58,988 nt of DNA from Candidatus Altiarchaeota archaeon (GTDB lineage Archaea > Altiarchaeota > Altiarchaeia > IMC4 > SCGC-AAA252-I15). Position 1 is the first letter of the stretch; the number at the start of each line of letters is the position of its first letter. The stretch lies in NCBI GenBank assembly GCA_043804895.1, contig JAZDIN010000011.1, forward strand, positions 1 through 58,988, read 5' to 3'. The notes under the pieces were generated by a model that made no database searches, was not told where the DNA came from, and saw only the letters and a program-made list of their open reading frames with translations. Shown one piece after another: positions 1-58,988 of this stretch. A program made the position numbers and the translations under genes.

Positions 1-745
1 CTCCCAGGAACGTCTGCGTCAAGCCTAAGTTGACTGTAGCGTGTTTGAAGCCTTCAACCAGCAGTTCAGACTCGAAGACGACGGCCACAGTCGCCAGAAG
101 CAGGATGATGGAAGCGGTCCTGATGCTGATTGTGTGTTTCACACCTTTTGCTTTCACCTCATCGCTGGCGTCGAAAAGGTGCTTGTGTGTGACAAATGCG
201 AAAATGAGGCCTGCCACGTAGATCAAGGCGAGGACTGCGGCGACTGCGTCGTTTATTATCCTCTCATCGCCAGGTTCAGCCCCCCCGACCATGGAGTAGA
301 CTGTTGGTACTGCTAGGCCTACGATGGCTATTATCAGCATTGTTGAGGAGACACCAACTGAATCCTTGTTGAACTTCTGTTCCTTAAACCTTAGGCCGCC
401 GAAGAAGATGCTCAAGCCGATAAGGAGTAGGAGGTTGCCGAGGATGCTACCGACAATCGAGGCCTGGACTATGCCTATGAGGCCCATCCTCAACGCGAAC
501 ACAGCTATTATCAACTCCACTACGTTCCCGAAGGTTGCGCTCAGGAGGCCCCCGACGGTGGGGCTCGTCTGCAAGGCCAACTCGTTTGTTGCATACCCGA
601 TTATCCTGGATAGGGGTATTATGGCGCAGACTGTGGTTATGAGTGCCAGGGTCTTGTACTGCGTGAAAAAGCCGAGGTACAAGCTGAATGGGATGAAAAC
701 AAGCAACAGCAAAGTAGCCCTCCCAATCCTAAACGACATGACCAT
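1..745 (-). CDS. Ca2+/H+ antiporter (CAX/ChaA family), 3' part runs off window
   Basis: Not in ORF track. Manual minus-strand translation from ATG 745/739 gives MVMSFRIGRATLLLLVFIP...GGLLSATFGNVVELIIAVFAL...ASIVGSILGNLLL...GGLRFKEQKFN, containing the CAX alpha-1 repeat GNxxE. Confidence 0.9.
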   Translation of the reverse strand, partial: MVMSFRIGRATLLLLVFIPFSLYLGFFTQYKTLALITTVCAIIPLSRIIGYATNELALQTSPTVGGLLSATFGNVVELIIAVFALRMGLIGIVQASIVGSILGNLLLLIGLSIFFGGLRFKEQKFNKDSVGVSSTMLIIAIVGLAVPTVYSMVGGAEPGDERIINDAVAAVLALIYVAGLIFAFVTHKHLFDASDEVKAKGVKHTISIRTASIILLLATVAVVFESELLVEGFKHATVNLGLTQTFLG

Positions 746-826
746 AGGATACTATTAGGTAACTAAACAGTAAAATAGGATAACTACAACAAACTGGTAG
801 TTGTGAAAACTCATGGAACTCTAAAA

Positions 827-1876
827 TTATGTCGTGTCCTGTGTTAAATGTTCTTTTGCATTTTCAATAGCTTTTATCGCCCTTCCCCTGTCAACTTCAT
901 TCAGTCCCCCGCGGGTCATCTGGTTTATGGTGTTCGCGAGTCCCATGATGACAACTTCCGGGCTTAAATTATCCTCCAGATACTTCGCCTGAAGTTTGTG
1001 TTCTCTCCCACTCTTTTCAATCACCCTGATGTCCGGGTAGCCTTTACCGTACATCAGGACTAATACTCCCTGGCCGTCCTTTATTTCAGCATTGTCCTTG
1101 CTGATAGGTTCAGCTTTGCTTATGTCTGGTTTCCTAATGTCGCCCTCTGCGACCATGGGCACTACTGCAACCGGCATGTACGCTCCCATCGCATTCCCCT
1201 CCAAAGGCGGGAATACGTAAATGCCATTCATTATGCCAATCAGGCTTAGGAGTCCCGGGTTCCTTATGACTCTCTCATTAAGGTCTGCGAATTCAGGGCT
1301 CTTAAAATCTATTTCACTCCTCATCCTGTCAATTGCACCCAGCCATTCTTTTGAACCAAACAGGTTGTAAACCCCCTTAAGCTCGTCAACAGTCCTGTTC
1401 ACCTCTTCAATCGTGCCATCCGTCCTAATTGAAGCATGGGAAAATGCAGCTGTTAGCCCCTCAACCACGACATCAGTTTTTATCCCGCTGACTTCCGTCC
1501 TATTACCCAACTCACGTTCACGTCCTTGGCCGTCAACCACCATGTAACTCATATTGTACTGTCTCCCATCACCATAAAGGAGTATTAATCCCTGCCCTTT
1601 TGGGGGTTTAAAGTCTAGAGTTTCGATAGGTTTAGCGTCCTCAACCTTCACACCCCTGGTCTTCTCATCTAAAAGGGGTGCTGTCGCTATCGGGACGCCC
1701 TTTTGGATTCCAAAATCCAGGAGGCCGCCGTTCACCAGGTTCTTTAGTTCATGATTTTCTGCAATCTCCCTGTTACCTCTGCCGAAGACGAGTTTGCTGT
1801 CTGATATGCTATCTCTAAGTCCTTCTAAAGCTTGATAAATATCTTTGGTATCAACTGGTCTCTCCCTAGTCGTCAT
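827..1876 (-). CDS. hypothetical protein with tandem duplicated domain
   Basis: 349-aa ORF, SD-like GAGGTAGG before ATG, two internally similar halves, no family recognised. Confidence 0.75.
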   Translation of the reverse strand: MTTRERPVDTKDIYQALEGLRDSISDSKLVFGRGNREIAENHELKNLVNGGLLDFGIQKGVPIATAPLLDEKTRGVKVEDAKPIETLDFKPPKGQGLILLYGDGRQYNMSYMVVDGQGRERELGNRTEVSGIKTDVVVEGLTAAFSHASIRTDGTIEEVNRTVDELKGVYNLFGSKEWLGAIDRMRSEIDFKSPEFADLNERVIRNPGLLSLIGIMNGIYVFPPLEGNAMGAYMPVAVVPMVAEGDIRKPDISKAEPISKDNAEIKDGQGVLVLMYGKGYPDIRVIEKSGREHKLQAKYLEDNLSPEVVIMGLANTINQMTRGGLNEVDRGRAIKAIENAKEHLTQDTT

Positions 1877-1879
1877 AAC

Positions 1880-1969
1880 CTACCTCTGTTTTAACCTCTC
1901 CAAGAGCGTGTCTAAAGCAATTACAAGAGGTCTATACATTTCTTCCACCCCATGATCATGTGGATTCAT
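1880..1969 (-). CDS. putative 29-aa small/leader protein (MNPHDHGVEEMYRPLVIALDTLLERLKQR)
   Basis: ATG 23 nt downstream of TATA-like TATTTAT; stop lies 3 nt before the next ATG. Confidence 0.4.
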   Translation of the reverse strand: MNPHDHGVEEMYRPLVIALDTLLERLKQR

Positions 1970-1999
1970 ATTAATCATTGTTCATCCAGAGAATAAATA
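1970..1999 (-). promoter_or_regulatory. promoter shared with the 29338 gene (TATTTAT-N-CTCTGGATGAACAAT)
   Basis: 22 of first 23 nt identical to 29308-29330, same spacing to start codon. Confidence 0.6.
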
Positions 2000-2084
2000 T
2001 TGTGTCTTTAATTTGTGGCTTTAATGCTACTACACGGACAATTATTAATATTCCCCTAACATATCTGTATCCAGGTGTTTTCCA

Positions 2085-2789
2085 ATGTTATACGAGCAGG
2101 ATCCTTACCTTAGGGAGTTCGACTCTAAGGTCAAGTCAGTGACAGATGGGAAGTACGTCGTCCTAGAGGATACATGCTTCTACCCGAATAGTGGCGGCCA
2201 GCCTCACGACACGGGCGTGCTGGTGAAGGATGGCGTCGAGTACAGGGTCGTGTTCGCTAAGAAGTTCGGTGGCGAGGTCAGCCATGAAATCGACCCGCAG
2301 GGTCTGGCTGTCGGTGCCAGCGTCCACGGCGTAATAGACTGGGAGCGTCGTTACATCCTCATGCGAAGCCACACTGCTGCTCACATGCTATCTGCAGTCA
2401 TAAATCAGGAGACTGGGGCTGACATCTCAGGCAACCAGCTTGACTTAGAGTACAGTCGAATCGACTTCAACCTCGAGGACTTCGACAGGGAGCGGGTGAA
2501 GGACTTTGAGAGGCTGGTGAACGAGGCTATCTCACGGGACATGCATGTGAAGGTTAGGCAGATTCCGAGGGAGGAGGCTTTGAAGGACACCTCTCTCTTC
2601 AGGTTGCTGAAGGGTTTCCCTGAGGGGGTGCAGGTGGTTAACGTCGTTGAAGTGGAAGGCTTTGACATGCAAGCCTGCGGAGGAACACACGTCAGAAACA
2701 CGAAAGAGATTGGCCCCCTAGAAGTATTCAAGGCCGAGAACAAGGGGAAGAACAACCGGAGGATGTATTTTAGGTTGAGGAAGTTGTGA
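2085..2789 (+). CDS. alaXM: alanyl-tRNA editing protein AlaX-M
   Basis: FYPNSGGQPHDTG, HTAAH and CGGTH zinc motifs, KGKNNRR C-terminus. Confidence 0.93.
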   Translation: MLYEQDPYLREFDSKVKSVTDGKYVVLEDTCFYPNSGGQPHDTGVLVKDGVEYRVVFAKKFGGEVSHEIDPQGLAVGASVHGVIDWERRYILMRSHTAAHMLSAVINQETGADISGNQLDLEYSRIDFNLEDFDRERVKDFERLVNEAISRDMHVKVRQIPREEALKDTSLFRLLKGFPEGVQVVNVVEVEGFDMQACGGTHVRNTKEIGPLEVFKAENKGKNNRRMYFRLRKL

Positions 2790-2825
2790 AGATTTTTATA
2801 CTAGGGTGTTTAATTAGTTTCTGCG

Positions 2826-3554
2826 ATGGTTGTCTTGAAAAAAAACTTGTTTGTTGTTCTTGCTGTCGTGGTTCTGCTTTCAGGTTGCGTTAAAATCCAG
2901 ATGCGGGAGGAGATAGGTCCGACCGGGTCTTCTGATATTACGATGACTATCGCGCCTGCCAACGATTCTGTGAAGCTGTGGGAGGAGGGCGATAACCCGT
3001 GCGACACGATGAACACCACCAACAGTAAGGTCACCGGCGTCACATGCAAATACGATGGGAAGAAGGTGACAGTCAAAGGCAAGTTCGACAGGGCCGCTGC
3101 GGGCGGGCTGACGATTACTGGCAGCAAATACCGGTTCGATCTGGTGGATGCGATGAAGGCTATGGATGAGAAGGAGGAGGGTGAGGAGGATAATCAGGTA
3201 GAGATGCCTAAAAACAAGACCCAGCTTAAGATGCTGAAAGATGCGGGGATGGCATACGATTACTACGTCAAGATGCCAGGGACTGTGACAAAGAAGTCCG
3301 GTGGCACAGTCCAGTTGGACGGCTCAATAAAGTTCGACCTCTTGGACCCCGACCTGCCTGATAAGCCGTACGTGGAATCCGACGCAGGGGTTCTGGGGTT
3401 ACTCGGCGGTGCAAAGACTGCAGCTGACTCCCCAACCAAGAAGTCCGGTGGCAAGTCTACTGGGAGTTCAAGCTCAAGCGGATGCTGTTGCACACCCGTT
3501 TTGACTGCTGTCCTCGCAGGATTGGGCGCAGCAGCGTCAAAATCATTCTATTAG
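2826..3554 (+). CDS. putative lipoprotein (LppM-like) with Cys-rich C-terminal hydrophobic anchor
   Basis: Lipobox LLSGC after hydrophobic signal; Ser/Gly linker then GCCCTP plus hydrophobic tail. Confidence 0.7.
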   Translation: MVVLKKNLFVVLAVVVLLSGCVKIQMREEIGPTGSSDITMTIAPANDSVKLWEEGDNPCDTMNTTNSKVTGVTCKYDGKKVTVKGKFDRAAAGGLTITGSKYRFDLVDAMKAMDEKEEGEEDNQVEMPKNKTQLKMLKDAGMAYDYYVKMPGTVTKKSGGTVQLDGSIKFDLLDPDLPDKPYVESDAGVLGLLGGAKTAADSPTKKSGGKSTGSSSSSGCCCTPVLTAVLAGLGAAASKSFY

Positions 3555-3560
3555 GTTCAA

Positions 3561-4661
3561 CTACCCTGGATAAGAATTATATACTCTACCCGCATTTTTC
3601 ATGAGAAATAATCCTATTAAAGCAGTAAGCATCATAACCCCTGTCATCTGCCACCAGACTGATACTATGCTGGCCCCTAAGGCAAGGTTCGTTAAAATGT
3701 GGGCTGGTGACAGCCTAATCAACACCTCACTGGCGTTGGCTGAAGGGGAGAACAACGCTATCGACGCCACGCACACGAGCGTGTAGGCCATCTGCGCGGT
3801 CCTGTTCCTCTGGAAGTGCAGCGCCATCACGGCCCCGATTGACGTGAACAGTGTCGCGTACAATGTGAAAGCAACCGCGATACCGACGGGGTTGAGCGTC
3901 TTGTATTCAGTGAACGAGAGTACTATCAGCCATATTATGCAGTGCGGTATAGTGGCATAGAGCGCGCCGAGGCATTTGCCCTTCACTATGGCATTATCCC
4001 CTATGGGGGCTGCGAGCAGGTTAAGTATCCTCCCAGACTCCATATCCTCTGTCAGACTGTCTATGACTAGGCTGCCTGCCATTATGGCTGGCATGAAGAA
4101 GAGTAGGGGTATGGTGAACAGGAGGAATACTTCGAAGTTTCTCTCATCCCCCCTTGCAGCCTCATCATAACTGAGGAGCTTCAATTCTGGCGTGTACAAC
4201 ATCATCTTAACCCTCCTCAGCCTCCCCTCGAGGTTGAGGAAGAACCTCTTCAGTGTTAGTCTAATAACACCAACCTTTGGAGTGTTGGTGGGAAGGTAGA
4301 CAGTCAAGACCGTAGGGTCGGTTCTGAGATTGATGTTCCCAACTATTACTGTGTCCAACAAGCCGCCACGGAAGTCTTCTTCTGCTTTTGTCAGGCTATC
4401 GTAGCTGAAATAGGTTATCCCTGACTGTTGCAGTGGTAGAGCCACTTCAGTCTTTGAATCAGTGACTATACCCGCGTATATGACATTCCTAGCCCCCCTT
4501 AATAGATCGCTTGTCTCAGGCGACGTTAGGACGTCATAGCCGACGCTGAGGAATGCAGATGAGGAGACGAGCAATATCTCAAAGAGCAGGACCATCACGA
4601 AGCTTTTTTCTCTCATCATCGCTTTGAACTCCCTCCAAGCTATCCTATACTCTCCCTTCAT
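3561..4661 (-). CDS. ABC-2 type transporter permease
   Basis: IAWREFK N-terminus, EDMESGRILNLLAAPI...GK ABC-2 motif, multiple TM helices. Confidence 0.85.
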   Translation of the reverse strand: MKGEYRIAWREFKAMMREKSFVMVLLFEILLVSSSAFLSVGYDVLTSPETSDLLRGARNVIYAGIVTDSKTEVALPLQQSGITYFSYDSLTKAEEDFRGGLLDTVIVGNINLRTDPTVLTVYLPTNTPKVGVIRLTLKRFFLNLEGRLRRVKMMLYTPELKLLSYDEAARGDERNFEVFLLFTIPLLFFMPAIMAGSLVIDSLTEDMESGRILNLLAAPIGDNAIVKGKCLGALYATIPHCIIWLIVLSFTEYKTLNPVGIAVAFTLYATLFTSIGAVMALHFQRNRTAQMAYTLVCVASIALFSPSANASEVLIRLSPAHILTNLALGASIVSVWWQMTGVMMLTALIGLFLMKNAGRVYNSYPG

Positions 4662-6451
4662 CTCAGGCCTCCCCGCATCATCGTGATGTTGTATGTGTAG
4701 TGTGCCAAGGTGACTGCCGCCAGGCCTATGAGGAATGTTGTTCTACTCTTGTTTTTGGAGATGAGCCATGACAGGAACGTCGTGAGGATGATGTGCACCA
4801 CCATCGTGTAAATTAGGCCTTTAACTACGAACACTGTGTATGGTGTTGGCAGGTAAGAGTACACTTTTGATATCAGGTAGATGTTGAACAGTTTCTCTGT
4901 TGCGAAAAAGCTAAGCCCTGCAGTCAGCCCGTATACCGCAGGTTTGATTCGCCTGTTGTAGGTGTACGGGAGTATCTTGACGAGCTCCTCTATGAATGCC
5001 AGGAGCATTATGGAGGCGTATGGCGCCATGTAACCGATTGGCAGTATGACGTATGCCATCAATGTCTGGACTATGTAGACGAACGGGACCAAGAGTGATA
5101 CGCTGGCTATAGCGTATTTTACCCCCCCGCCAAGGCGTCTTGAGAGGCTGAGGTAGAAAGCCCGTGACAGGTCCTTCAGGCCTGGAGTGCTCTGGAACAC
5201 TTCAGGCTGGAAGCATGAGAGGGTGAACGCTGCGAAGAACAGGGTCAGGAACTTATAGGGTAGGAGCGACAGGAACACGTCGGAGTAGCTGACGTAGGCG
5301 TTGTTCTGTACTGTCGTTATCGTGTCCAGAGGGGATAGAAAAGCCAAGACGTTCATCCCTGAGAAGACGTTAGGCAGCACTATGAATATCAGGAACGTCA
5401 TGAGCGATATGGAGCTCGTGAACGTGACTTCCCTGTAGTTCTTGGATATGACTACTGTGAAAAGCGCGAAGGATGCGAGCGTGGCGGATAGGACGGTTAG
5501 TATGTAGAACACTTTAATGGCGCCGGTTCCAGTTGACATAATGCTGTATGCGAGGTTGACTAATGCCATCGCCCCAAAATATGGTAGTGTCTTCCCAAGG
5601 AGTATCTCCCACCTTCCAAGTGGGGTTTGGAAGATGTTCTCAAGCGTTCTGTTCACCTTTTCCCTAGCGAACGACAGCGTCAACAACATCGAAAACAGGA
5701 TTGAGACTGCCACTATTGCCATGTTGTCATAAAGCCTCTTGAATACGAAGGGCACCTCCCACTCCTCTGGGAGCGTGAAACCGACACTCGTCTCATTGCT
5801 GGCTTCCTCGATGTATTTGTCCTGTTTTAGGATGTACTCCGTCAGGTTGATGTTCCCGATACTCTCGGGGTCAAGCATGTTGATATTCAACTCCTCGGGA
5901 GCTATGACATCTCCCTCTCTATTTATGAACCTTATTCTGTGCAGGTAGACTTCAGGTTTTATTGATGTGGTGTAGTCTATCTCGGACTCCACTGTCCTAA
6001 CCTTTATTGGCAATAGTATCCCGTCCAACGTTTCGTTGACGTCAGCCATCTGGTATATCAAGTCCCTATTGTAGGTTATTATGACCTGTTTGATTCTCTT
6101 AAGGGCTGCCTTAGATTTGGAGGAGCCTGAGGTTTGGAATGTGGCTACGCTGTCGTGTTCCTCGACAAATACGTCTATAACTCCCCCACTCAGGTCAGAT
6201 GCGGCCTCTTCCTTGCTGTCGTAGGGTAGCATGGATATTGTGTAATGGCTGTAGTTCCCGGACATGGTTCCCGCGACATAGCCTATCCTGTACAGCTTGT
6301 AGGAGCTTGGTGTCTCCACAGTCCCCTGGCTGGTGTTGGAGAGTATCCAGAATATCGACAGTATGCCGGCGAGGATGAAGAACTGCTCCAGGTAGTTCCG
6401 GCTGTACTGCCTTAGCTCGTATTTTGAGACGGTCAGGAATTTCAGGCGCAT
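4658..6451 (-). CDS. ABC-2 permease fused to PrsW-family intramembrane metalloprotease
   Basis: REKVNRTLENIFQTPL...ILLGK (ABC-2); C-terminal IEELVK, FFATEK, H and HYTYN PrsW-type motifs. Confidence 0.8.
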   Translation of the reverse strand: MRLKFLTVSKYELRQYSRNYLEQFFILAGILSIFWILSNTSQGTVETPSSYKLYRIGYVAGTMSGNYSHYTISMLPYDSKEEAASDLSGGVIDVFVEEHDSVATFQTSGSSKSKAALKRIKQVIITYNRDLIYQMADVNETLDGILLPIKVRTVESEIDYTTSIKPEVYLHRIRFINREGDVIAPEELNINMLDPESIGNINLTEYILKQDKYIEEASNETSVGFTLPEEWEVPFVFKRLYDNMAIVAVSILFSMLLTLSFAREKVNRTLENIFQTPLGRWEILLGKTLPYFGAMALVNLAYSIMSTGTGAIKVFYILTVLSATLASFALFTVVISKNYREVTFTSSISLMTFLIFIVLPNVFSGMNVLAFLSPLDTITTVQNNAYVSYSDVFLSLLPYKFLTLFFAAFTLSCFQPEVFQSTPGLKDLSRAFYLSLSRRLGGGVKYAIASVSLLVPFVYIVQTLMAYVILPIGYMAPYASIMLLAFIEELVKILPYTYNRRIKPAVYGLTAGLSFFATEKLFNIYLISKVYSYLPTPYTVFVVKGLIYTMVVHIILTTFLSWLISKNKSRTTFLIGLAAVTLAHYTYNITMMRGGLR

Positions 6452-6501
6452 CAGAGACTAATATGCGCCGTAGATAATAATACCGTTTGATTCGAACTAA
6501 C

Positions 6502-7752
6502 TCATATCATTCCAAGTCTTTTGCAGGCTTTAGCGAGCTTTTCTATGAACTCATCAAGGTCCTTTCTCGTGTGCGCTGCGGAAATCTGGACTCTTATCTC
6601 GTCCTTCCCTTTCGGCACGACAGGGTACGATATGTTCGTGATGAGCACTCCCTCATTGAACAGTTCGTCCACCAGCGCCCGTGTCTTGACAGGGTCTCCT
6701 ATCAGCACCGGCTGGATTGGGTGCTTGGAGTCGCATGAGAACTTCAGACCTAGCTTCGTAATCCGGCCTTTGAAGTACTCCATGTTGTCCCTTAGTTGGT
6801 CTAGCATCTTTTGCCCCTCCTTGGAGTCTATGAGGTTCAGCGACTCAAGAGATGCGCCTGCGCTCCCCGGAGGTATCGGGTTGGAGTATATGTAGGTCGC
6901 TGCCGATTCCCTCAGGTAATCCATAAGTATCCTGTCTCCTGTGACGTAGCCGCCGTCAACCCCAAGCCCCTTGCCCATGGTACCTATTAGGAGCGTGGAT
7001 TTGCCGTGGGTGACCTCCTCAGCCCCCCTGCCTGTCCCTAACGCACCAATACCATGAGCGTCGTCGACGATGGTTATTATTCCCTCCTCATATCCTGACT
7101 CCTCTTCAGAGACGACCTTCTGCATCTTGCCGAGGTCCTGATATTCGCCGAGCATGGAGAACACCCCGTCTGTGATGACGAGGGCCCTCTTGAACTTGCC
7201 TGCGTTCTCCTTAAGGACCCTCCTCAAATCCTCCAAGTCCATGTGCTTGAACACGGCCCTGCTCTCCTTCGGCAGCCCTGCGACGCGTATCCCGTCTATG
7301 ATGCTCCTGTGGTTCAGCTCGTCTGATACGACCAGCGCCTGGTCTGAGACGACGGAGTCCTTGCTCTGGCCTTTTATGAAGCAGTGTATGACCGCCATGT
7401 TGACCGCGAACGCTGACGAGAATATCATCGCATCCTCCCTCCCGTGGAATTGCGCTATCTTCTTCTCAAGGTCCTTGTGCACCTTAAGGGACCCTGATAT
7501 GAACCTGACTGCGCCCGGGCCTGTCCCGTACTTCTTAGACGCCTCCTCCTCTGCTTTCCTGAGCCTTTCGTTGAGGCGCAGTCCTAGGTAGTCGTTGGAG
7601 TTGAATATGGCGTACGGCTTCCCTGCTATTATCGCCTTCGGCGCGTAGCCTTCCTTCCTCTCAAAGCCTTCAATGATTTTCTCGTTCCTCTTTGACGTCT
7701 TGATGGCGTCAATCCTTGCCATCTCCTTTTGCAGTGTTTCTTTCAGTGTCAT
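6502..7752 (-). CDS. kbl: 2-amino-3-ketobutyrate CoA ligase (glycine C-acetyltransferase; class II PLP enzyme)
   Basis: SNDYLGL, VRFISG, NHRSIIDG, DDAHG, GTMGK; start reassigned to MTLKETL at 7752, just after the tdh stop. Confidence 0.85.
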   Translation of the reverse strand: MTLKETLQKEMARIDAIKTSKRNEKIIEGFERKEGYAPKAIIAGKPYAIFNSNDYLGLRLNERLRKAEEEASKKYGTGPGAVRFISGSLKVHKDLEKKIAQFHGREDAMIFSSAFAVNMAVIHCFIKGQSKDSVVSDQALVVSDELNHRSIIDGIRVAGLPKESRAVFKHMDLEDLRRVLKENAGKFKRALVITDGVFSMLGEYQDLGKMQKVVSEEESGYEEGIITIVDDAHGIGALGTGRGAEEVTHGKSTLLIGTMGKGLGVDGGYVTGDRILMDYLRESAATYIYSNPIPPGSAGASLESLNLIDSKEGQKMLDQLRDNMEYFKGRITKLGLKFSCDSKHPIQPVLIGDPVKTRALVDELFNEGVLITNISYPVVPKGKDEIRVQISAAHTRKDLDEFIEKLAKACKRLGMI

Positions 7753-7754
7753 GT

Positions 7755-8699
7755 TTAACCACCTATTTTCTTTTTCAGGTTCTCTAACATATCCTCGGTC
7801 ATCTCCTTTAGGCCGTACTTGTGCTTCCACCCCCAGTCCTTCCTTGCCTGTGAGTCGTCTATGGTCTTCGGCCATGAGTCCGCGATTTTCTGCCTGTGAT
7901 CTGGTTTGTAGTCGCATTTGAATTCAGGCATGTGCTTCCTTATCTCGGTTGCAAGCTCCTTCGGCGCGAAGCTTATGGCTGCGAGGTTGTATGAGAACCG
8001 CGTCTTTATCTTCTCTGCAGGCGCCTCCATTATGTCGATTGTGGCCTTTATCGCGTCCGGCATGTACATCATCGGCAGTGTGCTGTCCTCTCTGAGGAAG
8101 CATGTGTACCTCTTGTTCTGGATGGCCTCGTAGAATATGGCGACGGCGTAGTCTGTCGTGCCTCCGCCGGGTGGCGTCTTGTAGCTTAGTATGCCGGGGT
8201 ACCTCAGTGAGCGTACGTCGACTCCGTATTTCTTGAAGTAGTAGTTGCATAGCAGCTCCCCGGCGTATTTTGTAACACCGTACATGGTGTTGGGGTCCAT
8301 GATCGTGAGCTGCGGCGTGTTGTATTGCGGGGTGTTGGGGCCGAAGGCTGCGATGGAACTCGCCCAGAATATCTTCAGTTTCATGTCCCTCGCGAGGTCG
8401 AGGGCGTTCTTGAGGCTGTTCATGTTGATGTCCCATGCCACGTCGGGGTTCTCCTCGCCCTTCGCGGACAGTATTCCAACAAGATGGTATATTGTGTCGA
8501 TATCGTATCTATCAATCACATCCTTCAGCTTATTCTTATCGGTAGCGTCGATAATCTCATAGAGTCCCTCTTTCGAAAGGGACTCAGAGGGTCTCCTGCC
8601 TGACGCTATTACGTTGTCTCTCCCGTACTTCTGCCTCAGCTCTGGCGCCAACTCAGAGCCTATCTGACCCATTGATCCGGTTATTAGTATCTTTTTCAT
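7755..8699 (-). CDS. tdh: L-threonine 3-dehydrogenase (SDR/GalE-like)
   Basis: GSMGQIG, YGVTK, PGGGTTDYAV signature; operon with kbl; SD GGAGGTG. Confidence 0.9.
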   Translation of the reverse strand: MKKILITGSMGQIGSELAPELRQKYGRDNVIASGRRPSESLSKEGLYEIIDATDKNKLKDVIDRYDIDTIYHLVGILSAKGEENPDVAWDINMNSLKNALDLARDMKLKIFWASSIAAFGPNTPQYNTPQLTIMDPNTMYGVTKYAGELLCNYYFKKYGVDVRSLRYPGILSYKTPPGGGTTDYAVAIFYEAIQNKRYTCFLREDSTLPMMYMPDAIKATIDIMEAPAEKIKTRFSYNLAAISFAPKELATEIRKHMPEFKCDYKPDHRQKIADSWPKTIDDSQARKDWGWKHKYGLKEMTEDMLENLKKKIGG

Positions 8700-8709
8700 A
8701 CGACACCTC

Positions 8710-8841
8710 CTATAGTATTCCCAATATCCATTTATAAACTAATGTCGTTGATGTGCTGCCAGTCGCATCATCGCCTCCTGGCCCCGAGCAGATGCACCCA
8801 GAGAATAGGACGAGAATGACGATAACTCCGAGATAGCGCAC
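8710..8841 (-). pseudogene. truncated lipoprotein gene remnant or 43-aa mini-lipoprotein
   Basis: GTG start about 20 nt after TTATATATA; reads MRYLGVIVILVLFSGCICSGPGGDDATGSTSTTLVYKWILGIL* (lipobox FSGC plus start of a Thr linker) and ends inside the tdh promoter. Confidence 0.55.
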
Positions 8842-8895
8842 GTTAGCTATAACTGTGCCGCTATATATAAGATACTAACGATATCTTATACTCTA

Positions 8896-10590
8896 ATGAA
8901 ATTTTACGGCAAATACAATCCGCGGGATAGGAAGGTCGCATACTTCTCATTTGAGGTGGGGCTGTCAGCTGAGATGCCAATGTACGCCGGCGGCCTTGGA
9001 ATTCTCGCAGGAGACACGATAAAGTCGTTCGCAGACCTTAAAGTCCCTGCTGTCGCGCTCTCGCTCCTAAACGAGAAAGGTTACTTCTACCAGGAGATTG
9101 ACGAGGACGGCAACCAGAAGGAGGTGCCTGTCAACTGGGACTTCAGGAAATACATGCAGCTTCTGCCTGAGAAGGTGACTGTAAGGCTTGAGGGCCGCGA
9201 CATTCTGCTTCAGGGCTGGGTTTGCGAAGTCAAGGGAATAAGCGGAGGCCTCGTGCCAGTAATATTCCTTGATTCGAACGTCGAGGGAAACAACGAGGAA
9301 GACCAAAGGCTAACGAGCTTCCTGTACGGCGGGGACAGGAGATACCGTCTAAAACAGGGAGCGCTTCTTGGCATAGGCGGCGTTAGGATGCTCCAGGCTC
9401 TAGGCCACGAGAACCTGTCCGCCTACCACATGAACGAAGGGCATTCCGCATTACTCACCCTCGAGCTCATGGGCCGGCACAACGGCGACTTGGACAAGGT
9501 CAGGGACCTTTGCGTCTTCACCACCCACACTCCAGTGCCTGAAGGCCATGATTCGTTCGACTTTAGCTTAGCGAAGAGCGTCCTTGCCGACTTCTGCGAC
9601 ATTGACTCGCTGAAACACAGTAACATAATCGACAAGTGGAACAAGCTTAATATGACCTACCTGGCGCTCTATCATTCGCGCTACATAAACGGCGTCGCTA
9701 AAAAACACGGTGAGGTAACGCAGAAGATGTTCCCAGGTTACAGCGTGGATTCCATAACCAACGGGATACACACCGCGACATGGGTTTCGGATTCGATGGC
9801 GCATGTCTTCGATAAGCACATACCCTTCTGGAAGAGCGACCCATATACCCTCAGGAACGCGCTGAACATCCCAAGAGGCGACCTTTGGGACGCCCACATG
9901 GGAGCTAAGAAGAAGTTATTGGACTTCGTGAACGAACACTATCATAAAAGTATGGAATACGATACGCTCACCATCGGTTTCGGCAGGCGCGCCACAGCCT
10001 ACAAAAGGGCTCACCTTATCTTCTCAGACACTGAAAGGCTGAAGAGGATTGTCGAAAAGGTAGGCAAAATACAGCTGATATTCGCAGGCAAAGCGCATCC
10101 CAGGGACGATAACGGGAAGGAAGCCATCCGCAACATATTCAAACACATAAAAAACATTGAAGGCTCGATAAAGACCGTCTACATGAAGAACTACGAAATG
10201 TACACAGCAAAACTCCTCATATCAGGCTGCGATGTCTGGCTGAACACCCCCAAAAGGCCGCTTGAGGCTTCCGGCACTTCTGGGATGAAGGCCGCAGCCA
10301 ACGGAGTCATCAACTTCTCAGTCCTAGACGGCTGGTGGCTTGAAGGCCACATCGAAGGACACACCGGCTGGAGCATCGGCCCAAGGCCAGTGGATGTTGA
10401 GGTGGAGACCGACGATTCAGCTGACATAAAGGACCTTTACAACAAGCTAGAGAAGAAGATAATCCCACTGTACTACAAGGACCGGGACTGGTGGACCGAG
10501 ATGATGGCGCAGAACATCGCGTTAAACGGTTCATTCTTCAACACCCACCGTATGGTTTCCCAATATGTGATGCAGGCGTACTTCCACTGA
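8896..10590 (+). CDS. glgP: alpha-glucan (glycogen/maltodextrin) phosphorylase
   Basis: YAGGLGILAGD, HMNEGH, FTTHTP, EASGTSGMK PLP-lysine motif. Confidence 0.95.
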   Translation: MKFYGKYNPRDRKVAYFSFEVGLSAEMPMYAGGLGILAGDTIKSFADLKVPAVALSLLNEKGYFYQEIDEDGNQKEVPVNWDFRKYMQLLPEKVTVRLEGRDILLQGWVCEVKGISGGLVPVIFLDSNVEGNNEEDQRLTSFLYGGDRRYRLKQGALLGIGGVRMLQALGHENLSAYHMNEGHSALLTLELMGRHNGDLDKVRDLCVFTTHTPVPEGHDSFDFSLAKSVLADFCDIDSLKHSNIIDKWNKLNMTYLALYHSRYINGVAKKHGEVTQKMFPGYSVDSITNGIHTATWVSDSMAHVFDKHIPFWKSDPYTLRNALNIPRGDLWDAHMGAKKKLLDFVNEHYHKSMEYDTLTIGFGRRATAYKRAHLIFSDTERLKRIVEKVGKIQLIFAGKAHPRDDNGKEAIRNIFKHIKNIEGSIKTVYMKNYEMYTAKLLISGCDVWLNTPKRPLEASGTSGMKAAANGVINFSVLDGWWLEGHIEGHTGWSIGPRPVDVEVETDDSADIKDLYNKLEKKIIPLYYKDRDWWTEMMAQNIALNGSFFNTHRMVSQYVMQAYFH

Positions 10591-10679
10591 TATAGCGAAT
10601 AATCCTAAAAAGGATTATTCGATATATAGGATAGGGAATACCGAGTCTAATGTTCCAAAATATTCCCTATCCGCTATAT
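10590..10679. repeat. palindromic MITE/REP-like element (two hairpins inside terminal inverted repeats)
   Basis: CGAATAATCCT-AAAA-AGGATTATTCG; GGATAGGGAATA...TATTCCCTATCC; ends ATATAGCGAATA / TATCCGCTATAT. Confidence 0.55.
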
Positions 10680-10710
10680 ATATTTTCGAAATCTATTAGA
10701 ATCTTTCAAC

Positions 10711-13116
10711 ATGGCTTTGGACAAGGTCTACGACGCAGCTTCCTCTGAGCCGAGGTGGCAGAGGTTCTGGGAGGATGAGGGCGTCTACAGGTTCGACCCG
10801 GACAGCAAGTCTGAAATCTATTCGGTGGACACTCCCCCGCCGACGGTGTCTGGGAAGATGCACCTAGGCCACGCGTTCAGTTACAGCCACCAGGACTTCG
10901 TGATAAGGTACAAGAGGATGCGCGGATTCAGCGTATTCTACCCGTTCGGCACAGACGACAACGGCATACCGACGGAACGCCTAGTCGAGAAGGAAAAGAA
11001 GGTGAGGGCCCGTAACATGGACAGGCAGGAGTTCGTGAAACTCTGCCTGAAGACACTCGACGAGGAACTTCGGCCGAAGTACATCGTGGACTGGAAGAGA
11101 ATCGGGATGAGCTGCGACTGGAACGTATTCTACACGACCATAGACAAGAACTGTCAGCGAATCTCCCAGAGGTCCTTCATAGAACTCTACCGGATAGGAC
11201 GCGAGTACAGGAACGACGCCCCGACTATGTGGTGTCCAGAGTGTCAGACCGGGATATCCCAGGTCGAATGCCAGGACAAGGAGCTGGAGTCATCTTTCAA
11301 CGACATCGTGTTCAAGGTTGATGGGAAAGACCTCATAATAGCAACCACCCGGCCAGAGCTTCTACCAGCGTGCGTCGCCGTCTTCTACCACCCAAGCGAC
11401 GTAAGATACCAGGAATACACTGGAAAAAAGGCTAAGGTACCACTGTTCGGTTTCGAGGTTCCGATACTCCCTGATGAGCGCGCAGACCCGGCTAAAGGGA
11501 CTGGCGTAGCCATGTGTTGCACATTCGGAGACCAGACTGACATGGAATGGCAGAAGGCCCATAAGCTTCCGATAAAAATTGGGATATCCCCCGACGGGAG
11601 GCTCACGGAGATAGCCGGGGGGTACAAGGGCTTGAAGGTAACCGAAGCCAGGAAGAAGATAATAGAGGACCTGAAATCCGCAGGATTGCTCCTAGCCCAG
11701 AAGCCGATAAAGCACATGGTGAACGTGCATGAGAGATGCGGCACCGAGGTTGAGTTCCTCAAATCTAAACAGTGGTTCATAAGATACCTAGACCTAAAGG
11801 ACGAGATGCTAGAATGGGGCAGGCAGATGAACTGGTACCCGGAGTACATGAGACACCGTTTCGAGCACTGGGTCAACGGCCTACAATGGGACTGGCTCAT
11901 CTCAAGGCAGAGGTACTTCGGCGTCCCATTCCCAGTGTGGTACTGCGGCAAATGCGACGAAGTAATACTCGCGAAAGAGGATGACCTGCCAGTTGACCCA
12001 CTAATCGACAAGCCTCCTATAAAAAAATGCACTAACTGCGGCCACGACAAGTTCACACCTGAAAAGGACATACTCGACACCTGGGCTACCTCTTCGCTCA
12101 CACCAAGGTTGTGCACCGAACTTTACAAAGACCACCCGGTATTCAAGAGACTATTCCCGATGACTCTTCGGCCGCAGGCCCATGACATCATAACATTCTG
12201 GTTGTTCAACACCGTCGTAAAGTCACGGATGCATTACGGGGTGAATCCGTTCCGTGACGTCGTAATATCAGGCCACGCGCAGGACCCGCATGGCAGGAAG
12301 ATGAGCAAGAGCAAGGGGAACGTCATTGAGCCGCAGGTGATGATAGAAAAATACTCTGCAGACTGTCTCCGCTTCTGGGCTGCAGGGTGCAAATTGGGCG
12401 AGGACCTACCGTTCAGCGAGAAAGACCTTCTCACAGGACAGAAGTTCACAACAAAACTGTGGAACGCCTCCCGCTTTGTGTTCATGCACCTTGAAGACTA
12501 CGACGGCAGTGAGCCGGAGCTTGAGGATGTTGACAAATGGCTTCTAACGAAACTCTCAGGTATAATCAAGTCATCCACCGAGGCATTCAACCAATACGAG
12601 TACTCTAAGACTAAAGCCGATGTCGAGAAGTTCTTCTGGCTCACATTCTGCGACTACTACCTTGAGATAGTGAAGGAACGACTGTACAGGCCTGACGTGA
12701 GGGGTGCGGAATCACGGAAGGCAGCCCAGTACACCCTCTACCACAGCCTACTTGCGATAGTCAAGATGATGGCACCTATCATGCCTCACATCACAGAGGA
12801 GATATACCAGACGCACTACAGGGGCAAAGAGAAGATAAAGTCAGTCCACAACACCCTCTGGCCGCAGGAGTTCAAGGAACACGCAGACGCCGAACGCAAA
12901 GGCGACCTACTAGTTGAAGTCCTCGGCAGAATCAGGAAGCTAAAGTCTGACATGAAAATCTCCCTCGCAAAGGAAGTCGAGAAGGCAGTAATAAAAGGCA
13001 AACAAGAGGACCTAGCTGCCTTAAAGACCCTGGAAAATGACCTGAAAGGCACAGGGAAAGTCAAGAACATAGAGTATTCCAAAGCCGGCGAACTATCAGT
13101 TGAATTATCAGCCTAA
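10711..13116 (+). CDS. valS: valine--tRNA ligase (archaeal type)
   Basis: DTPPPTVSG, HLGH, DWLISRQR, KMSKS. Confidence 0.97.
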   Translation: MALDKVYDAASSEPRWQRFWEDEGVYRFDPDSKSEIYSVDTPPPTVSGKMHLGHAFSYSHQDFVIRYKRMRGFSVFYPFGTDDNGIPTERLVEKEKKVRARNMDRQEFVKLCLKTLDEELRPKYIVDWKRIGMSCDWNVFYTTIDKNCQRISQRSFIELYRIGREYRNDAPTMWCPECQTGISQVECQDKELESSFNDIVFKVDGKDLIIATTRPELLPACVAVFYHPSDVRYQEYTGKKAKVPLFGFEVPILPDERADPAKGTGVAMCCTFGDQTDMEWQKAHKLPIKIGISPDGRLTEIAGGYKGLKVTEARKKIIEDLKSAGLLLAQKPIKHMVNVHERCGTEVEFLKSKQWFIRYLDLKDEMLEWGRQMNWYPEYMRHRFEHWVNGLQWDWLISRQRYFGVPFPVWYCGKCDEVILAKEDDLPVDPLIDKPPIKKCTNCGHDKFTPEKDILDTWATSSLTPRLCTELYKDHPVFKRLFPMTLRPQAHDIITFWLFNTVVKSRMHYGVNPFRDVVISGHAQDPHGRKMSKSKGNVIEPQVMIEKYSADCLRFWAAGCKLGEDLPFSEKDLLTGQKFTTKLWNASRFVFMHLEDYDGSEPELEDVDKWLLTKLSGIIKSSTEAFNQYEYSKTKADVEKFFWLTFCDYYLEIVKERLYRPDVRGAESRKAAQYTLYHSLLAIVKMMAPIMPHITEEIYQTHYRGKEKIKSVHNTLWPQEFKEHADAERKGDLLVEVLGRIRKLKSDMKISLAKEVEKAVIKGKQEDLAALKTLENDLKGTGKVKNIEYSKAGELSVELSA

Positions 13117-13144
13117 TTTATTGAATAGTTTCCCTTATACTACT

Positions 13145-13996
13145 ATGGAGAAGCATTCCCAAGATTCCGCTAGTAGGGTCAATCCTCTACTTGTGACAGA
13201 AATTGACGGGCGCATCAGGATGGGATGGCTTTATGATGACCTTGTTAAATCAGACTTGGATGTCAAGGCATTGGCAGAAAAGTTCGGCGTCAAACTCAAA
13301 GGCGATGTCCCGGATAAGGTCACTTTAGTGCAACTTTACCCTTCGCTAAAGGATTATCGTAATTTTAACGGAGACCAAACATACGGTTTTTGTGTTGGCA
13401 TTAAGCGGTCTGACGGCGACCCTAAGAGCGGCCGTGTAACAAAATTCTGGGGGTATGCTGACGGTCCGGAGAAACTAGAGCCTTATGCTATGTCAGATGC
13501 AATACCTGGGTTAGATATGACCCCCGCAATTGTCCAAACAGACGATGTGACTGTATATGCTAAATACCATCTAATGTTCCCAAGTAACTCCAAAAAGCCG
13601 ATATTGTGTGTGAGCCCCATACAGTTCACGCAGACAGGAGGGATAGACGCCGGAGAAGTCGTGGAGGAGTTACAACAGATGCAGGGTAATGCGGGAAGCT
13701 CAGATGAACGACACAGGGTAACTGGTCAGATTAACACCCTCAAATCAGGATATGGCTCACCGTTCAGATACAACGACCGCAATCTAGTTTTGGCACTTCT
13801 TGCATTGGAGATAGCTGACAGGCTTGGTATTGACACGATAACGCTACCCTTCGCGGAAGTGGAGAAAAATCCAAGTCTAAAGGGCACGAAGGTGATGGAA
13901 CGTTACCGCCAGGTTGAGGAGATGATGAAATCCCAAACCAGGATAAAAGGCCTTGTACTAGCTGACTGGAGCGATTACGTGGAGGGGAAAGTCTAG
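13145..13996 (+). CDS. hypothetical protein
   Basis: Long ORF; start reassigned to ATG 13145 (MEKHSQ) to avoid overlap with valS; no family recognised. Confidence 0.7.
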   Translation: MEKHSQDSASRVNPLLVTEIDGRIRMGWLYDDLVKSDLDVKALAEKFGVKLKGDVPDKVTLVQLYPSLKDYRNFNGDQTYGFCVGIKRSDGDPKSGRVTKFWGYADGPEKLEPYAMSDAIPGLDMTPAIVQTDDVTVYAKYHLMFPSNSKKPILCVSPIQFTQTGGIDAGEVVEELQQMQGNAGSSDERHRVTGQINTLKSGYGSPFRYNDRNLVLALLALEIADRLGIDTITLPFAEVEKNPSLKGTKVMERYRQVEEMMKSQTRIKGLVLADWSDYVEGKV

Positions 13997-14026
13997 TTTT
14001 ATTACCTCTCTCTCTTATCTTATACT

Positions 14027-15250
14027 ATGGATGCTGTTGTGTTGGCTGCTGGTGAGGGCGTGCGGTTGAGGCCGCTCACGTCGACTAGGCCTAAGCCGAT
14101 GCTGCCTGTGGCAGGGAAGCCTATACTGGAGTGGGATTTGGAGGCCTTAGACTGCGTTGGGGTAAAGAACGTCTTCCTAGTCGTCGGCTACAAGGCCGAC
14201 ATAATAAAATCATACTTCGGCGACAGGTTCAGGGAAATGAGGCTCCACTACCTACACCAAAAGGAACAGCTCGGGACAGGGGACGCGCTCGCAACAGCTA
14301 AGGGGAAGGTGAAGGGAGAGTTCATTGTAATGAACGGCGACGTCTTTTTGACCCGATCGTTCCTCTCAACCCTTGTTAAGGAGCACAAGAAAGCGAAGAG
14401 GCCGGCTTCGATGTCGCTTGTCAAGGTCAATGACCCGCACTCGTACGGAATCGTCGAGGTGAAGGGCACAAAAGTCGTCTCTCTCGAGGAGAAGCCGGAC
14501 AGGCCGAAGAGTCACCTCGCCAATGCAGGCGTATACATATTCGACACTGGGATATTCGACATACTCGAAGGCATCGGCAAATCCTCGCGGATGGAGTACG
14601 AGTTGACGGATGCGATAAAGAAGATGATAGGCAAAGGTGAAGTAAGCGGGTTCGAATGCGCCAAGGGTCAGTGGATTGATATCGGCCTCCCATGGAATCT
14701 CCTGGACGCAAACGAGATAGTCATAAAGTCCATCCCGCTGAAGCGGAGCAAGAAAGCTAAAATCGAAAAATACGCAGTCCTGAAGGGAGCCGTACACGTC
14801 GGAGATGGGACGCTCATAAAATCCGGAGCCTACATCGAAGGCCCGGTGTACATAGGCAAAGACTGCGTCATCGGCCCCAACTGCTTCATACGACCTCACA
14901 CCGCAGTCATGGACAAGTGTAAGGTCGGAAACGGGGTCGAAGTCAAAAACAGCATACTAATGTCAGGCACCTGCATCGGCCACCTAAGCTACGTAGGTGA
15001 CAGCATAATCGGAGAGAAGTGCAACTTCGGGGCCGGCACTAAAGTGGCGAACCTCAGATTCGACGACGGCGAAGTCTCCATAGAAGTCAAGAACAAGATG
15101 GTCAAATCAGGCCGCAGAAAATTCGGCTGCCTAATGGGCGACAACGTCAAAACCGGCATCAACGTCTCAATAATGCCAGGCCGCTCAATATACCCGAACG
15201 CATACGTCGACGCAGCCTCAACAGTCAGAAACACGATATACTCGGAATAA
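14027..15250 (+). CDS. glmU: bifunctional sugar-1-phosphate nucleotidylyltransferase/acetyltransferase (archaeal GlmU)
   Basis: LAAGEGVRLRPLT...PKPM, hexapeptide repeats, HLSYVGDS, NLRFD, GRRKFG. Confidence 0.92.
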   Translation: MDAVVLAAGEGVRLRPLTSTRPKPMLPVAGKPILEWDLEALDCVGVKNVFLVVGYKADIIKSYFGDRFREMRLHYLHQKEQLGTGDALATAKGKVKGEFIVMNGDVFLTRSFLSTLVKEHKKAKRPASMSLVKVNDPHSYGIVEVKGTKVVSLEEKPDRPKSHLANAGVYIFDTGIFDILEGIGKSSRMEYELTDAIKKMIGKGEVSGFECAKGQWIDIGLPWNLLDANEIVIKSIPLKRSKKAKIEKYAVLKGAVHVGDGTLIKSGAYIEGPVYIGKDCVIGPNCFIRPHTAVMDKCKVGNGVEVKNSILMSGTCIGHLSYVGDSIIGEKCNFGAGTKVANLRFDDGEVSIEVKNKMVKSGRRKFGCLMGDNVKTGINVSIMPGRSIYPNAYVDAASTVRNTIYSE

Positions 15251-15321
15251 CAAAATACTCCCAATTCTGGTCGTGGCGGTTTTTATTAAACAGTGTTCCT
15301 CAATATACTATCTGAGCTGAT

Positions 15322-15732
15322 ATGGAACTTGTTGTGAAGCTTAGGGGGTACTTTAAGGACAGAAGCGACGTTGAGGTTGCGTACCTCTTCGGTTCGCATG
15401 CTTCAGGCAGCCAAGGCCCTTTAAGCGACGTGGATGTTGCGGTGGTCTTCAAAAAGTCCATGACCGGGAAGCGGCGTTTCAAGGCCGTGCTTGAGTTGAC
15501 AGGTGATATGTTAGAACTCCTCAACTCAGAACACGTTGACGTCGTGGACTTGGATGGCGCTAACCTGCTTTTCAAAAGCAATGTCATAAAAAACGGGTTG
15601 GTGGTGAAGGACAACCCAGTGAGGCCTTACATGGAGTATCTGATAATCGACGATTACCTTGACAGAAGACACTACGACCTCCTCCATGCGGAGAAGTTCC
15701 TAGGAAAGGTGACCTCCGGAGGCCTGACATGA
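15322..15732 (+). CDS. mntA: MNT nucleotidyltransferase antitoxin (type VII TA)
   Basis: GSx10DxD motif (FGSHASGSQGPLSDVD), VDVVDL; ATGA overlap with HEPN gene. Confidence 0.9.
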   Translation: MELVVKLRGYFKDRSDVEVAYLFGSHASGSQGPLSDVDVAVVFKKSMTGKRRFKAVLELTGDMLELLNSEHVDVVDLDGANLLFKSNVIKNGLVVKDNPVRPYMEYLIIDDYLDRRHYDLLHAEKFLGKVTSGGLT

Positions 15733-16151
15733 AGGAGGAGATTTCTGCGAAGCTTGAAATGCTGAGGAAGTACGTCACCTTCCTGAAGTCGAAAAGGGGT
15801 GTTACCCTCGCCGAACTTAAGCGCGACGATGTCCTTTTAGCGGCTTTGGAGCGGAACCTCCAGGTTGCGCTGGAATGCTGCCTTGAGATGGGGGAGATGG
15901 TCATCTCAAACGAGGGTCTCAGGAAGCCGGACTCGTACAGGGACGTCATCAAGATACTCGGCGAGGCCGGCGTGCTTGAAAAGGATTTCTCAAAGAGGTT
16001 CGAGCCCGCAGCCGGGTTGCGCAACCTCCTAGTCCACAACTACTCGGAGATAGACGCCTCAAAGATACACAGCTTCGTCAGAAACAGAGTAGGCGACTTC
16101 GACGAATACGCCAGACAAATCGCACAACACGTACGGGGTCATAAGAAATAG
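15729..16151 (+). CDS. hepT: HEPN RNase toxin (DUF86, type VII TA)
   Basis: Rx4HxY motif RNLLVHNY; ALERNLQVALE. Confidence 0.9.
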   Translation: MKEEISAKLEMLRKYVTFLKSKRGVTLAELKRDDVLLAALERNLQVALECCLEMGEMVISNEGLRKPDSYRDVIKILGEAGVLEKDFSKRFEPAAGLRNLLVHNYSEIDASKIHSFVRNRVGDFDEYARQIAQHVRGHKK

Positions 16152-16270
16152 CGGGGAGGTACGGGCCTCAACAGCAAGGAACACGATATACTCTGAGTAG
16201 CTTTTTATCCTTGTTTTTCCCGGTTGTTACTGATAAACGTTTCGAATGAAATGATTATCAGTTGATTGCC

Positions 16271-17194
16271 ATGTCAAGGTCTCCACTCCGTACTAAACCT
16301 GATGATGTTAACAAGGGGGATCAAGAGTATATGGGGTCTATTCCTATACCCCCTCCTCATGGCAAGTTCGAAGGAAGACACATGCCGTCGGTTATCGAGG
16401 GGATATATCGGCGGGTATCTGATATTTGGAGCATACCTTTTGAGGAGATAACCCCCACTAGAGGAGAGTGGACCTCCCTCCTGAAATACTTTGGTGCTGT
16501 AGCTGGGTACTCCCCAATCGATCATAAGGTTGATATTACTAGTACGCCTAATCCTATCCTTAAAATAATCACTCCCAGTATAGCGAAGGAGAATATCCTG
16601 AGCCATGAACTGGGTCACTCAGCATATCAACTCATAAACCCTGATGTTTGGATTCTTGAACGTCAAGATTGGAATTTTTCGAGTCCTAGCTCATACCGTT
16701 CATTGCTGCTTAATTACGCTAAAAATGCTGGTAAGGATACATTCGATGAATCACTTGCAAATGTTGGATTGTCCCTAAAGCAGACGCTTCTTCACTTTCA
16801 GGGATTGGAGCCAAGCAAGCTGGGATTGATTCTGCTTGCCACACACAATATCGGGCAATCGCTTTTTTATCCGCTTGGCTTAGCCTCATACATCAGCGGT
16901 AAAGTGAGAGACAATCTTGTGAGGAGCTTCTACAAGAGTTACGGACCTGATGGGTTCATCCTACTATCGGTCGACAACCCCCATCGCATGTTTCAATACT
17001 CCCTGAGGTCAGAGGAGAACAGGTATCTAACGGGGGGTATCCTATACCCGTCAGAAGACTCTGAGCACAAAGGTCTGACACCAAAAGGCGAAGAATACGT
17101 CCTCTCTAAGATGAGTAGGGAAAGATTGCTTATGAGACTACAAAAAATTAAGGAGATTAATTCCTTACTTAACAAATCTACTGGCGAAGATTGA
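16271..17194 (+). CDS. hypothetical protein with HExxH (possible zincin)
   Basis: LSHELGHS with downstream DESLA; ATG 16271 preferred. Confidence 0.65.
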   Translation: MSRSPLRTKPDDVNKGDQEYMGSIPIPPPHGKFEGRHMPSVIEGIYRRVSDIWSIPFEEITPTRGEWTSLLKYFGAVAGYSPIDHKVDITSTPNPILKIITPSIAKENILSHELGHSAYQLINPDVWILERQDWNFSSPSSYRSLLLNYAKNAGKDTFDESLANVGLSLKQTLLHFQGLEPSKLGLILLATHNIGQSLFYPLGLASYISGKVRDNLVRSFYKSYGPDGFILLSVDNPHRMFQYSLRSEENRYLTGGILYPSEDSEHKGLTPKGEEYVLSKMSRERLLMRLQKIKEINSLLNKSTGED

Positions 17195-17213
17195 ACAGCT
17201 TTCAGGCGCGATT

Positions 17214-17411
17214 TTACTTTGCGAGCCTTATGTCCTCAGCCTTGACTGTGACTCTCCCCGCGTGTTTGGCGAGTTTCGCGGCCCGCTCGGCCACTGTCAT
17301 CGCGTACTCCTCCAGGACGTCTCTGAGGGCTTCGGCGGCGTCGTCGCTGACCCGGTCTATGTTGGCTTTTTTCAGTATCCTCACGAGGGGCGCGACTGGT
17401 AGCTCTGCCAT
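17214..17411 (-). CDS. archaeal histone (HMfA/HMfB family)
   Basis: ELPVAPLVRILK, RVSDDA, HAGRVTVKAEDI. Confidence 0.95.
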   Translation of the reverse strand: MAELPVAPLVRILKKANIDRVSDDAAEALRDVLEEYAMTVAERAAKLAKHAGRVTVKAEDIRLAK

Positions 17412-17448
17412 CGAGTATATATTAGCTTTTAATTAATTAACTTCCAGG

Positions 17449-18270
17449 ATGATTCGGAGGCCGGCGGTTGCGGGGCAGTTCTACAGCGGCAGCACGAGGG
17501 GGCTGATGGGAGAGGTTGGTTCCTGCATTGAATCTGGCGTACAAAAGGTTGACGCACTCGGAATAGTGTCTCCCCATGCTGGTCTCATGTACTCTGGGAA
17601 GGTCGCAGGCGCAGTCTATTCCCGCATTAACATGCCAGGCACGTTCATAATCATCGGCCCAGACCACCACGGCCTCGGGGCTGAGTTCAGCATAGCGACT
17701 GAAGGCGTGTGGAGGACTCCGCTCGGGGACGTCCAGGTGGACTCCCTACTGGCTAAGGAGGTTTACAAGCATTCCAAACATCTGAAGGTGGACCCGTTCG
17801 CGCAGGAGAGGGAGCACAGCCTCGAAGTGCAGGTACCGTTCATGCAGTACTTCTCCAAGGACTTCCAGATTGTGCCTATTAATCTGCGGCACTACGCCCC
17901 AGACGATAGTTTCCTTAGGATATGCGAGGATATCGGAAACTCCATAGCGGACGTCGTCTCAAAAGTAAACATGCGGGTCACCATAGTCGCTAGCACGGAC
18001 TTGACGCACTACGAATCTCAGGACGCTGCCAAGAAAAACGACAAAGCTGCATTAGACGCCATACTGGCGTTAGATGCGAAACGACTCTTCAAGGAAGTTG
18101 GTGACCGAGACATCAGCATGTGCGGCTACGCCCCAGTCGCGGCGATGTTAACCGCGTGCAAGAGACTCGGCGCGACGAAGGCTGAACTGGTGAAATACAT
18201 GACGTCCGGGGACACCACCGGCGACTACTCAGCTGTCGTCGGCTATGGCGGGGTAATCGTTAGAAAGTAA
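17449..18270 (+). CDS. amrB: MEMO1 family protein (AmmeMemoRadiSam protein B)
   Basis: RRPAVAGQFY, PHAG, EHSLEVQ, STDLTHY, SMCG, VVGY. Confidence 0.93.
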   Translation: MIRRPAVAGQFYSGSTRGLMGEVGSCIESGVQKVDALGIVSPHAGLMYSGKVAGAVYSRINMPGTFIIIGPDHHGLGAEFSIATEGVWRTPLGDVQVDSLLAKEVYKHSKHLKVDPFAQEREHSLEVQVPFMQYFSKDFQIVPINLRHYAPDDSFLRICEDIGNSIADVVSKVNMRVTIVASTDLTHYESQDAAKKNDKAALDAILALDAKRLFKEVGDRDISMCGYAPVAAMLTACKRLGATKAELVKYMTSGDTTGDYSAVVGYGGVIVRK

Positions 18271-18271
18271 C

Positions 18272-18490
18272 CTACTGTGTAGTCCCTCCAATCTGGTTGA
18301 CTCCTTCCACGGTGCTGTTAACGTAGTCGGCTCCGCGGCCGAGGTACCCGCCTAACGTGTTCATCGTGTTGCTCAGGTTAATGAATAGAACTACAAGCAA
18401 TATGACTCCTACGACTGCTATCCAGAAGTTCTTCCTGTCAATCTCATCCATCTCAGCCCACTTCTGCACAAGGCCATCAATGATGCTCAT
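18272..18490 (-). CDS. small single-TM membrane protein
   Basis: 72 aa with one hydrophobic helix; fills the gap between neighbours. Confidence 0.65.
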   Translation of the reverse strand: MSIIDGLVQKWAEMDEIDRKNFWIAVVGVILLVVLFINLSNTMNTLGGYLGRGADYVNSTVEGVNQIGGTTQ

Positions 18491-18513
18491 ATTAACTAAA
18501 TCAGAGGCGTACC

Positions 18514-19611
18514 TTAAAAATTCTGTTGTCTCCTAAATTCTACCTTTTCAGCTACTTCAGTAAGGAACCTAACCCCTCCTCCATACTCACTGCTTAGTCT
18601 CCCGTAATCCGCATACCCTCCATTTGCAAGGCCGCTTATGCACCTCTTAGAAAGCTCATCAAGCTCTGCCGAGAGTGTCGTATCCTGCGCATAATTGGCG
18701 AAAGCGTGCATACCTGCTATCTCAGCAAGACCTGGCATGTTCACAACCCTTCCAGTATCGAATATGCTATTGAAGAACCTAATCTCCCTCCTCGTGAACT
18801 GCGCATAGTGTTGTAGGTAGTCTCCTTTGCCATTTCTTTGTTCACTTAACCTCAGCCCCAGCTTGTCAACCATGACCTCGATTAGCGCTTTGTTGAGGTC
18901 ACCCGCATCCATGTATTCCCTTCCTATGGTCTGTTGTGGAAGTTCATCGAAGTTGAAGTATGGTGTACGGTTCAACCCTTGTTTTTCCTGCGCCCTAAGC
19001 GCTGCAGTGGTCAAGATATGGGAATCCTCGTGGAATATCGTGTACTTTCCCATAGTTGGCGTCACCTCGTCAGGTGTTGAAGCCAACGGGTTAATAGAGA
19101 GTGTTGGAACTGGGTCGGGATTTGAATACACGTCTCCCATCTCCTTGTCAAAGAAAACAGTAAATTTCTCGAAGCCGAATTCAACACCAACGGCCTCTCT
19201 TGTTGCCCGACGGGCTACTCTATCGCTATCATTCATGCTAACAAACAAATCCTTTAGTCTCTCACCGTCCCATCCCTTCTGTGCTCTAGCGTCCTGCCAT
19301 CCTCTCTGCTGTGTCTTGTTTAAGCGAGCCTCGAACTGTTGAACTATTGTTGTAGAGTCTAGTGAATCAGCAGATTTGACGAGGTCTGTCACATCAACCA
19401 TCCCTGCCATCAACCTCTCATCATGGCTTCTGCCGCAACCCCCCCTTAGAAGGCGGAGTAATGCGTCACCTAAAAACACTGCTCCAGCTGTTGCAAACAA
19501 CAATTTTATGACATCTCTCCGTGTCATCTTAATGTCAAAAAGTTTAGGATCCTCTAGGTCGGGTGGTTTATGCTCCTCAGTACTCCTCCTCTTATCTCCT
19601 GGTGGCTTCAT
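18514..19611 (-). CDS. hypothetical protein with twin-arginine-like signal and HExxH
   Basis: TRRDVIK plus hydrophobic helix; IFHEDSH with downstream EVMVD. Confidence 0.7.
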   Translation of the reverse strand: MKPPGDKRRSTEEHKPPDLEDPKLFDIKMTRRDVIKLLFATAGAVFLGDALLRLLRGGCGRSHDERLMAGMVDVTDLVKSADSLDSTTIVQQFEARLNKTQQRGWQDARAQKGWDGERLKDLFVSMNDSDRVARRATREAVGVEFGFEKFTVFFDKEMGDVYSNPDPVPTLSINPLASTPDEVTPTMGKYTIFHEDSHILTTAALRAQEKQGLNRTPYFNFDELPQQTIGREYMDAGDLNKALIEVMVDKLGLRLSEQRNGKGDYLQHYAQFTRREIRFFNSIFDTGRVVNMPGLAEIAGMHAFANYAQDTTLSAELDELSKRCISGLANGGYADYGRLSSEYGGGVRFLTEVAEKVEFRRQQNF

Positions 19612-19649
19612 CCTAGGATTAATATACGGGTTTTAACAATATATCCCAT

Positions 19650-19739
19650 ATGCCATGCGGTAGGAAGCGTAAGCTTCAGAAGATGCGCAAGCATAAGCTG
19701 AAGAAGCGCAGGAAGAAGATGAGGCACCTGAAGAAGTAG
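19650..19739 (+). CDS. small basic protein, AURKAIP1/COX24 (mS38 / bacterial bS22-like)
   Basis: MPCGRKRKLQKMRKHKLKKRRKKMRHLKK*; fits between neighbours, AAG-biased Lys codons, TATA-like ATTAATATA 23 nt upstream. Confidence 0.75.
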   Translation: MPCGRKRKLQKMRKHKLKKRRKKMRHLKK

Positions 19740-19740
19740 G

Positions 19741-21489
19741 TTACTTCTTTTTCAGTCTTGATGCTGCCACTCCACCTAATATAAGAAGCGCGATGGAGAG
19801 TGCGGAATAGGTCACAATGTCGTCAGAGGTTATCTTCAACCCGCCAAGTGTTGTAGTCGTAACTTGCTGCAATGTTGTCGTAGTCTCCCCTATGCCCTCC
19901 AGGTTCATTGAAACGAGTTTCTCAGCCAGCTTAACACCCGGAGTGTATTGTAGCCTGTTGTATGCGTCCTGGGCCATGCGTGCGTACTCGAGTGAAGTCT
20001 TATAGGAGCCATTCACATACTCAGATTCTGCCAGGGAATAGTATTCATCTGCGATGCGCTTCTCATCAGCAACCCTTATAGCCTCTCTAGCCTTCTCCGC
20101 GGCTTTAGTCTGTAGGCTCGTGGATTTGGCTACTCCAGGCTCATACTCCTGGCTAGCGTAGATTTGTTCAGCCATCCTGGCGTGCATAATACTCTGGTTG
20201 TATCTGCCTGCTTCAAAATCCATTAAAGCAGTGCTGTAAAACCTTTCGGCCTCGGAGACATTCCCTGCCTTTGAAACTAGCTCTAAGGCGTTTGTCTCGT
20301 TTTCGGCTAGGGATATGTCACGGTAAAGATTAGCTGCCTTGCCTGCGTAGTAAATGCTGTCGTTAAACCTCCCCTCCTCGTAGTCTCTCCCAGCCCTATG
20401 GTAGAATGTGAAGGCTTTCTCAGCCTTCAGTTTGCTGTCGTCTATCCTGTACTCTGATATGCCATCTTCCGTCCCCAGGAGTATGTGTGTCACCCCCCCT
20501 ACCTCTAGGGGTTTGACTGTCAGTATCCTATCTGGGACTTCCTGCTCCCACATGACTTCGCCGTCCTTGTCGAGGAATACTAGTTTATCACCGGCGGCGA
20601 CTAGGACGTACGCATCCTCTAAATAGGCCATCCTTACGCCTTCGACAGCCTTTATGTTCTGGGTCCTGTAGCCCCACAGGGTTTTGCCGTTGATGTCCAG
20701 GGCGTATAGGACGTCCTCTGAGACTCCCATGAATTCTGGTCTGCCATCGCCGTTGATGTCGTAGGATGAGGCGATGTCGAACCTTGAGTCAGATGGGGAT
20801 GACCAGATGACTGCCCCGTTGTCGTCGAGGAGGTAAAGTCCCTTGAATGCTGCGGCAAGGTATTCCGTGTTGTTGTCTGCGTCAATGTTCACGGTCCTCA
20901 AATCCCATACGCTGCCCTCAAGTTTTGCTTTCACGGTGAAGCTCCCGTCAGGCTTGTATGCTCTAATCTCCTGGTCAACGGAAGACGTAACTGCTTCGAG
21001 AGTTCCATCCCCCTCAACATCCTCGAAGCCTATGCTCGTGATTAGTCCGGAATCCTTGACGACCCATATCAGGCGGTTGTATAGTCTATCCAACCCCTCC
21101 TCAGGTATTCGTTGTATCCTGTACAGCCTGTGGTTGTTGATTGATGACGCTTTTATCTCCGTGGCTGAGACTATGTCCAGGTATCCGTTGCCGTCCCAAT
21201 CCGACACTGATGCGAGGATGAAGTCCTCGTTGCCGTAGTCTGCCAGCCCATACCTCGGCACAGTGGTGTCATAAATTAGTCCACCATCAATGGTATACGC
21301 ATAAATCGTCTCGTCAGTGGCGCCGGTACTGATGGCGTAAATCTCCGCATCCCAGTCTTTATCAAGGTCAAGCAAGTCTATCCTCTGCACACCCTTACTA
21401 ATGGAGTTGCTCCAATCCAGAGCAAGTGGGGTTTCAGCTGCAGAGGCAATACTAGCAAAAAGCAACAGTATGATCATCCTCCTTTTCAT
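19741..21489 (-). CDS. secreted, membrane-anchored FG-GAP/PQQ-like beta-propeller plus TPR-like surface protein
   Basis: Signal peptide; DxDGxG repeats (DWDGNGYLD, DVEGDG, DINGDGRPE); helical repeats; TTTT linker; C-terminal TM plus KKK. Confidence 0.8.
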   Translation of the reverse strand: MKRRMIILLLFASIASAAETPLALDWSNSISKGVQRIDLLDLDKDWDAEIYAISTGATDETIYAYTIDGGLIYDTTVPRYGLADYGNEDFILASVSDWDGNGYLDIVSATEIKASSINNHRLYRIQRIPEEGLDRLYNRLIWVVKDSGLITSIGFEDVEGDGTLEAVTSSVDQEIRAYKPDGSFTVKAKLEGSVWDLRTVNIDADNNTEYLAAAFKGLYLLDDNGAVIWSSPSDSRFDIASSYDINGDGRPEFMGVSEDVLYALDINGKTLWGYRTQNIKAVEGVRMAYLEDAYVLVAAGDKLVFLDKDGEVMWEQEVPDRILTVKPLEVGGVTHILLGTEDGISEYRIDDSKLKAEKAFTFYHRAGRDYEEGRFNDSIYYAGKAANLYRDISLAENETNALELVSKAGNVSEAERFYSTALMDFEAGRYNQSIMHARMAEQIYASQEYEPGVAKSTSLQTKAAEKAREAIRVADEKRIADEYYSLAESEYVNGSYKTSLEYARMAQDAYNRLQYTPGVKLAEKLVSMNLEGIGETTTTLQQVTTTTLGGLKITSDDIVTYSALSIALLILGGVAASRLKKK

Positions 21490-21544
21490 ACAGTTTAACT
21501 ATTGCAGACAGGTCTTTTATAACCTCGAATTCCATTGGATATGG

Positions 21545-21922
21545 ATGGCCGAATTCGAAGAGCTCGTTGGTTTAATGTCTAAGATGCGCGGTCCGGAAGG
21601 GTGCCCATGGGATAGGGAGCAGACGATAGACGACTTCAAGGTGCACTTGAGGAACGAGTCCAAAGAGGCTTTAGACGCCATTAAACATAAGGATTACGGG
21701 AATCTCAGGGAGGAGCTCGGAGACCTCCTATGGCATATTCTGTTCATATCACAGATAGCAAAAGAGGAGGGGCGGTTCACAATAGACGACGTCATGGTAG
21801 GCCTTAAGAAGAAGATAATACGCCGCCACCCGCACGTGTTCGGCGGCAGGAAGCTTAACTCCCCTGAGGAAGTCATGCGAGAATACAGGAAAATCAAGAA
21901 AGCAGAGAGGAAAAGACGCTGA
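21545..21922 (+). CDS. mazG: MazG-family nucleoside triphosphate pyrophosphohydrolase (single domain)
   Basis: GCPWDREQT, EELGDLL, RRHPHVFG; start reassigned to MAEFEEL. Confidence 0.9.
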   Translation: MAEFEELVGLMSKMRGPEGCPWDREQTIDDFKVHLRNESKEALDAIKHKDYGNLREELGDLLWHILFISQIAKEEGRFTIDDVMVGLKKKIIRRHPHVFGGRKLNSPEEVMREYRKIKKAERKRR

Positions 21923-21972
21923 ATTATGCGAGACAAACCAGTTTAAATTCCACCAAACCTTAAAACTTACCC

Positions 21973-22230
21973 ATGGCATCTACGGATACAGGCTCTGAGA
22001 ATGTGGTTGGAGTAAGCCTTAACGTATTACGGGAGTTAGCTGACGATTTAGACTCCAACGAGAAGCTGAAGGAGGTGTTCGGAGACCATGTAAGCGAAAA
22101 AATAGCTGTTGTGGCCGTGGGGAACGACCTTAAGGTCGTGGAGTATCCTCCATCAAGCTTGAGTGAGGGGCAAAAGAAGATATTTCTAGAGGAATTAGAT
22201 AGGATTATGAGAAAGCATCTACTGCCTTAG
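21973..22230 (+). CDS. hypothetical protein
   Basis: 85-aa ORF with typical composition, no family recognised. Confidence 0.6.
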   Translation: MASTDTGSENVVGVSLNVLRELADDLDSNEKLKEVFGDHVSEKIAVVAVGNDLKVVEYPPSSLSEGQKKIFLEELDRIMRKHLLP

Positions 22231-22268
22231 GCTTAGGCCATTTATCCTAGTCCTTCCGTATATTCTGT

Positions 22269-22655
22269 ATGGTACAAAGAGAAAAAACACCTAAAAGAGA
22301 CCTTGAACTCATCTACTCAGACGTCCTTGAACTGAGAAAAAACTTCAAACAAGACCTGGGGGCCACGGTATTCGCCTTAGCGCCCACTGTGGCCTTAGCA
22401 CTTCCCGGAGTCGGTTTCACTGAACTATTGAGGGAGGGTCAAATAGATGACCCACTCAAAGGCACAGTCGCAGGCGGGATGTGCATACTCTTACTTTTCA
22501 CAGGAGCCAGAATATCATTCGGGCACCTAAACTTAGCAGAGAAATTCAAACACACCCTCACATCCTTCAGCGACTACATAACCGAAAAAAAAGAATTAGT
22601 GGGCGAGGCAGTCAGACAAGAGGGACTCAAGGGACTCAGATACGTCATCAAATAA
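22269..22655 (+). CDS. hypothetical membrane protein
   Basis: Two hydrophobic segments; ATTTATCC about 22 nt upstream. Confidence 0.6.
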   Translation: MVQREKTPKRDLELIYSDVLELRKNFKQDLGATVFALAPTVALALPGVGFTELLREGQIDDPLKGTVAGGMCILLLFTGARISFGHLNLAEKFKHTLTSFSDYITEKKELVGEAVRQEGLKGLRYVIK

Positions 22656-22667
22656 CCTTCAATTCCC

Positions 22668-24200
22668 TCACCCTTTTACATACTGTTCGTACTCCGCATA
22701 TGGCCCTTCAACTTTTATGTGTAATTGTCTGGCTGTGCGTACAACTTCCTCAAACCTCCTCACATTTTTAGGCTCATACCTCAAAACATGGCTCTTCTCT
22801 ATCCTGGCCAGCGGAACTCCGCTTTCCCTCTCATGTTTTGCCTCATAGTAGGCGTCGATGTTCTGGCCTCTTATCTGTCTATCACCTCCGACCCTGTCCA
22901 TGTACCTTGCAACCTTCTCATGGTTAACCTTGCCCAAAATTCTCAGTTCCAACAATCGGTCGAAGTCTGATTTTGAGAAAGTGATACCTGGTACTTGCAC
23001 CCCTCCATTGTCGCTTGGATTTTCACTGAAATGCGGAAGCAAGCCAACATTCATCAAAAGAACCTTAAGTTCCTGTAGAACCGTCTGGTTATACGTCTTT
23101 GTTTGTACGAAATATGTCACGCTCTCATACCCGTCTTTTTCAGATGTGTGGACTGTCCCCTGCCGTTCAAAGAATCCTCTCAGGAAAGCTGCCTTCTCCT
23201 CATCTGTTTTTGTGAATTCCCACGGCAAATGGCGTTTGCTCGTTGTCGCGTCCCTCATCTTCTTCATAAGGCCTGTCAAGCTTAAGCTGAGGATTCTCCT
23301 ATCCCCGTCAACTCGCCATAGCGGCGATTCACCGGTTAATGCCCTAAGGCTATCCTCTATCGGTTCTAGTTCGCTGTGGTCAATGGATGTGGCCTTAAAT
23401 TCGCTCCGATATACGTCTCCTCTACCCTGGCCCATATACACTCCAAGTATGTGTGCTGAAGCTATCCTGTCCGATTCAAGGTCGACCTCCCTCCCAGGCC
23501 TGAATGCATCCCTTGAAAAAAACCACGGCTTTATACCCCTCTTCAGCCAGTTACTCACCGTAGTATATGGGATATCTACTGCCTTTGCTATCTCCTTCAT
23601 AGGCCAATCTGGATTCTCCTCATGCATCCTCAATACTCTCCTGTAAATGTAGTAGAGTTTTGTTACCTCGTCAAACTTTACTTTTATCTCAGCAGGAGAT
23701 TTGTCATACGTCCTCATGTTGAAATATATGCCGTCACGAATTTTTACAAGCTCGTCAGGATACGTTTTTCTTCGCGGGTCTTTAGGTTGCACGGTCTCAA
23801 GGAAGACTCTACCGCTTAGGTCTTTAAGCCTTATCGTGAGTCCACTCGCCAGCCGAAATCTTTCTTTTGGAGTCAGCTCCCCTTCCCCCTCCCTTGTCCT
23901 CTCCCTTAACTCATCAATCCTTCTAGCCGCCCGCAGCGAAATGCCGCTCGGATCATGCATACTGCTCAACTTGCCTGTGAGGTCCCTCACTGCGAAATGT
24001 TTCAGCCCTGGGAGGTCATCCAGCACCTTCATCAACTCGACCGCATCTAACTTAGGTACACTCCCCTTACTATTAGGCAGGACCTCTTCTGCAGTGTCTC
24101 TCGACAGCATGATATCAAGAATCTCCCAATTATCTGGGGTGAGACTCCACTCCGCTTGGTGGACCGATACCTTTCTTTTGACTTCGAGCTCCCGATGCAT
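22668..24200 (-). CDS. HTH plus degenerate double-LAGLIDADG DNA-binding protein
   Basis: HTH MKEIAKAVDIPYTTVSNWLKRGIKP; motifs HILGVYMGQG and FLRGFFERQG. Confidence 0.75.
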   Translation of the reverse strand: MHRELEVKRKVSVHQAEWSLTPDNWEILDIMLSRDTAEEVLPNSKGSVPKLDAVELMKVLDDLPGLKHFAVRDLTGKLSSMHDPSGISLRAARRIDELRERTREGEGELTPKERFRLASGLTIRLKDLSGRVFLETVQPKDPRRKTYPDELVKIRDGIYFNMRTYDKSPAEIKVKFDEVTKLYYIYRRVLRMHEENPDWPMKEIAKAVDIPYTTVSNWLKRGIKPWFFSRDAFRPGREVDLESDRIASAHILGVYMGQGRGDVYRSEFKATSIDHSELEPIEDSLRALTGESPLWRVDGDRRILSLSLTGLMKKMRDATTSKRHLPWEFTKTDEEKAAFLRGFFERQGTVHTSEKDGYESVTYFVQTKTYNQTVLQELKVLLMNVGLLPHFSENPSDNGGVQVPGITFSKSDFDRLLELRILGKVNHEKVARYMDRVGGDRQIRGQNIDAYYEAKHERESGVPLARIEKSHVLRYEPKNVRRFEEVVRTARQLHIKVEGPYAEYEQYVKG

Positions 24201-24263
24201 ATTAAATCACTCGCAGTAATGGTTTATATTTGTTGAATACAAGATATACTTAGGTGGTCTGTA

Positions 24264-24641
24264 GTGGCAGATGATAGCATGGAGTACGAGTACCATAACC
24301 TTGGCAACGACTACTATAAGCTCGGTGATTTCCAGAGCGCTGTTGAACACTACACTAAGGCTATTGAGATGAAGCCTGACATGTTGGAGTCCTACTTTAA
24401 CCGCGGCCTCGCCTATACGCGGATGCATGAGTTCAACAGGGCGTTGGAGGACCACTCTAAGGTCATCGAGATGGACCCGGACCTTGTGGAAGCCTACTAT
24501 ACGCGTGGCCTCATATACGAGTACATGAAGGATTTTGACAGCGCCATCTCCGACTACAACGCGGTGCTGAAACTGAAACCCGACTATCATGAGGTGAAGG
24601 AGCAGCGGGACATTGCGTTGAGGAAGAAATTAAGCAACTGA
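24264..24641 (+). CDS. tetratricopeptide repeat protein
   Basis: Three TPR consensus repeats (LGNDYY..AVEHYTKAIEMKP, YFNRGLAY, YYTRGLIY). Confidence 0.9.
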   Translation: MADDSMEYEYHNLGNDYYKLGDFQSAVEHYTKAIEMKPDMLESYFNRGLAYTRMHEFNRALEDHSKVIEMDPDLVEAYYTRGLIYEYMKDFDSAISDYNAVLKLKPDYHEVKEQRDIALRKKLSN

Positions 24642-24646
24642 TTCCC

Positions 24647-25183
24647 ATGAACGTTTATCAGGTCATAGACCGCTTCCCAGAGTTTCCCTACTTCGTCCTT
24701 GCCGTCGTATTCATATCCCTGAACCCTGTCGATGTCTCGTTGCACGTGCTTGCGGTCTCTTTCCTCTTCATGGTGTCGTCGCTGATTGTTGGAATCGTGC
24801 TCAAGTTCATACTCAAGACGAACAGGCCCACAGGGTACAAGTGCATAATTCTCGCAAGGTATGACGTTCCCTCCTTGCATTCCCTGCTGTCGGTTGGAGG
24901 GGCGGTGTTCGTCTACTTCGTCAGCCCCATTTACTGCGTCTTTGCCGTTCCCTTAGCCATCCTCTACATGCACTCCAGGATAAAGCTTTGTTTGCACACG
25001 ACGGAGGCTGTTGTCGCTGGCGCTATCATAGGATTCCTCATGGGAGTTTTGTTCGGCCTTATCCTGTGGAGCGTCGACCTTGATGGTTTTGAGCTGATAC
25101 TGTCTCTCCTCTTCTTCTTCATACCTGTTTTCGTGACTATTTTCGACCTGAGGTACTTCAAGCAGAGGCAGCTAATCAAGTAA
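24647..25183 (+). CDS. PAP2-family membrane phosphatase
   Basis: Kx6RP, PSLH (variant of PSGH), SRx5H motifs. Confidence 0.75.
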   Translation: MNVYQVIDRFPEFPYFVLAVVFISLNPVDVSLHVLAVSFLFMVSSLIVGIVLKFILKTNRPTGYKCIILARYDVPSLHSLLSVGGAVFVYFVSPIYCVFAVPLAILYMHSRIKLCLHTTEAVVAGAIIGFLMGVLFGLILWSVDLDGFELILSLLFFFIPVFVTIFDLRYFKQRQLIK

Positions 25184-25299
25184 TAGCAAATCGCGTAAAT
25201 ATTGGACTTTTACCTTTTCCAAACAGTCGTAAACAAGCGATTTGCTAGTATCGATAAGGAATATTCGAATTCAAAAGTTCAAAAATATCCCTTATCGAT
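25184..25299. repeat. double-hairpin intergenic element (possible bidirectional terminator or REP-like)
   Basis: TAGCAAATCGC...GCGATTTGCTA (25184-25247) and ATCGATAAGGAATATT...AATATCCCTTATCGAT (25250-25299) between convergent genes. Confidence 0.6.
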
Positions 25300-25727
25300 T
25301 ATAATCTGCCGTCCAGGAGAAGGTGCGTGCAGTATCCGAAAAAAGCAGCCGCAGCATAGTATGGGCTGACGAGCGCAAGAGGGAGTGAAAGTACTACTGC
25401 TGCAATTGGTGTGTGCATTACTCCCCTGTGTTTGGTCAACCATATGAGTGAAAGAAGTGCTAAGCCGCTCGCTGGAACAATAAGGAGCGCATCTGATCCT
25501 AACAGGACGTATGCTGCTGCAGTCACCGCAATGGTTGCGAGGACTATCTTGCTTGCCTTTGAGGATGGGGCGTCCAGGTCAGGCAGCAGCGAATACACTG
25601 CCCCAACAGTGATGGCTTTGAAGTATTCTGGAAATTCCCACTGGTGGAGATTCCACCAATCCATCAAGAATATGGTTCCAACAGCGGTTGCGAGATAAAA
25701 AGCCAGGTGCGTCCTGTAGCCGCTCAT
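25299..25727 (-). CDS. membrane-bound metal-dependent hydrolase (YdjM-like)
   Basis: TH, LLPDLD, HRGVMHT, THLLLD motifs. Confidence 0.85.
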   Translation of the reverse strand: MSGYRTHLAFYLATAVGTIFLMDWWNLHQWEFPEYFKAITVGAVYSLLPDLDAPSSKASKIVLATIAVTAAAYVLLGSDALLIVPASGLALLSLIWLTKHRGVMHTPIAAVVLSLPLALVSPYYAAAAFFGYCTHLLLDGRL

Positions 25728-25728
25728 G

Positions 25729-26331
25729 TTATCCTACCCGGTGTGTGAAGGTTATAGCCCCGGCAACGACCACAACTATGATGGCTAACACGAGGATGTA
25801 CGTTGCTGTGTTGCTGTTTTGCGGTGCTTCGTATCCTGGCGGTTTCTCCTCTGCAGGCAGCTCAGGCAACTTGTTGCACGTCGGCTTCCCTATTGTGCAC
25901 GTGCACCTCGGCTTGCCTTCGTCGTCTGCGAAGCATGTCGACACACCTAAGCCGTTCCTGCCGCAGAAAAGTATGCAGTAGTCCAGGCATCCCCTGCACA
26001 TGGGGTTGGTCTCATTAGTGCAGCAGTTCGGCATACCTTCAGCAGATGAATCGTATTCGACACTGCAGAATATGTTCGTCCCCCCGCACAACTTACTCAT
26101 TGTAGTCGGTGTCGTCTCCCCTGAAGGCGTCAGCGTTGTCGTGGTTATATTCCTGACAACCAACCTCCTCACCCTACCGCTTAGTGTCGTGGTTGTCGGT
26201 TCCGACGGATTCCTAGACTTTAATAGCGTTGAGGTTGTGTTTTGGCTTTTCGAATCATCATAATCTTGCGCTAGCGTTGGGTGGGCGAGCAAAATCAGTA
26301 TTATTAATGCGTAAACTACCTTGTACTCCAC
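25729..26331 (-). CDS. secreted Thr-rich, Cys-rich membrane-anchored protein
   Basis: Signal peptide, TTTT linkers, Cys-dense domain, C-terminal TM. Confidence 0.75.
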   Translation of the reverse strand: MEYKVVYALIILILLAHPTLAQDYDDSKSQNTTSTLLKSRNPSEPTTTTLSGRVRRLVVRNITTTTLTPSGETTPTTMSKLCGGTNIFCSVEYDSSAEGMPNCCTNETNPMCRGCLDYCILFCGRNGLGVSTCFADDEGKPRCTCTIGKPTCNKLPELPAEEKPPGYEAPQNSNTATYILVLAIIVVVVAGAITFTHRVG

Positions 26332-26389
26332 GGGATCACCGCTATGGTATTGAATTTATCCTATTAAAACATTAATGTAAGGTGTTGTT

Positions 26390-27046
26390 ATGAGCGCTCT
26401 TGGAAGAATCGGCGGGGATGTCAGACGGAAGGTTAGGTTGGATTCGGTAGTACATCCCAGCATAGGTGTTTTAGCTGTGGCTGTGGCGTTTGTTGGGTTC
26501 ATCATACTTGCAGTGCTAGCTTTGGCTGCCGTCTACTCAGTGTCCTCAACTCAGGTGGCATCCACTGTAGTCGCCTCCACTTTAACAACGTCAACGACGA
26601 CCACTTCAACTACTGTCGTGGCTACGTCCTCGACGTCGGTGCCAACCTCTTCAACGGAAACGACGTTAGTGGAGGCGACCACATCTACGACGGAATCAAC
26701 TACCACTACTATAAGCAAGGAGCAGATAGCCTTCTGCATGTCAAGCAGGACTGATGATCTGTACCTGAGGGACATGGGCGCTGTCTCGCCTTCCAAGAAT
26801 CTGGAGTCCTATCTGGGCGACTATTCCAGGATATTCCCGATAACCGACTGTTCAGCGGACGAGAACAAGGAGGCGTGCAACAATGCTTTGACCGCGTTCG
26901 TGGAAGCCGACAACCTGATTCTCGGGGAAAAACCCTCAAATACTATCGGCTATCCTGCACTGGTCAAAGGTGGCACAGCATATATCATCCGCTCCCCCAA
27001 GGAGTTCGAGAGGGTACTTGGTTGCGGTAGTCTGAGCGGAGGTTGA
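26390..27046 (+). CDS. Thr-rich surface protein with thioredoxin-like domain lacking CxxC
   Basis: N-terminal TM, Thr/Ser stalk, C..DC..C..IGYP..GC pattern. Confidence 0.65.
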   Translation: MSALGRIGGDVRRKVRLDSVVHPSIGVLAVAVAFVGFIILAVLALAAVYSVSSTQVASTVVASTLTTSTTTTSTTVVATSSTSVPTSSTETTLVEATTSTTESTTTTISKEQIAFCMSSRTDDLYLRDMGAVSPSKNLESYLGDYSRIFPITDCSADENKEACNNALTAFVEADNLILGEKPSNTIGYPALVKGGTAYIIRSPKEFERVLGCGSLSGG

Positions 27047-27048
27047 CA

Positions 27049-27834
27049 ATGAAACGAATCCTGTTTGCGCTTATGTTACTGTCTGCTTTCTCATCAGCCG
27101 AGTTAGTGGCTGGCAAGGTCGTCGTCATGGCAAACAGCATAGACGGCGGACAGGCTTCAGGGTTATACTCCCACTTAGAGGACAACGGCATCACCGTGGT
27201 AAAGGCCGATTCAAGGTCGTTCGATATAGTGAAAGACATGCAGTACATAATAATATTGGGTGGGCAGGGTAGTCCGGAGGGTGTTGGCTTAGTCTCAGCT
27301 GAGATTCTCTCAGATAGCGAGGAGGAGTCCCTCATAACTGCGGGCGCATATCACCTGTTCCGTAAGGATGGCCAATGGTCTCCCAACCAGACTGTGCTTG
27401 TGGCGGCAGGTTATGGTGGTGAGGACACGAGGCTGGCGTGGGCGGAGAACATGGATGCGATATTCGGCGTACTATCCGCTGGCACACCAGCAGGCATCGT
27501 AATCTCGTCTCCAGACACTGTGTTCATCCAGAAGATGAACAACCTCAGGGAGTACAGCTTCCCAGTGAACGTCTCAAACAACGGCACATACGAAGCTAAC
27601 CAAATAGGTGTTAAGGCATATCTTAATGGGGGTTTGAGCTTGTCCACTGACCCTGAGGTTTTGAATCTCCTGGCAGGACAGTCTCAGAAGGTTCTTATCC
27701 AACTTAATCCTAAGGTCTTGAACACCGGAGACACTGTCTCAGTGGAGGTCGGCGGCAGGAGAGTCGACGTCAAGATAAATGTCACAGACTCAGTCAAGGC
27801 GGGGCTGTGTCTCCTGTGCAATAGAGGAGATTAG
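27049..27834 (+). CDS. secreted protein (S-layer/cell-wall-binding-like alpha/beta domain plus Ig-like domain, C-terminal CxxC)
   Basis: Signal peptide MKRILFALMLL, IIILGG and VLVAAG...DT motifs, C-terminal CLLC; SD GGAGG. Confidence 0.65.
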   Translation: MKRILFALMLLSAFSSAELVAGKVVVMANSIDGGQASGLYSHLEDNGITVVKADSRSFDIVKDMQYIIILGGQGSPEGVGLVSAEILSDSEEESLITAGAYHLFRKDGQWSPNQTVLVAAGYGGEDTRLAWAENMDAIFGVLSAGTPAGIVISSPDTVFIQKMNNLREYSFPVNVSNNGTYEANQIGVKAYLNGGLSLSTDPEVLNLLAGQSQKVLIQLNPKVLNTGDTVSVEVGGRRVDVKINVTDSVKAGLCLLCNRGD

Positions 27835-27835
27835 T

Positions 27836-28657
27836 ATGAACATGGGGTTGACTTTGACTTTGGGTTTCATGATCCTCCTAGCAGTCGTACTAGCGGTCCT
27901 GGTTGGTGGCATAATATACATGGACTCCGGGGGGGCGGAGGTTGTGGCACCGACTCAGACGACTGATACCACAACGTCCACTACTCCTACAACCACTACC
28001 ACCACGACCGAGACGACAGACACGACAGCCACATCAACATTGTCAACTACGTCAACTACGTTGGAGTTGAAGACACTCTCGGTATCCTACTCCCCGAATA
28101 AGCTTTACAAGACTGATGATGTGAACTTGGACATAAAGTCCGGTGGAATACCGGTGCATGGCGCAACAGTATTCCTCAACGGCAGGGTAGTCGACCAGAC
28201 TGGTGAATTCTCCTACACTATCCTTTCCCTAGAGGGGGGCTCAAACGAGGTAGTCGCCTCACACGATGGATACTACAATTCAACCCTTACCATAGATGTG
28301 GAAAAAACCACATACGCCGCCTCCCAGGTAGTCCGCAGGGAACTCACTGCCGCCGAGAGGCAGAGGGCCATCTCAGACGGTAAGGCTGACCTGCGCGTCT
28401 ACGACAGCCCAGGCTGCGCCATATGCGCGATTGTCATCCCCGCGATAAACAAGCTAGTGGACAGGAACCGCGACTGCATAGTCTATGAGAGACTGCATGC
28501 ATTCGACCACACCAGCGAGCTGAAGGCATTCAAAGGCGACTACTTCCCCTACATAATAGCTGAAGGCTCACTCGGCACATTCCATGCCAGCGGCCAGGTT
28601 TCCATGAGCCAAGTCAAGGACATGATAGAAAGGGCTTCGGGGTGTAGTGTGGAATGA
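27836..28657 (+). CDS. membrane-anchored Thr-rich thioredoxin-fold protein
   Basis: TM, Thr stalk, PEGA-like segment, PGCAIC CxxC, YFP cis-Pro position; start reassigned to 27836. Confidence 0.75.
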   Translation: MNMGLTLTLGFMILLAVVLAVLVGGIIYMDSGGAEVVAPTQTTDTTTSTTPTTTTTTTETTDTTATSTLSTTSTTLELKTLSVSYSPNKLYKTDDVNLDIKSGGIPVHGATVFLNGRVVDQTGEFSYTILSLEGGSNEVVASHDGYYNSTLTIDVEKTTYAASQVVRRELTAAERQRAISDGKADLRVYDSPGCAICAIVIPAINKLVDRNRDCIVYERLHAFDHTSELKAFKGDYFPYIIAEGSLGTFHASGQVSMSQVKDMIERASGCSVE

Positions 28658-29325
28658 ATCCTGAACTCCTAGTATCGACGGTACTGGCCGGCCTATTCGC
28701 AGCATTCAGCCCATGCAGCATCCCAGCCTACCCCGTGCTCCTGAACATACTTGCTGCTGAAGGGCGCGACAGGAGGCAGGCTGCGATCGCATTCTCGGTG
28801 GGGGTCGCATCGACGTTCACCGTCTTCTACGTGGCGGTGGGGTTCGCTCTGAAGTGGCTTGGCGATGCTTTCAGCGAAACGCTCAACACAGTCTACGTTG
28901 TGCTCTACCTTGCGGCCGCAGTATTATGCTTCTTATTCGCGCTACAATCGCTTGGAAAAATCACCTTCTTCACCCGCACGTTCGGCCTACACACTACTCC
29001 GAGGGGCGGGGTATTCGGTTCTTTCCTCACTGGCGCCCTGTTCGCGACTATCGTGAGCCCATGTAACCTCGGGTTCCTCCTGATTGGGGTGCTTCCAGTG
29101 CTCCTGTCGAAGGCAACCGTGCTTGAAGGACTCCTGCTCATGCTCCTATTCAGCGTAAGCCTCAGCCTACCCATGCTAACACTCGGCCTACTATCATCCC
29201 ACGCAATGGACAAGTGGTTAAGGGGGTACGTCGGGTTGATAGAGAAGACCTCGGCGGGATTCCTTATACTGGCTGGACTATACTTCATCTACATTGGTTT
29301 TGTCACCTATTTATCCTCTGGATGA
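28654..29325 (+). CDS. ccdA: CcdA/DsbD transmembrane electron-transfer domain protein
   Basis: Two SPC motifs, six TM helices, follows the thioredoxin gene with ATGA overlap. Confidence 0.85.
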   Translation: MNPELLVSTVLAGLFAAFSPCSIPAYPVLLNILAAEGRDRRQAAIAFSVGVASTFTVFYVAVGFALKWLGDAFSETLNTVYVVLYLAAAVLCFLFALQSLGKITFFTRTFGLHTTPRGGVFGSFLTGALFATIVSPCNLGFLLIGVLPVLLSKATVLEGLLLMLLFSVSLSLPMLTLGLLSSHAMDKWLRGYVGLIEKTSAGFLILAGLYFIYIGFVTYLSSG

Positions 29326-29337
29326 ACAATATTTATT
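29308..29337 (+). promoter_or_regulatory. promoter TATTTAT...TGAACAAT overlapping the ccdA 3' end
   Basis: Matches 1970-1999 (minus) and 32677-32705. Confidence 0.6.
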
Positions 29338-31329
29338 GTGGTAATCTCAGAGAAAGAGCGGGGGCCTGAAAAACAGGCTCAGGAGCCGGAGATTGGCAGA
29401 ATACATGATTTTGGCGACTTCAGCCTCGCCTTACTTCAAGCCAAAAAGTATCCAAACTATATTCCATATACTCCGCAGTTATCTGGTGTTGGCAATATCC
29501 TACGCCGATATCGACTTCATAAGAAAGGAGATGGCACAACTACAATGCCACAAACCGCTACTATCGCAATAGGCTTTGAAACATTGTCAGAAAAAGAACG
29601 ACTACAACTGGGTGTTTTATCCGACTCTGCTGGTCTATACTTCACAGGCCAAGAAAAAGACCGGATGGCGGATAGGATTAAAAACCAGTTGTCTTACCTC
29701 GGATCATATTCCCAAGAAGATATCGCAGATTTCCAGGAGGCAATGAAAGAAATCAAGGGCATATTCCTTATGAATAGAAGCCGTATGACATGGAGCGCAA
29801 GACATATACTAGCGCATGGGAGACTTTATAGCAAATATGACGGCAGGGGGGGTGAGCTGAGAGAGCGTTGGGGTAAGATGAGGGAGGATGACCGCGCTAG
29901 GATAGAATCATGGTACCGTGGATACTGGGGTGTGAGAGGTGAAGTTGACCATGCGGAAGTGTTAAAGGAGTATCTCATTGAGGAGGAGATAGCCGGAACA
30001 ACCCCTCCAAGTGTGCTACTCACCCCTATACAGTCGCCTTTAGGCTCAAGAACCCCGCAACGGATTACAGGTCCTGTCTTTCGTCTGGGTCAGGCCTATA
30101 CTTCCTTAGAGATTGTGAAAGAGAAGCTCAGTGGGTTGAAGCATTGGGAGGCGACTGACAAGGAGAAGGAGAAACTCCTCCAAAATGGTTATCTAATAAC
30201 GGACAGTGAAGGTAACAGTCGAGTTCATGTTTCGGAGTCAGGTTTAAACGAATCTAACCTAAGCTACGTGTCATCAGTGACTGGGATGAGCGTTGTGAGA
30301 CTGCAGCAGCTAATAGAGAGGGAGCAGTCCAAGGATTATCTGGCAGACAGCAGTAAGGACTTTAGTCCATTCCACCTGTCTTCTGCGCGCTATACTACAC
30401 TAGGTGACATTGTGGCTGACAAAACTAATCATCTTAGGTTGATTGGGCAGTTCAAAGACGCTATTGTCGATGAAAACAAGCAAAAGATGGTCGAGTCAGT
30501 TAATGGGCTAATTGCAAACGGCTATCGTGAGTTCCCCGGGGGTGTAAGGCTAACATACGACGGAGCAAATGTAACTAACGTGAAAGTTTCGAAAGGGGAT
30601 ATCAATATCATGTCCCAATATTTTGAAGATGAAATGGGTGAACTCTCCAAGGACCTGGATTTGTTCAAGGGGCTTAATCCGGACTTAGACCCTGGGATGC
30701 TGATTTTCATCCGCTCTAGCTCTTTAGATGATGATCGACTCAGGGCTAGGGATGAGTACAATCGGGTTGGCACTCAACCCTCTGCAGGTGTATATATACA
30801 GGCACATAACTTCATGGAACGGAGCCATTTAAGTGACACAGGGTTGATAGCAATACGTCCTCCATGGACTACCCATGATCTTCTGTCTACCCGTGAACAC
30901 GAGTACAAACATTTCATCCATGCATCCTATGTACCTGAGTTTTCCTCTTTCATAACAGAGATAAACTCCTTCATGGTCGATGTGAAAGCAGGCGAGCTAA
31001 CATGGGAAGAGGTAAAGGCAACTCTGACCGAGAATGAAAGAGGTTACCTCGGGGCTGTAACGAGTGACATCAGAAAAAAATTAAACGACCCGGCAAATCA
31101 GGAGAATAGACCCGAATATGAGCGTTTGGAAAAAGAATGCGAAACTGCAGCAGGCCAATTAAGAAGGTCAGTGGATGTCGTGGCCCGTATGCAGAAGAAC
31201 GGCCTACCTGACGACACAATAACTGCGATTCTGATGTACGCCAGGAAATACGATGACATCCTGTCCTGGGAGAGTGTTCCTGACGAGGACCTTCAGAGAT
31301 TCGCACACGGGATAGGTAAATCTGGGTAA
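29338..31329 (+). CDS. large hypothetical protein, putative zinc metallopeptidase (paralog of 32706-34664)
   Basis: EHEYKH plus downstream TEINS; extensive similarity to the paralog. Confidence 0.75.
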   Translation: MVISEKERGPEKQAQEPEIGRIHDFGDFSLALLQAKKYPNYIPYTPQLSGVGNILRRYRLHKKGDGTTTMPQTATIAIGFETLSEKERLQLGVLSDSAGLYFTGQEKDRMADRIKNQLSYLGSYSQEDIADFQEAMKEIKGIFLMNRSRMTWSARHILAHGRLYSKYDGRGGELRERWGKMREDDRARIESWYRGYWGVRGEVDHAEVLKEYLIEEEIAGTTPPSVLLTPIQSPLGSRTPQRITGPVFRLGQAYTSLEIVKEKLSGLKHWEATDKEKEKLLQNGYLITDSEGNSRVHVSESGLNESNLSYVSSVTGMSVVRLQQLIEREQSKDYLADSSKDFSPFHLSSARYTTLGDIVADKTNHLRLIGQFKDAIVDENKQKMVESVNGLIANGYREFPGGVRLTYDGANVTNVKVSKGDINIMSQYFEDEMGELSKDLDLFKGLNPDLDPGMLIFIRSSSLDDDRLRARDEYNRVGTQPSAGVYIQAHNFMERSHLSDTGLIAIRPPWTTHDLLSTREHEYKHFIHASYVPEFSSFITEINSFMVDVKAGELTWEEVKATLTENERGYLGAVTSDIRKKLNDPANQENRPEYERLEKECETAAGQLRRSVDVVARMQKNGLPDDTITAILMYARKYDDILSWESVPDEDLQRFAHGIGKSG

Positions 31330-31366
31330 AACCTCTCCTCTTCAGATGGTGTCAAAGATGTACTCC

Positions 31367-32641
31367 TCAGCTGAAGAGCAGCCATATTATTGTGCTCCCC
31401 ACCAGTGTGGAGACGAGCGCGAATGGGAGGCCGATTTTAATGAAGTCTATGGATTTGGAATCGTAGCCGTGCTCTTTTAGGGTGCCTAGGGCGACGACGT
31501 TGGCTGAGGCCCCGAATGGGGTGATGTTCCCCCCGACGCTGCCTGACAGGAGTAGGCCGAAGAAGAGCGCGTGTGGGTTCACGTTCACCTGCCATGCTAT
31601 CATCTCCGCAACTGGCGTCATCACTGCAAGGTATGGTATGTTGAGGACGAATGCGCTAACTGCTAATGAGACTACGTTTATGATGACATAGGCTCTTAAG
31701 GGGCTGTTCCCAGAGCTTTTCACAATATGCCTCGCAGCATCTTCCACTATCCCTGACGATGAGAGGCAGCCGATTAGCATGAAAATCCCCACGAGGAAGA
31801 CTGCTGTATGCCAGTCCATGCTGTGCACGAATTCCCTCACGTTGTTCCCCCTCCTGTGGTGCAGGTACCAGATGAGATTCAACGCCCCGAAGAATAGGCA
31901 GATTAAACCCTCAGGATATGGCACCCCCCAGGAGAATGAGGAGCTTGCAGCCAACGAGCCTATCATCAGCACAACAAACACTGTCGGAATTATCGAGACA
32001 AATCCCTCCGGCTTAATCTCTGGCATCTTATGGTCGTATCTCCTGAAGTAGAGGTAAAGTAAAGGGATTGCGGCCAAGGCCGCAGCTTGGACTGCGAAGA
32101 ACATGCTAGGCTTCCCGCCAAAGAAGATGAAGTCGTTGAACGTGTACCCCTCGAAGCTGCCGAGTAGCATGCTAGGCGGGTCGCCTATCAGAGTGGAGGC
32201 GCCCTCCAAGTTAGCCATGAGCGCTATTCCGATGAACAGCGGCACTGGACTGACCTCCACCTTCTTCGCGATGAGGAGGGCTACCGGCGCAAGGAGCAAT
32301 ACTACTGCTATATTCATTATGAACATGGAGAGGACTCCAGCGAAGACGCATATCACGAGCATAGCCATCCCCACAGTCTTAGTCTTAGATGCCAGGTGCG
32401 TTGCTATGTAATCCGGCATCTTAGAATAGATTAGCGTTTCGCCTGTTACTAGCATGCCAAGGTACAGTAACAGGACGTTCCAGTCGACTGAGTAGAATGC
32501 GTCCCTTACCGTGAGGCACCCGGTTAGAAACAGTATCGCCACTGCGGCCCACACAATCTTCGTCTTCCTGCTGTCGAAGAATATCGTCAAACCCAACACT
32601 GCAAGGAAGACGAATACTACGATAAACTTCTCGGACAACAT
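31367..32641 (-). CDS. ArsB/NhaD/CitMHS (IT superfamily) permease
   Basis: VDWNVLLL, TLIGDPP, GGNITPFGASANVV; start reassigned to MLSEKF at 32641. Confidence 0.85.
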   Translation of the reverse strand: MLSEKFIVVFVFLAVLGLTIFFDSRKTKIVWAAVAILFLTGCLTVRDAFYSVDWNVLLLYLGMLVTGETLIYSKMPDYIATHLASKTKTVGMAMLVICVFAGVLSMFIMNIAVVLLLAPVALLIAKKVEVSPVPLFIGIALMANLEGASTLIGDPPSMLLGSFEGYTFNDFIFFGGKPSMFFAVQAAALAAIPLLYLYFRRYDHKMPEIKPEGFVSIIPTVFVVLMIGSLAASSSFSWGVPYPEGLICLFFGALNLIWYLHHRRGNNVREFVHSMDWHTAVFLVGIFMLIGCLSSSGIVEDAARHIVKSSGNSPLRAYVIINVVSLAVSAFVLNIPYLAVMTPVAEMIAWQVNVNPHALFFGLLLSGSVGGNITPFGASANVVALGTLKEHGYDSKSIDFIKIGLPFALVSTLVGSTIIWLLFS

Positions 32642-32705
32642 GTTGTTCTGAATATTAGACAAACTTGGTAATAATCTATATATCCGCAAATGAACAATAT
32701 TTAAT

Positions 32706-34664
32706 ATGGCAATCTCCCAGAAATCCAAGAACGTCAACAAACCTAATGAAAGCCCGGAAGTCGGAGGACTACACGATTTCGGCGACTTCAGCCCCGGATT
32801 ACACGCAGACAAAAAATCAGAGGAATACGACCTTGAATCCGTCTCCGGTGCTGGCTTACTGCTGCGCATTCACCGCCAAAGCAAGGTAAGGGGCAGCAAA
32901 GTCGAGATGCCTGAGAGCAAGACCCTCGCAATCGATTTCGGAATCCTAGGTGTAGAGGACAAGGCCGGCTTACACCTAACTGGTAAGGGAAAGGATTCTA
33001 CAATACCCAAGCTAACCTGCCATATGCTGCGCACAAAACAACTCTCCAAAAAAGAGGCTGCGGAGTTCGAGGAAGCCATGCGCAAGGTCAGGGTGCTGAA
33101 CCTGATAAACAAGGCCCGCGAGACCTGGAGCGCAAGGCACATAATAAAACACGAGGAACTTGAGGCGAAATACGACCGAAAAAAGGGCGAACTCAGTGGG
33201 ATGTGGCGTGGCATGGGGAAGGAAGACCGCGATAGGATAGAATTGTGGTACTACAACCACTGGGGCGTGAAAGGGGAGGTTGACGACACTGAAATCCTGA
33301 AACAGTACTTGGTCGAGGAGGAGCTGGCAGGCACAACCCCAGCCAGCGTATTGATACCTCTGCCATTCCCAGTGCCGGGACCAGGATTCCTCACGCAAAG
33401 GCAGACAGAGGCTCGCACGATTGCGAACAGAATCGGTGAGGCATATGGTGCCGCAAGGATAGTAAAGGATAATCTCAAAGGCCTACATCATCTGGAGACT
33501 ACTGAGGCGGAAAAGGAGCAATTGGGCAAGTACGGATACACGTTCAAGGATTACTCTGGCAACGCCCTAATCGACATATCTGAGTCCGGTTTGAATGATC
33601 TCAACCTAAACCACGCATCCTCGCTGACCGGCATAAGTAAGGAAAGGTTGAATGCGCTTATTGAACGGCAGGAGGCTAAGGAGTACTTGGCAAACAATGC
33701 CGTATCCTTCGACCCATTCTACCTAACCTCGGCAAAGTACGTGACCTTAGACGACCTAATAACCGAAAAAATTCAGCAGATCAAGATATTCGAGGGACTC
33801 AGAGGCAGCATCAACGATAGCGACAGGATGGCTGAACTGTTGAACCGGCTGGAGTCGGAGCATAGACTGCAACCGGTGATACGTGGGATGAGATGTTATC
33901 GCAGCAAAGGAGTGATAACAAAAGTTAGCGTGTCCGACAGACCTAAAGTGTCCGATTTTTTTGGCAGAATAGTCGATAATACGCGGCAGGAGTTGGGGAT
34001 ACTCAAAAGGGTGAATCCCACATTTGACCCTGGCACTCTATTATTCGACGTTCGTATGGGGATGGGCGTGGAAAGGACCAATGAAGAGTATGAAACTAAT
34101 ACACGTGCCACTGGGGGCGCAGTCTATATGTCTCCAGCAGCCTTCGGGGGTGAGCTATCGAAAATCGGATTAATCTGCTCTACAAGTCGCATGCTCCTAG
34201 AATCCGGTGTCATCGCGCACGAGTACAAGCATCTTGCCAGCCAATTGAAAAGCGTCCCTCGAGAGAAACTTGACGAGTTTGTAATCTCAGAAATCTCCGC
34301 TCAAATGATTCAGGTAGCGTCTGGCAAGAAAACATGGGATGACGTCAAAAGAGAACTTACTGATGATAAAGATACCTACCTTGGCAACGTAGTGTCTGAT
34401 GTCATAAAAATACTGGAGTCATCAAAAGGAAATTCGGACCACACACTACTCATCTCACAAATACGGGAGGATTACGAAAGAACCAAGGTCAAAGTCCATA
34501 AATCAGTTGACGTCGTCGCCCGTATGCAGAAGAACGGCCTCCCCGATGATACGATAACTGCGATTCTACTGTACTCCAAAGACTATGATGACATACTCTC
34601 CTGGGAGAAGGTGTCAGACGAGGACTTGCAGAAGTTCGCGCGCGGGATGGGTAAACGCGCGTGA
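32706..34664 (+). CDS. large hypothetical protein, putative zinc metallopeptidase (paralog of 29338-31329)
   Basis: AHEYKH plus downstream SEISA; shared HDFGDFS, TWSARHI and RMQKNGLPDDTITAIL blocks. Confidence 0.75.
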   Translation: MAISQKSKNVNKPNESPEVGGLHDFGDFSPGLHADKKSEEYDLESVSGAGLLLRIHRQSKVRGSKVEMPESKTLAIDFGILGVEDKAGLHLTGKGKDSTIPKLTCHMLRTKQLSKKEAAEFEEAMRKVRVLNLINKARETWSARHIIKHEELEAKYDRKKGELSGMWRGMGKEDRDRIELWYYNHWGVKGEVDDTEILKQYLVEEELAGTTPASVLIPLPFPVPGPGFLTQRQTEARTIANRIGEAYGAARIVKDNLKGLHHLETTEAEKEQLGKYGYTFKDYSGNALIDISESGLNDLNLNHASSLTGISKERLNALIERQEAKEYLANNAVSFDPFYLTSAKYVTLDDLITEKIQQIKIFEGLRGSINDSDRMAELLNRLESEHRLQPVIRGMRCYRSKGVITKVSVSDRPKVSDFFGRIVDNTRQELGILKRVNPTFDPGTLLFDVRMGMGVERTNEEYETNTRATGGAVYMSPAAFGGELSKIGLICSTSRMLLESGVIAHEYKHLASQLKSVPREKLDEFVISEISAQMIQVASGKKTWDDVKRELTDDKDTYLGNVVSDVIKILESSKGNSDHTLLISQIREDYERTKVKVHKSVDVVARMQKNGLPDDTITAILLYSKDYDDILSWEKVSDEDLQKFARGMGKRA

Positions 34665-34701
34665 TATCCTATTTTTTAGCCTCACAGTAAATACCTAACT
34701 G

Positions 34702-36030
34702 ATGGAAGTAGATTTCGCCAACTCTCAGGCTCCATTGGATGCTGTCTGCGGCCGTCTCTCAGTGGAACTGGGGAGAATCCACAATCAACTCAGTAGAGGA
34801 TACCTATTCGAAAGCGACAAGAACTTGCCTGAGGATAAGAGGCAGGTGGTGGACGGCTACGTAACAGAAGACGGCACCCCCACATTCCAATCCTACAAAG
34901 CAGACATTAAGGCCGTCGTCAAATCCGCGGAGTACATCCGCAAAGCATACGGCCGTCCGAGCAACGTCGTCGTCATCGGCAACGGCGGCTCCATCACCGG
35001 AGCTGAGTCGTTCTATAATGCGTTGATAGAATACTCTAAACCCGGGACATACGCCGGCAGGGATTCGAGACTGTACGTAGTCGACAGTCAGGAGCCGGGG
35101 CCGATAGCGAGAATCAGAAGGGAATGTCCACTCGACGATACAGTAGTCCTTCCAATCAGCAAATCCGGGAATACGCAAAGCCTTGACGACGTGCTTGACG
35201 TCTTCATCAAATGGAAGTATAACCTCGCAGCTGTGACCACGAAAGGCGGCAAGGTTGGCAGACTCTACGGCCGAGTCAAGGAAGTCCTCTCCAAGCGTGG
35301 TTTGGACGCTGAGAAGCTGATAGTCGACCATCCTCCGATAGGCGGCAGATACACCGGACGGACTCCGGTCTCGACACTGCCGCTGGCCTTGCTTGGTATG
35401 AGCGAGAAACACCTGAAGGGATTGGACGACGGTGCGAAGAAGATGTACTCCCAGGTGAATCCGAAAGTCCAGTTCGACAGTAACCCTGCGTTGAAGCTCG
35501 CTGCTGCACTCCATTACCTTGAGTTGGAGAAAGGCTGCGCTGAGATATTCGCTCCCATGTACAGCCACGCCCTCGAAGGCTTCGCCCACCTGACGACTCA
35601 ACTACTCCACGAGAGCTCATGCAAACTCGGCCGCGGCCAGACGATACTCACGTCAGTCGGCCCCGAATGCCAGCACCACACTACTCAGAGGTTCTTCGGC
35701 GGCAGAAGAGACATGGCCGCAGTATTCTTCACAGTCGACCAGGACGATTCAGGCCTGAAGACCTCAACCGGAGTCCCGCTCGAGAAGGCCCTCCAGTTCG
35801 AGTATGAGGGCACCCGCGACGACGCGACGAAACAGGGAATACCTACCTTCACAGTAAAGATTGACGAGCTGACTCCAAAAGAAACCGGAGGCCTCCTCGC
35901 CTTCCTCCAATACGCATTCGGCGTCTACCCCTCACTCCTTCGGGACGTGAACCCCTTCGACCAACCTCAAGTCGAAAACAGCAAACACATCAGCCGAGAA
36001 CTAAGGGAAAAATACCTAAAAAGAAAGTAG
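34702..36030 (+). CDS. pgi: glucose-6-phosphate isomerase
   Basis: GNGGS, SKSGNT, IGGRY, ESSCK, NPFDQPQVENSK. Confidence 0.88.
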   Translation: MEVDFANSQAPLDAVCGRLSVELGRIHNQLSRGYLFESDKNLPEDKRQVVDGYVTEDGTPTFQSYKADIKAVVKSAEYIRKAYGRPSNVVVIGNGGSITGAESFYNALIEYSKPGTYAGRDSRLYVVDSQEPGPIARIRRECPLDDTVVLPISKSGNTQSLDDVLDVFIKWKYNLAAVTTKGGKVGRLYGRVKEVLSKRGLDAEKLIVDHPPIGGRYTGRTPVSTLPLALLGMSEKHLKGLDDGAKKMYSQVNPKVQFDSNPALKLAAALHYLELEKGCAEIFAPMYSHALEGFAHLTTQLLHESSCKLGRGQTILTSVGPECQHHTTQRFFGGRRDMAAVFFTVDQDDSGLKTSTGVPLEKALQFEYEGTRDDATKQGIPTFTVKIDELTPKETGGLLAFLQYAFGVYPSLLRDVNPFDQPQVENSKHISRELREKYLKRK

Positions 36031-36190
36031 TGCCTAACTGTGGGTTTGCACATAAATTATAAGAAGTAGTAGATAACAACCCAACTAGAGGATTAAGCGA
36101 ACTTTTTTGCTTAATATTTGTTAAGTGAAATTGTGGACTTCAGTCACAATTAAATCATATGTAATCAAATAACAAAAAGAGGTTAAGAGT

Positions 36191-36982
36191 ATGAGAAAGA
36201 TCACAAAATTTGGAATTGGAATAATAGTGGTTGTGGTCGTGGTTGCTGGCTTATGGATGTACCATACTCATGGACTTTATGAGAACACGTATAGCAGCGA
36301 ATATGGCTATCGTGTTACAATAGGAACCGATTCAGTTCTGCACAACATCACACTATACTTACCCTTACCTGTATTGGGGGAAAAATCGGAAGTAGGTGGT
36401 GAAATCAATGCCGGAAACGCCCTAAAATCCGATGGGTGGGATTGCAGCATTGTAGAAACAGAATATGGAAAGATGCTTAAAATCAGTGCAAAGAAGATGG
36501 TACCCGAGTTTTATTCTTTTCCCATGCTCCTAGAACCTGGAGAAAAGCCCAAGGAACAAATATCGGGGAAAATCTCAGACACATCTTCAAAGGAAACACC
36601 GGTGTTAATGCCTAAGGAGCTTTCAGTAAGGGTGCGTGCAGATCATGACATAAACACGAAAAATCCAATTGGAAATGAGCCCCTACTGTCTCCGAAATAC
36701 AACTTAACTCGCTCTACTTATGAACTCCCATATCTGAAAGGACGGACTCCACCAAACTACTATGAATACGAGAGTCGTATTTATGCAGATTATGCGACAT
36801 CTGCCAATGCTAACGTTTCAATTTATATTGAAACCGAGGGAAGGAACAGCTGGTGGGTTTATGGATGGTCTGGCAATAATTATCGTGATCGGATAGAACT
36901 AACCTTCACTGGAGAACAGCATGGGTGGTATGTTGCATCAGGAAAACTTGTTGAGGGTGAGGGTCGCTATGGTTGGATGTAA
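36191..36982 (+). CDS. cassette-encoded membrane-anchored/secreted hypothetical protein
   Basis: N-terminal TM, SD AAGAGGT, AT-rich codon use unlike neighbours. Confidence 0.8.
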   Translation: MRKITKFGIGIIVVVVVVAGLWMYHTHGLYENTYSSEYGYRVTIGTDSVLHNITLYLPLPVLGEKSEVGGEINAGNALKSDGWDCSIVETEYGKMLKISAKKMVPEFYSFPMLLEPGEKPKEQISGKISDTSSKETPVLMPKELSVRVRADHDINTKNPIGNEPLLSPKYNLTRSTYELPYLKGRTPPNYYEYESRIYADYATSANANVSIYIETEGRNSWWVYGWSGNNYRDRIELTFTGEQHGWYVASGKLVEGEGRYGWM

Positions 36983-37065
36983 TCGGATTTGTAATGTGGT
37001 TGTGTTTAATGGGGGCTCTACCTCCACGACTCTCGCCAACTTCGTTGGCTAGGTGCTATCGCACT

Positions 37066-37148
37066 CACTTAACGGCAGACATACGGCTACGCTGCGCTCA
37101 AATGCTCGGCTTCGCCTCGCACTTCACATGTCTACAGCCGTTTAAGTG
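37066..37148 (+). repeat. attC-like recombination site
   Basis: RYYYAAC (ACTTAAC) ... GTTTAAGTG; stems AACGGC/GCCGTT and AGACAT/ATGTCT with a 3-nt bulge; internal GGC-TTC-GCC hairpin. Confidence 0.7.
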
Positions 37149-37244
37149 AATCTTAGATTTAATGTTCAAACTCACCTAACTGTGGGTTGCGCTTAATGGG
37201 CTTATCCACTATATTTATATATCCAAATATAGCTATATACTGTC

Positions 37245-38321
37245 ATGGCCGTTGAGATGGAAGTGGTCGAGGGGGATAGAAAGCTTAGCCTTTTTGACCG
37301 CTACCTTACCGTGTGGGTTTTCCTGTGCATGATTCTCGGAACAGCGATCGGCTATTTCTTCCCGAAGGCGGCCGCCACGTTAGGCGGATTCGAAATAGCG
37401 AACGTGTCCATCCCCGTCGCCGTCGTCCTCCTAGCCATGATGTACCCGATAATGCTGAAGATAAGCCTGAAGGAAATCGTGAAAGTCAAAAGGAATGCAA
37501 ATCCTCTGTGGCTTACTCTGGTGGTAAACTGGGCCATAAAGCCCTTTACCATGGCGCTTATCGCGTGGTTTTTCATGAGAGTGCTATACGCTTGGATAAT
37601 CCCCGTTGACCTCCAAAGCGAATATATTGCGGGAATGATTCTGCTTGGTCTAGCACCTTGCACTGCAATGGTCTTAGTCTGGACGTATCTGGCGAGGGCG
37701 AACATCGACTATGCTCTGGTGCAGGTCTCAGTCAACGACCTGGTCATACTCGTCTTATTCGCCCCACTGGGGAAATTCCTGCTTGGAATCACCACCGACT
37801 TTCCAGTACCCTTCGCCACGATATTCTTTTCCGTCCTCTTCTACGTGGCCATCCCCCTGACGTTGGCAGGAGTCACGCGCTATCTAGCCATCAAAATGAA
37901 GGGAGTAGAATGGTTCGAAAAGAAGTTCATAGAGAAGATTTCCTGGGTGACCCCAGCAGGCCTTCTGATAACGCTTGTGCTGATATTCATCTTCCAGGGG
38001 GATAAGGTAATCAATTACCCGTTGCATATCGTCTTGATTGCGATACCACTGATAATCCAAACATACCTCATATTCTACATCGGCTACTTCGGAGCCAGAA
38101 AGTTGAGGATTCCTTTCACGGAGGCTGCGCCGTCGGCATTCATCGGAGCGAGCAACTTCTTCGAGTTGTCTGTCGCCATAGCATTGATCCTATTCGGCAT
38201 GAACTCCGGAGCGACCCTGGCGACTGTGGTCGGAGTGCTTGTGGAGGTACCGGTCATGCTCTCTCTAGTTGGAATAATGACGAGAAACAAGGCAAAGTTC
38301 GAGTTCAATAACACAAGATGA
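37245..38321 (+). CDS. acr3: ACR3-family arsenite efflux transporter
   Basis: FDRYLTVW, MMYP, NWAIKPF, APCTAMV, ASNFFEL, VEVPVML. Confidence 0.95.
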   Translation: MAVEMEVVEGDRKLSLFDRYLTVWVFLCMILGTAIGYFFPKAAATLGGFEIANVSIPVAVVLLAMMYPIMLKISLKEIVKVKRNANPLWLTLVVNWAIKPFTMALIAWFFMRVLYAWIIPVDLQSEYIAGMILLGLAPCTAMVLVWTYLARANIDYALVQVSVNDLVILVLFAPLGKFLLGITTDFPVPFATIFFSVLFYVAIPLTLAGVTRYLAIKMKGVEWFEKKFIEKISWVTPAGLLITLVLIFIFQGDKVINYPLHIVLIAIPLIIQTYLIFYIGYFGARKLRIPFTEAAPSAFIGASNFFELSVAIALILFGMNSGATLATVVGVLVEVPVMLSLVGIMTRNKAKFEFNNTR

Positions 38322-38584
38322 ATCCAGAACGGCAAGTGAAGGTGTTTAAGGCGTTGGGGGACCCGACGAGGCTTAAGATAATGAAGATGCTTTTGAAGTG
38401 CGAGAAATGCGTCTGCGAGATAATCCCGGCCACCGGGAAAAGCCAGCCTACCACGTCGGCGCACCTTAAGATACTCCATGAGGCAGGGCTCTTGAAATCC
38501 CGCAAAGAAGGACTTAGCGTATACTACCGGCTCGCAGACGAGTCAGTGAAGGAACTCATCAAAGCAGCCGAAAAAATCAAGTGA
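38318..38584 (+). CDS. arsR: ArsR/SmtB transcriptional repressor
   Basis: FKALGDPTRL, CVCE, SQPTTSAHL. Confidence 0.93.
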   Translation: MNPERQVKVFKALGDPTRLKIMKMLLKCEKCVCEIIPATGKSQPTTSAHLKILHEAGLLKSRKEGLSVYYRLADESVKELIKAAEKIK

Positions 38585-38589
38585 TTAGG

Positions 38590-39336
38590 ATGAAAAAAGA
38601 AGACGTCAAAAAAATTGTCAAAGAAGGCTACGGGAAAATAGCCGAAACAGGAGGATGCTGCAGTAGTTGCGACTGCAACCAAACAACCAACAAGGAAATA
38701 GCGAAGTCGATAGGCTATTCCGATGAGGAAACGCAGACGGCCCCGGACGCCAACCTCGGTCTAGGATGCGGCAACCCAACGGCTATAGCCACTATAACGA
38801 AGGGAAGTACAGTCTTGGATTTGGGCTCCGGAGCAGGCTTCGACTGCTTCCTGGCCGCTAAAAAAGTCGGCAAAACCGGTAAGGTAATCGGCGTAGACAT
38901 GACTGAGGAGATGGTGGAGAAGGCCAAGGAAAACGCCAAAAAATACAGGTACAACAATGTAGAATTCAGGCTGGGCGACATAGAGGCGCTGCCCGTTGAA
39001 GATAACTCGGTAGACTTCATAATCAGCAACTGCGTAATCAACCTAGCCCCAGACAAATCGAAAGTTTTCAAGGAAGCCTACAGGGTACTGCGAAAAGGGG
39101 GCAAGTTGCTAGTCTCAGATATAGTGTTACTAAAAAAGCTAACCCAAGAACAAAAAGACGATTATACTCTTCTCGTGAGTTGTGTGAGCGGTGCCGTAAT
39201 CAAAGAGGATTATCTGAAGATGATTGAGGACGCAGGATTCCACGCAGAGGTGAAATCAGAGGACAAGGACATAAGCGCAAGACAATACGGCGGACTGCCA
39301 ATTGAGAGCATCAAAGTGGAGGCTGTAAAGCACTGA
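38590..39336 (+). CDS. arsM: arsenite S-adenosylmethionine methyltransferase
   Basis: N-terminal CC, LGLGCGNP, DLGSGAG, SNCVINL, CVSGA. Confidence 0.93.
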   Translation: MKKEDVKKIVKEGYGKIAETGGCCSSCDCNQTTNKEIAKSIGYSDEETQTAPDANLGLGCGNPTAIATITKGSTVLDLGSGAGFDCFLAAKKVGKTGKVIGVDMTEEMVEKAKENAKKYRYNNVEFRLGDIEALPVEDNSVDFIISNCVINLAPDKSKVFKEAYRVLRKGGKLLVSDIVLLKKLTQEQKDDYTLLVSCVSGAVIKEDYLKMIEDAGFHAEVKSEDKDISARQYGGLPIESIKVEAVKH

Positions 39337-39366
39337 CGCCCGTAGGCGCACTCGTGATAGGTCTGC

Positions 39367-41463
39367 CTAGTACACGAATAGCATTTCCCTGTATTTGGGG
39401 AGTGGCCATAGTTTGTCGTCGACTTCGGCTTCGAGTTCGTCCACGACTTTCCTGAGTTCGGTCATAGCCTTTAGTGTGGTTTTGGTGTCTCCTTTGTCGA
39501 TGGCTTTCTGTAGGCCTTCTATGTTGGCGTACATGTCGGCGACTTGGGTGGAGGCTTGGGTGAGGTGTTTTCTCAGCTCGTTTTCTGATGGGTATCCTCC
39601 TGCTTTTTTGAGCGCGTCTATGGCCTTCGCGAGCTTAGTCTGGTGTTTCACTGCCGCTGGGGCTATCATCGTCTTGGCTATGTCGAGGGCGCAGCTGCCT
39701 TCGAAGTCTATGGTCTTCTCGTAGACTTCCCGGTTGATGTGGTAGCGGGATTCAAGTTCGACCTTTGAGAGGACTTTATACTTCTCGAAGATTTCTATGC
39801 TATCCTTCAAGGCCAGCGCCTTCAATGCCTCGTCGCTGGTTTTTATGTTAGGCAGGCCGCGTCTTTCCGCCGCCTCCTCCCATTCTTTGGTGTAGTTGTC
39901 TCCGTTGAATATTACCCTCTTGTGTTTCACCACTATGTTGTGGAGTATCGCCTGCAGGGCTTCGTTGAAGTCAGCCCCTTTTTTCACGGAGTCCTCGAGT
40001 TCGTTGGCAATCTCGTCCAGGGCTTCAGCGACTATGACGTTCAGCACGGTGTTCGCGTCTGAGGGCGACTGTGCTGAGCCGACTGCCCTGAACTCGAACT
40101 TGTTGCCTGTGAACGCGAACGGCGACGTCCTGTTACGGTCTGTCGCGTCCTTCGGTATATGGGGCAGCGCCGTCACCCCCAGCTTTATCACAGCCTCGTG
40201 TTTGCTCGTTCTTGCGCCTCCGTTCTTCTCCATCTGCTCTATGATGTCTGTGAGCTGGTCGCCTAGGAATATTGATATTATTGCCGGCGGGGCTTCGTTT
40301 GCTCCGAGTCTGTGGTCGTTTCCTGCGGAGGCGACCGTAGCCCTCAGAAGCTTTGCGTGCGTGTCGACGGCCTTAATCACTGCGCAGAGGAATGTGAGGA
40401 ACTTCGCGTTCTCGTGTGGGTTGTCTCCTGGGTCGAGGAGGTTTTTTCCGTCCGGTCCTGCTATGCTCCAGTTGTTGTGTTTCCCTGAGCCGTTGACTCC
40501 CGCGAACGGCTTCTCGTGGAGCAGGCATACGAGGCCGTGTTTTTCTGCAGTTTCTTTTAGTATCTGCATGAGCATCATGTTGTGGTCTATTCCGATGTTA
40601 AGTTCCTCGAAGACTGGTGCTATCTCGAACTGTGCTGGTGCGACTTCGTTGTGTCGTGTCTTCGCTGGTATGCCTAGTTTCCAGCATTCCCTGTCTACTT
40701 CCTCCATGAACTTGAGTATGCGCGGTTTTATGGAGCCGAAGTAGTGGTCTTCCATCTGCTGGTGCTTCGCTGGTCTTCTGCCGTAGAGTGTTCTGCCTGT
40801 CGCGATTAGGTCTGGGCGGGCGAGGTAGTATTCCCTGTCTACTAGGAAGTATTCCTGCTCCAACCCTATCTGGCAGTAGGCTTTCCCGTTTGGTATTCTC
40901 TTGTCGAAGAGTTTCAGCATCCTCCTGGTCGCATCAGATATCGCCTGCGTCGAGCGCAGAAGCGGGGTCTTCTTGTCCAGCGCCTCGCCGTGGTATGAGA
41001 AGAAGGCGGTCGGTATGCACAGCGTCGGCCCCTCGTCAGTGTATTTGATGAATGCCGGGCTTGTGGGGTCCCATGCGGTGTATCCTCTCGCCTCGAATGT
41101 GGCTCTGATTCCTCCTGATGGGAAGCTTGACGCGTCAGGCTCGCCTTGGGTGAGCTCTTTTCCTGAGAATTTTAGCATGGCTCCACCCTCCTTTGTCGGG
41201 GATATGAATGCGTCGTGTTTTTCAGCGGTGAGGCCTGTCATCGGCTGGAACCAGTGGGTGTAGTGCGTCGCTCCCTTCGACAGGGCCCATCTCTTCATCC
41301 CGTCTGCGACGTCGTCTGCGATTCCTTCAGGCAGGGGGTTCCCCATGTCAATATCTTTCAGTGATTCAAGCACGTCCTTAGGCAGGAATTCGTTCATCGC
41401 CTTCATGTTGAAGACGTTTTCGCCGTAGGTTCCTGTCAGCCATTTTTGCTCAAGCGGTTCCAT
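39367..41463 (-). CDS. glnN: glutamine synthetase type III
   Basis: ATHYTHWFQP, EPDASSFPSGG, RHNEVAP, NGSGKHNN, DRNRTSPFAFTGNKFEFR. Confidence 0.95.
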   Translation of the reverse strand: MEPLEQKWLTGTYGENVFNMKAMNEFLPKDVLESLKDIDMGNPLPEGIADDVADGMKRWALSKGATHYTHWFQPMTGLTAEKHDAFISPTKEGGAMLKFSGKELTQGEPDASSFPSGGIRATFEARGYTAWDPTSPAFIKYTDEGPTLCIPTAFFSYHGEALDKKTPLLRSTQAISDATRRMLKLFDKRIPNGKAYCQIGLEQEYFLVDREYYLARPDLIATGRTLYGRRPAKHQQMEDHYFGSIKPRILKFMEEVDRECWKLGIPAKTRHNEVAPAQFEIAPVFEELNIGIDHNMMLMQILKETAEKHGLVCLLHEKPFAGVNGSGKHNNWSIAGPDGKNLLDPGDNPHENAKFLTFLCAVIKAVDTHAKLLRATVASAGNDHRLGANEAPPAIISIFLGDQLTDIIEQMEKNGGARTSKHEAVIKLGVTALPHIPKDATDRNRTSPFAFTGNKFEFRAVGSAQSPSDANTVLNVIVAEALDEIANELEDSVKKGADFNEALQAILHNIVVKHKRVIFNGDNYTKEWEEAAERRGLPNIKTSDEALKALALKDSIEIFEKYKVLSKVELESRYHINREVYEKTIDFEGSCALDIAKTMIAPAAVKHQTKLAKAIDALKKAGGYPSENELRKHLTQASTQVADMYANIEGLQKAIDKGDTKTTLKAMTELRKVVDELEAEVDDKLWPLPKYREMLFVY

Positions 41464-41732
41464 CTCAGCTACAATTTAAATTTTACAACTGCTATAATAT
41501 TTTGCAAACTACTATAAATACTTCAATATTTTATGGTGAAATAATCAATAAAAACCCAAAATATTGAAAAATTTCAATCTAATGGTATTTTTCTAGCAGC
41601 ACATGTTCTACGGATTGCTCGCATAAAAAGCCAATCCCGCCACAACCCACATTATGCAAAAGAGCATAATTTAGAACATTGTAGTCAATGTAATCAAATA
41701 TATTTTAATTTGCAGCATGCTATTACTACCTT

Positions 41733-43043
41733 ATGGCCCAGAATCCAAATCACACGGTTAAATCCAATAGCTTGAACGTAGACGAAGGCAAGAAGAACAC
41801 AATCTGGCACGAGGCCAAGAAACAATTCGATCTCATCGCTGACATATTGAACCTAACTCCCATCCAAAGGATGAGGCTCGGTCAACCTGAAAGGACAATC
41901 GAAATATCCCTAGCGCCCAAGTTATTCCACACAGAACTTAAGGAACCCATCACAGCATGGAGAGTCCAATACAACAACGACAGAGGCCCCTACAAGGGCG
42001 GCACCCGCGCAACAGAGAACCTCAACCTTGACACAGTCAAAGGCCTGGCCATGGAAATGACCTGGAAATGTGCGCTACACGAGCTTCCGCTCGGCGGCGG
42101 AAAAGGCGGCATCAAAGCTGACCTGTCAAAGTTCCATCCAGAAGACCGCGAACTCATATTACGTGCCTACATACGGGCCATATCAAACGACGTCGGCCCT
42201 CAGATGGACATTCTAGCACCTGACCTTGGTACGACGGTCCAGGATATGGGCTACATGCAGGATGCGTTCAGCTGGACCAGTCACCGCTCGCTGATAGTGG
42301 ACACTGTCACCACGGCAAGACCCCTTGTCCTTGGCGGGATACGCGGCAGGGCTGATGCGACAGGCACGGGAGTAGTCTACACCATAGAGGCGTGCGCTCA
42401 ACGTATCGGCTTGAGGCTTTACGGGTCAAGGGCCGTAGTGCAAGGGTACGGTAACGTCGGTAAGTCAACAGTCGACGACCTAGTCCCATTAGGGGTGAAG
42501 GTCGTCGCAGTAAGCGACATAAACGGTGGAGTATACGACCCAAATGGACTTGACATAGCTAAACTGAACGAATGGGTTGCTCAAAACAAGACAGTGAAGG
42601 GTTTCCCGAGCGGGAAGCCAGTATCCAACTCAGAAATACTGGAGCTTGACTGTGAAATCCTCATTCCAGCAGCTACCGAAAACCAAATAACCAAAGACAA
42701 CGCAGACAAGATCAAGGCGAAGATAATAGCCGAAGGCGCCAACGGCCCCACGACCGTGGAAGCCACGAAGATGCTTTACAAGAGAGGCGTCCAAATAATC
42801 CCAGACATACTGTGCAACGGGGGCGGCGTCATAGTGTCATACCTTGAGATGACGCAGAGTGCGCAACTTGAACAGTTCACTCTAGATCAGGTGAATAGTA
42901 AGTTGAAGCAGAGGATAATACAATCCTTCGAAAAAGTCTACAACTACTCCGAGGAAAACAAAGTAGACCCGCGCACAGCAGCGAACATACTAGCAGTGAA
43001 AAACGTGTTAGCTGCTATGGAAGCCAGAGGATACCTGCAGTAG
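41733..43043 (+). CDS. Glu/Leu/Phe/Val dehydrogenase (likely NAD(P)-dependent glutamate dehydrogenase)
   Basis: GPYKGG, MTWKC, GGGKGG, QGYGNVG, EGANGP. Confidence 0.88.
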   Translation: MAQNPNHTVKSNSLNVDEGKKNTIWHEAKKQFDLIADILNLTPIQRMRLGQPERTIEISLAPKLFHTELKEPITAWRVQYNNDRGPYKGGTRATENLNLDTVKGLAMEMTWKCALHELPLGGGKGGIKADLSKFHPEDRELILRAYIRAISNDVGPQMDILAPDLGTTVQDMGYMQDAFSWTSHRSLIVDTVTTARPLVLGGIRGRADATGTGVVYTIEACAQRIGLRLYGSRAVVQGYGNVGKSTVDDLVPLGVKVVAVSDINGGVYDPNGLDIAKLNEWVAQNKTVKGFPSGKPVSNSEILELDCEILIPAATENQITKDNADKIKAKIIAEGANGPTTVEATKMLYKRGVQIIPDILCNGGGVIVSYLEMTQSAQLEQFTLDQVNSKLKQRIIQSFEKVYNYSEENKVDPRTAANILAVKNVLAAMEARGYLQ

Positions 43044-43080
43044 ACGTTGAACAATATTTAACTTCACCCTCCTATCACTA

Positions 43081-44301
43081 ATGATGCCATTAAAATGGGA
43101 CCCAAAATACGGGTGTAAACCCCCCTCAGAGTGGAGTGGTTCAGTCCCTGACAGTCGCGTTACAGAGCCGATACTGAAACAACGGTTCCCGGAAATTTAC
43201 AGTGAACTGGAGGGCCTTCCGATGAAGGTCCTGGACCTCCAAGCAGATCAAGGTACAGGTGGAAAAAAACTCCGCATAATCCTGCCGCTCACACCTGAGG
43301 TGATAACCGGCCTAAACGACAGGATACGGTGTGGTGGTCTGAAGGATGAGCCGCCGCAGGCGTCAAATGTCAAGAAATATCTGGCCAGCTTATTGCCCCC
43401 CACATCTGACTTTGAGGTAGTACTCAAACGTGGGAAAGTCCAAGCTCCCTCGTCTGATGCTAAACAGGAAATACTCTACAACGAACTGGATCCAGTTTAC
43501 CTTGGCAGTACACGACTCACCAGCGACCCGCAGGAACACGAAACCTTCAAACAATATGGAATTGCCCAATACCTGGTTGTGGACATAAGCCCGAAAAGCT
43601 GGGGCAAACAAGGTTTCGAGCAGCTTTTCCCAGAGCTTGGCCGCAGGTTGGAGGGGGCGGGTGTGGACTACGACGTCTTGATTAGGGGGGAGTATTTCAG
43701 GCGAGAAATAAAGAAGCAAATGGGGGCTAGTGGACTCTTGCCAGAACTGCAAACCAAGTTCAAAATATCTGAAGAGTCTGAGACAATCCCTCAACAACCA
43801 GCTACAAAGCCTACGGGACAAAGGCCTAAGTCAAAATCCGGAGGACCAGCCCCAGATGCCGTCCAAAAACGCGTAATCGAACAGGAAACAACACGGCATA
43901 TTGCATTAAAGCAACGTCCACTGACACCAGATGAAATCGCAGATATAACAAATGCAGTGCTCAGCCAGCCACAAGCTTCTGAATCAGATGAGGACGAATT
44001 ACTAAGGCGGGAAGCACTCGGGTTTACTGCGAAACCTGCAGGGTACAAAAAGTCTGGTCTAACTCCCACTGCATCTGATGTCGTGGAGGTGACAATACCA
44101 TTAGACAGCTCCAATATACTCTCATTGAGGCAGTTGATGGGCCACTCCGGCGGATCTGAGGAGGATGCCCCACTAACACAGGATGTAGAGTCCTTCTTAA
44201 AGGAGAAGATGACAGGTTACCACGTGAATGTCAGCGTGCTAGGTTCAAAGGTTTCGAAAGTCAAGAAATTGAAGGTTGAGGTACGGTCTACTGGAGTCTA
44301 G
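43081..44301 (+). CDS. hypothetical protein with apparent internal duplication
   Basis: 406-aa ORF about 20 nt after ATATTTAA; no family recognised. Confidence 0.7.
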   Translation: MMPLKWDPKYGCKPPSEWSGSVPDSRVTEPILKQRFPEIYSELEGLPMKVLDLQADQGTGGKKLRIILPLTPEVITGLNDRIRCGGLKDEPPQASNVKKYLASLLPPTSDFEVVLKRGKVQAPSSDAKQEILYNELDPVYLGSTRLTSDPQEHETFKQYGIAQYLVVDISPKSWGKQGFEQLFPELGRRLEGAGVDYDVLIRGEYFRREIKKQMGASGLLPELQTKFKISEESETIPQQPATKPTGQRPKSKSGGPAPDAVQKRVIEQETTRHIALKQRPLTPDEIADITNAVLSQPQASESDEDELLRREALGFTAKPAGYKKSGLTPTASDVVEVTIPLDSSNILSLRQLMGHSGGSEEDAPLTQDVESFLKEKMTGYHVNVSVLGSKVSKVKKLKVEVRSTGV

Positions 44302-45641
44302 CCTTTCAGGAATTCATCTATTTTTTGTGCTGCTACCTTCCCTTGGCCGATGGCTGAGATTACTGTGGCGTCGGCTGATGAGATGTCTCCGCCTGCGAAG
44401 ATTTTTTTGGCTGTTGTCTTCTGGTTTTCGTCAACCTTCACCCTGCTATCTTTGCTGAATTCAAGGCCTCGGACTCTGTCTAAAAGCAGGGGGTTCGGTC
44501 CCTGGCCTATCGCCACGACCACTGTCTCTACAGGCATCCTGAAGTTGCTGTCTTTAACTACTACTGGTTTCCTTCGGCCTGAGCTGTCAGGTTCTCCAAG
44601 CTCCATCCTCACGCATTCGATCTCTTCCACCCGTTTTTTCCCGTGGTATGCGACAGGGCTCATTAGGTACATGAACTCGACGCCCTCCTCCTCGGCGTGG
44701 TGTATTTCCTCAGCGCGTGCTGGCATCTCAGTCTTCGTCCGCCTGTACACTATCATCACCTTCTCGGCTCCCGACCTGAGCGCGCATCTTGCGCAGTCCA
44801 TAGCCACGTTCCCGCCGCCCACCACGGCCACTGTCTTCCCTACTTGGACTGGCGTGTCATACTCAGGGAATCTGTTGGCGTGCATGAGGTTTATCCTGAT
44901 GAGGAATTCGTTCGCGCTGTATACTGCATTCAACGTCTCCCCAGGCAATCCCATGAAATAGGGTAAGCCGGCGCCTGAGCCGATGAACACCGCGTCGAAC
45001 TTGCCGAGGACCTCTTCAACCGTCGGGGACAGTCCGACGACGCAGTTGCACTCTATCTTGACTCCAAGCTTCTTCGCGAACTCGATCTCCCTGTTGAGCT
45101 CATCCCTCGGCAGCCTGAACGGTGGTATCCCATACTGTAAGACCCCCCCCGGCTTGTGGAGAGCCTCGAAGATTGTAACGTCATGCCCCTTCAACGCAAG
45201 CTGTGCTGCGCATGTCAGCCCCGCAGGCCCCGCGCCTATCACCGCGACTTTCTTACCTGTTGACGGCGTCTTCTTGACGTCCTGCATGTCATAATCTGCT
45301 GCGAAGCGTTCGAGCCTGCCTATTGCCACCGGCTGGTCTTTTATTCCAAGAACACAGCATTTCTCGCACTGGCTTTCCTGCGGGCACACGCGGCCGCATA
45401 TCGCAGGGAAAGAATTAGCTTCCTTGATTATCTCGCAAGCTTTCTCGAATTTGGAGTTCTTTATCTCATGTATGAACTTTGGGATGTTAATCCCTACAGG
45501 GCACCCTGGGATGCACTTTCCGCATTCAATGCACCGTTTCGCCTCCTTCACAGCCTCCTCAGGGTTGTACCCTAATGCGACCTCGCTGAAGTTCTTAGCA
45601 CGCTCCAGCGCATTCTGCTCCCTCATCGGCGTCTTAGGCAT
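44298..45641 (-). CDS. NfnB/SudA (GltD-like NADPH-dependent FAD/FeS oxidoreductase)
   Basis: RCIEC..C..GCP, ICGRVCPQESQCE, GAGPAG, GGGNVAMD; start MPKTPM at 45641. Confidence 0.9.
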   Translation of the reverse strand: MPKTPMREQNALERAKNFSEVALGYNPEEAVKEAKRCIECGKCIPGCPVGINIPKFIHEIKNSKFEKACEIIKEANSFPAICGRVCPQESQCEKCCVLGIKDQPVAIGRLERFAADYDMQDVKKTPSTGKKVAVIGAGPAGLTCAAQLALKGHDVTIFEALHKPGGVLQYGIPPFRLPRDELNREIEFAKKLGVKIECNCVVGLSPTVEEVLGKFDAVFIGSGAGLPYFMGLPGETLNAVYSANEFLIRINLMHANRFPEYDTPVQVGKTVAVVGGGNVAMDCARCALRSGAEKVMIVYRRTKTEMPARAEEIHHAEEEGVEFMYLMSPVAYHGKKRVEEIECVRMELGEPDSSGRRKPVVVKDSNFRMPVETVVVAIGQGPNPLLLDRVRGLEFSKDSRVKVDENQKTTAKKIFAGGDISSADATVISAIGQGKVAAQKIDEFLKG

Positions 45642-45747
45642 TACAAATACGCGAGTAATCTTTCTACTCGCGCGCACCTCCTTTGTTTGTTTGGCTAGTT
45701 GGCATTTTGAGCGTATTTGGAATACTGCAGCCCTCAGGCTGCGGCCG
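45642..45747 (-). promoter_or_regulatory. structured intercistronic leader with a hairpin between SD and start codon
   Basis: GGAGGTG at 45675-45681; 8-bp hairpin 45650-45672; 9-bp stem 45644-45652/45711-45719; hairpin 45727-45742. Confidence 0.5.
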
Positions 45748-46560
45748 TTAATTTTTCTCCCAACATTTTATCGCATGTTTTTCCTCGTTGACATACTGGT
45801 TGTTCTTCATCATCAGCTCGCTGAAGTCGACCGTATGGGCGTCGAAGTCTGGCCCGTCAACGCAGGCGAACTTGACCTTACCGTCAACGACCACCCTGCA
45901 TGCGCCGCACATCCCGGTCCCATCGACCATGATAGGGTTAAGACTTACAATGCATGGGACTTTCCCCCTCGTAAGGTTGGCTACAGCCTCCATCATCCTC
46001 ACAGGGCCGACTGCGACCACGAGGTCTAGGTCTTGGAGTCTTTCCTTCAAGGCATCAGTCACGAAACCTTTCACCTCCAAGCTTCCATCATCTGTGCAGA
46101 CGGTCTTTGTGTCGCTGACGAGGCCTATCTCATCGTCTAGTATGAGTAGGTCCTTGTGTCTTGCGCCTATGATGCAATCGACGGTATTCCCCCCCTCTCT
46201 GAGTGTTCGGGCTATAGGGTATATCGCAGGTATGCCGACTCCGCCGCCAACACAGGCGACCCTCCCGTACTTCTTCAGAGGGAACGGCTTGCCGAGCGGG
46301 CCCACAAGGTCCAGAATGCTATCTCCTTCATTAAGTCTTCCCAGCTTTTTTGTGGAAGCCCCAACCTCAAGGAACACGAGGCTGATTGTCTTCCTCTTGT
46401 AGTCCCAGTAATAGAGGGTTAGTGGAATCCGTTCCCCCTTCTCATCGACTCTCAGTACGACGAACTGTCCGGGCTTAGCGTTCTTCACGATCCGTGGCGC
46501 TTCAATCTCAAGGGACGTGATGTTCTCAGCTAACCTCTTTTTTGCTAAAATCTTAAACAT
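45748..46560 (-). CDS. NfnA/SudB (FAD/NAD-binding [2Fe-2S] subunit)
   Basis: PGQFV, GERIPLT, GPLG, MVDGTGMCGACRV, FACVDGP. Confidence 0.9.
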   Translation of the reverse strand: MFKILAKKRLAENITSLEIEAPRIVKNAKPGQFVVLRVDEKGERIPLTLYYWDYKRKTISLVFLEVGASTKKLGRLNEGDSILDLVGPLGKPFPLKKYGRVACVGGGVGIPAIYPIARTLREGGNTVDCIIGARHKDLLILDDEIGLVSDTKTVCTDDGSLEVKGFVTDALKERLQDLDLVVAVGPVRMMEAVANLTRGKVPCIVSLNPIMVDGTGMCGACRVVVDGKVKFACVDGPDFDAHTVDFSELMMKNNQYVNEEKHAIKCWEKN

Positions 46561-46593
46561 TCTACTACCCTAAAAAATATCAGGGGGTTGGCT

Positions 46594-47952
<1,359 letters not shown>

Positions 47953-47972
47953 CTATCCATTACCCGTGGATT

Positions 47973-48038
47973 ACTTAAATACTCTAGTCTTTCCTGCGGG
48001 ATAGTACCCCTGCACCATCCGAGTTTAAGTATTTAAGT
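47973..48038. promoter_or_regulatory. divergent gdhA/lrp promoters with identical 11-bp TATA-like boxes
   Basis: ACTTAAATACT (47973-47983) and its reverse complement AGTATTTAAGT (48028-48038); the latter is 23 nt before the lrp ATG. Confidence 0.55.
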
Positions 48039-48061
48039 GTAGAAATTCGTCTAATTACAAT

Positions 48062-48616
48062 ATGAAACTTGACCTGTCAGATAACGAGAAAAATGTACTG
48101 AAATTGCTCATCACCGATGGTAGAATACAATGCACCGAGATGGCTCGGAAGGTTGGCATCACCCCGCAAGCAGTCGGTAAGATACAGGACAAGCTTGAGA
48201 ATTCAGGCCTCATAAAGGGATACTCCACGATCGTCGACTACAGGCGGCTCGGCATCGATGTGTTCGCAGTGGCGTTCTTCAGGTTCAAGTCAGGCTCATG
48301 GACCCGTCTGGAAAACGAGGACATAAAAAACCGGGTTAAGGGGCCGCACCTCCTGGGAGTATACCGGTTCTCAGAAGGAGACGTCACCCACATGGTAGTC
48401 TATGGCTTCAGGAGCCTAAGGGAATTGGACAACTACTTCCACATCCTCCAGACCGAACGCGGGCACGTCTCGGAGCTGAAGAAGATATACGTCCTATCCT
48501 CAGACAGCGTCCTCAAAGACTCGCCCAACGAGCTGATACTCAAGGTGATAGACGAGTTAGGGAACGAAAAACTAGCCGCACCTGAGAAGCCTAAACCCTT
48601 ACGCAGTAGAGGATGA
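48062..48616 (+). CDS. Lrp/AsnC-family transcriptional regulator
   Basis: wHTH ...LENSGLIKGYSTIVDYRRLG. Confidence 0.85.
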   Translation: MKLDLSDNEKNVLKLLITDGRIQCTEMARKVGITPQAVGKIQDKLENSGLIKGYSTIVDYRRLGIDVFAVAFFRFKSGSWTRLENEDIKNRVKGPHLLGVYRFSEGDVTHMVVYGFRSLRELDNYFHILQTERGHVSELKKIYVLSSDSVLKDSPNELILKVIDELGNEKLAAPEKPKPLRSRG

Positions 48617-48648
48617 GTTATTAACCCTCCCCCCTAATCTATCCTATC

Positions 48649-51261
48649 ATGCCAGTCGAAGAGCGCAAATGGCACAGCTTAGACGCCATCGAGGTGATGC
48701 GGAAGATAGGCGCAGCAAAAGACGGCCTATCAGTCGATGAGGCAGGAAAGAGGATAGCGTTCTTCGGCAGGAACGACATCGAGGAGAAGGGCGGCCGCAG
48801 CCTCTTTGGGATATTCCTGGACCAGTTTAAGGACATACTAGTCATCGTGCTTATCGTGTCTGCGGTTATTGCAATCGCCATGGGGGAATTGATTGACGGC
48901 TCCTTGATACTTGGCATCGTCGTCTTGAACGGGATATTCGGGTTCATACAGGATTACAAGGCCGAGTCAAACATCCAGGAGTTGAAGAAGCTTTCTAAGC
49001 CGAAGGCAATCGTTGTCAGAGGCGGCGTGGAACAGGAGATAGGGAGTGATACCCTAGTTCCTGGGGACATACTCTTGCTGTCGGAAGGCGACGCAGTACA
49101 GGCTGACGGGAGGATAGTCGAGTCCAGGAACATGAAGGTTGATGAGTCCTCACTCACTGGTGAGAGTGTCGCAGTCGATAAGGTTCCGGTAGTCCTCCCA
49201 CTGGACACACCCCTTGCTGACCGAACAAACATGGTATACCGCGGCACGAGTGTAGTCAGCGGAAGAGGCAGAGTCGTTGTCACATCCACTGGAATGCGAA
49301 CTGAGCTCGGCTACATCGCTGAGCAGCTTGATTCCGTTGTTGACGAGAGGACCCCCTTCCAAAAGCACATGGACAAACTAGGTGGGAATATAGCTGTCGC
49401 GATAATGGCAATCAGCGTCTTCGTGGGAGTTGTGATATTCTCGACAACGGACACCCCCGCACTGAACGTCTTCCTAATCGCAATAGCCTTGGGTGTGGCT
49501 GCGATACCTGAAGGCCTCCCTGCAGTTATAACGCTCTCCCTTGCGCTCGGCTCCAAGAGGATGATGCAAAAACACGCCCTACTCAGAAGTCTTCCCGTCG
49601 CCGAAGGCCTCGGTTCAGTAGACATAATATGCACCGACAAGACTGGCACTCTCACAGAGAACCAGATGACTGTCCGGAAGATTTACTATGATGGGAAGTT
49701 CTACGAAGTAAGCGGCCTCGGATACGACACCAAAGGCGAATTCACATCCTCCGGCGTGAAGGCGGACCCATCCGAGCTCAAGTCCCTGCTAACTGCGGGC
49801 ATCCACAACAACAACTCGAAAGTAATGGACGGAAAGTTAATGGGTGATCCGACGGAAATCGCCCTCAAGGTCTCGGCGTTGAAGGCAGGCCTATGCGACG
49901 AGCACAGGAGGGTGGATGAGATAGCGTTCTCATCAGTGCGGAAGCTCATGACAACAGTCCATGAGACGCCGAAGGGGATAATCTCCTATACTAAAGGCGC
50001 TCCTGAGATGCTAATCGAAAGGTGCGACAGGGTGCTAGAATCAGGGAAGGTCAGGAAGGTGACTGCCGAAGATAAGGCAAGGATAGCCTCAGCCACAGAG
50101 AGCCTCGCATCAGAGGCACTTCGTGTGATAGGCTTCGCCTACAAGGACGGGACTGAAAAGCCTGAAGAGGAGCTTGTGTTCCTCGGACTCCAAGGCATGC
50201 TCGACCCCCCAAGGAAGGAGGTTCCAAAAGCCATTGAAGACTGCAAGAGCGCAGGCATAAGGGTCATCATGATAACCGGCGACAACAAGGTCACAGCCCA
50301 GGCCGTAGCAAGGGAGATAGGATTGGATGTTAAGGCCCTGGAAGGCAGGGACATAGACGCGATGAGTAAGGAGGAACTCTATGAGGCAGCCAAGGACGTG
50401 TCTATATTCGCGCGCGTCTCACCCTCCAACAAGCTCGCCATACTCGAAGTACTGAAGTCGCAAGGCCATACGGTAGCGATGACAGGGGACGGAGTCAACG
50501 ACGCCCCAGCAATAAAGGCCGCCGACGTCGGAGTCTCCATGGGGATACGTGGCACCGAAGTGGCGAAGCAGACGTCAGACATCGTGCTCATGGACGACAA
50601 CTTCGCAACCATACGCGACGCCATATCGGAAGGCAGGAGGATATTCGACAACGTCCGAAAGTTCATCAACTACCTCTTCCCCTGCAACCTCGCTGAAGTC
50701 CTCATAGTCTTCGTAGCCGCCCTCCCGTTCATACAGGGTCAGCCCCTCGTCATACTCACAGCAGTCCAGCTACTATGGATTAACATAGCAACCGACGGCC
50801 TACCGGCCCTCGCCCTCGGCGTCGACCCCCCAGCGCAGGGCATAATGCAGCGGAAGCCAAGACCAAAAGGGGAGAGCATCATCAACCAGCACATCGCAAG
50901 CAACATAATCCTCATCGGCCTCGCCATGACGGCCATAGTGCTCGGCCTATTCTACGCCTCAGACCCGATGAAAGACTTCCAACGGGCCCAGACCATCGCA
51001 TTCACAGCCATCGTCGTCTTCAAGATGGTGAGAGTCTACGACATACGAGTCACAGACAAACTCGGCCTATTCTCCAACAAATGGCTTCTCATGGCAGTCG
51101 GCAGCTCCATACTCCTCCACCTAGCCCTCCTCTACAGCCCAGCGGCCGCATACTTCAAAGTAATACCCCTAACATTGGCCGACTGGATGATGATACTAGC
51201 AGGCCTCACAGTCTTCGCACTAGCATCACTTATAATCAGAAAAATCGTGGACAAGGAGTAG
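48649..51261 (+). CDS. cation-transporting P-type ATPase (type IIA, Ca2+-like)
   Basis: TGES, PEGLP, DKTGTLT, KGAPE, TGDGVNDAPA, QLLWINIATDG. Confidence 0.95.
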   Translation: MPVEERKWHSLDAIEVMRKIGAAKDGLSVDEAGKRIAFFGRNDIEEKGGRSLFGIFLDQFKDILVIVLIVSAVIAIAMGELIDGSLILGIVVLNGIFGFIQDYKAESNIQELKKLSKPKAIVVRGGVEQEIGSDTLVPGDILLLSEGDAVQADGRIVESRNMKVDESSLTGESVAVDKVPVVLPLDTPLADRTNMVYRGTSVVSGRGRVVVTSTGMRTELGYIAEQLDSVVDERTPFQKHMDKLGGNIAVAIMAISVFVGVVIFSTTDTPALNVFLIAIALGVAAIPEGLPAVITLSLALGSKRMMQKHALLRSLPVAEGLGSVDIICTDKTGTLTENQMTVRKIYYDGKFYEVSGLGYDTKGEFTSSGVKADPSELKSLLTAGIHNNNSKVMDGKLMGDPTEIALKVSALKAGLCDEHRRVDEIAFSSVRKLMTTVHETPKGIISYTKGAPEMLIERCDRVLESGKVRKVTAEDKARIASATESLASEALRVIGFAYKDGTEKPEEELVFLGLQGMLDPPRKEVPKAIEDCKSAGIRVIMITGDNKVTAQAVAREIGLDVKALEGRDIDAMSKEELYEAAKDVSIFARVSPSNKLAILEVLKSQGHTVAMTGDGVNDAPAIKAADVGVSMGIRGTEVAKQTSDIVLMDDNFATIRDAISEGRRIFDNVRKFINYLFPCNLAEVLIVFVAALPFIQGQPLVILTAVQLLWINIATDGLPALALGVDPPAQGIMQRKPRPKGESIINQHIASNIILIGLAMTAIVLGLFYASDPMKDFQRAQTIAFTAIVVFKMVRVYDIRVTDKLGLFSNKWLLMAVGSSILLHLALLYSPAAAYFKVIPLTLADWMMILAGLTVFALASLIIRKIVDKE

Positions 51262-51332
51262 GCGTATTCATGCAAAAAAGCCATATGCACCAACTATTAA
51301 ATGCATATATGCATACGGCCCATTCACATAAC

Positions 51333-52355
51333 CTAGAGCGCGATAATCCTGTACTTCCTCGACCCTAACCCAATCTTCTCCGCGTACTCGAGCATGTAGG
51401 TCCCATCTATCTTATGCTTCTCCAGGAAAGGGTCTACTCCGCCGTTCCTCTCCCTCACTAGGTCGAGGCTCGCCTGGTCCGCTGCCACAGGGTCCTTGCT
51501 GAGTACGATGCCTATGTCCTGCATGAACGGTTTCTGGTCGAAGCCCATGCAGTCGCAGTCGTACGTCAAGTCTGTGATGAAGTTGATGAACCACCAACTA
51601 CGGCCTGAAAGTGCGGCATAAGCGTATTCAGTCACCTTCTCCATCAGTATCTTATTAACGTCCTTGGTCATGTTCCACGGTATGTCTATGGCCGCGTTCG
51701 GGCATATGGCAATGCAGTGCGCGCAGCCTATGCACTTTCCTGAGTCGATGGACGCGACTTTTCCTAAGGTAAAAGCGTCAACCGGGCAGTCGCGCGCGCA
51801 GGTCCCGCATAAGGTGCACTTCTCGGAATGCACAACAGGAGCGATAATGGAGTGCATGTCCATCTTACCAGCCCTAGAACCCAAACCCATACCGATATTC
51901 TTCAAGGCCCCTCCGAAGCTAGCTGCCATGTGACCCTTAAAGTGCGTAACTGCGATGAGCTTCTTGTATTCTATTAGCCCGCCGCCTAGTCTAGCGTTGA
52001 CTGTGCGGCCCCTGTTCACAGGGACGTCAACATAGGACTGGCCAGTCTCCCCGTCCAAGATGTCAATCGGGAGGAAACCGAAACCATGCTTCCTGGCCGT
52101 CTCAATATGGTCCTTCCTTGTCGTCCTGTGGCCGCGGTACATCACATTACACTCAACAAATATGGGCGTCTGCAGAATCGTCTTAGCATCTAAAAGCCAC
52201 TCAGGCTTAACATGCGTCTTATTCCCCTCCTCACCGAAATGAACCTTCAACCCCACCGGCCCGCCTTTGAAATCATCGGCTGCAATTTTGAAAAACCTAG
52301 CAGTCCCCTCCCTCAATTTGGCCACGTCAGAGTAAAAATAAACCTCCGATGCCAT
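51333..52355 (-). CDS. DUF362 family protein with 2x[4Fe-4S] ferredoxin domain
   Basis: KVHFGE, HFKGH, GGALKN, two CxxCxxCxxxCP, CDC, DPVAADQAS. Confidence 0.9.
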   Translation of the reverse strand: MASEVYFYSDVAKLREGTARFFKIAADDFKGGPVGLKVHFGEEGNKTHVKPEWLLDAKTILQTPIFVECNVMYRGHRTTRKDHIETARKHGFGFLPIDILDGETGQSYVDVPVNRGRTVNARLGGGLIEYKKLIAVTHFKGHMAASFGGALKNIGMGLGSRAGKMDMHSIIAPVVHSEKCTLCGTCARDCPVDAFTLGKVASIDSGKCIGCAHCIAICPNAAIDIPWNMTKDVNKILMEKVTEYAYAALSGRSWWFINFITDLTYDCDCMGFDQKPFMQDIGIVLSKDPVAADQASLDLVRERNGGVDPFLEKHKIDGTYMLEYAEKIGLGSRKYRIIAL

Positions 52356-52540
52356 GGGAGGATATCAGAATATAAGGTAAAAAGCCCCCCACATACCAGC
52401 AGAAAAATTCAACTACAGGTTCTTCGAGCCAGACGGGATAGGTGTTTATGGTTCGTATCCTAGTTAGCCTATGCTAGTAGGTGGTATAATAAGTATATAA
52501 CTGTATATATCCTAGTATATACTAAGGTTAATGTGATACT

Positions 52541-52690
52541 ATGGTCAAAGTCCAAGAAGTTAACGGGAGAATTTTCGTGACAATACCCCTGGAGAAAGCC
52601 AAACGGCTTAAACTGAAGAAAGGCGACTTAGTTGATTGGGACTTCAACGAACGAGGACATTTAAAGCTTAGCAGAGTGGAGGTGAAGTAA
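52541..52690 (+). CDS. AbrB/MazE/SpoVT-family DNA-binding protein (49 aa)
   Basis: Not in ORF track: MVKVQEVNGRIFVTIPLEKAKRLKLKKGDLVDWDFNERGHLKLSRVEVK. Confidence 0.8.
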   Translation: MVKVQEVNGRIFVTIPLEKAKRLKLKKGDLVDWDFNERGHLKLSRVEVK

Positions 52691-52691
52691 G

Positions 52692-52874
52692 ATGATAAGT
52701 AGATTCTTCCTAAGAGACAAATCCTTCCGATTACTGTCTAAAATGATGAGTGTAGAACACGCTACAGTAATAGCAGACATGAAGCTACTGGTTAAATTCC
52801 TACTGAAACCCGAAGCAATAACCCCCCTAATGCTCAAAGGCGAAGTCATACTAGACGAAGCTAAGACAGAGTAG
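52692..52874 (+). CDS. small hypothetical protein
   Basis: SD GGAGGTG upstream, coupled to the AbrB-like gene. Confidence 0.55.
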   Translation: MISRFFLRDKSFRLLSKMMSVEHATVIADMKLLVKFLLKPEAITPLMLKGEVILDEAKTE

Positions 52875-52924
52875 GGCTCAGACGCAAAGAACTTAAGAAG
52901 GGAGAAATATGTGGGGTGTTAGAT

Positions 52925-53161
52925 ATGAAACAAAAAGAGAATCGAGAAATAAGCATACCAACAAGCACATCAGCAAACCTGACAGTTCGGATGGACAACT
53001 ACCTGAGGAATCACCTTGGGGGCAAGATTCATCCAGAATTGGCGACCGTAGCAGTAAAATACACCGTGCTAGAGCATAAGATGAACAACTACTTAAGGGA
53101 TCATCTTGAGGCCAAGACCTGGAAAGAATTAATGACCCCAGATCCAAAGGCGAAGTCATAA
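52925..53161 (+). CDS. small hypothetical protein with internal repeat, possibly frameshifted
   Basis: MDNYLRNHL / MNNYLRDHL repeat 30 codons apart. Confidence 0.5.
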   Translation: MKQKENREISIPTSTSANLTVRMDNYLRNHLGGKIHPELATVAVKYTVLEHKMNNYLRDHLEAKTWKELMTPDPKAKS

Positions 53162-53182
53162 TTGAAGAAACAAAGACCGAAT

Positions 53183-53368
53183 ATGGGTGAGGAAAAAATA
53201 GGGGGTTTTAAGCCCATAATCTCAGGGAATAAATTGAGTGGTTTGGTGGCTATTGACGCGGACTTCCTGAAGCAACTTTTAGGGAAGAAGATAGAAGGTT
53301 TGTTCAAAAATAGGGGGATGCTAAACATGGGTCTTGAACCAAACCATTTTTTAACTCAGGTCTTATAG
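53183..53368 (+). CDS. small hypothetical protein
   Basis: Short ORF continuing the island operon; weak support. Confidence 0.3.
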   Translation: MGEEKIGGFKPIISGNKLSGLVAIDADFLKQLLGKKIEGLFKNRGMLNMGLEPNHFLTQVL

Positions 53369-53823
53369 AGACGATATATCTGAGTCGCATAGAATAGTGA
53401 TACCAAATTCATAACGATTGCAGCATATAAGAAAATACTACTGCTAATTGAGTATAAATTACACTCCGCGTTTTTATCAGACATTCCTTTAGTTATTTGG
53501 GTAATGTTCATACGTGTTTCATCTATTTTTGTAAATCCTTTTTCCCAGAAAACAGACATTTTTACCCCATAATCTATCCCTATCTTATCATCATCATCGA
53601 AGATAGCAGAAGTATTTTTTACCGCAAACAATGTTACACCCTCATAATACATTAAAAGAGAAGAGATATAGTCTTGGAATAATTGGTCTTTGATATCACG
53701 CTCCTGGTCTACATGACTATAGCAATCATCCTCCCAGTTTTTAAGAACAGTACTTATTACTAACAATAATGCAACTATGCTAGTCATCACAACGAGCACC
53801 ACGTTTGATCTTTCTTTTTCCAT
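53356..53823 (-). CDS. AT-rich two-TM membrane protein (island cargo)
   Basis: N- and C-terminal hydrophobic helices; AT-rich. Confidence 0.65.
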   Translation of the reverse strand: MEKERSNVVLVVMTSIVALLLVISTVLKNWEDDCYSHVDQERDIKDQLFQDYISSLLMYYEGVTLFAVKNTSAIFDDDDKIGIDYGVKMSVFWEKGFTKIDETRMNITQITKGMSDKNAECNLYSISSSIFLYAAIVMNLVSLFYATQIYRLYKT

Positions 53824-53885
53824 AGACTGACGGAGCTCCGTTGAAATCCTTAAATAAAGTTGGCGTTTCGCATCTGTGGGGTAAG

Positions 53886-53959
53886 CGAGCCCGACGGGAT
53901 TCGAACCCGCGACTCCTCGATTAAAAGTCGAGTGCTCTACCAGACTGAGCTACGGGCCC
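53886..53959 (-). tRNA. tRNA-Lys (UUU), no encoded CCA
   Basis: GGGCCCG/CGGGCTC acceptor stem, TAGCTCAGTCTGGTAGAGC D arm, CTCGA-CTTTTAA-TCGAG anticodon arm, GGTTCGAATCC T arm. Confidence 0.96.
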
Positions 53960-54007
53960 TTTTTAAGGGGGTGTATTTGTTGTTTGCTGGTTATTTTTTT
54001 TATTTCT

Positions 54008-54098
54008 GAGGGACCGAAGCGTAGCGAGGTCCCTCCTTCGCCAACCTCCCTCAAAACAGCTTTGCTGTTTTGGGGTGCCGGTTGGCTTTTGCCAACCG
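54008..54098. repeat. cluster of three GC-rich hairpins (REP/MITE-like)
   Basis: GAGGGACC/GGTCCCTC, CAAAACAGC/GCTGTTTTG, CGGTTGGC/GCCAACCG. Confidence 0.55.
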
Positions 54099-54181
54099 TG
54101 CATAGTAAGGCTGAGACTGAGCTACAGGCCCATTTTTGTGAAAGTCTAAGTTTATAGGTAGGTTGGGGTTATAAATAATTC

Positions 54182-54556
54182 ATGGTTGAGGGTAAGAAGG
54201 GTGGGCCTCCCAGGGATCCGAGGCTTGCTGGGATTGATCAGGTGAAGTTCAGCAAGAATGCTTCTGATGTGTTGGATATGTTCTCTGACAAGTCTATGGC
54301 CTCCCATTCGCTTCTTTCGAAGTCAGGGCAGCTTGCCAGCGGGCATGGTCTTGCGGGCCCGACTGGGGTGAAGAGTGATAGGTTCGACCCCTTGAAGGCT
54401 GAGGCTGAGAAGGTGAAGGAGGGGGGATTCAAGGGCGGCGCTGGCCAGAGGGAGGAGAAGTCATATAAGAAACATGTGGATAAGCTGTCTGACGTCTATG
54501 ACCAGTATCTGAACGTCGACCTAGGCTCAGGTGTGAAGAAGAAAAAACCAATCTAA
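54182..54556 (+). CDS. hypothetical hydrophilic protein
   Basis: 124 aa, TTTATA about 25 nt upstream, 1 nt before pcm. Confidence 0.7.
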   Translation: MVEGKKGGPPRDPRLAGIDQVKFSKNASDVLDMFSDKSMASHSLLSKSGQLASGHGLAGPTGVKSDRFDPLKAEAEKVKEGGFKGGAGQREEKSYKKHVDKLSDVYDQYLNVDLGSGVKKKKPI

Positions 54557-54557
54557 C

Positions 54558-55208
54558 ATGAGTTTTGAGGGTGAGAGGGCTGCTCTCGTGGCGGCTCTTG
54601 TTAGGGGCGGGTATTTGAGCGATGGCAGGGTCATTGATGTGTTGAAGAGGGTTCCTAGGGAGCTGTTCGTACCTGATGATGTGCGTGGCCACGCATATGT
54701 AGATTGCCCGCAGCCGATTGGCTTCAACCAGACCATAAGCGCGCCTCACATGGTGGCTATAATGTCTGAGTTGTTGGATGTTAAGCCAGATTCTAGGGTG
54801 CTGGAGGTTGGCACCGGGTCAGGCTATCAGGCCGCGATTTTGGGTGAGCTTGCCGGTGCGGGGAGTGTCGTATCTGTGGAACGTATTCCTGAATTGGCTG
54901 AGCGGGCCAGGACTCTCTTGGCTGGTCTAAATTATAGTAACATTACCGTGGTTGACGGCGACGGCGGTGTTGGTTTCCAGGAATTTGCTCCCTATGACAG
55001 GATACTAGTCACCGCTGCTGCTCCGGAGGTGCCTCAGTCTCTTGTAGCGCAGCTTGCAGTCCATGGAAAGATGCTCGTGCCTGTCGGGGGCAGGTGGAGT
55101 CAGACCCTAATCGAGGTTTACAAGGACTCTGACGGAAGCATACGGGGGAAAAGCCATGGGGGTTGCGTCTTCGTACCCCTCATCGGCAGAGGCGGATGGA
55201 ATGCTTAA
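54558..55208 (+). CDS. pcm: protein-L-isoaspartate O-methyltransferase
   Basis: VPRELFV, QTISAPHMV, LEVGTGSGY, APYDRILVTAA, FVPLIG. Confidence 0.95.
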   Translation: MSFEGERAALVAALVRGGYLSDGRVIDVLKRVPRELFVPDDVRGHAYVDCPQPIGFNQTISAPHMVAIMSELLDVKPDSRVLEVGTGSGYQAAILGELAGAGSVVSVERIPELAERARTLLAGLNYSNITVVDGDGGVGFQEFAPYDRILVTAAAPEVPQSLVAQLAVHGKMLVPVGGRWSQTLIEVYKDSDGSIRGKSHGGCVFVPLIGRGGWNA

Positions 55209-55209
55209 G

Positions 55210-55635
55210 TCACCTCCTCGCAGTGTCTCCGACTTTTATGCCGTGTTCTGTCGCGTACCCTCCGTTGACTTCTAGGACATACTTTGCGGTCTCGCCTGGA
55301 TTGTAGCTTTGGCATGGGTCTGCCTTACATGGAGCCGCGTGTTCTATGTTGACTACCCTCATGTTCGAGTCCAGCCATATTATGTCAAGCGGTATGAGTG
55401 TGTTTTTCATCCAGAACGAATGGATGCCCTCCTCTTCAAATATGAACAGCATACCCCTGTCAGGCGGCAGAGTCTCCCTGAACATGAGCCCCTTCATCCT
55501 GCCGGATTCGTTATCTGCGATTTCGACTTTCACGCATGAGTCTTTGAAGCATACGCTGTCGCTCTCATCAATGCTTCGGCTGATGTAGAGGAGGCATAAG
55601 ATGAGTAGAATCGGCACAAGCAGTCTTGCCCTCAT
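55210..55635 (-). CDS. DUF192 family protein
   Basis: GLMFR, GMLFIF, FWMKNTLIPLDI, VLEVNGG. Confidence 0.92.
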   Translation of the reverse strand: MRARLLVPILLILCLLYISRSIDESDSVCFKDSCVKVEIADNESGRMKGLMFRETLPPDRGMLFIFEEEGIHSFWMKNTLIPLDIIWLDSNMRVVNIEHAAPCKADPCQSYNPGETAKYVLEVNGGYATEHGIKVGDTARR

Positions 55636-56492
55636 CTTCTGAGGTCTGCTGCTATCAGGTTTGAGACTGAGACCTTACTGACCGGGTTCTCGAGGGTGTT
55701 CGTTGAGACGAGCTTGTCTGCGACGCCTTTGAATGATTCTATGCCGTTGAGGAATAGGCCGTGTACGCAGCCGACGCTTATGGATGCGGGGTGCCATCCT
55801 CTGATGACTTTCACGGCCTCCACGATGGTTCCGCCTGTGCTGATGATGTCGTCCAGTATTATCACGTCAAGGCCTTTCACGTCAAGTTGTTTGGGTTTTA
55901 TTGTGACTTCGGTTCCTGACAGCCTCTTCTTTGAGAGGTGGTTGAATTCGCAGTCGAGTATCTTCGCTGCTTTGCTGGCGTAGTCCATTGAGCCTTTGTC
56001 CGGGGCAACGACCACGGGGTTCTTGACTTTGTCCCCTATCTCTTTCGCAAGGAGCGGTATGGCGTCTAGGTTCATGAAGTTGACGTGGTTGTATACTGCC
56101 TCGCCGCCTGAGTTGAGGAAGTGGCAGTTGATTGTCGTTATCGAGTCAGAGAGTTCATGTAACGTCTTCAATATCGTCTTAGCGCTGAGGGCTTCGCCTT
56201 CGCTGAACCTCTTATCCTGCCTCATGTAGGAGAGGTACGGTGCTATCGCGTGCACTTGTGTCGCTCCCTGGTCTCTAAGGGCGTCAAGCATTAGCAGGGT
56301 CTCCATGAAATCGTCGTTTGATCTGATTGACTGTATGAACGCGCATTCCCTGCCAGCCACCTTAGAAAGCACCCTGACGTATTTCTCCCCGTCAGGGAAT
56401 GTCTTCACCTCAGATTTGCCGTATTCTGCGTTAAGGGCCTTGGCGACGTCCCAAGCAAGGGTCATTGAGCGTGTTCCGCCGAATACTAGCAT
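55632..56492 (-). CDS. prs: ribose-phosphate pyrophosphokinase
   Basis: FPDGEKYVR, YMRQDK, APDKG, DDIISTGGT. Confidence 0.95.
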   Translation of the reverse strand: MLVFGGTRSMTLAWDVAKALNAEYGKSEVKTFPDGEKYVRVLSKVAGRECAFIQSIRSNDDFMETLLMLDALRDQGATQVHAIAPYLSYMRQDKRFSEGEALSAKTILKTLHELSDSITTINCHFLNSGGEAVYNHVNFMNLDAIPLLAKEIGDKVKNPVVVAPDKGSMDYASKAAKILDCEFNHLSKKRLSGTEVTIKPKQLDVKGLDVIILDDIISTGGTIVEAVKVIRGWHPASISVGCVHGLFLNGIESFKGVADKLVSTNTLENPVSKVSVSNLIAADLRR

Positions 56493-56548
56493 TTTTAACC
56501 GGAATCTTATTAGTAATCAGGTTAAATAAATTCATGTGGGTGGGCTAA

Positions 56549-57262
56549 ATGGTTGAGAGGATTTCTAGCGGTATTCCAGGTTTGGATGAGATGATTGAAG
56601 GCGGGTTCAAAAAGCACAGTACTGTGCTCATCGTCGGCGGCTGCGGTTCAGGTAAGTCGACGCTGGCGATGCAATACCTCTATCAGGGCGCATTGGCCGG
56701 GGAACCCGGCGTCTACGTAACATTCGAGGAGGAGGCTGACTCGATGCGGGATAACATGAGCCGGCACGGGTGGGATTTGAAGAAGATGGAAGATTCTAAG
56801 AAGCTGAAGATAATGCGAATCGAGCCGCAGGATGTGATACACATAATAAAGCAGGAGTATGGCGGCATAGTAGATGCGATAAACGACCTCGGTGCGAGGC
56901 GCGTCGTCATCGACTCGCTCACCAGCATCGAAACGATGATTGAGGGTGACTTCGAGAAGAGGCAGGGCGTCCTTAAGCTGATGAACTGGCTCCAGAAGAG
57001 CAAGTGCACGAGCCTGATGATAGCAGAAAGCGAACAAGACCCGACGAAATACAGCCGCCACGGTATTATGGAGTTCGTCGTAGACGGCGTCATAGTCCTC
57101 TACAACGTCCGCCGCGGAAAATCACGCATAAGGGCTCTGGAAGTGTTGAAGATGAGGGGCACGAACCAGATAACCAACTTAGTTCCGTACGTGATTGACA
57201 AGGGCATAATCCTACAGCCGAGGCAGATGATATTCGGAGACTTCACAGGCCAGCAGGGCTAA
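56549..57262 (+). CDS. KaiC/RAD55-family ATPase (single domain)
   Basis: SGIPGLD, GCGSGKS Walker A, FEE, VVIDS, KMRGT. Confidence 0.9.
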   Translation: MVERISSGIPGLDEMIEGGFKKHSTVLIVGGCGSGKSTLAMQYLYQGALAGEPGVYVTFEEEADSMRDNMSRHGWDLKKMEDSKKLKIMRIEPQDVIHIIKQEYGGIVDAINDLGARRVVIDSLTSIETMIEGDFEKRQGVLKLMNWLQKSKCTSLMIAESEQDPTKYSRHGIMEFVVDGVIVLYNVRRGKSRIRALEVLKMRGTNQITNLVPYVIDKGIILQPRQMIFGDFTGQQG

Positions 57263-57867
57263 CCCAACTCCTCAACCCTCGTTGACATTTCTAAGAGGAA
57301 TTTGAGAGCGTCAGCTAGCATCTTCCTGTCCCTCGCACACCCCACAGTCGAGAATGAAACATGATGCTTTCCAACGGTGAAGGGAAAATCGCATTCTATT
57401 ATCCTCCCTTGAGTTTCTGCGTTGAGGAATTCTTTCACTTTCGCTATTTCGCCGCCCATGACCATGTGCTCGGAGTCGAATTTCTGGTTGCCTGTGTCAA
57501 GCCTCCTTACTGTGGAATCCTTGCAAGATTTTTTGAAAAACTCATTCTTGCCTATCGTGAAGTCATTGTCGACAGTCCCGTTGTGGAAGACCCTCACCCG
57601 AGTATTCTTTTCTGAACCCTTCTTGCACGGAACTTCCACCACGTCAACCCCTACCATCCTACCCTGATACATCCCCCCGACAGCTGGGGGGTCGAAAAGC
57701 ATAGTCTGCGTGTAATGGAGGGAAAGCTCAGTGGCGAGCGCCTTCATGGAACTGCAGAACATCATGGAACGGAAGGCTAAGTACAATAGGGCAATGCACA
57801 CGCAGGCGAATGTCGCAAGTAGCGCTATCGGCGGCAGAAGCCGCATCCAATCATCCATCGTATCCAA
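57259..57867 (-). CDS. membrane-anchored hypothetical protein
   Basis: N-terminal TM followed by a soluble domain; alternative ATG at 57858. Confidence 0.65.
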   Translation of the reverse strand: MDTMDDWMRLLPPIALLATFACVCIALLYLAFRSMMFCSSMKALATELSLHYTQTMLFDPPAVGGMYQGRMVGVDVVEVPCKKGSEKNTRVRVFHNGTVDNDFTIGKNEFFKKSCKDSTVRRLDTGNQKFDSEHMVMGGEIAKVKEFLNAETQGRIIECDFPFTVGKHHVSFSTVGCARDRKMLADALKFLLEMSTRVEELG

Positions 57868-57912
57868 TATTGAAGCCTTATATTAAAACTCTCAGACCAA
57901 ATGTATACTCAT

Positions 57913-58988
57913 ATGGACCGTATCAGGATGTTCTCTAAAGCCAGACGTATAGTAGTCAAAGTCGGCACATCAAGCATAACCGAGGACCTCACACTAAGCG
58001 AGCGCAAGCTCGGAAAATTGGTGTCCGAGGTTGCCCGCGTCCACCAAGCCGGCAGGGAGGTTATAATAGTCTCCTCTGGCGCAATAGCGGCAGGCATAAG
58101 GAAGCTCGGATTGAAAGCGCGTCCACGAGACATGAACCTGCTGCAGGCGACCGCTGCGGTAGGTCAGAGTGAACTGATGGGAGCCTACGGGAAGGCGTTC
58201 GCAAAACACGGCATAACTGTCGCACAGATACTCCTCACAAGGGATGACTTTCACTCTCGGGGCAGGTGCCTGAGGATTAAGACGACAATAGACACGCTCC
58301 TTAAAGCTGGGGCAATCCCGGTAATAAATGAGAATGACTCAGTCGCTGTCGAGGAGATAAAGTTCGGAGACAACGACACCCTATCAGCCACGGTCGCCTC
58401 CAACGTCGGAGCAGACCTCCTGGTGCTAATGTCCAGCATGGACGGCTTACACACCAAAGACCCTGCAAGGAGCAAGGGTGCGGTGAAGATTGATGTTGTC
58501 GATAGGATAACGGACGACATCCTCTCACTGAAAGGTAAGTCTAGGCTCGGGGGCGTCGGCGGAATAGAGTCGAAAATCAAGGCAGGGAAGATGATGATGG
58601 AATGTGGTATCCCAATGGCCATAGTAGATTCGGGCATGGAAGACGTCCTCTCAAGGCTCACATGCGGCGAGAATGTGGGTACTCTATTCCTCCCTAAGGG
58701 CAGGATAGAGGACAAACACCAGTGGATGCTATACTCCTCAGTAAGTCGCGGAATCATAACAGTCGATGACGGAGCAGCCAGAGTACTCTCGAAGGGGAAG
58801 GCCAGCCTACTACCCCCTGGCATCATCAATGTCAAGGGCATCTTCAAAAAAGGAGACACAGTCTCGGTAGCCGACAGGAGCGGCCGGGAGTTCGCCCGCG
58901 GGATGACGAACTTCAGCTCAGAGGAAGTCGAGAAGATAATGGGGAAACAATCAGTTGAGATACAGAAGATAACCGGCAAAAAAATAAA
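57913..58988 (+). CDS. proB: glutamate 5-kinase with PUA domain (runs off window)
   Basis: Not in ORF track: IVVKVGTS, VSSGAIAAG, AAVGQ, INENDSV, FGDNDTLS; PUA segment VDDGA..SLLPPG. Confidence 0.93.
   Translation, partial: MDRIRMFSKARRIVVKVGTSSITEDLTLSERKLGKLVSEVARVHQAGREVIIVSSGAIAAGIRKLGLKARPRDMNLLQATAAVGQSELMGAYGKAFAKHGITVAQILLTRDDFHSRGRCLRIKTTIDTLLKAGAIPVINENDSVAVEEIKFGDNDTLSATVASNVGADLLVLMSSMDGLHTKDPARSKGAVKIDVVDRITDDILSLKGKSRLGGVGGIESKIKAGKMMMECGIPMAIVDSGMEDVLSRLTCGENVGTLFLPKGRIEDKHQWMLYSSVSRGIITVDDGAARVLSKGKASLLPPGIINVKGIFKKGDTVSVADRSGREFARGMTNFSSEEVEKIMGKQSVEIQKITGKKI

Follow-up and report, generated by a model that had tools for sequence, protein, structure and literature searches.

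A single-cassette unit between a PGI-like gene and the ars operon

The window, by which we mean the whole 58,988-nt stretch of DNA analysed here (Candidatus Altiarchaeota archaeon, assembly GCA_043804895.1, contig JAZDIN010000011.1), carries between a PGI-like gene and the ars operon a small unit built around one open reading frame. Its features are listed by position and strand.

36042-37174: whole unit, 1,133 bp, for which two nested layers are proposed
36033..36041, no strand: flanking direct repeat, left copy, CCTAACTGT, a 9/9 match directly outside the inverted repeats
36042..36064, plus: left terminal inverted repeat, with core GGGTTTGCACAT at 36042-36053 and an imperfect repeat to about 24 nt
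36054..36108, plus: platform interior, common to C41 (second copy in the same genome) and L036 (metagenome locus), containing TATAAGAAGTA and one ATAACAACCCAACTAG unit
36109..36131, plus: attI-like core GCTTAATATTTG|TTAAGTGAAAT, putative crossover between 36120 and 36121
36121..37141, plus: single gene cassette, starting with TTAAGTG and reaching the G/T of the attC right core, delimited by homology edges and GC
36191..36982, plus: cargo ORF, 263 aa, predicted N-terminal membrane helix followed by a beta-rich domain
37023..37073, plus: conserved module, about 50 nt, with the left core R'' as its last part
37065..37149, plus: attC hairpin, from its fold, a 106-bit model score and the family alignment
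37065-37073: attC R'' (TCACTTAAC)
37074-37076: attC 5' spacer
37077-37085: attC L''
37086-37124: attC variable loop
37125-37133: attC L'
37134-37139: attC 3' spacer
37140-37149: attC R' (GTTTAAGTGA, with one extra T)
37151..37174, minus: right terminal inverted repeat TCTTAGATTTAATGTTCAAACTCA, with homology to C41 stopping at 37174
37175..37183, no strand: flanking direct repeat, right copy, CCTAACTGT, 9/9 match

The end patterns of the unit are TGGGTTTGCACAT ... ATGTGCAAACCCA, and its inverted repeats directly adjoin attI on one side and the last attC on the other. A repeat search of the window returned a 9-nt perfect inverted pair (36120-36128 with 37065-37073), a direct pair TTAAGTGAA at 36121 and 37142, and a 14-nt exact direct repeat CCTAACTGTGGGTT at 36033 and 37175, the match between the flanking copies thus extending to 14 nt and reaching 36046 on the left side. 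The sequence-only reading had described an archaeal integron-like unit here, and its landmarks are in place: the ORF itself, the upstream core GTTAAGTG at 36120-36127, a palindrome of about 83 nt (the span from CACTTAAC at 37066-37073 to GTTTAAGTG at 37140-37148 is 83 nt), and ATTAAGC (36092-36098) separated by 10 nt from GCTTAAT (36109-36115). The complementarity that it saw between the 5' core and the cassette's own attC core is the perfect 9-nt inverted pair, and the AT-rich character is borne out by a GC of 0.401 for 36001-37000 versus about 0.5 in the surroundings. The GC content is 0.417 for the window unit, 0.369 for the C41 unit and 0.42 for the cassette, compared to 0.51 for the whole genome; this foreign composition of both units counts for the interpretation that we prefer below.

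The cargo is predicted to be a membrane-anchored, beta-rich protein. It has no Pfam or NCBIfam family match; its 62 homologues, where named, come mostly from ANME, Methanosarcinales and Archaeoglobus, and dN/dS values of 0.24 and 0.41 were obtained. The structure was predicted with a pLDDT of 82.8, and Foldseek returned no match for this model in the PDB at E <= 0.001, while the best Z in a wide VIA-align search was 6.7, with assorted beta-sandwich domains and within the range common for unrelated folds.

The attC family and the contexts of the cassette

The hairpin was scored with an attC covariance model (R1) built in this analysis from the family itself. The window hairpin reaches 106 bits and the C41 hairpin, located at 8868-8984, 72.6 bits, and the model detects the family in 23 of 61 class genomes. 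Only two copies, on different contigs, turned up in the own genome (G000), so that the search for further attC sites suggested by the sequence-only reading added the one on C41; nowhere do at least two attC sites lie less than 4 kb apart, as they do in a CALIN.

AAC and GTT are conserved without change in 35-36 of the 36 family members. Pairing amounts to 90% in the R box and to 95% in the L box, where 8 of 9 pairs have changed at both positions. Pairing of the R and L boxes with covariation holds in 86.3% of cells as compared with 22.5-40% for slid partners, in an alignment that was fitted to the model and so leans towards the structure. The spacer helix is only 48.5% paired and asymmetric, with 3-4 nt on the 5' arm (35/36) versus 6-7 nt on the 3' arm (34/36); the loop ranges from 29 to 59 nt and no single-base bulges were seen in the L box. 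The element thus has the RYYYAAC/GTTRRRY inverse cores, the paired L box, the unpaired spacer and the variable loop of an attC site. Its bottom strand, folded as DNA as had also been suggested, gives -16.9 kcal/mol (z -2.41), a value equalled in 5 of 200 shuffles. A search of the window against Rfam 15 returned tRNA only, and no family fits the hairpin. The non-consensus extra T in the right core is real and occurs only in this copy among the 36 aligned members; lying at the crossover point, it may have disabled the window attC. Counting both strands, the 1.58-Mb genome has 9 copies of the core TCACTTAAC, five of them in the two units. Short cores alone are not rare, and it is the arrangement that exceeds chance, since the architecture recurs on C41, the hairpin scores 106 bits, the bottom strand folds and the 14-mer flanking repeat is found more often than expected (see below).

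The limits of the cassette were located by comparison with metagenome contigs. Bases 71-1045 of one contig (L035) match window 36120-37073 at 87% nucleotide identity, and the cassette there has attC sites before and after it, in an array of three attCs, as anticipated for a single mobile cassette whose homologues would sit in cassette arrays. The left homology edge falls exactly at G|TTAAGTG, the G of GTTAAGTG, and homology of the window cassette with L035, L037 and L038 begins at 36119/36120. Within the L035 array each cassette begins with bases complementary to its own left core, a rule that holds in two further cassettes; both integron signatures, first cassette bases complementary to the own R'' and edges at G|TT, are therefore present. 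In a third context (metagenome locus L036) the match to the window begins at 36042, next to an unrelated flank, with five tandem repeats of the ATAACAACCCAACTAG unit versus one in the window, and the sequence diverges from the window directly past the stop codon. The same cassette is hence seen in three states: at attI in the window, on the same platform with another flank (L036), and in an array (L035). These states are direct comparative evidence of cassette movement in these uncultured archaea.

The region leading up to and into the hairpin forms a conserved module. Contigs of runs X3 and X4 match the window only at 37023-37073 and diverge before 37023-37028 and after 37073; this stretch of about 50 nt is common to other cassettes in other samples, and no other copy is present in G000. 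Many contigs break at 37073 because the sequence past R'' varies. The window attC body and the attC that precedes this cassette in L035 share 87% identity; an exchange of the attC body at R'' was considered and not pressed, as bodies of this type (L'' GGACATAC...) are also present in several family members unrelated to each other and as the breaks at 37073 have the simpler cause just given.

The attI-like site, recombinases beside it elsewhere and the ends of the unit

The 23-nt pattern GCTTAATNNTTGTTAAGTGAAAT (window 36109-36131) is found in four archaeal MAGs of other lineages and in a genome of the same family (G014), with about 0.3 occurrences expected by chance according to our estimate. 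In a relative (G061, loci L025/L033) this core and the start of a divergent gene for a 269-aa tyrosine recombinase are 78 nt apart, which is why we regard window 36109-36131 as attI-like; in another MAG (L027) the pattern adjoins what is left of that gene after truncation. In G014 the gene upstream of the pattern is of host type and not a recombinase, and L026 and L028 seem alike by eye. The sequence-only reading had taken ATTAAGC-N10-GCTTAAT as the attI-like element. Its right arm indeed falls within the conserved attI core, while the left arm drops out, being kept only by the three platform copies.

The G061 recombinase can be aligned with XerA from one end to the other. Of IntI4 (2a3v) it covers residues 47-177 and 238-309 only, with the additional domain missing, and it scores under the cut-offs of both NF040815 and TIGR02249. 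Concomitantly, no large insertion was present in its homologues from 5 of 5 class genomes. The term "integron-like" was therefore well chosen, since the recombinases adjoining attI or the attC family elsewhere are XerA-like and devoid of the IntI-specific domain. As the sequence-only reading had seen for its part of the DNA, no integrase accompanies the unit: PF00589 has no match in the window or in the own genome (88.7% complete), and no IntI-type integrase is encoded beside attI in either. Scans of viral contigs with the exact attI and left-end patterns gave no match.

Terminal inverted repeats, a flanking duplication (14-nt direct repeat) and a second copy, which the sequence-only reading had not described, delimit an outer layer. 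The second copy lies on the minus strand of C41 (about 8850-9634) and shares both ends, attI and the hairpin with the window unit; its passenger, unlike the window cargo, is a 154-aa deaminase-fold protein. Homology between the two copies begins at 36042 and ends at 37174. The window inverted repeats are identical to the reverse complement of the other end at 19 of 24 positions (4 of 1000 shuffles as good), and those of C41 at 13 of 13 (none of 1000). Each copy is flanked by a perfect 9/9 direct repeat, CCTAACTGT in the window and AGAATTAGG in C41; among 12 inverted-repeat-like pairs in the genome the two complete copies score 9/9 and the other ten 2-6/9. Allowing up to 2 mismatches, the 14-mer flanking repeat was found twice versus 0.27 expected, and 4 of 100 shuffles gave at least two. 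Both hallmarks of MITEs and MICs, terminal inverted repeats and a target-site duplication that differs between copies, are thus observed. The flanking repeats of the two copies are alike when one is reverse-complemented (CCTAACTGT versus CCTAATTCT), which implies that the target was not random.

The distribution of the ends is narrow. Among the 61 class genomes the end motif is confined to the own genus (three times in G000, once in G002) and the right end to G000, with two occurrences; none of 28 attC loci taken from other class genomes has the terminal motifs, and a metagenome scan with the exact right-end pattern returned nothing. Solo end motifs with no cargo beside them occur at C35:40677-40707 and in G002. 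A role of the 32-nt left-junction motif as a general host regulatory motif was rejected, the motif being present in 2 of 61 class genomes, both of one genus.

Assembly of the unit and its relation to known elements

Altogether, these data make it probable that 36042-37174 is a non-autonomous transposon-like attI platform which was loaded with its cassette in trans. The inner layer is well supported as an integron-type site-specific recombination system, with the homology edges, the repeats, the covarying attC, the attI adjoining a recombinase gene elsewhere and the cassette within an array elsewhere all observed directly; the outer layer would, judging from its anatomy, be a mobile platform. 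Assuming canonical integron chemistry, the attI-like site GCTTAATATTTG|TTAAGTGAAAT would have received one circular cassette (TTAAGTG, ORF, attC) through attI x attC recombination at G|TT. The enzyme may have been a XerA-like tyrosine recombinase supplied in trans, since neither the unit nor the assembled genome was found to encode one. The attI would sit on a small platform, about 125 bp without the cassette and ending in 13-24-nt inverted repeats, that may have entered the interval between the PGI-like gene and the ars operon and duplicated 8-9 bp of target (CCTAACTG(T)), an anatomy as expected of a MITE or a mobile insertion cassette on which a transposase acts in trans. It would have landed at at least two places in the genome, each copy with a different cassette. 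We infer the acting enzymes, any present activity of either layer and the order of events, platform first and cassette second, from these features.

Several observations weigh against this reading. No empty target site was found, the search failing for lack of synteny in relatives (the PGI-like gene and the ACR3 gene lie apart in G001, G006 and G007), and among Logan contigs of 4 runs, which cannot show rare variants, none bridges the insertion or carries an excision joint. Nor was a transposase with these ends detected: G000 has no autonomous element with matching inverted repeats, no cognate element or transposase was detected in the 61 class genomes or, with exact patterns, in viral contigs, and the three DDE transposase families tried (IS4/5, IS256 and IS1595) have no matches in G000, in a type of assembly (MAGs) that often loses repeats. 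The solo end motifs in C35 and G002, the departure of L036 from the window sequence right after the stop codon, an attC model built from its own family, a recombinase beside attI elsewhere that has no IntI-specific domain, and an extra T in R' that may mean a dead site all count in the same direction.

The alike flanking repeats and the 14-nt match, which runs into sequence resembling an element end, would fit site-specific integration equally well. The whole unit may thus owe its integration to a tyrosine recombinase that acted at a specific attachment site and not to a transposase, a scenario that we consider unlikely, in which the 9-14-nt direct repeat would be the att core, the terminal inverted repeats the recombinase-binding attP arms, and the C35 and G002 solo motifs att sites that are either unoccupied or hybrid. 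Consistent with this, beyond the 14-nt repeat the right flank in the window continues with GGGTTGCGCTTA, similar to the element end GGGTTTGCACAT; the repeats resemble each other across the copies and the solo motif (CCTAACTGT, CCTAATTCT and CCTAACTCT); the C35 solo site is 97% identical over 31 nt to the window left junction, including 5 nt outside the repeat; and tyrosine recombinases are the only enzymes seen in the system elsewhere. However, the C41 repeat measures only 9 nt and its flanks are unlike the ends, and relative to the orientation of the repeat the C41 interior is inverted with respect to the window, which an asymmetric core should forbid. In addition, the 9-10 nt between the arms exceed the 6-8 nt that usually separate the arms of tyrosine recombinase sites.

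It is very improbable that a larger, sedentary chromosomal integron decayed and left this unit as its remnant, a CALIN cut down to one cassette with incidental end repeats. Most of the archaeal integrons that have been reported are CALINs without integrase (PMC9668308), the genome has no recombinase match, and the attC carries its unique 1-nt insertion at the crossover point; yet the two copies lie on different contigs with identical outer edges and a perfect 9-bp duplication each, the third context (L036) begins at the same base, and the ends are limited to one genus while the attC family spreads across the class. That there is no recombination element at all, only an orphan gene with a terminator-like hairpin and cores matching by chance, can practically be dismissed: cores of 8-9 nt are common (TCACTTAAC has 9 copies versus about 12 expected by length) and no Rfam family matches, but this view is already contradicted by the covariation over 36 family members, the cassette arrays with edges at cores, and the 23-nt attI pattern in distant archaeal lineages.

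The transposon-like platform with its exchangeable cargo can be set beside known elements. Mobile insertion cassettes (MICs, for example MIC231 of the Bacillus cereus group) are devoid of transposase and combine IS-like inverted repeats and a target duplication with a passenger gene. The passenger of a MIC is fixed; the one described here sits in an integron-type site and differs between copies, so that cargo would be exchangeable independently of transposition. Class 1 integrons are defective Tn402-type transposons bounded by IRi/IRt, and MITE- or IMU-flanked integrons are described in Acinetobacter and Enterobacter (PMC3575428, in the portions drawn on here). As in those elements, inverted repeats bound the platform, a target-site duplication is present, no working transposase is carried and movement is presumed to occur in trans. 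The bacterial elements, as portrayed in the same portions, are several kb long, keep intI1 and are bounded by two separate 288-439-bp MITE copies or by 25-bp IRi/IRt (PMC3575428), whereas the archaeal unit consists of a platform of about 125 bp and one cassette, has no integrase, and its repeats abut attI and the last attC.

Archaeal integrons and CALINs were published in 2022 (Ghaly et al. 2022, Sci Adv, PMC9668308). The unit resembles them, as far as the consulted sections of that paper go, in its cassette bounded by folded attC sites with RYYYAAC/GTTRRRY cores, in having a putative attI, there described as semi-conserved between archaeal phyla, where insertion takes place at G|TT, and in that most loci had no integrase and all came from MAGs of uncultured archaea. 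In contrast, the six IntIs of that survey are said there to carry the IntI-specific domain, which the recombinases described here do not have, and these sections mention neither transposon-like ends nor a target duplication. The survey required, by the rule given in the same sections, an IntI or at least two attCs within 4 kb and excluded singletons (PMC9668308), such that a single-cassette unit like ours would go uncounted. Likewise, one-attC CALINs are no longer reported by default by IntegronFinder 2, according to the part of its description used here (10.1101/2022.02.28.482270). With such single attC sites our unit shares one attC, one ORF and no nearby integrase; it differs in retaining an attI and in having defined outer ends and a duplication. 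Surveys that count integrase genes or clusters of at least two attCs therefore miss single-cassette units.

The locus provides one complete small unit at base resolution, with docking site, one cassette and attC; what is new is the terminal inverted repeats, the 9-bp flanking repeat and the second copy with other cargo. The repeats and the duplication point to mobility of the docking site itself, which would parallel the mobilisation of class 1 integrons in bacteria in a far smaller form and without an integrase. More tentatively, with chances that we place somewhat short of even, the attI docking site may ride on a transposable element of about 125 bp, a "mobile landing pad" with neither integrase nor transposase, that seeds sites for single cassettes deposited in trans. 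If this is true, the integron functions of enzyme, docking site and cargo would be split onto independently moving parts in an archaeon. The small size and complete definition of the unit make an attI x attC assay with XerA-like recombinases feasible, and its outcome bears on whether integron chemistry needs the IntI-specific domain; bacterial IntI1 has already been tried on other attCs from archaea. If XerA-like enzymes lacking this domain do act here, integron-type capture would be independent of the domain that defines integron integrases.

Layout of the unit and of its copies

All the elements that the sequence-only reading had named were found where it had placed them, and they are listed here with the genes on either side.

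34702-36030: PGI-like gene, host-type, left neighbour of the unit
36092-36115: ATTAAGC-N10-GCTTAAT, taken as attI-like in the sequence-only reading
36120: upstream core, GTTAAGTG
36191-36982: cargo ORF, 263 aa, seen in the sequence
37066 and 37140: cores CACTTAAC and GTTTAAGTG of an imperfect palindrome of 83 nt
37245-39336: ars-type operon, host-type (SBF/ACR3-type transporter, ArsR-family regulator, SAM methyltransferase), right neighbour of the unit

A repeat search confirmed the core complementarity, which is perfect over 9 nt between 36120-36128 and 37065-37073, the latter lying at the left core (R'') of the attC (37065-37149). It also returned CCTAACTGTGGGTT, a 14-nt exact direct repeat (36033 and 37175) that brackets the whole region; with up to 2 mismatches allowed, 2 copies were found in the window when compared to 0.27 expected. 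The block is AT-rich, with a GC content of 0.417 in 36042-37174 against 0.51 for the genome and 0.55 and 0.49 for the flanks. A second AT-rich patch at 52500-54000 (GC 0.39-0.45), beside tRNA-Lys(UUU) at 53885-53959, may be a further insertion hot spot.

A DNA search of the window's own genome (G000) gave a 33-nt match to the right end of the unit on another contig, C41, whose minus strand holds the full architecture of the window unit.

C41, first part: GGGTTTGCACAT, then a left region about 82% identical to that of the window
C41, second part: ATTAAGCG...CGCTTAAT-TGTT-GTTAAGTGAAAT
C41, third part: a gene differing from that of the window and still more AT-rich (GC 0.34)
C41, last part: TCACTTAAC, a hairpin unlike that of the window in sequence, then GTTAAGTGAATCTTAGAGTTAATGTGCAAACCC

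C41 carries as cargo a protein of 154 aa; its top NCBIfam match, a TadA-type deaminase, falls under the cut-off. By BLAST, both units share a left edge at window position 36042 and a right edge at 37174. The inverted repeats at these ends are identical at 19 of 24 positions in the window unit (equalled by 4 of 1000 shuffles) and at 13 of 13 in C41 (equalled by none of 1000), and a 9-bp direct repeat without mismatch adjoins them on the outside (window, CCTAACTGT; C41, AGAATTAGG). When G000 was scanned for inverted-repeat-like pairs (at a spacing of 80-6000 bp, with 2 mismatches at most in each arm), only these two among 12 pairs had a 9/9 flanking repeat, the other ten scoring 2-6/9. Both insertions are intergenic, directly 3' of a stop codon. 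A third context is provided by metagenome locus L036, where the match to the window begins exactly at 36042 next to an unrelated left flank and extends, with 90-98% identity, as far as the ORF does; this form is also present in Logan contigs of sequencing runs X1 and X2. L036 carries five tandem copies of a 16-nt unit, ATAACAACCAAACTAG, at 1316-1395, while the window has one. Separately, unrelated contigs in X1 and X2 match about 37210-37247; this 5' region of the ars-type operon may be a conserved promoter or operator.

The gene cassette, its attC and its cargo

The proposal that the ORF is a gene cassette was supported by a relative residing inside an attC array and by a homology edge at the G of the core. 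Cargo relatives are encoded at 13 metagenome loci, and in one of them, L035, the cassette (87% nucleotide identity) lies within an array: an attC ending ...GCC-G|TTAAGTG sits immediately 5' of it, its own attC (TCACTTAAC...AAAC-G|TTATATG) comes after it, and the following cassette opens with TTATATG and closes with an attC of left core TCATATAAC. Homology between L035 and the window opens at the core's G (36120) and closes where R'' ends, at 37073, and that of L037 and L038 likewise begins at 36119, the edge predicted if attI x attC or attC x attC recombination crosses over at G|TT. More distant homologues (L038-L043, 62-66% identical) lie within a conserved flank, and despite this their homology to the window begins at a core-like GTTGAGG; these homologues may represent cassettes fixed long ago, or else the chromosomal stock from which the cassette came. 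The same loci and the cassette also have some 60 nt of 3' UTR in common.

In order to model the attC, five sites were aligned, folded into an RNAalifold consensus and turned into a covariance model. The consensus comprises an R box and an L box, and 8 of its 19 pairs covary; the model scores the window attC at 106 bits and that of C41 at 72.6 bits, with no further site in G000 at E <= 1. The family occurs in 23 of 61 class genomes including G000, with up to 16 sites per genome. Across 36 aligned sites, 86.3% of cells pair when compared to 22.5-40% with partners slid by 1-3 columns, counts that lean towards structure because the alignment was fitted to the model. In the L box both sides have changed in 8 of 9 pairs, and the R box retains ..TAAC/GTTA... 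Between the two boxes, a short helix is paired in only 48.5%, as expected of an unpaired central spacer. The loop measures 29-59 nt, and the spacer is asymmetric (3-4 nt in the 5' arm, 6-7 nt in the 3' arm), a possible counterpart of the extrahelical bases in bacterial attCs. With the same reserve about a model-fitted alignment, the covarying boxes uphold the attC. The extra T noted in the right core (R') is indeed a 1-nt insertion, present in 1 of the 36 sites and located where crossover presumably takes place. Imprecise recombination may have left it as a scar, or it may be an inactivating mutation or an artefact of assembly.

Upstream, a small GC-rich hairpin and R'' together make up a module of about 50 nt (37023-37073) that is common to many different cassettes in other samples and has no further copy in G000. 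Contigs of runs X3 and X4 match it alone, with summed depths up to ~48-66, which suggests that the conserved part of this attC class reaches upstream of R''. The attC body (37088-37150) is 87% identical to L035:19-80, which belongs to an attC upstream, not downstream, of the same cassette, as if the cassette had been circularly permuted by exchange at R''; the match may be coincidence because the same body type recurs in unrelated cassettes.

The cargo ORF is intact and is, as judged from dN/dS values of 0.24 against L035 and 0.41 against L036, under purifying selection. Its protein has 62 homologues; the named ones come mainly from ANME, Methanosarcinales, Methanococcoides and Archaeoglobus, and a Yip1 domain (PF04893) is fused to some of the homologues. 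The cargo protein itself matches no Pfam or NCBIfam family, and Foldseek against the PDB gave no match at E <= 0.001. The AlphaFold model (mean pLDDT 82.8) combines a helix at the N terminus (residues 2-33) with a beta-rich domain after it, and shows only weak similarity to assorted beta-sandwich domains by VIA-align (best Z 6.7). We read it as a putative membrane-anchored surface protein.

The attI-like site and its recombinases

The attI-like site, searched as GCTTAATNNTTGTTAAGTGAAAT (21 specified bases), recurs in four archaeal MAGs labelled uncultured archaeon, Woesearchaeota, 'archaeon' and Aenigmatarchaeota, and in G014, a genome of the same family as G000; the copies part ways after GAAAT, into differing, mostly AT-rich genes. 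In one archaeal MAG, G061, a distance of 78 nt separates it from the start codon of a tyrosine recombinase gene (269 aa) that is read divergently. Both observations strengthen the attI-like reading. At L027, the pattern adjoins a truncated remnant of a G061-type recombinase gene. In G014 (contig C11, L006 ~1500-3043) the core is followed by a long AT-rich gene, DUF262/GmrSD-like by eye, which suggests that defence genes travel as cassettes in this attI/attC system.

The G061 recombinase scores 209 bits on NF040815 'XerA_Arch / integron integrase' (NCBIfam, cut-off 220) and 189 bits, split over two pieces, on TIGR02249 'integron integrase' (cut-off 265). Among solved structures, XerA (5hxy, 1.7e-39) gives an end-to-end alignment, while IntI4 (2a3v) is aligned over chain residues 47-177 and 238-309 only, with about 60 IntI4 residues, including the IntI-specific domain, facing only about 15 of the recombinase. 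Homologues were found in 5 of 5 class genomes examined; their matches cover 774-798 nt against 244-252 residues of the query, which leaves no room for a large insertion in any of them. In the single-contig genome G026, a homologue and a short cassette bearing an attC of this family are arranged divergently. IntegronFinder defines an integron integrase by PF00589 plus the IntI domain; being XerA-like and missing the latter, the enzyme is not a canonical integron integrase by that definition. The six archaeal IntIs of Ghaly et al. are stated in PMC9668308 to have the IntI domain.

The locus itself was said to lack an integrase, and PF00589 is without match in the window or the rest of assembled G000 (a MAG of 1.58 Mb in 71 contigs, 88.7% complete), not even XerA being found. 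The domain was present in 14/14 control genomes and in 4/4 other genomes searched alongside, and the G000 tyrosine recombinase probably lies in the unassembled 11%. G000 encodes TBP, found within the control set in the four archaea only.

The outer shell and its likely mode of movement

Conceptual removal of the cassette leaves about 125 bp, made of the left inverted repeat, ~55 nt of interior, the attI and the right inverted repeat, an arrangement that matches a MITE in both size and shape. Within the 61 genomes of the class, the end motif CCTAAnnnTGGGnTTGCACATAAA is confined to the genus (three copies in G000, one in G002) and the right end to G000 (two copies). The ends are genus-restricted and the attC family is class-wide, so the platform is more recent, and has a narrower range, than the cassette system that it carries.

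We prefer transposition by an enzyme supplied in trans, in which the platform would insert with an 8-9-bp target duplication and a target preference close to CCTAAYTN. Its main competitor, site-specific integration of the unit at an att core, is favoured by repeat identity running to 14 nt in the window, by a right flank there that resembles the element end and by two solo motifs (C35, G002) that look like unoccupied or hybrid sites; in C41, however, the interior is inverted relative to its repeat and the flanks are unlike element ends.

The solo left-junction motif (31-32 nt, GTAGTG-CCTAAnnnT-GGGyTTGCACATAAAyT; G000:C35:40677-40707 and G002:C23:7557-7585, L007) is likewise confined to the genus among the 61 genomes. 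No attI, cassette or right end stands beside either copy; possible readings are solo ends, att sites left unoccupied and relics. No autonomous element with the unit's ends was found in G000, searches for IS4/5, IS256 and IS1595 transposase domains gave no match, and the viral contigs searched held nothing with these ends. No empty target site was recovered in relatives, because the flanking genes are not neighbours there, and contigs of four runs did not bridge the insertion site.

Mobile insertion cassettes are transposase-less elements with inverted repeats and a passenger gene, features in which the unit parallels them. The closest functional parallels of the outer layer are bacterial class 1 integrons. 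According to PMC3575428, most of these are defective Tn402 transposons that have IRi and IRt as their ends, and a few are MITE- or IMU-flanked with target duplications; unlike the unit, class 1 integrons retain intI1 and are of much greater size. PMC9668308, from 2022, described archaeal integrons, most of which are CALINs, together with a putative attI that is semi-conserved. According to its text, that survey, as default IntegronFinder 2, needs two attCs or an IntI and drops singletons, and the sole mention of Altiarchaeota that we found in it concerns tree rooting. Our literature search gave no account of an integrase-less attI platform with inverted-repeat bounds, a result on which the supplements of PMC9668308 may bear.

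Altogether, the locus is real and its integron-like reading is supported. What is new is the transposon-like shell, a second copy carrying other cargo, cassette edges that comparison of sequences proves, and the XerA-like nature of the associated recombinases.
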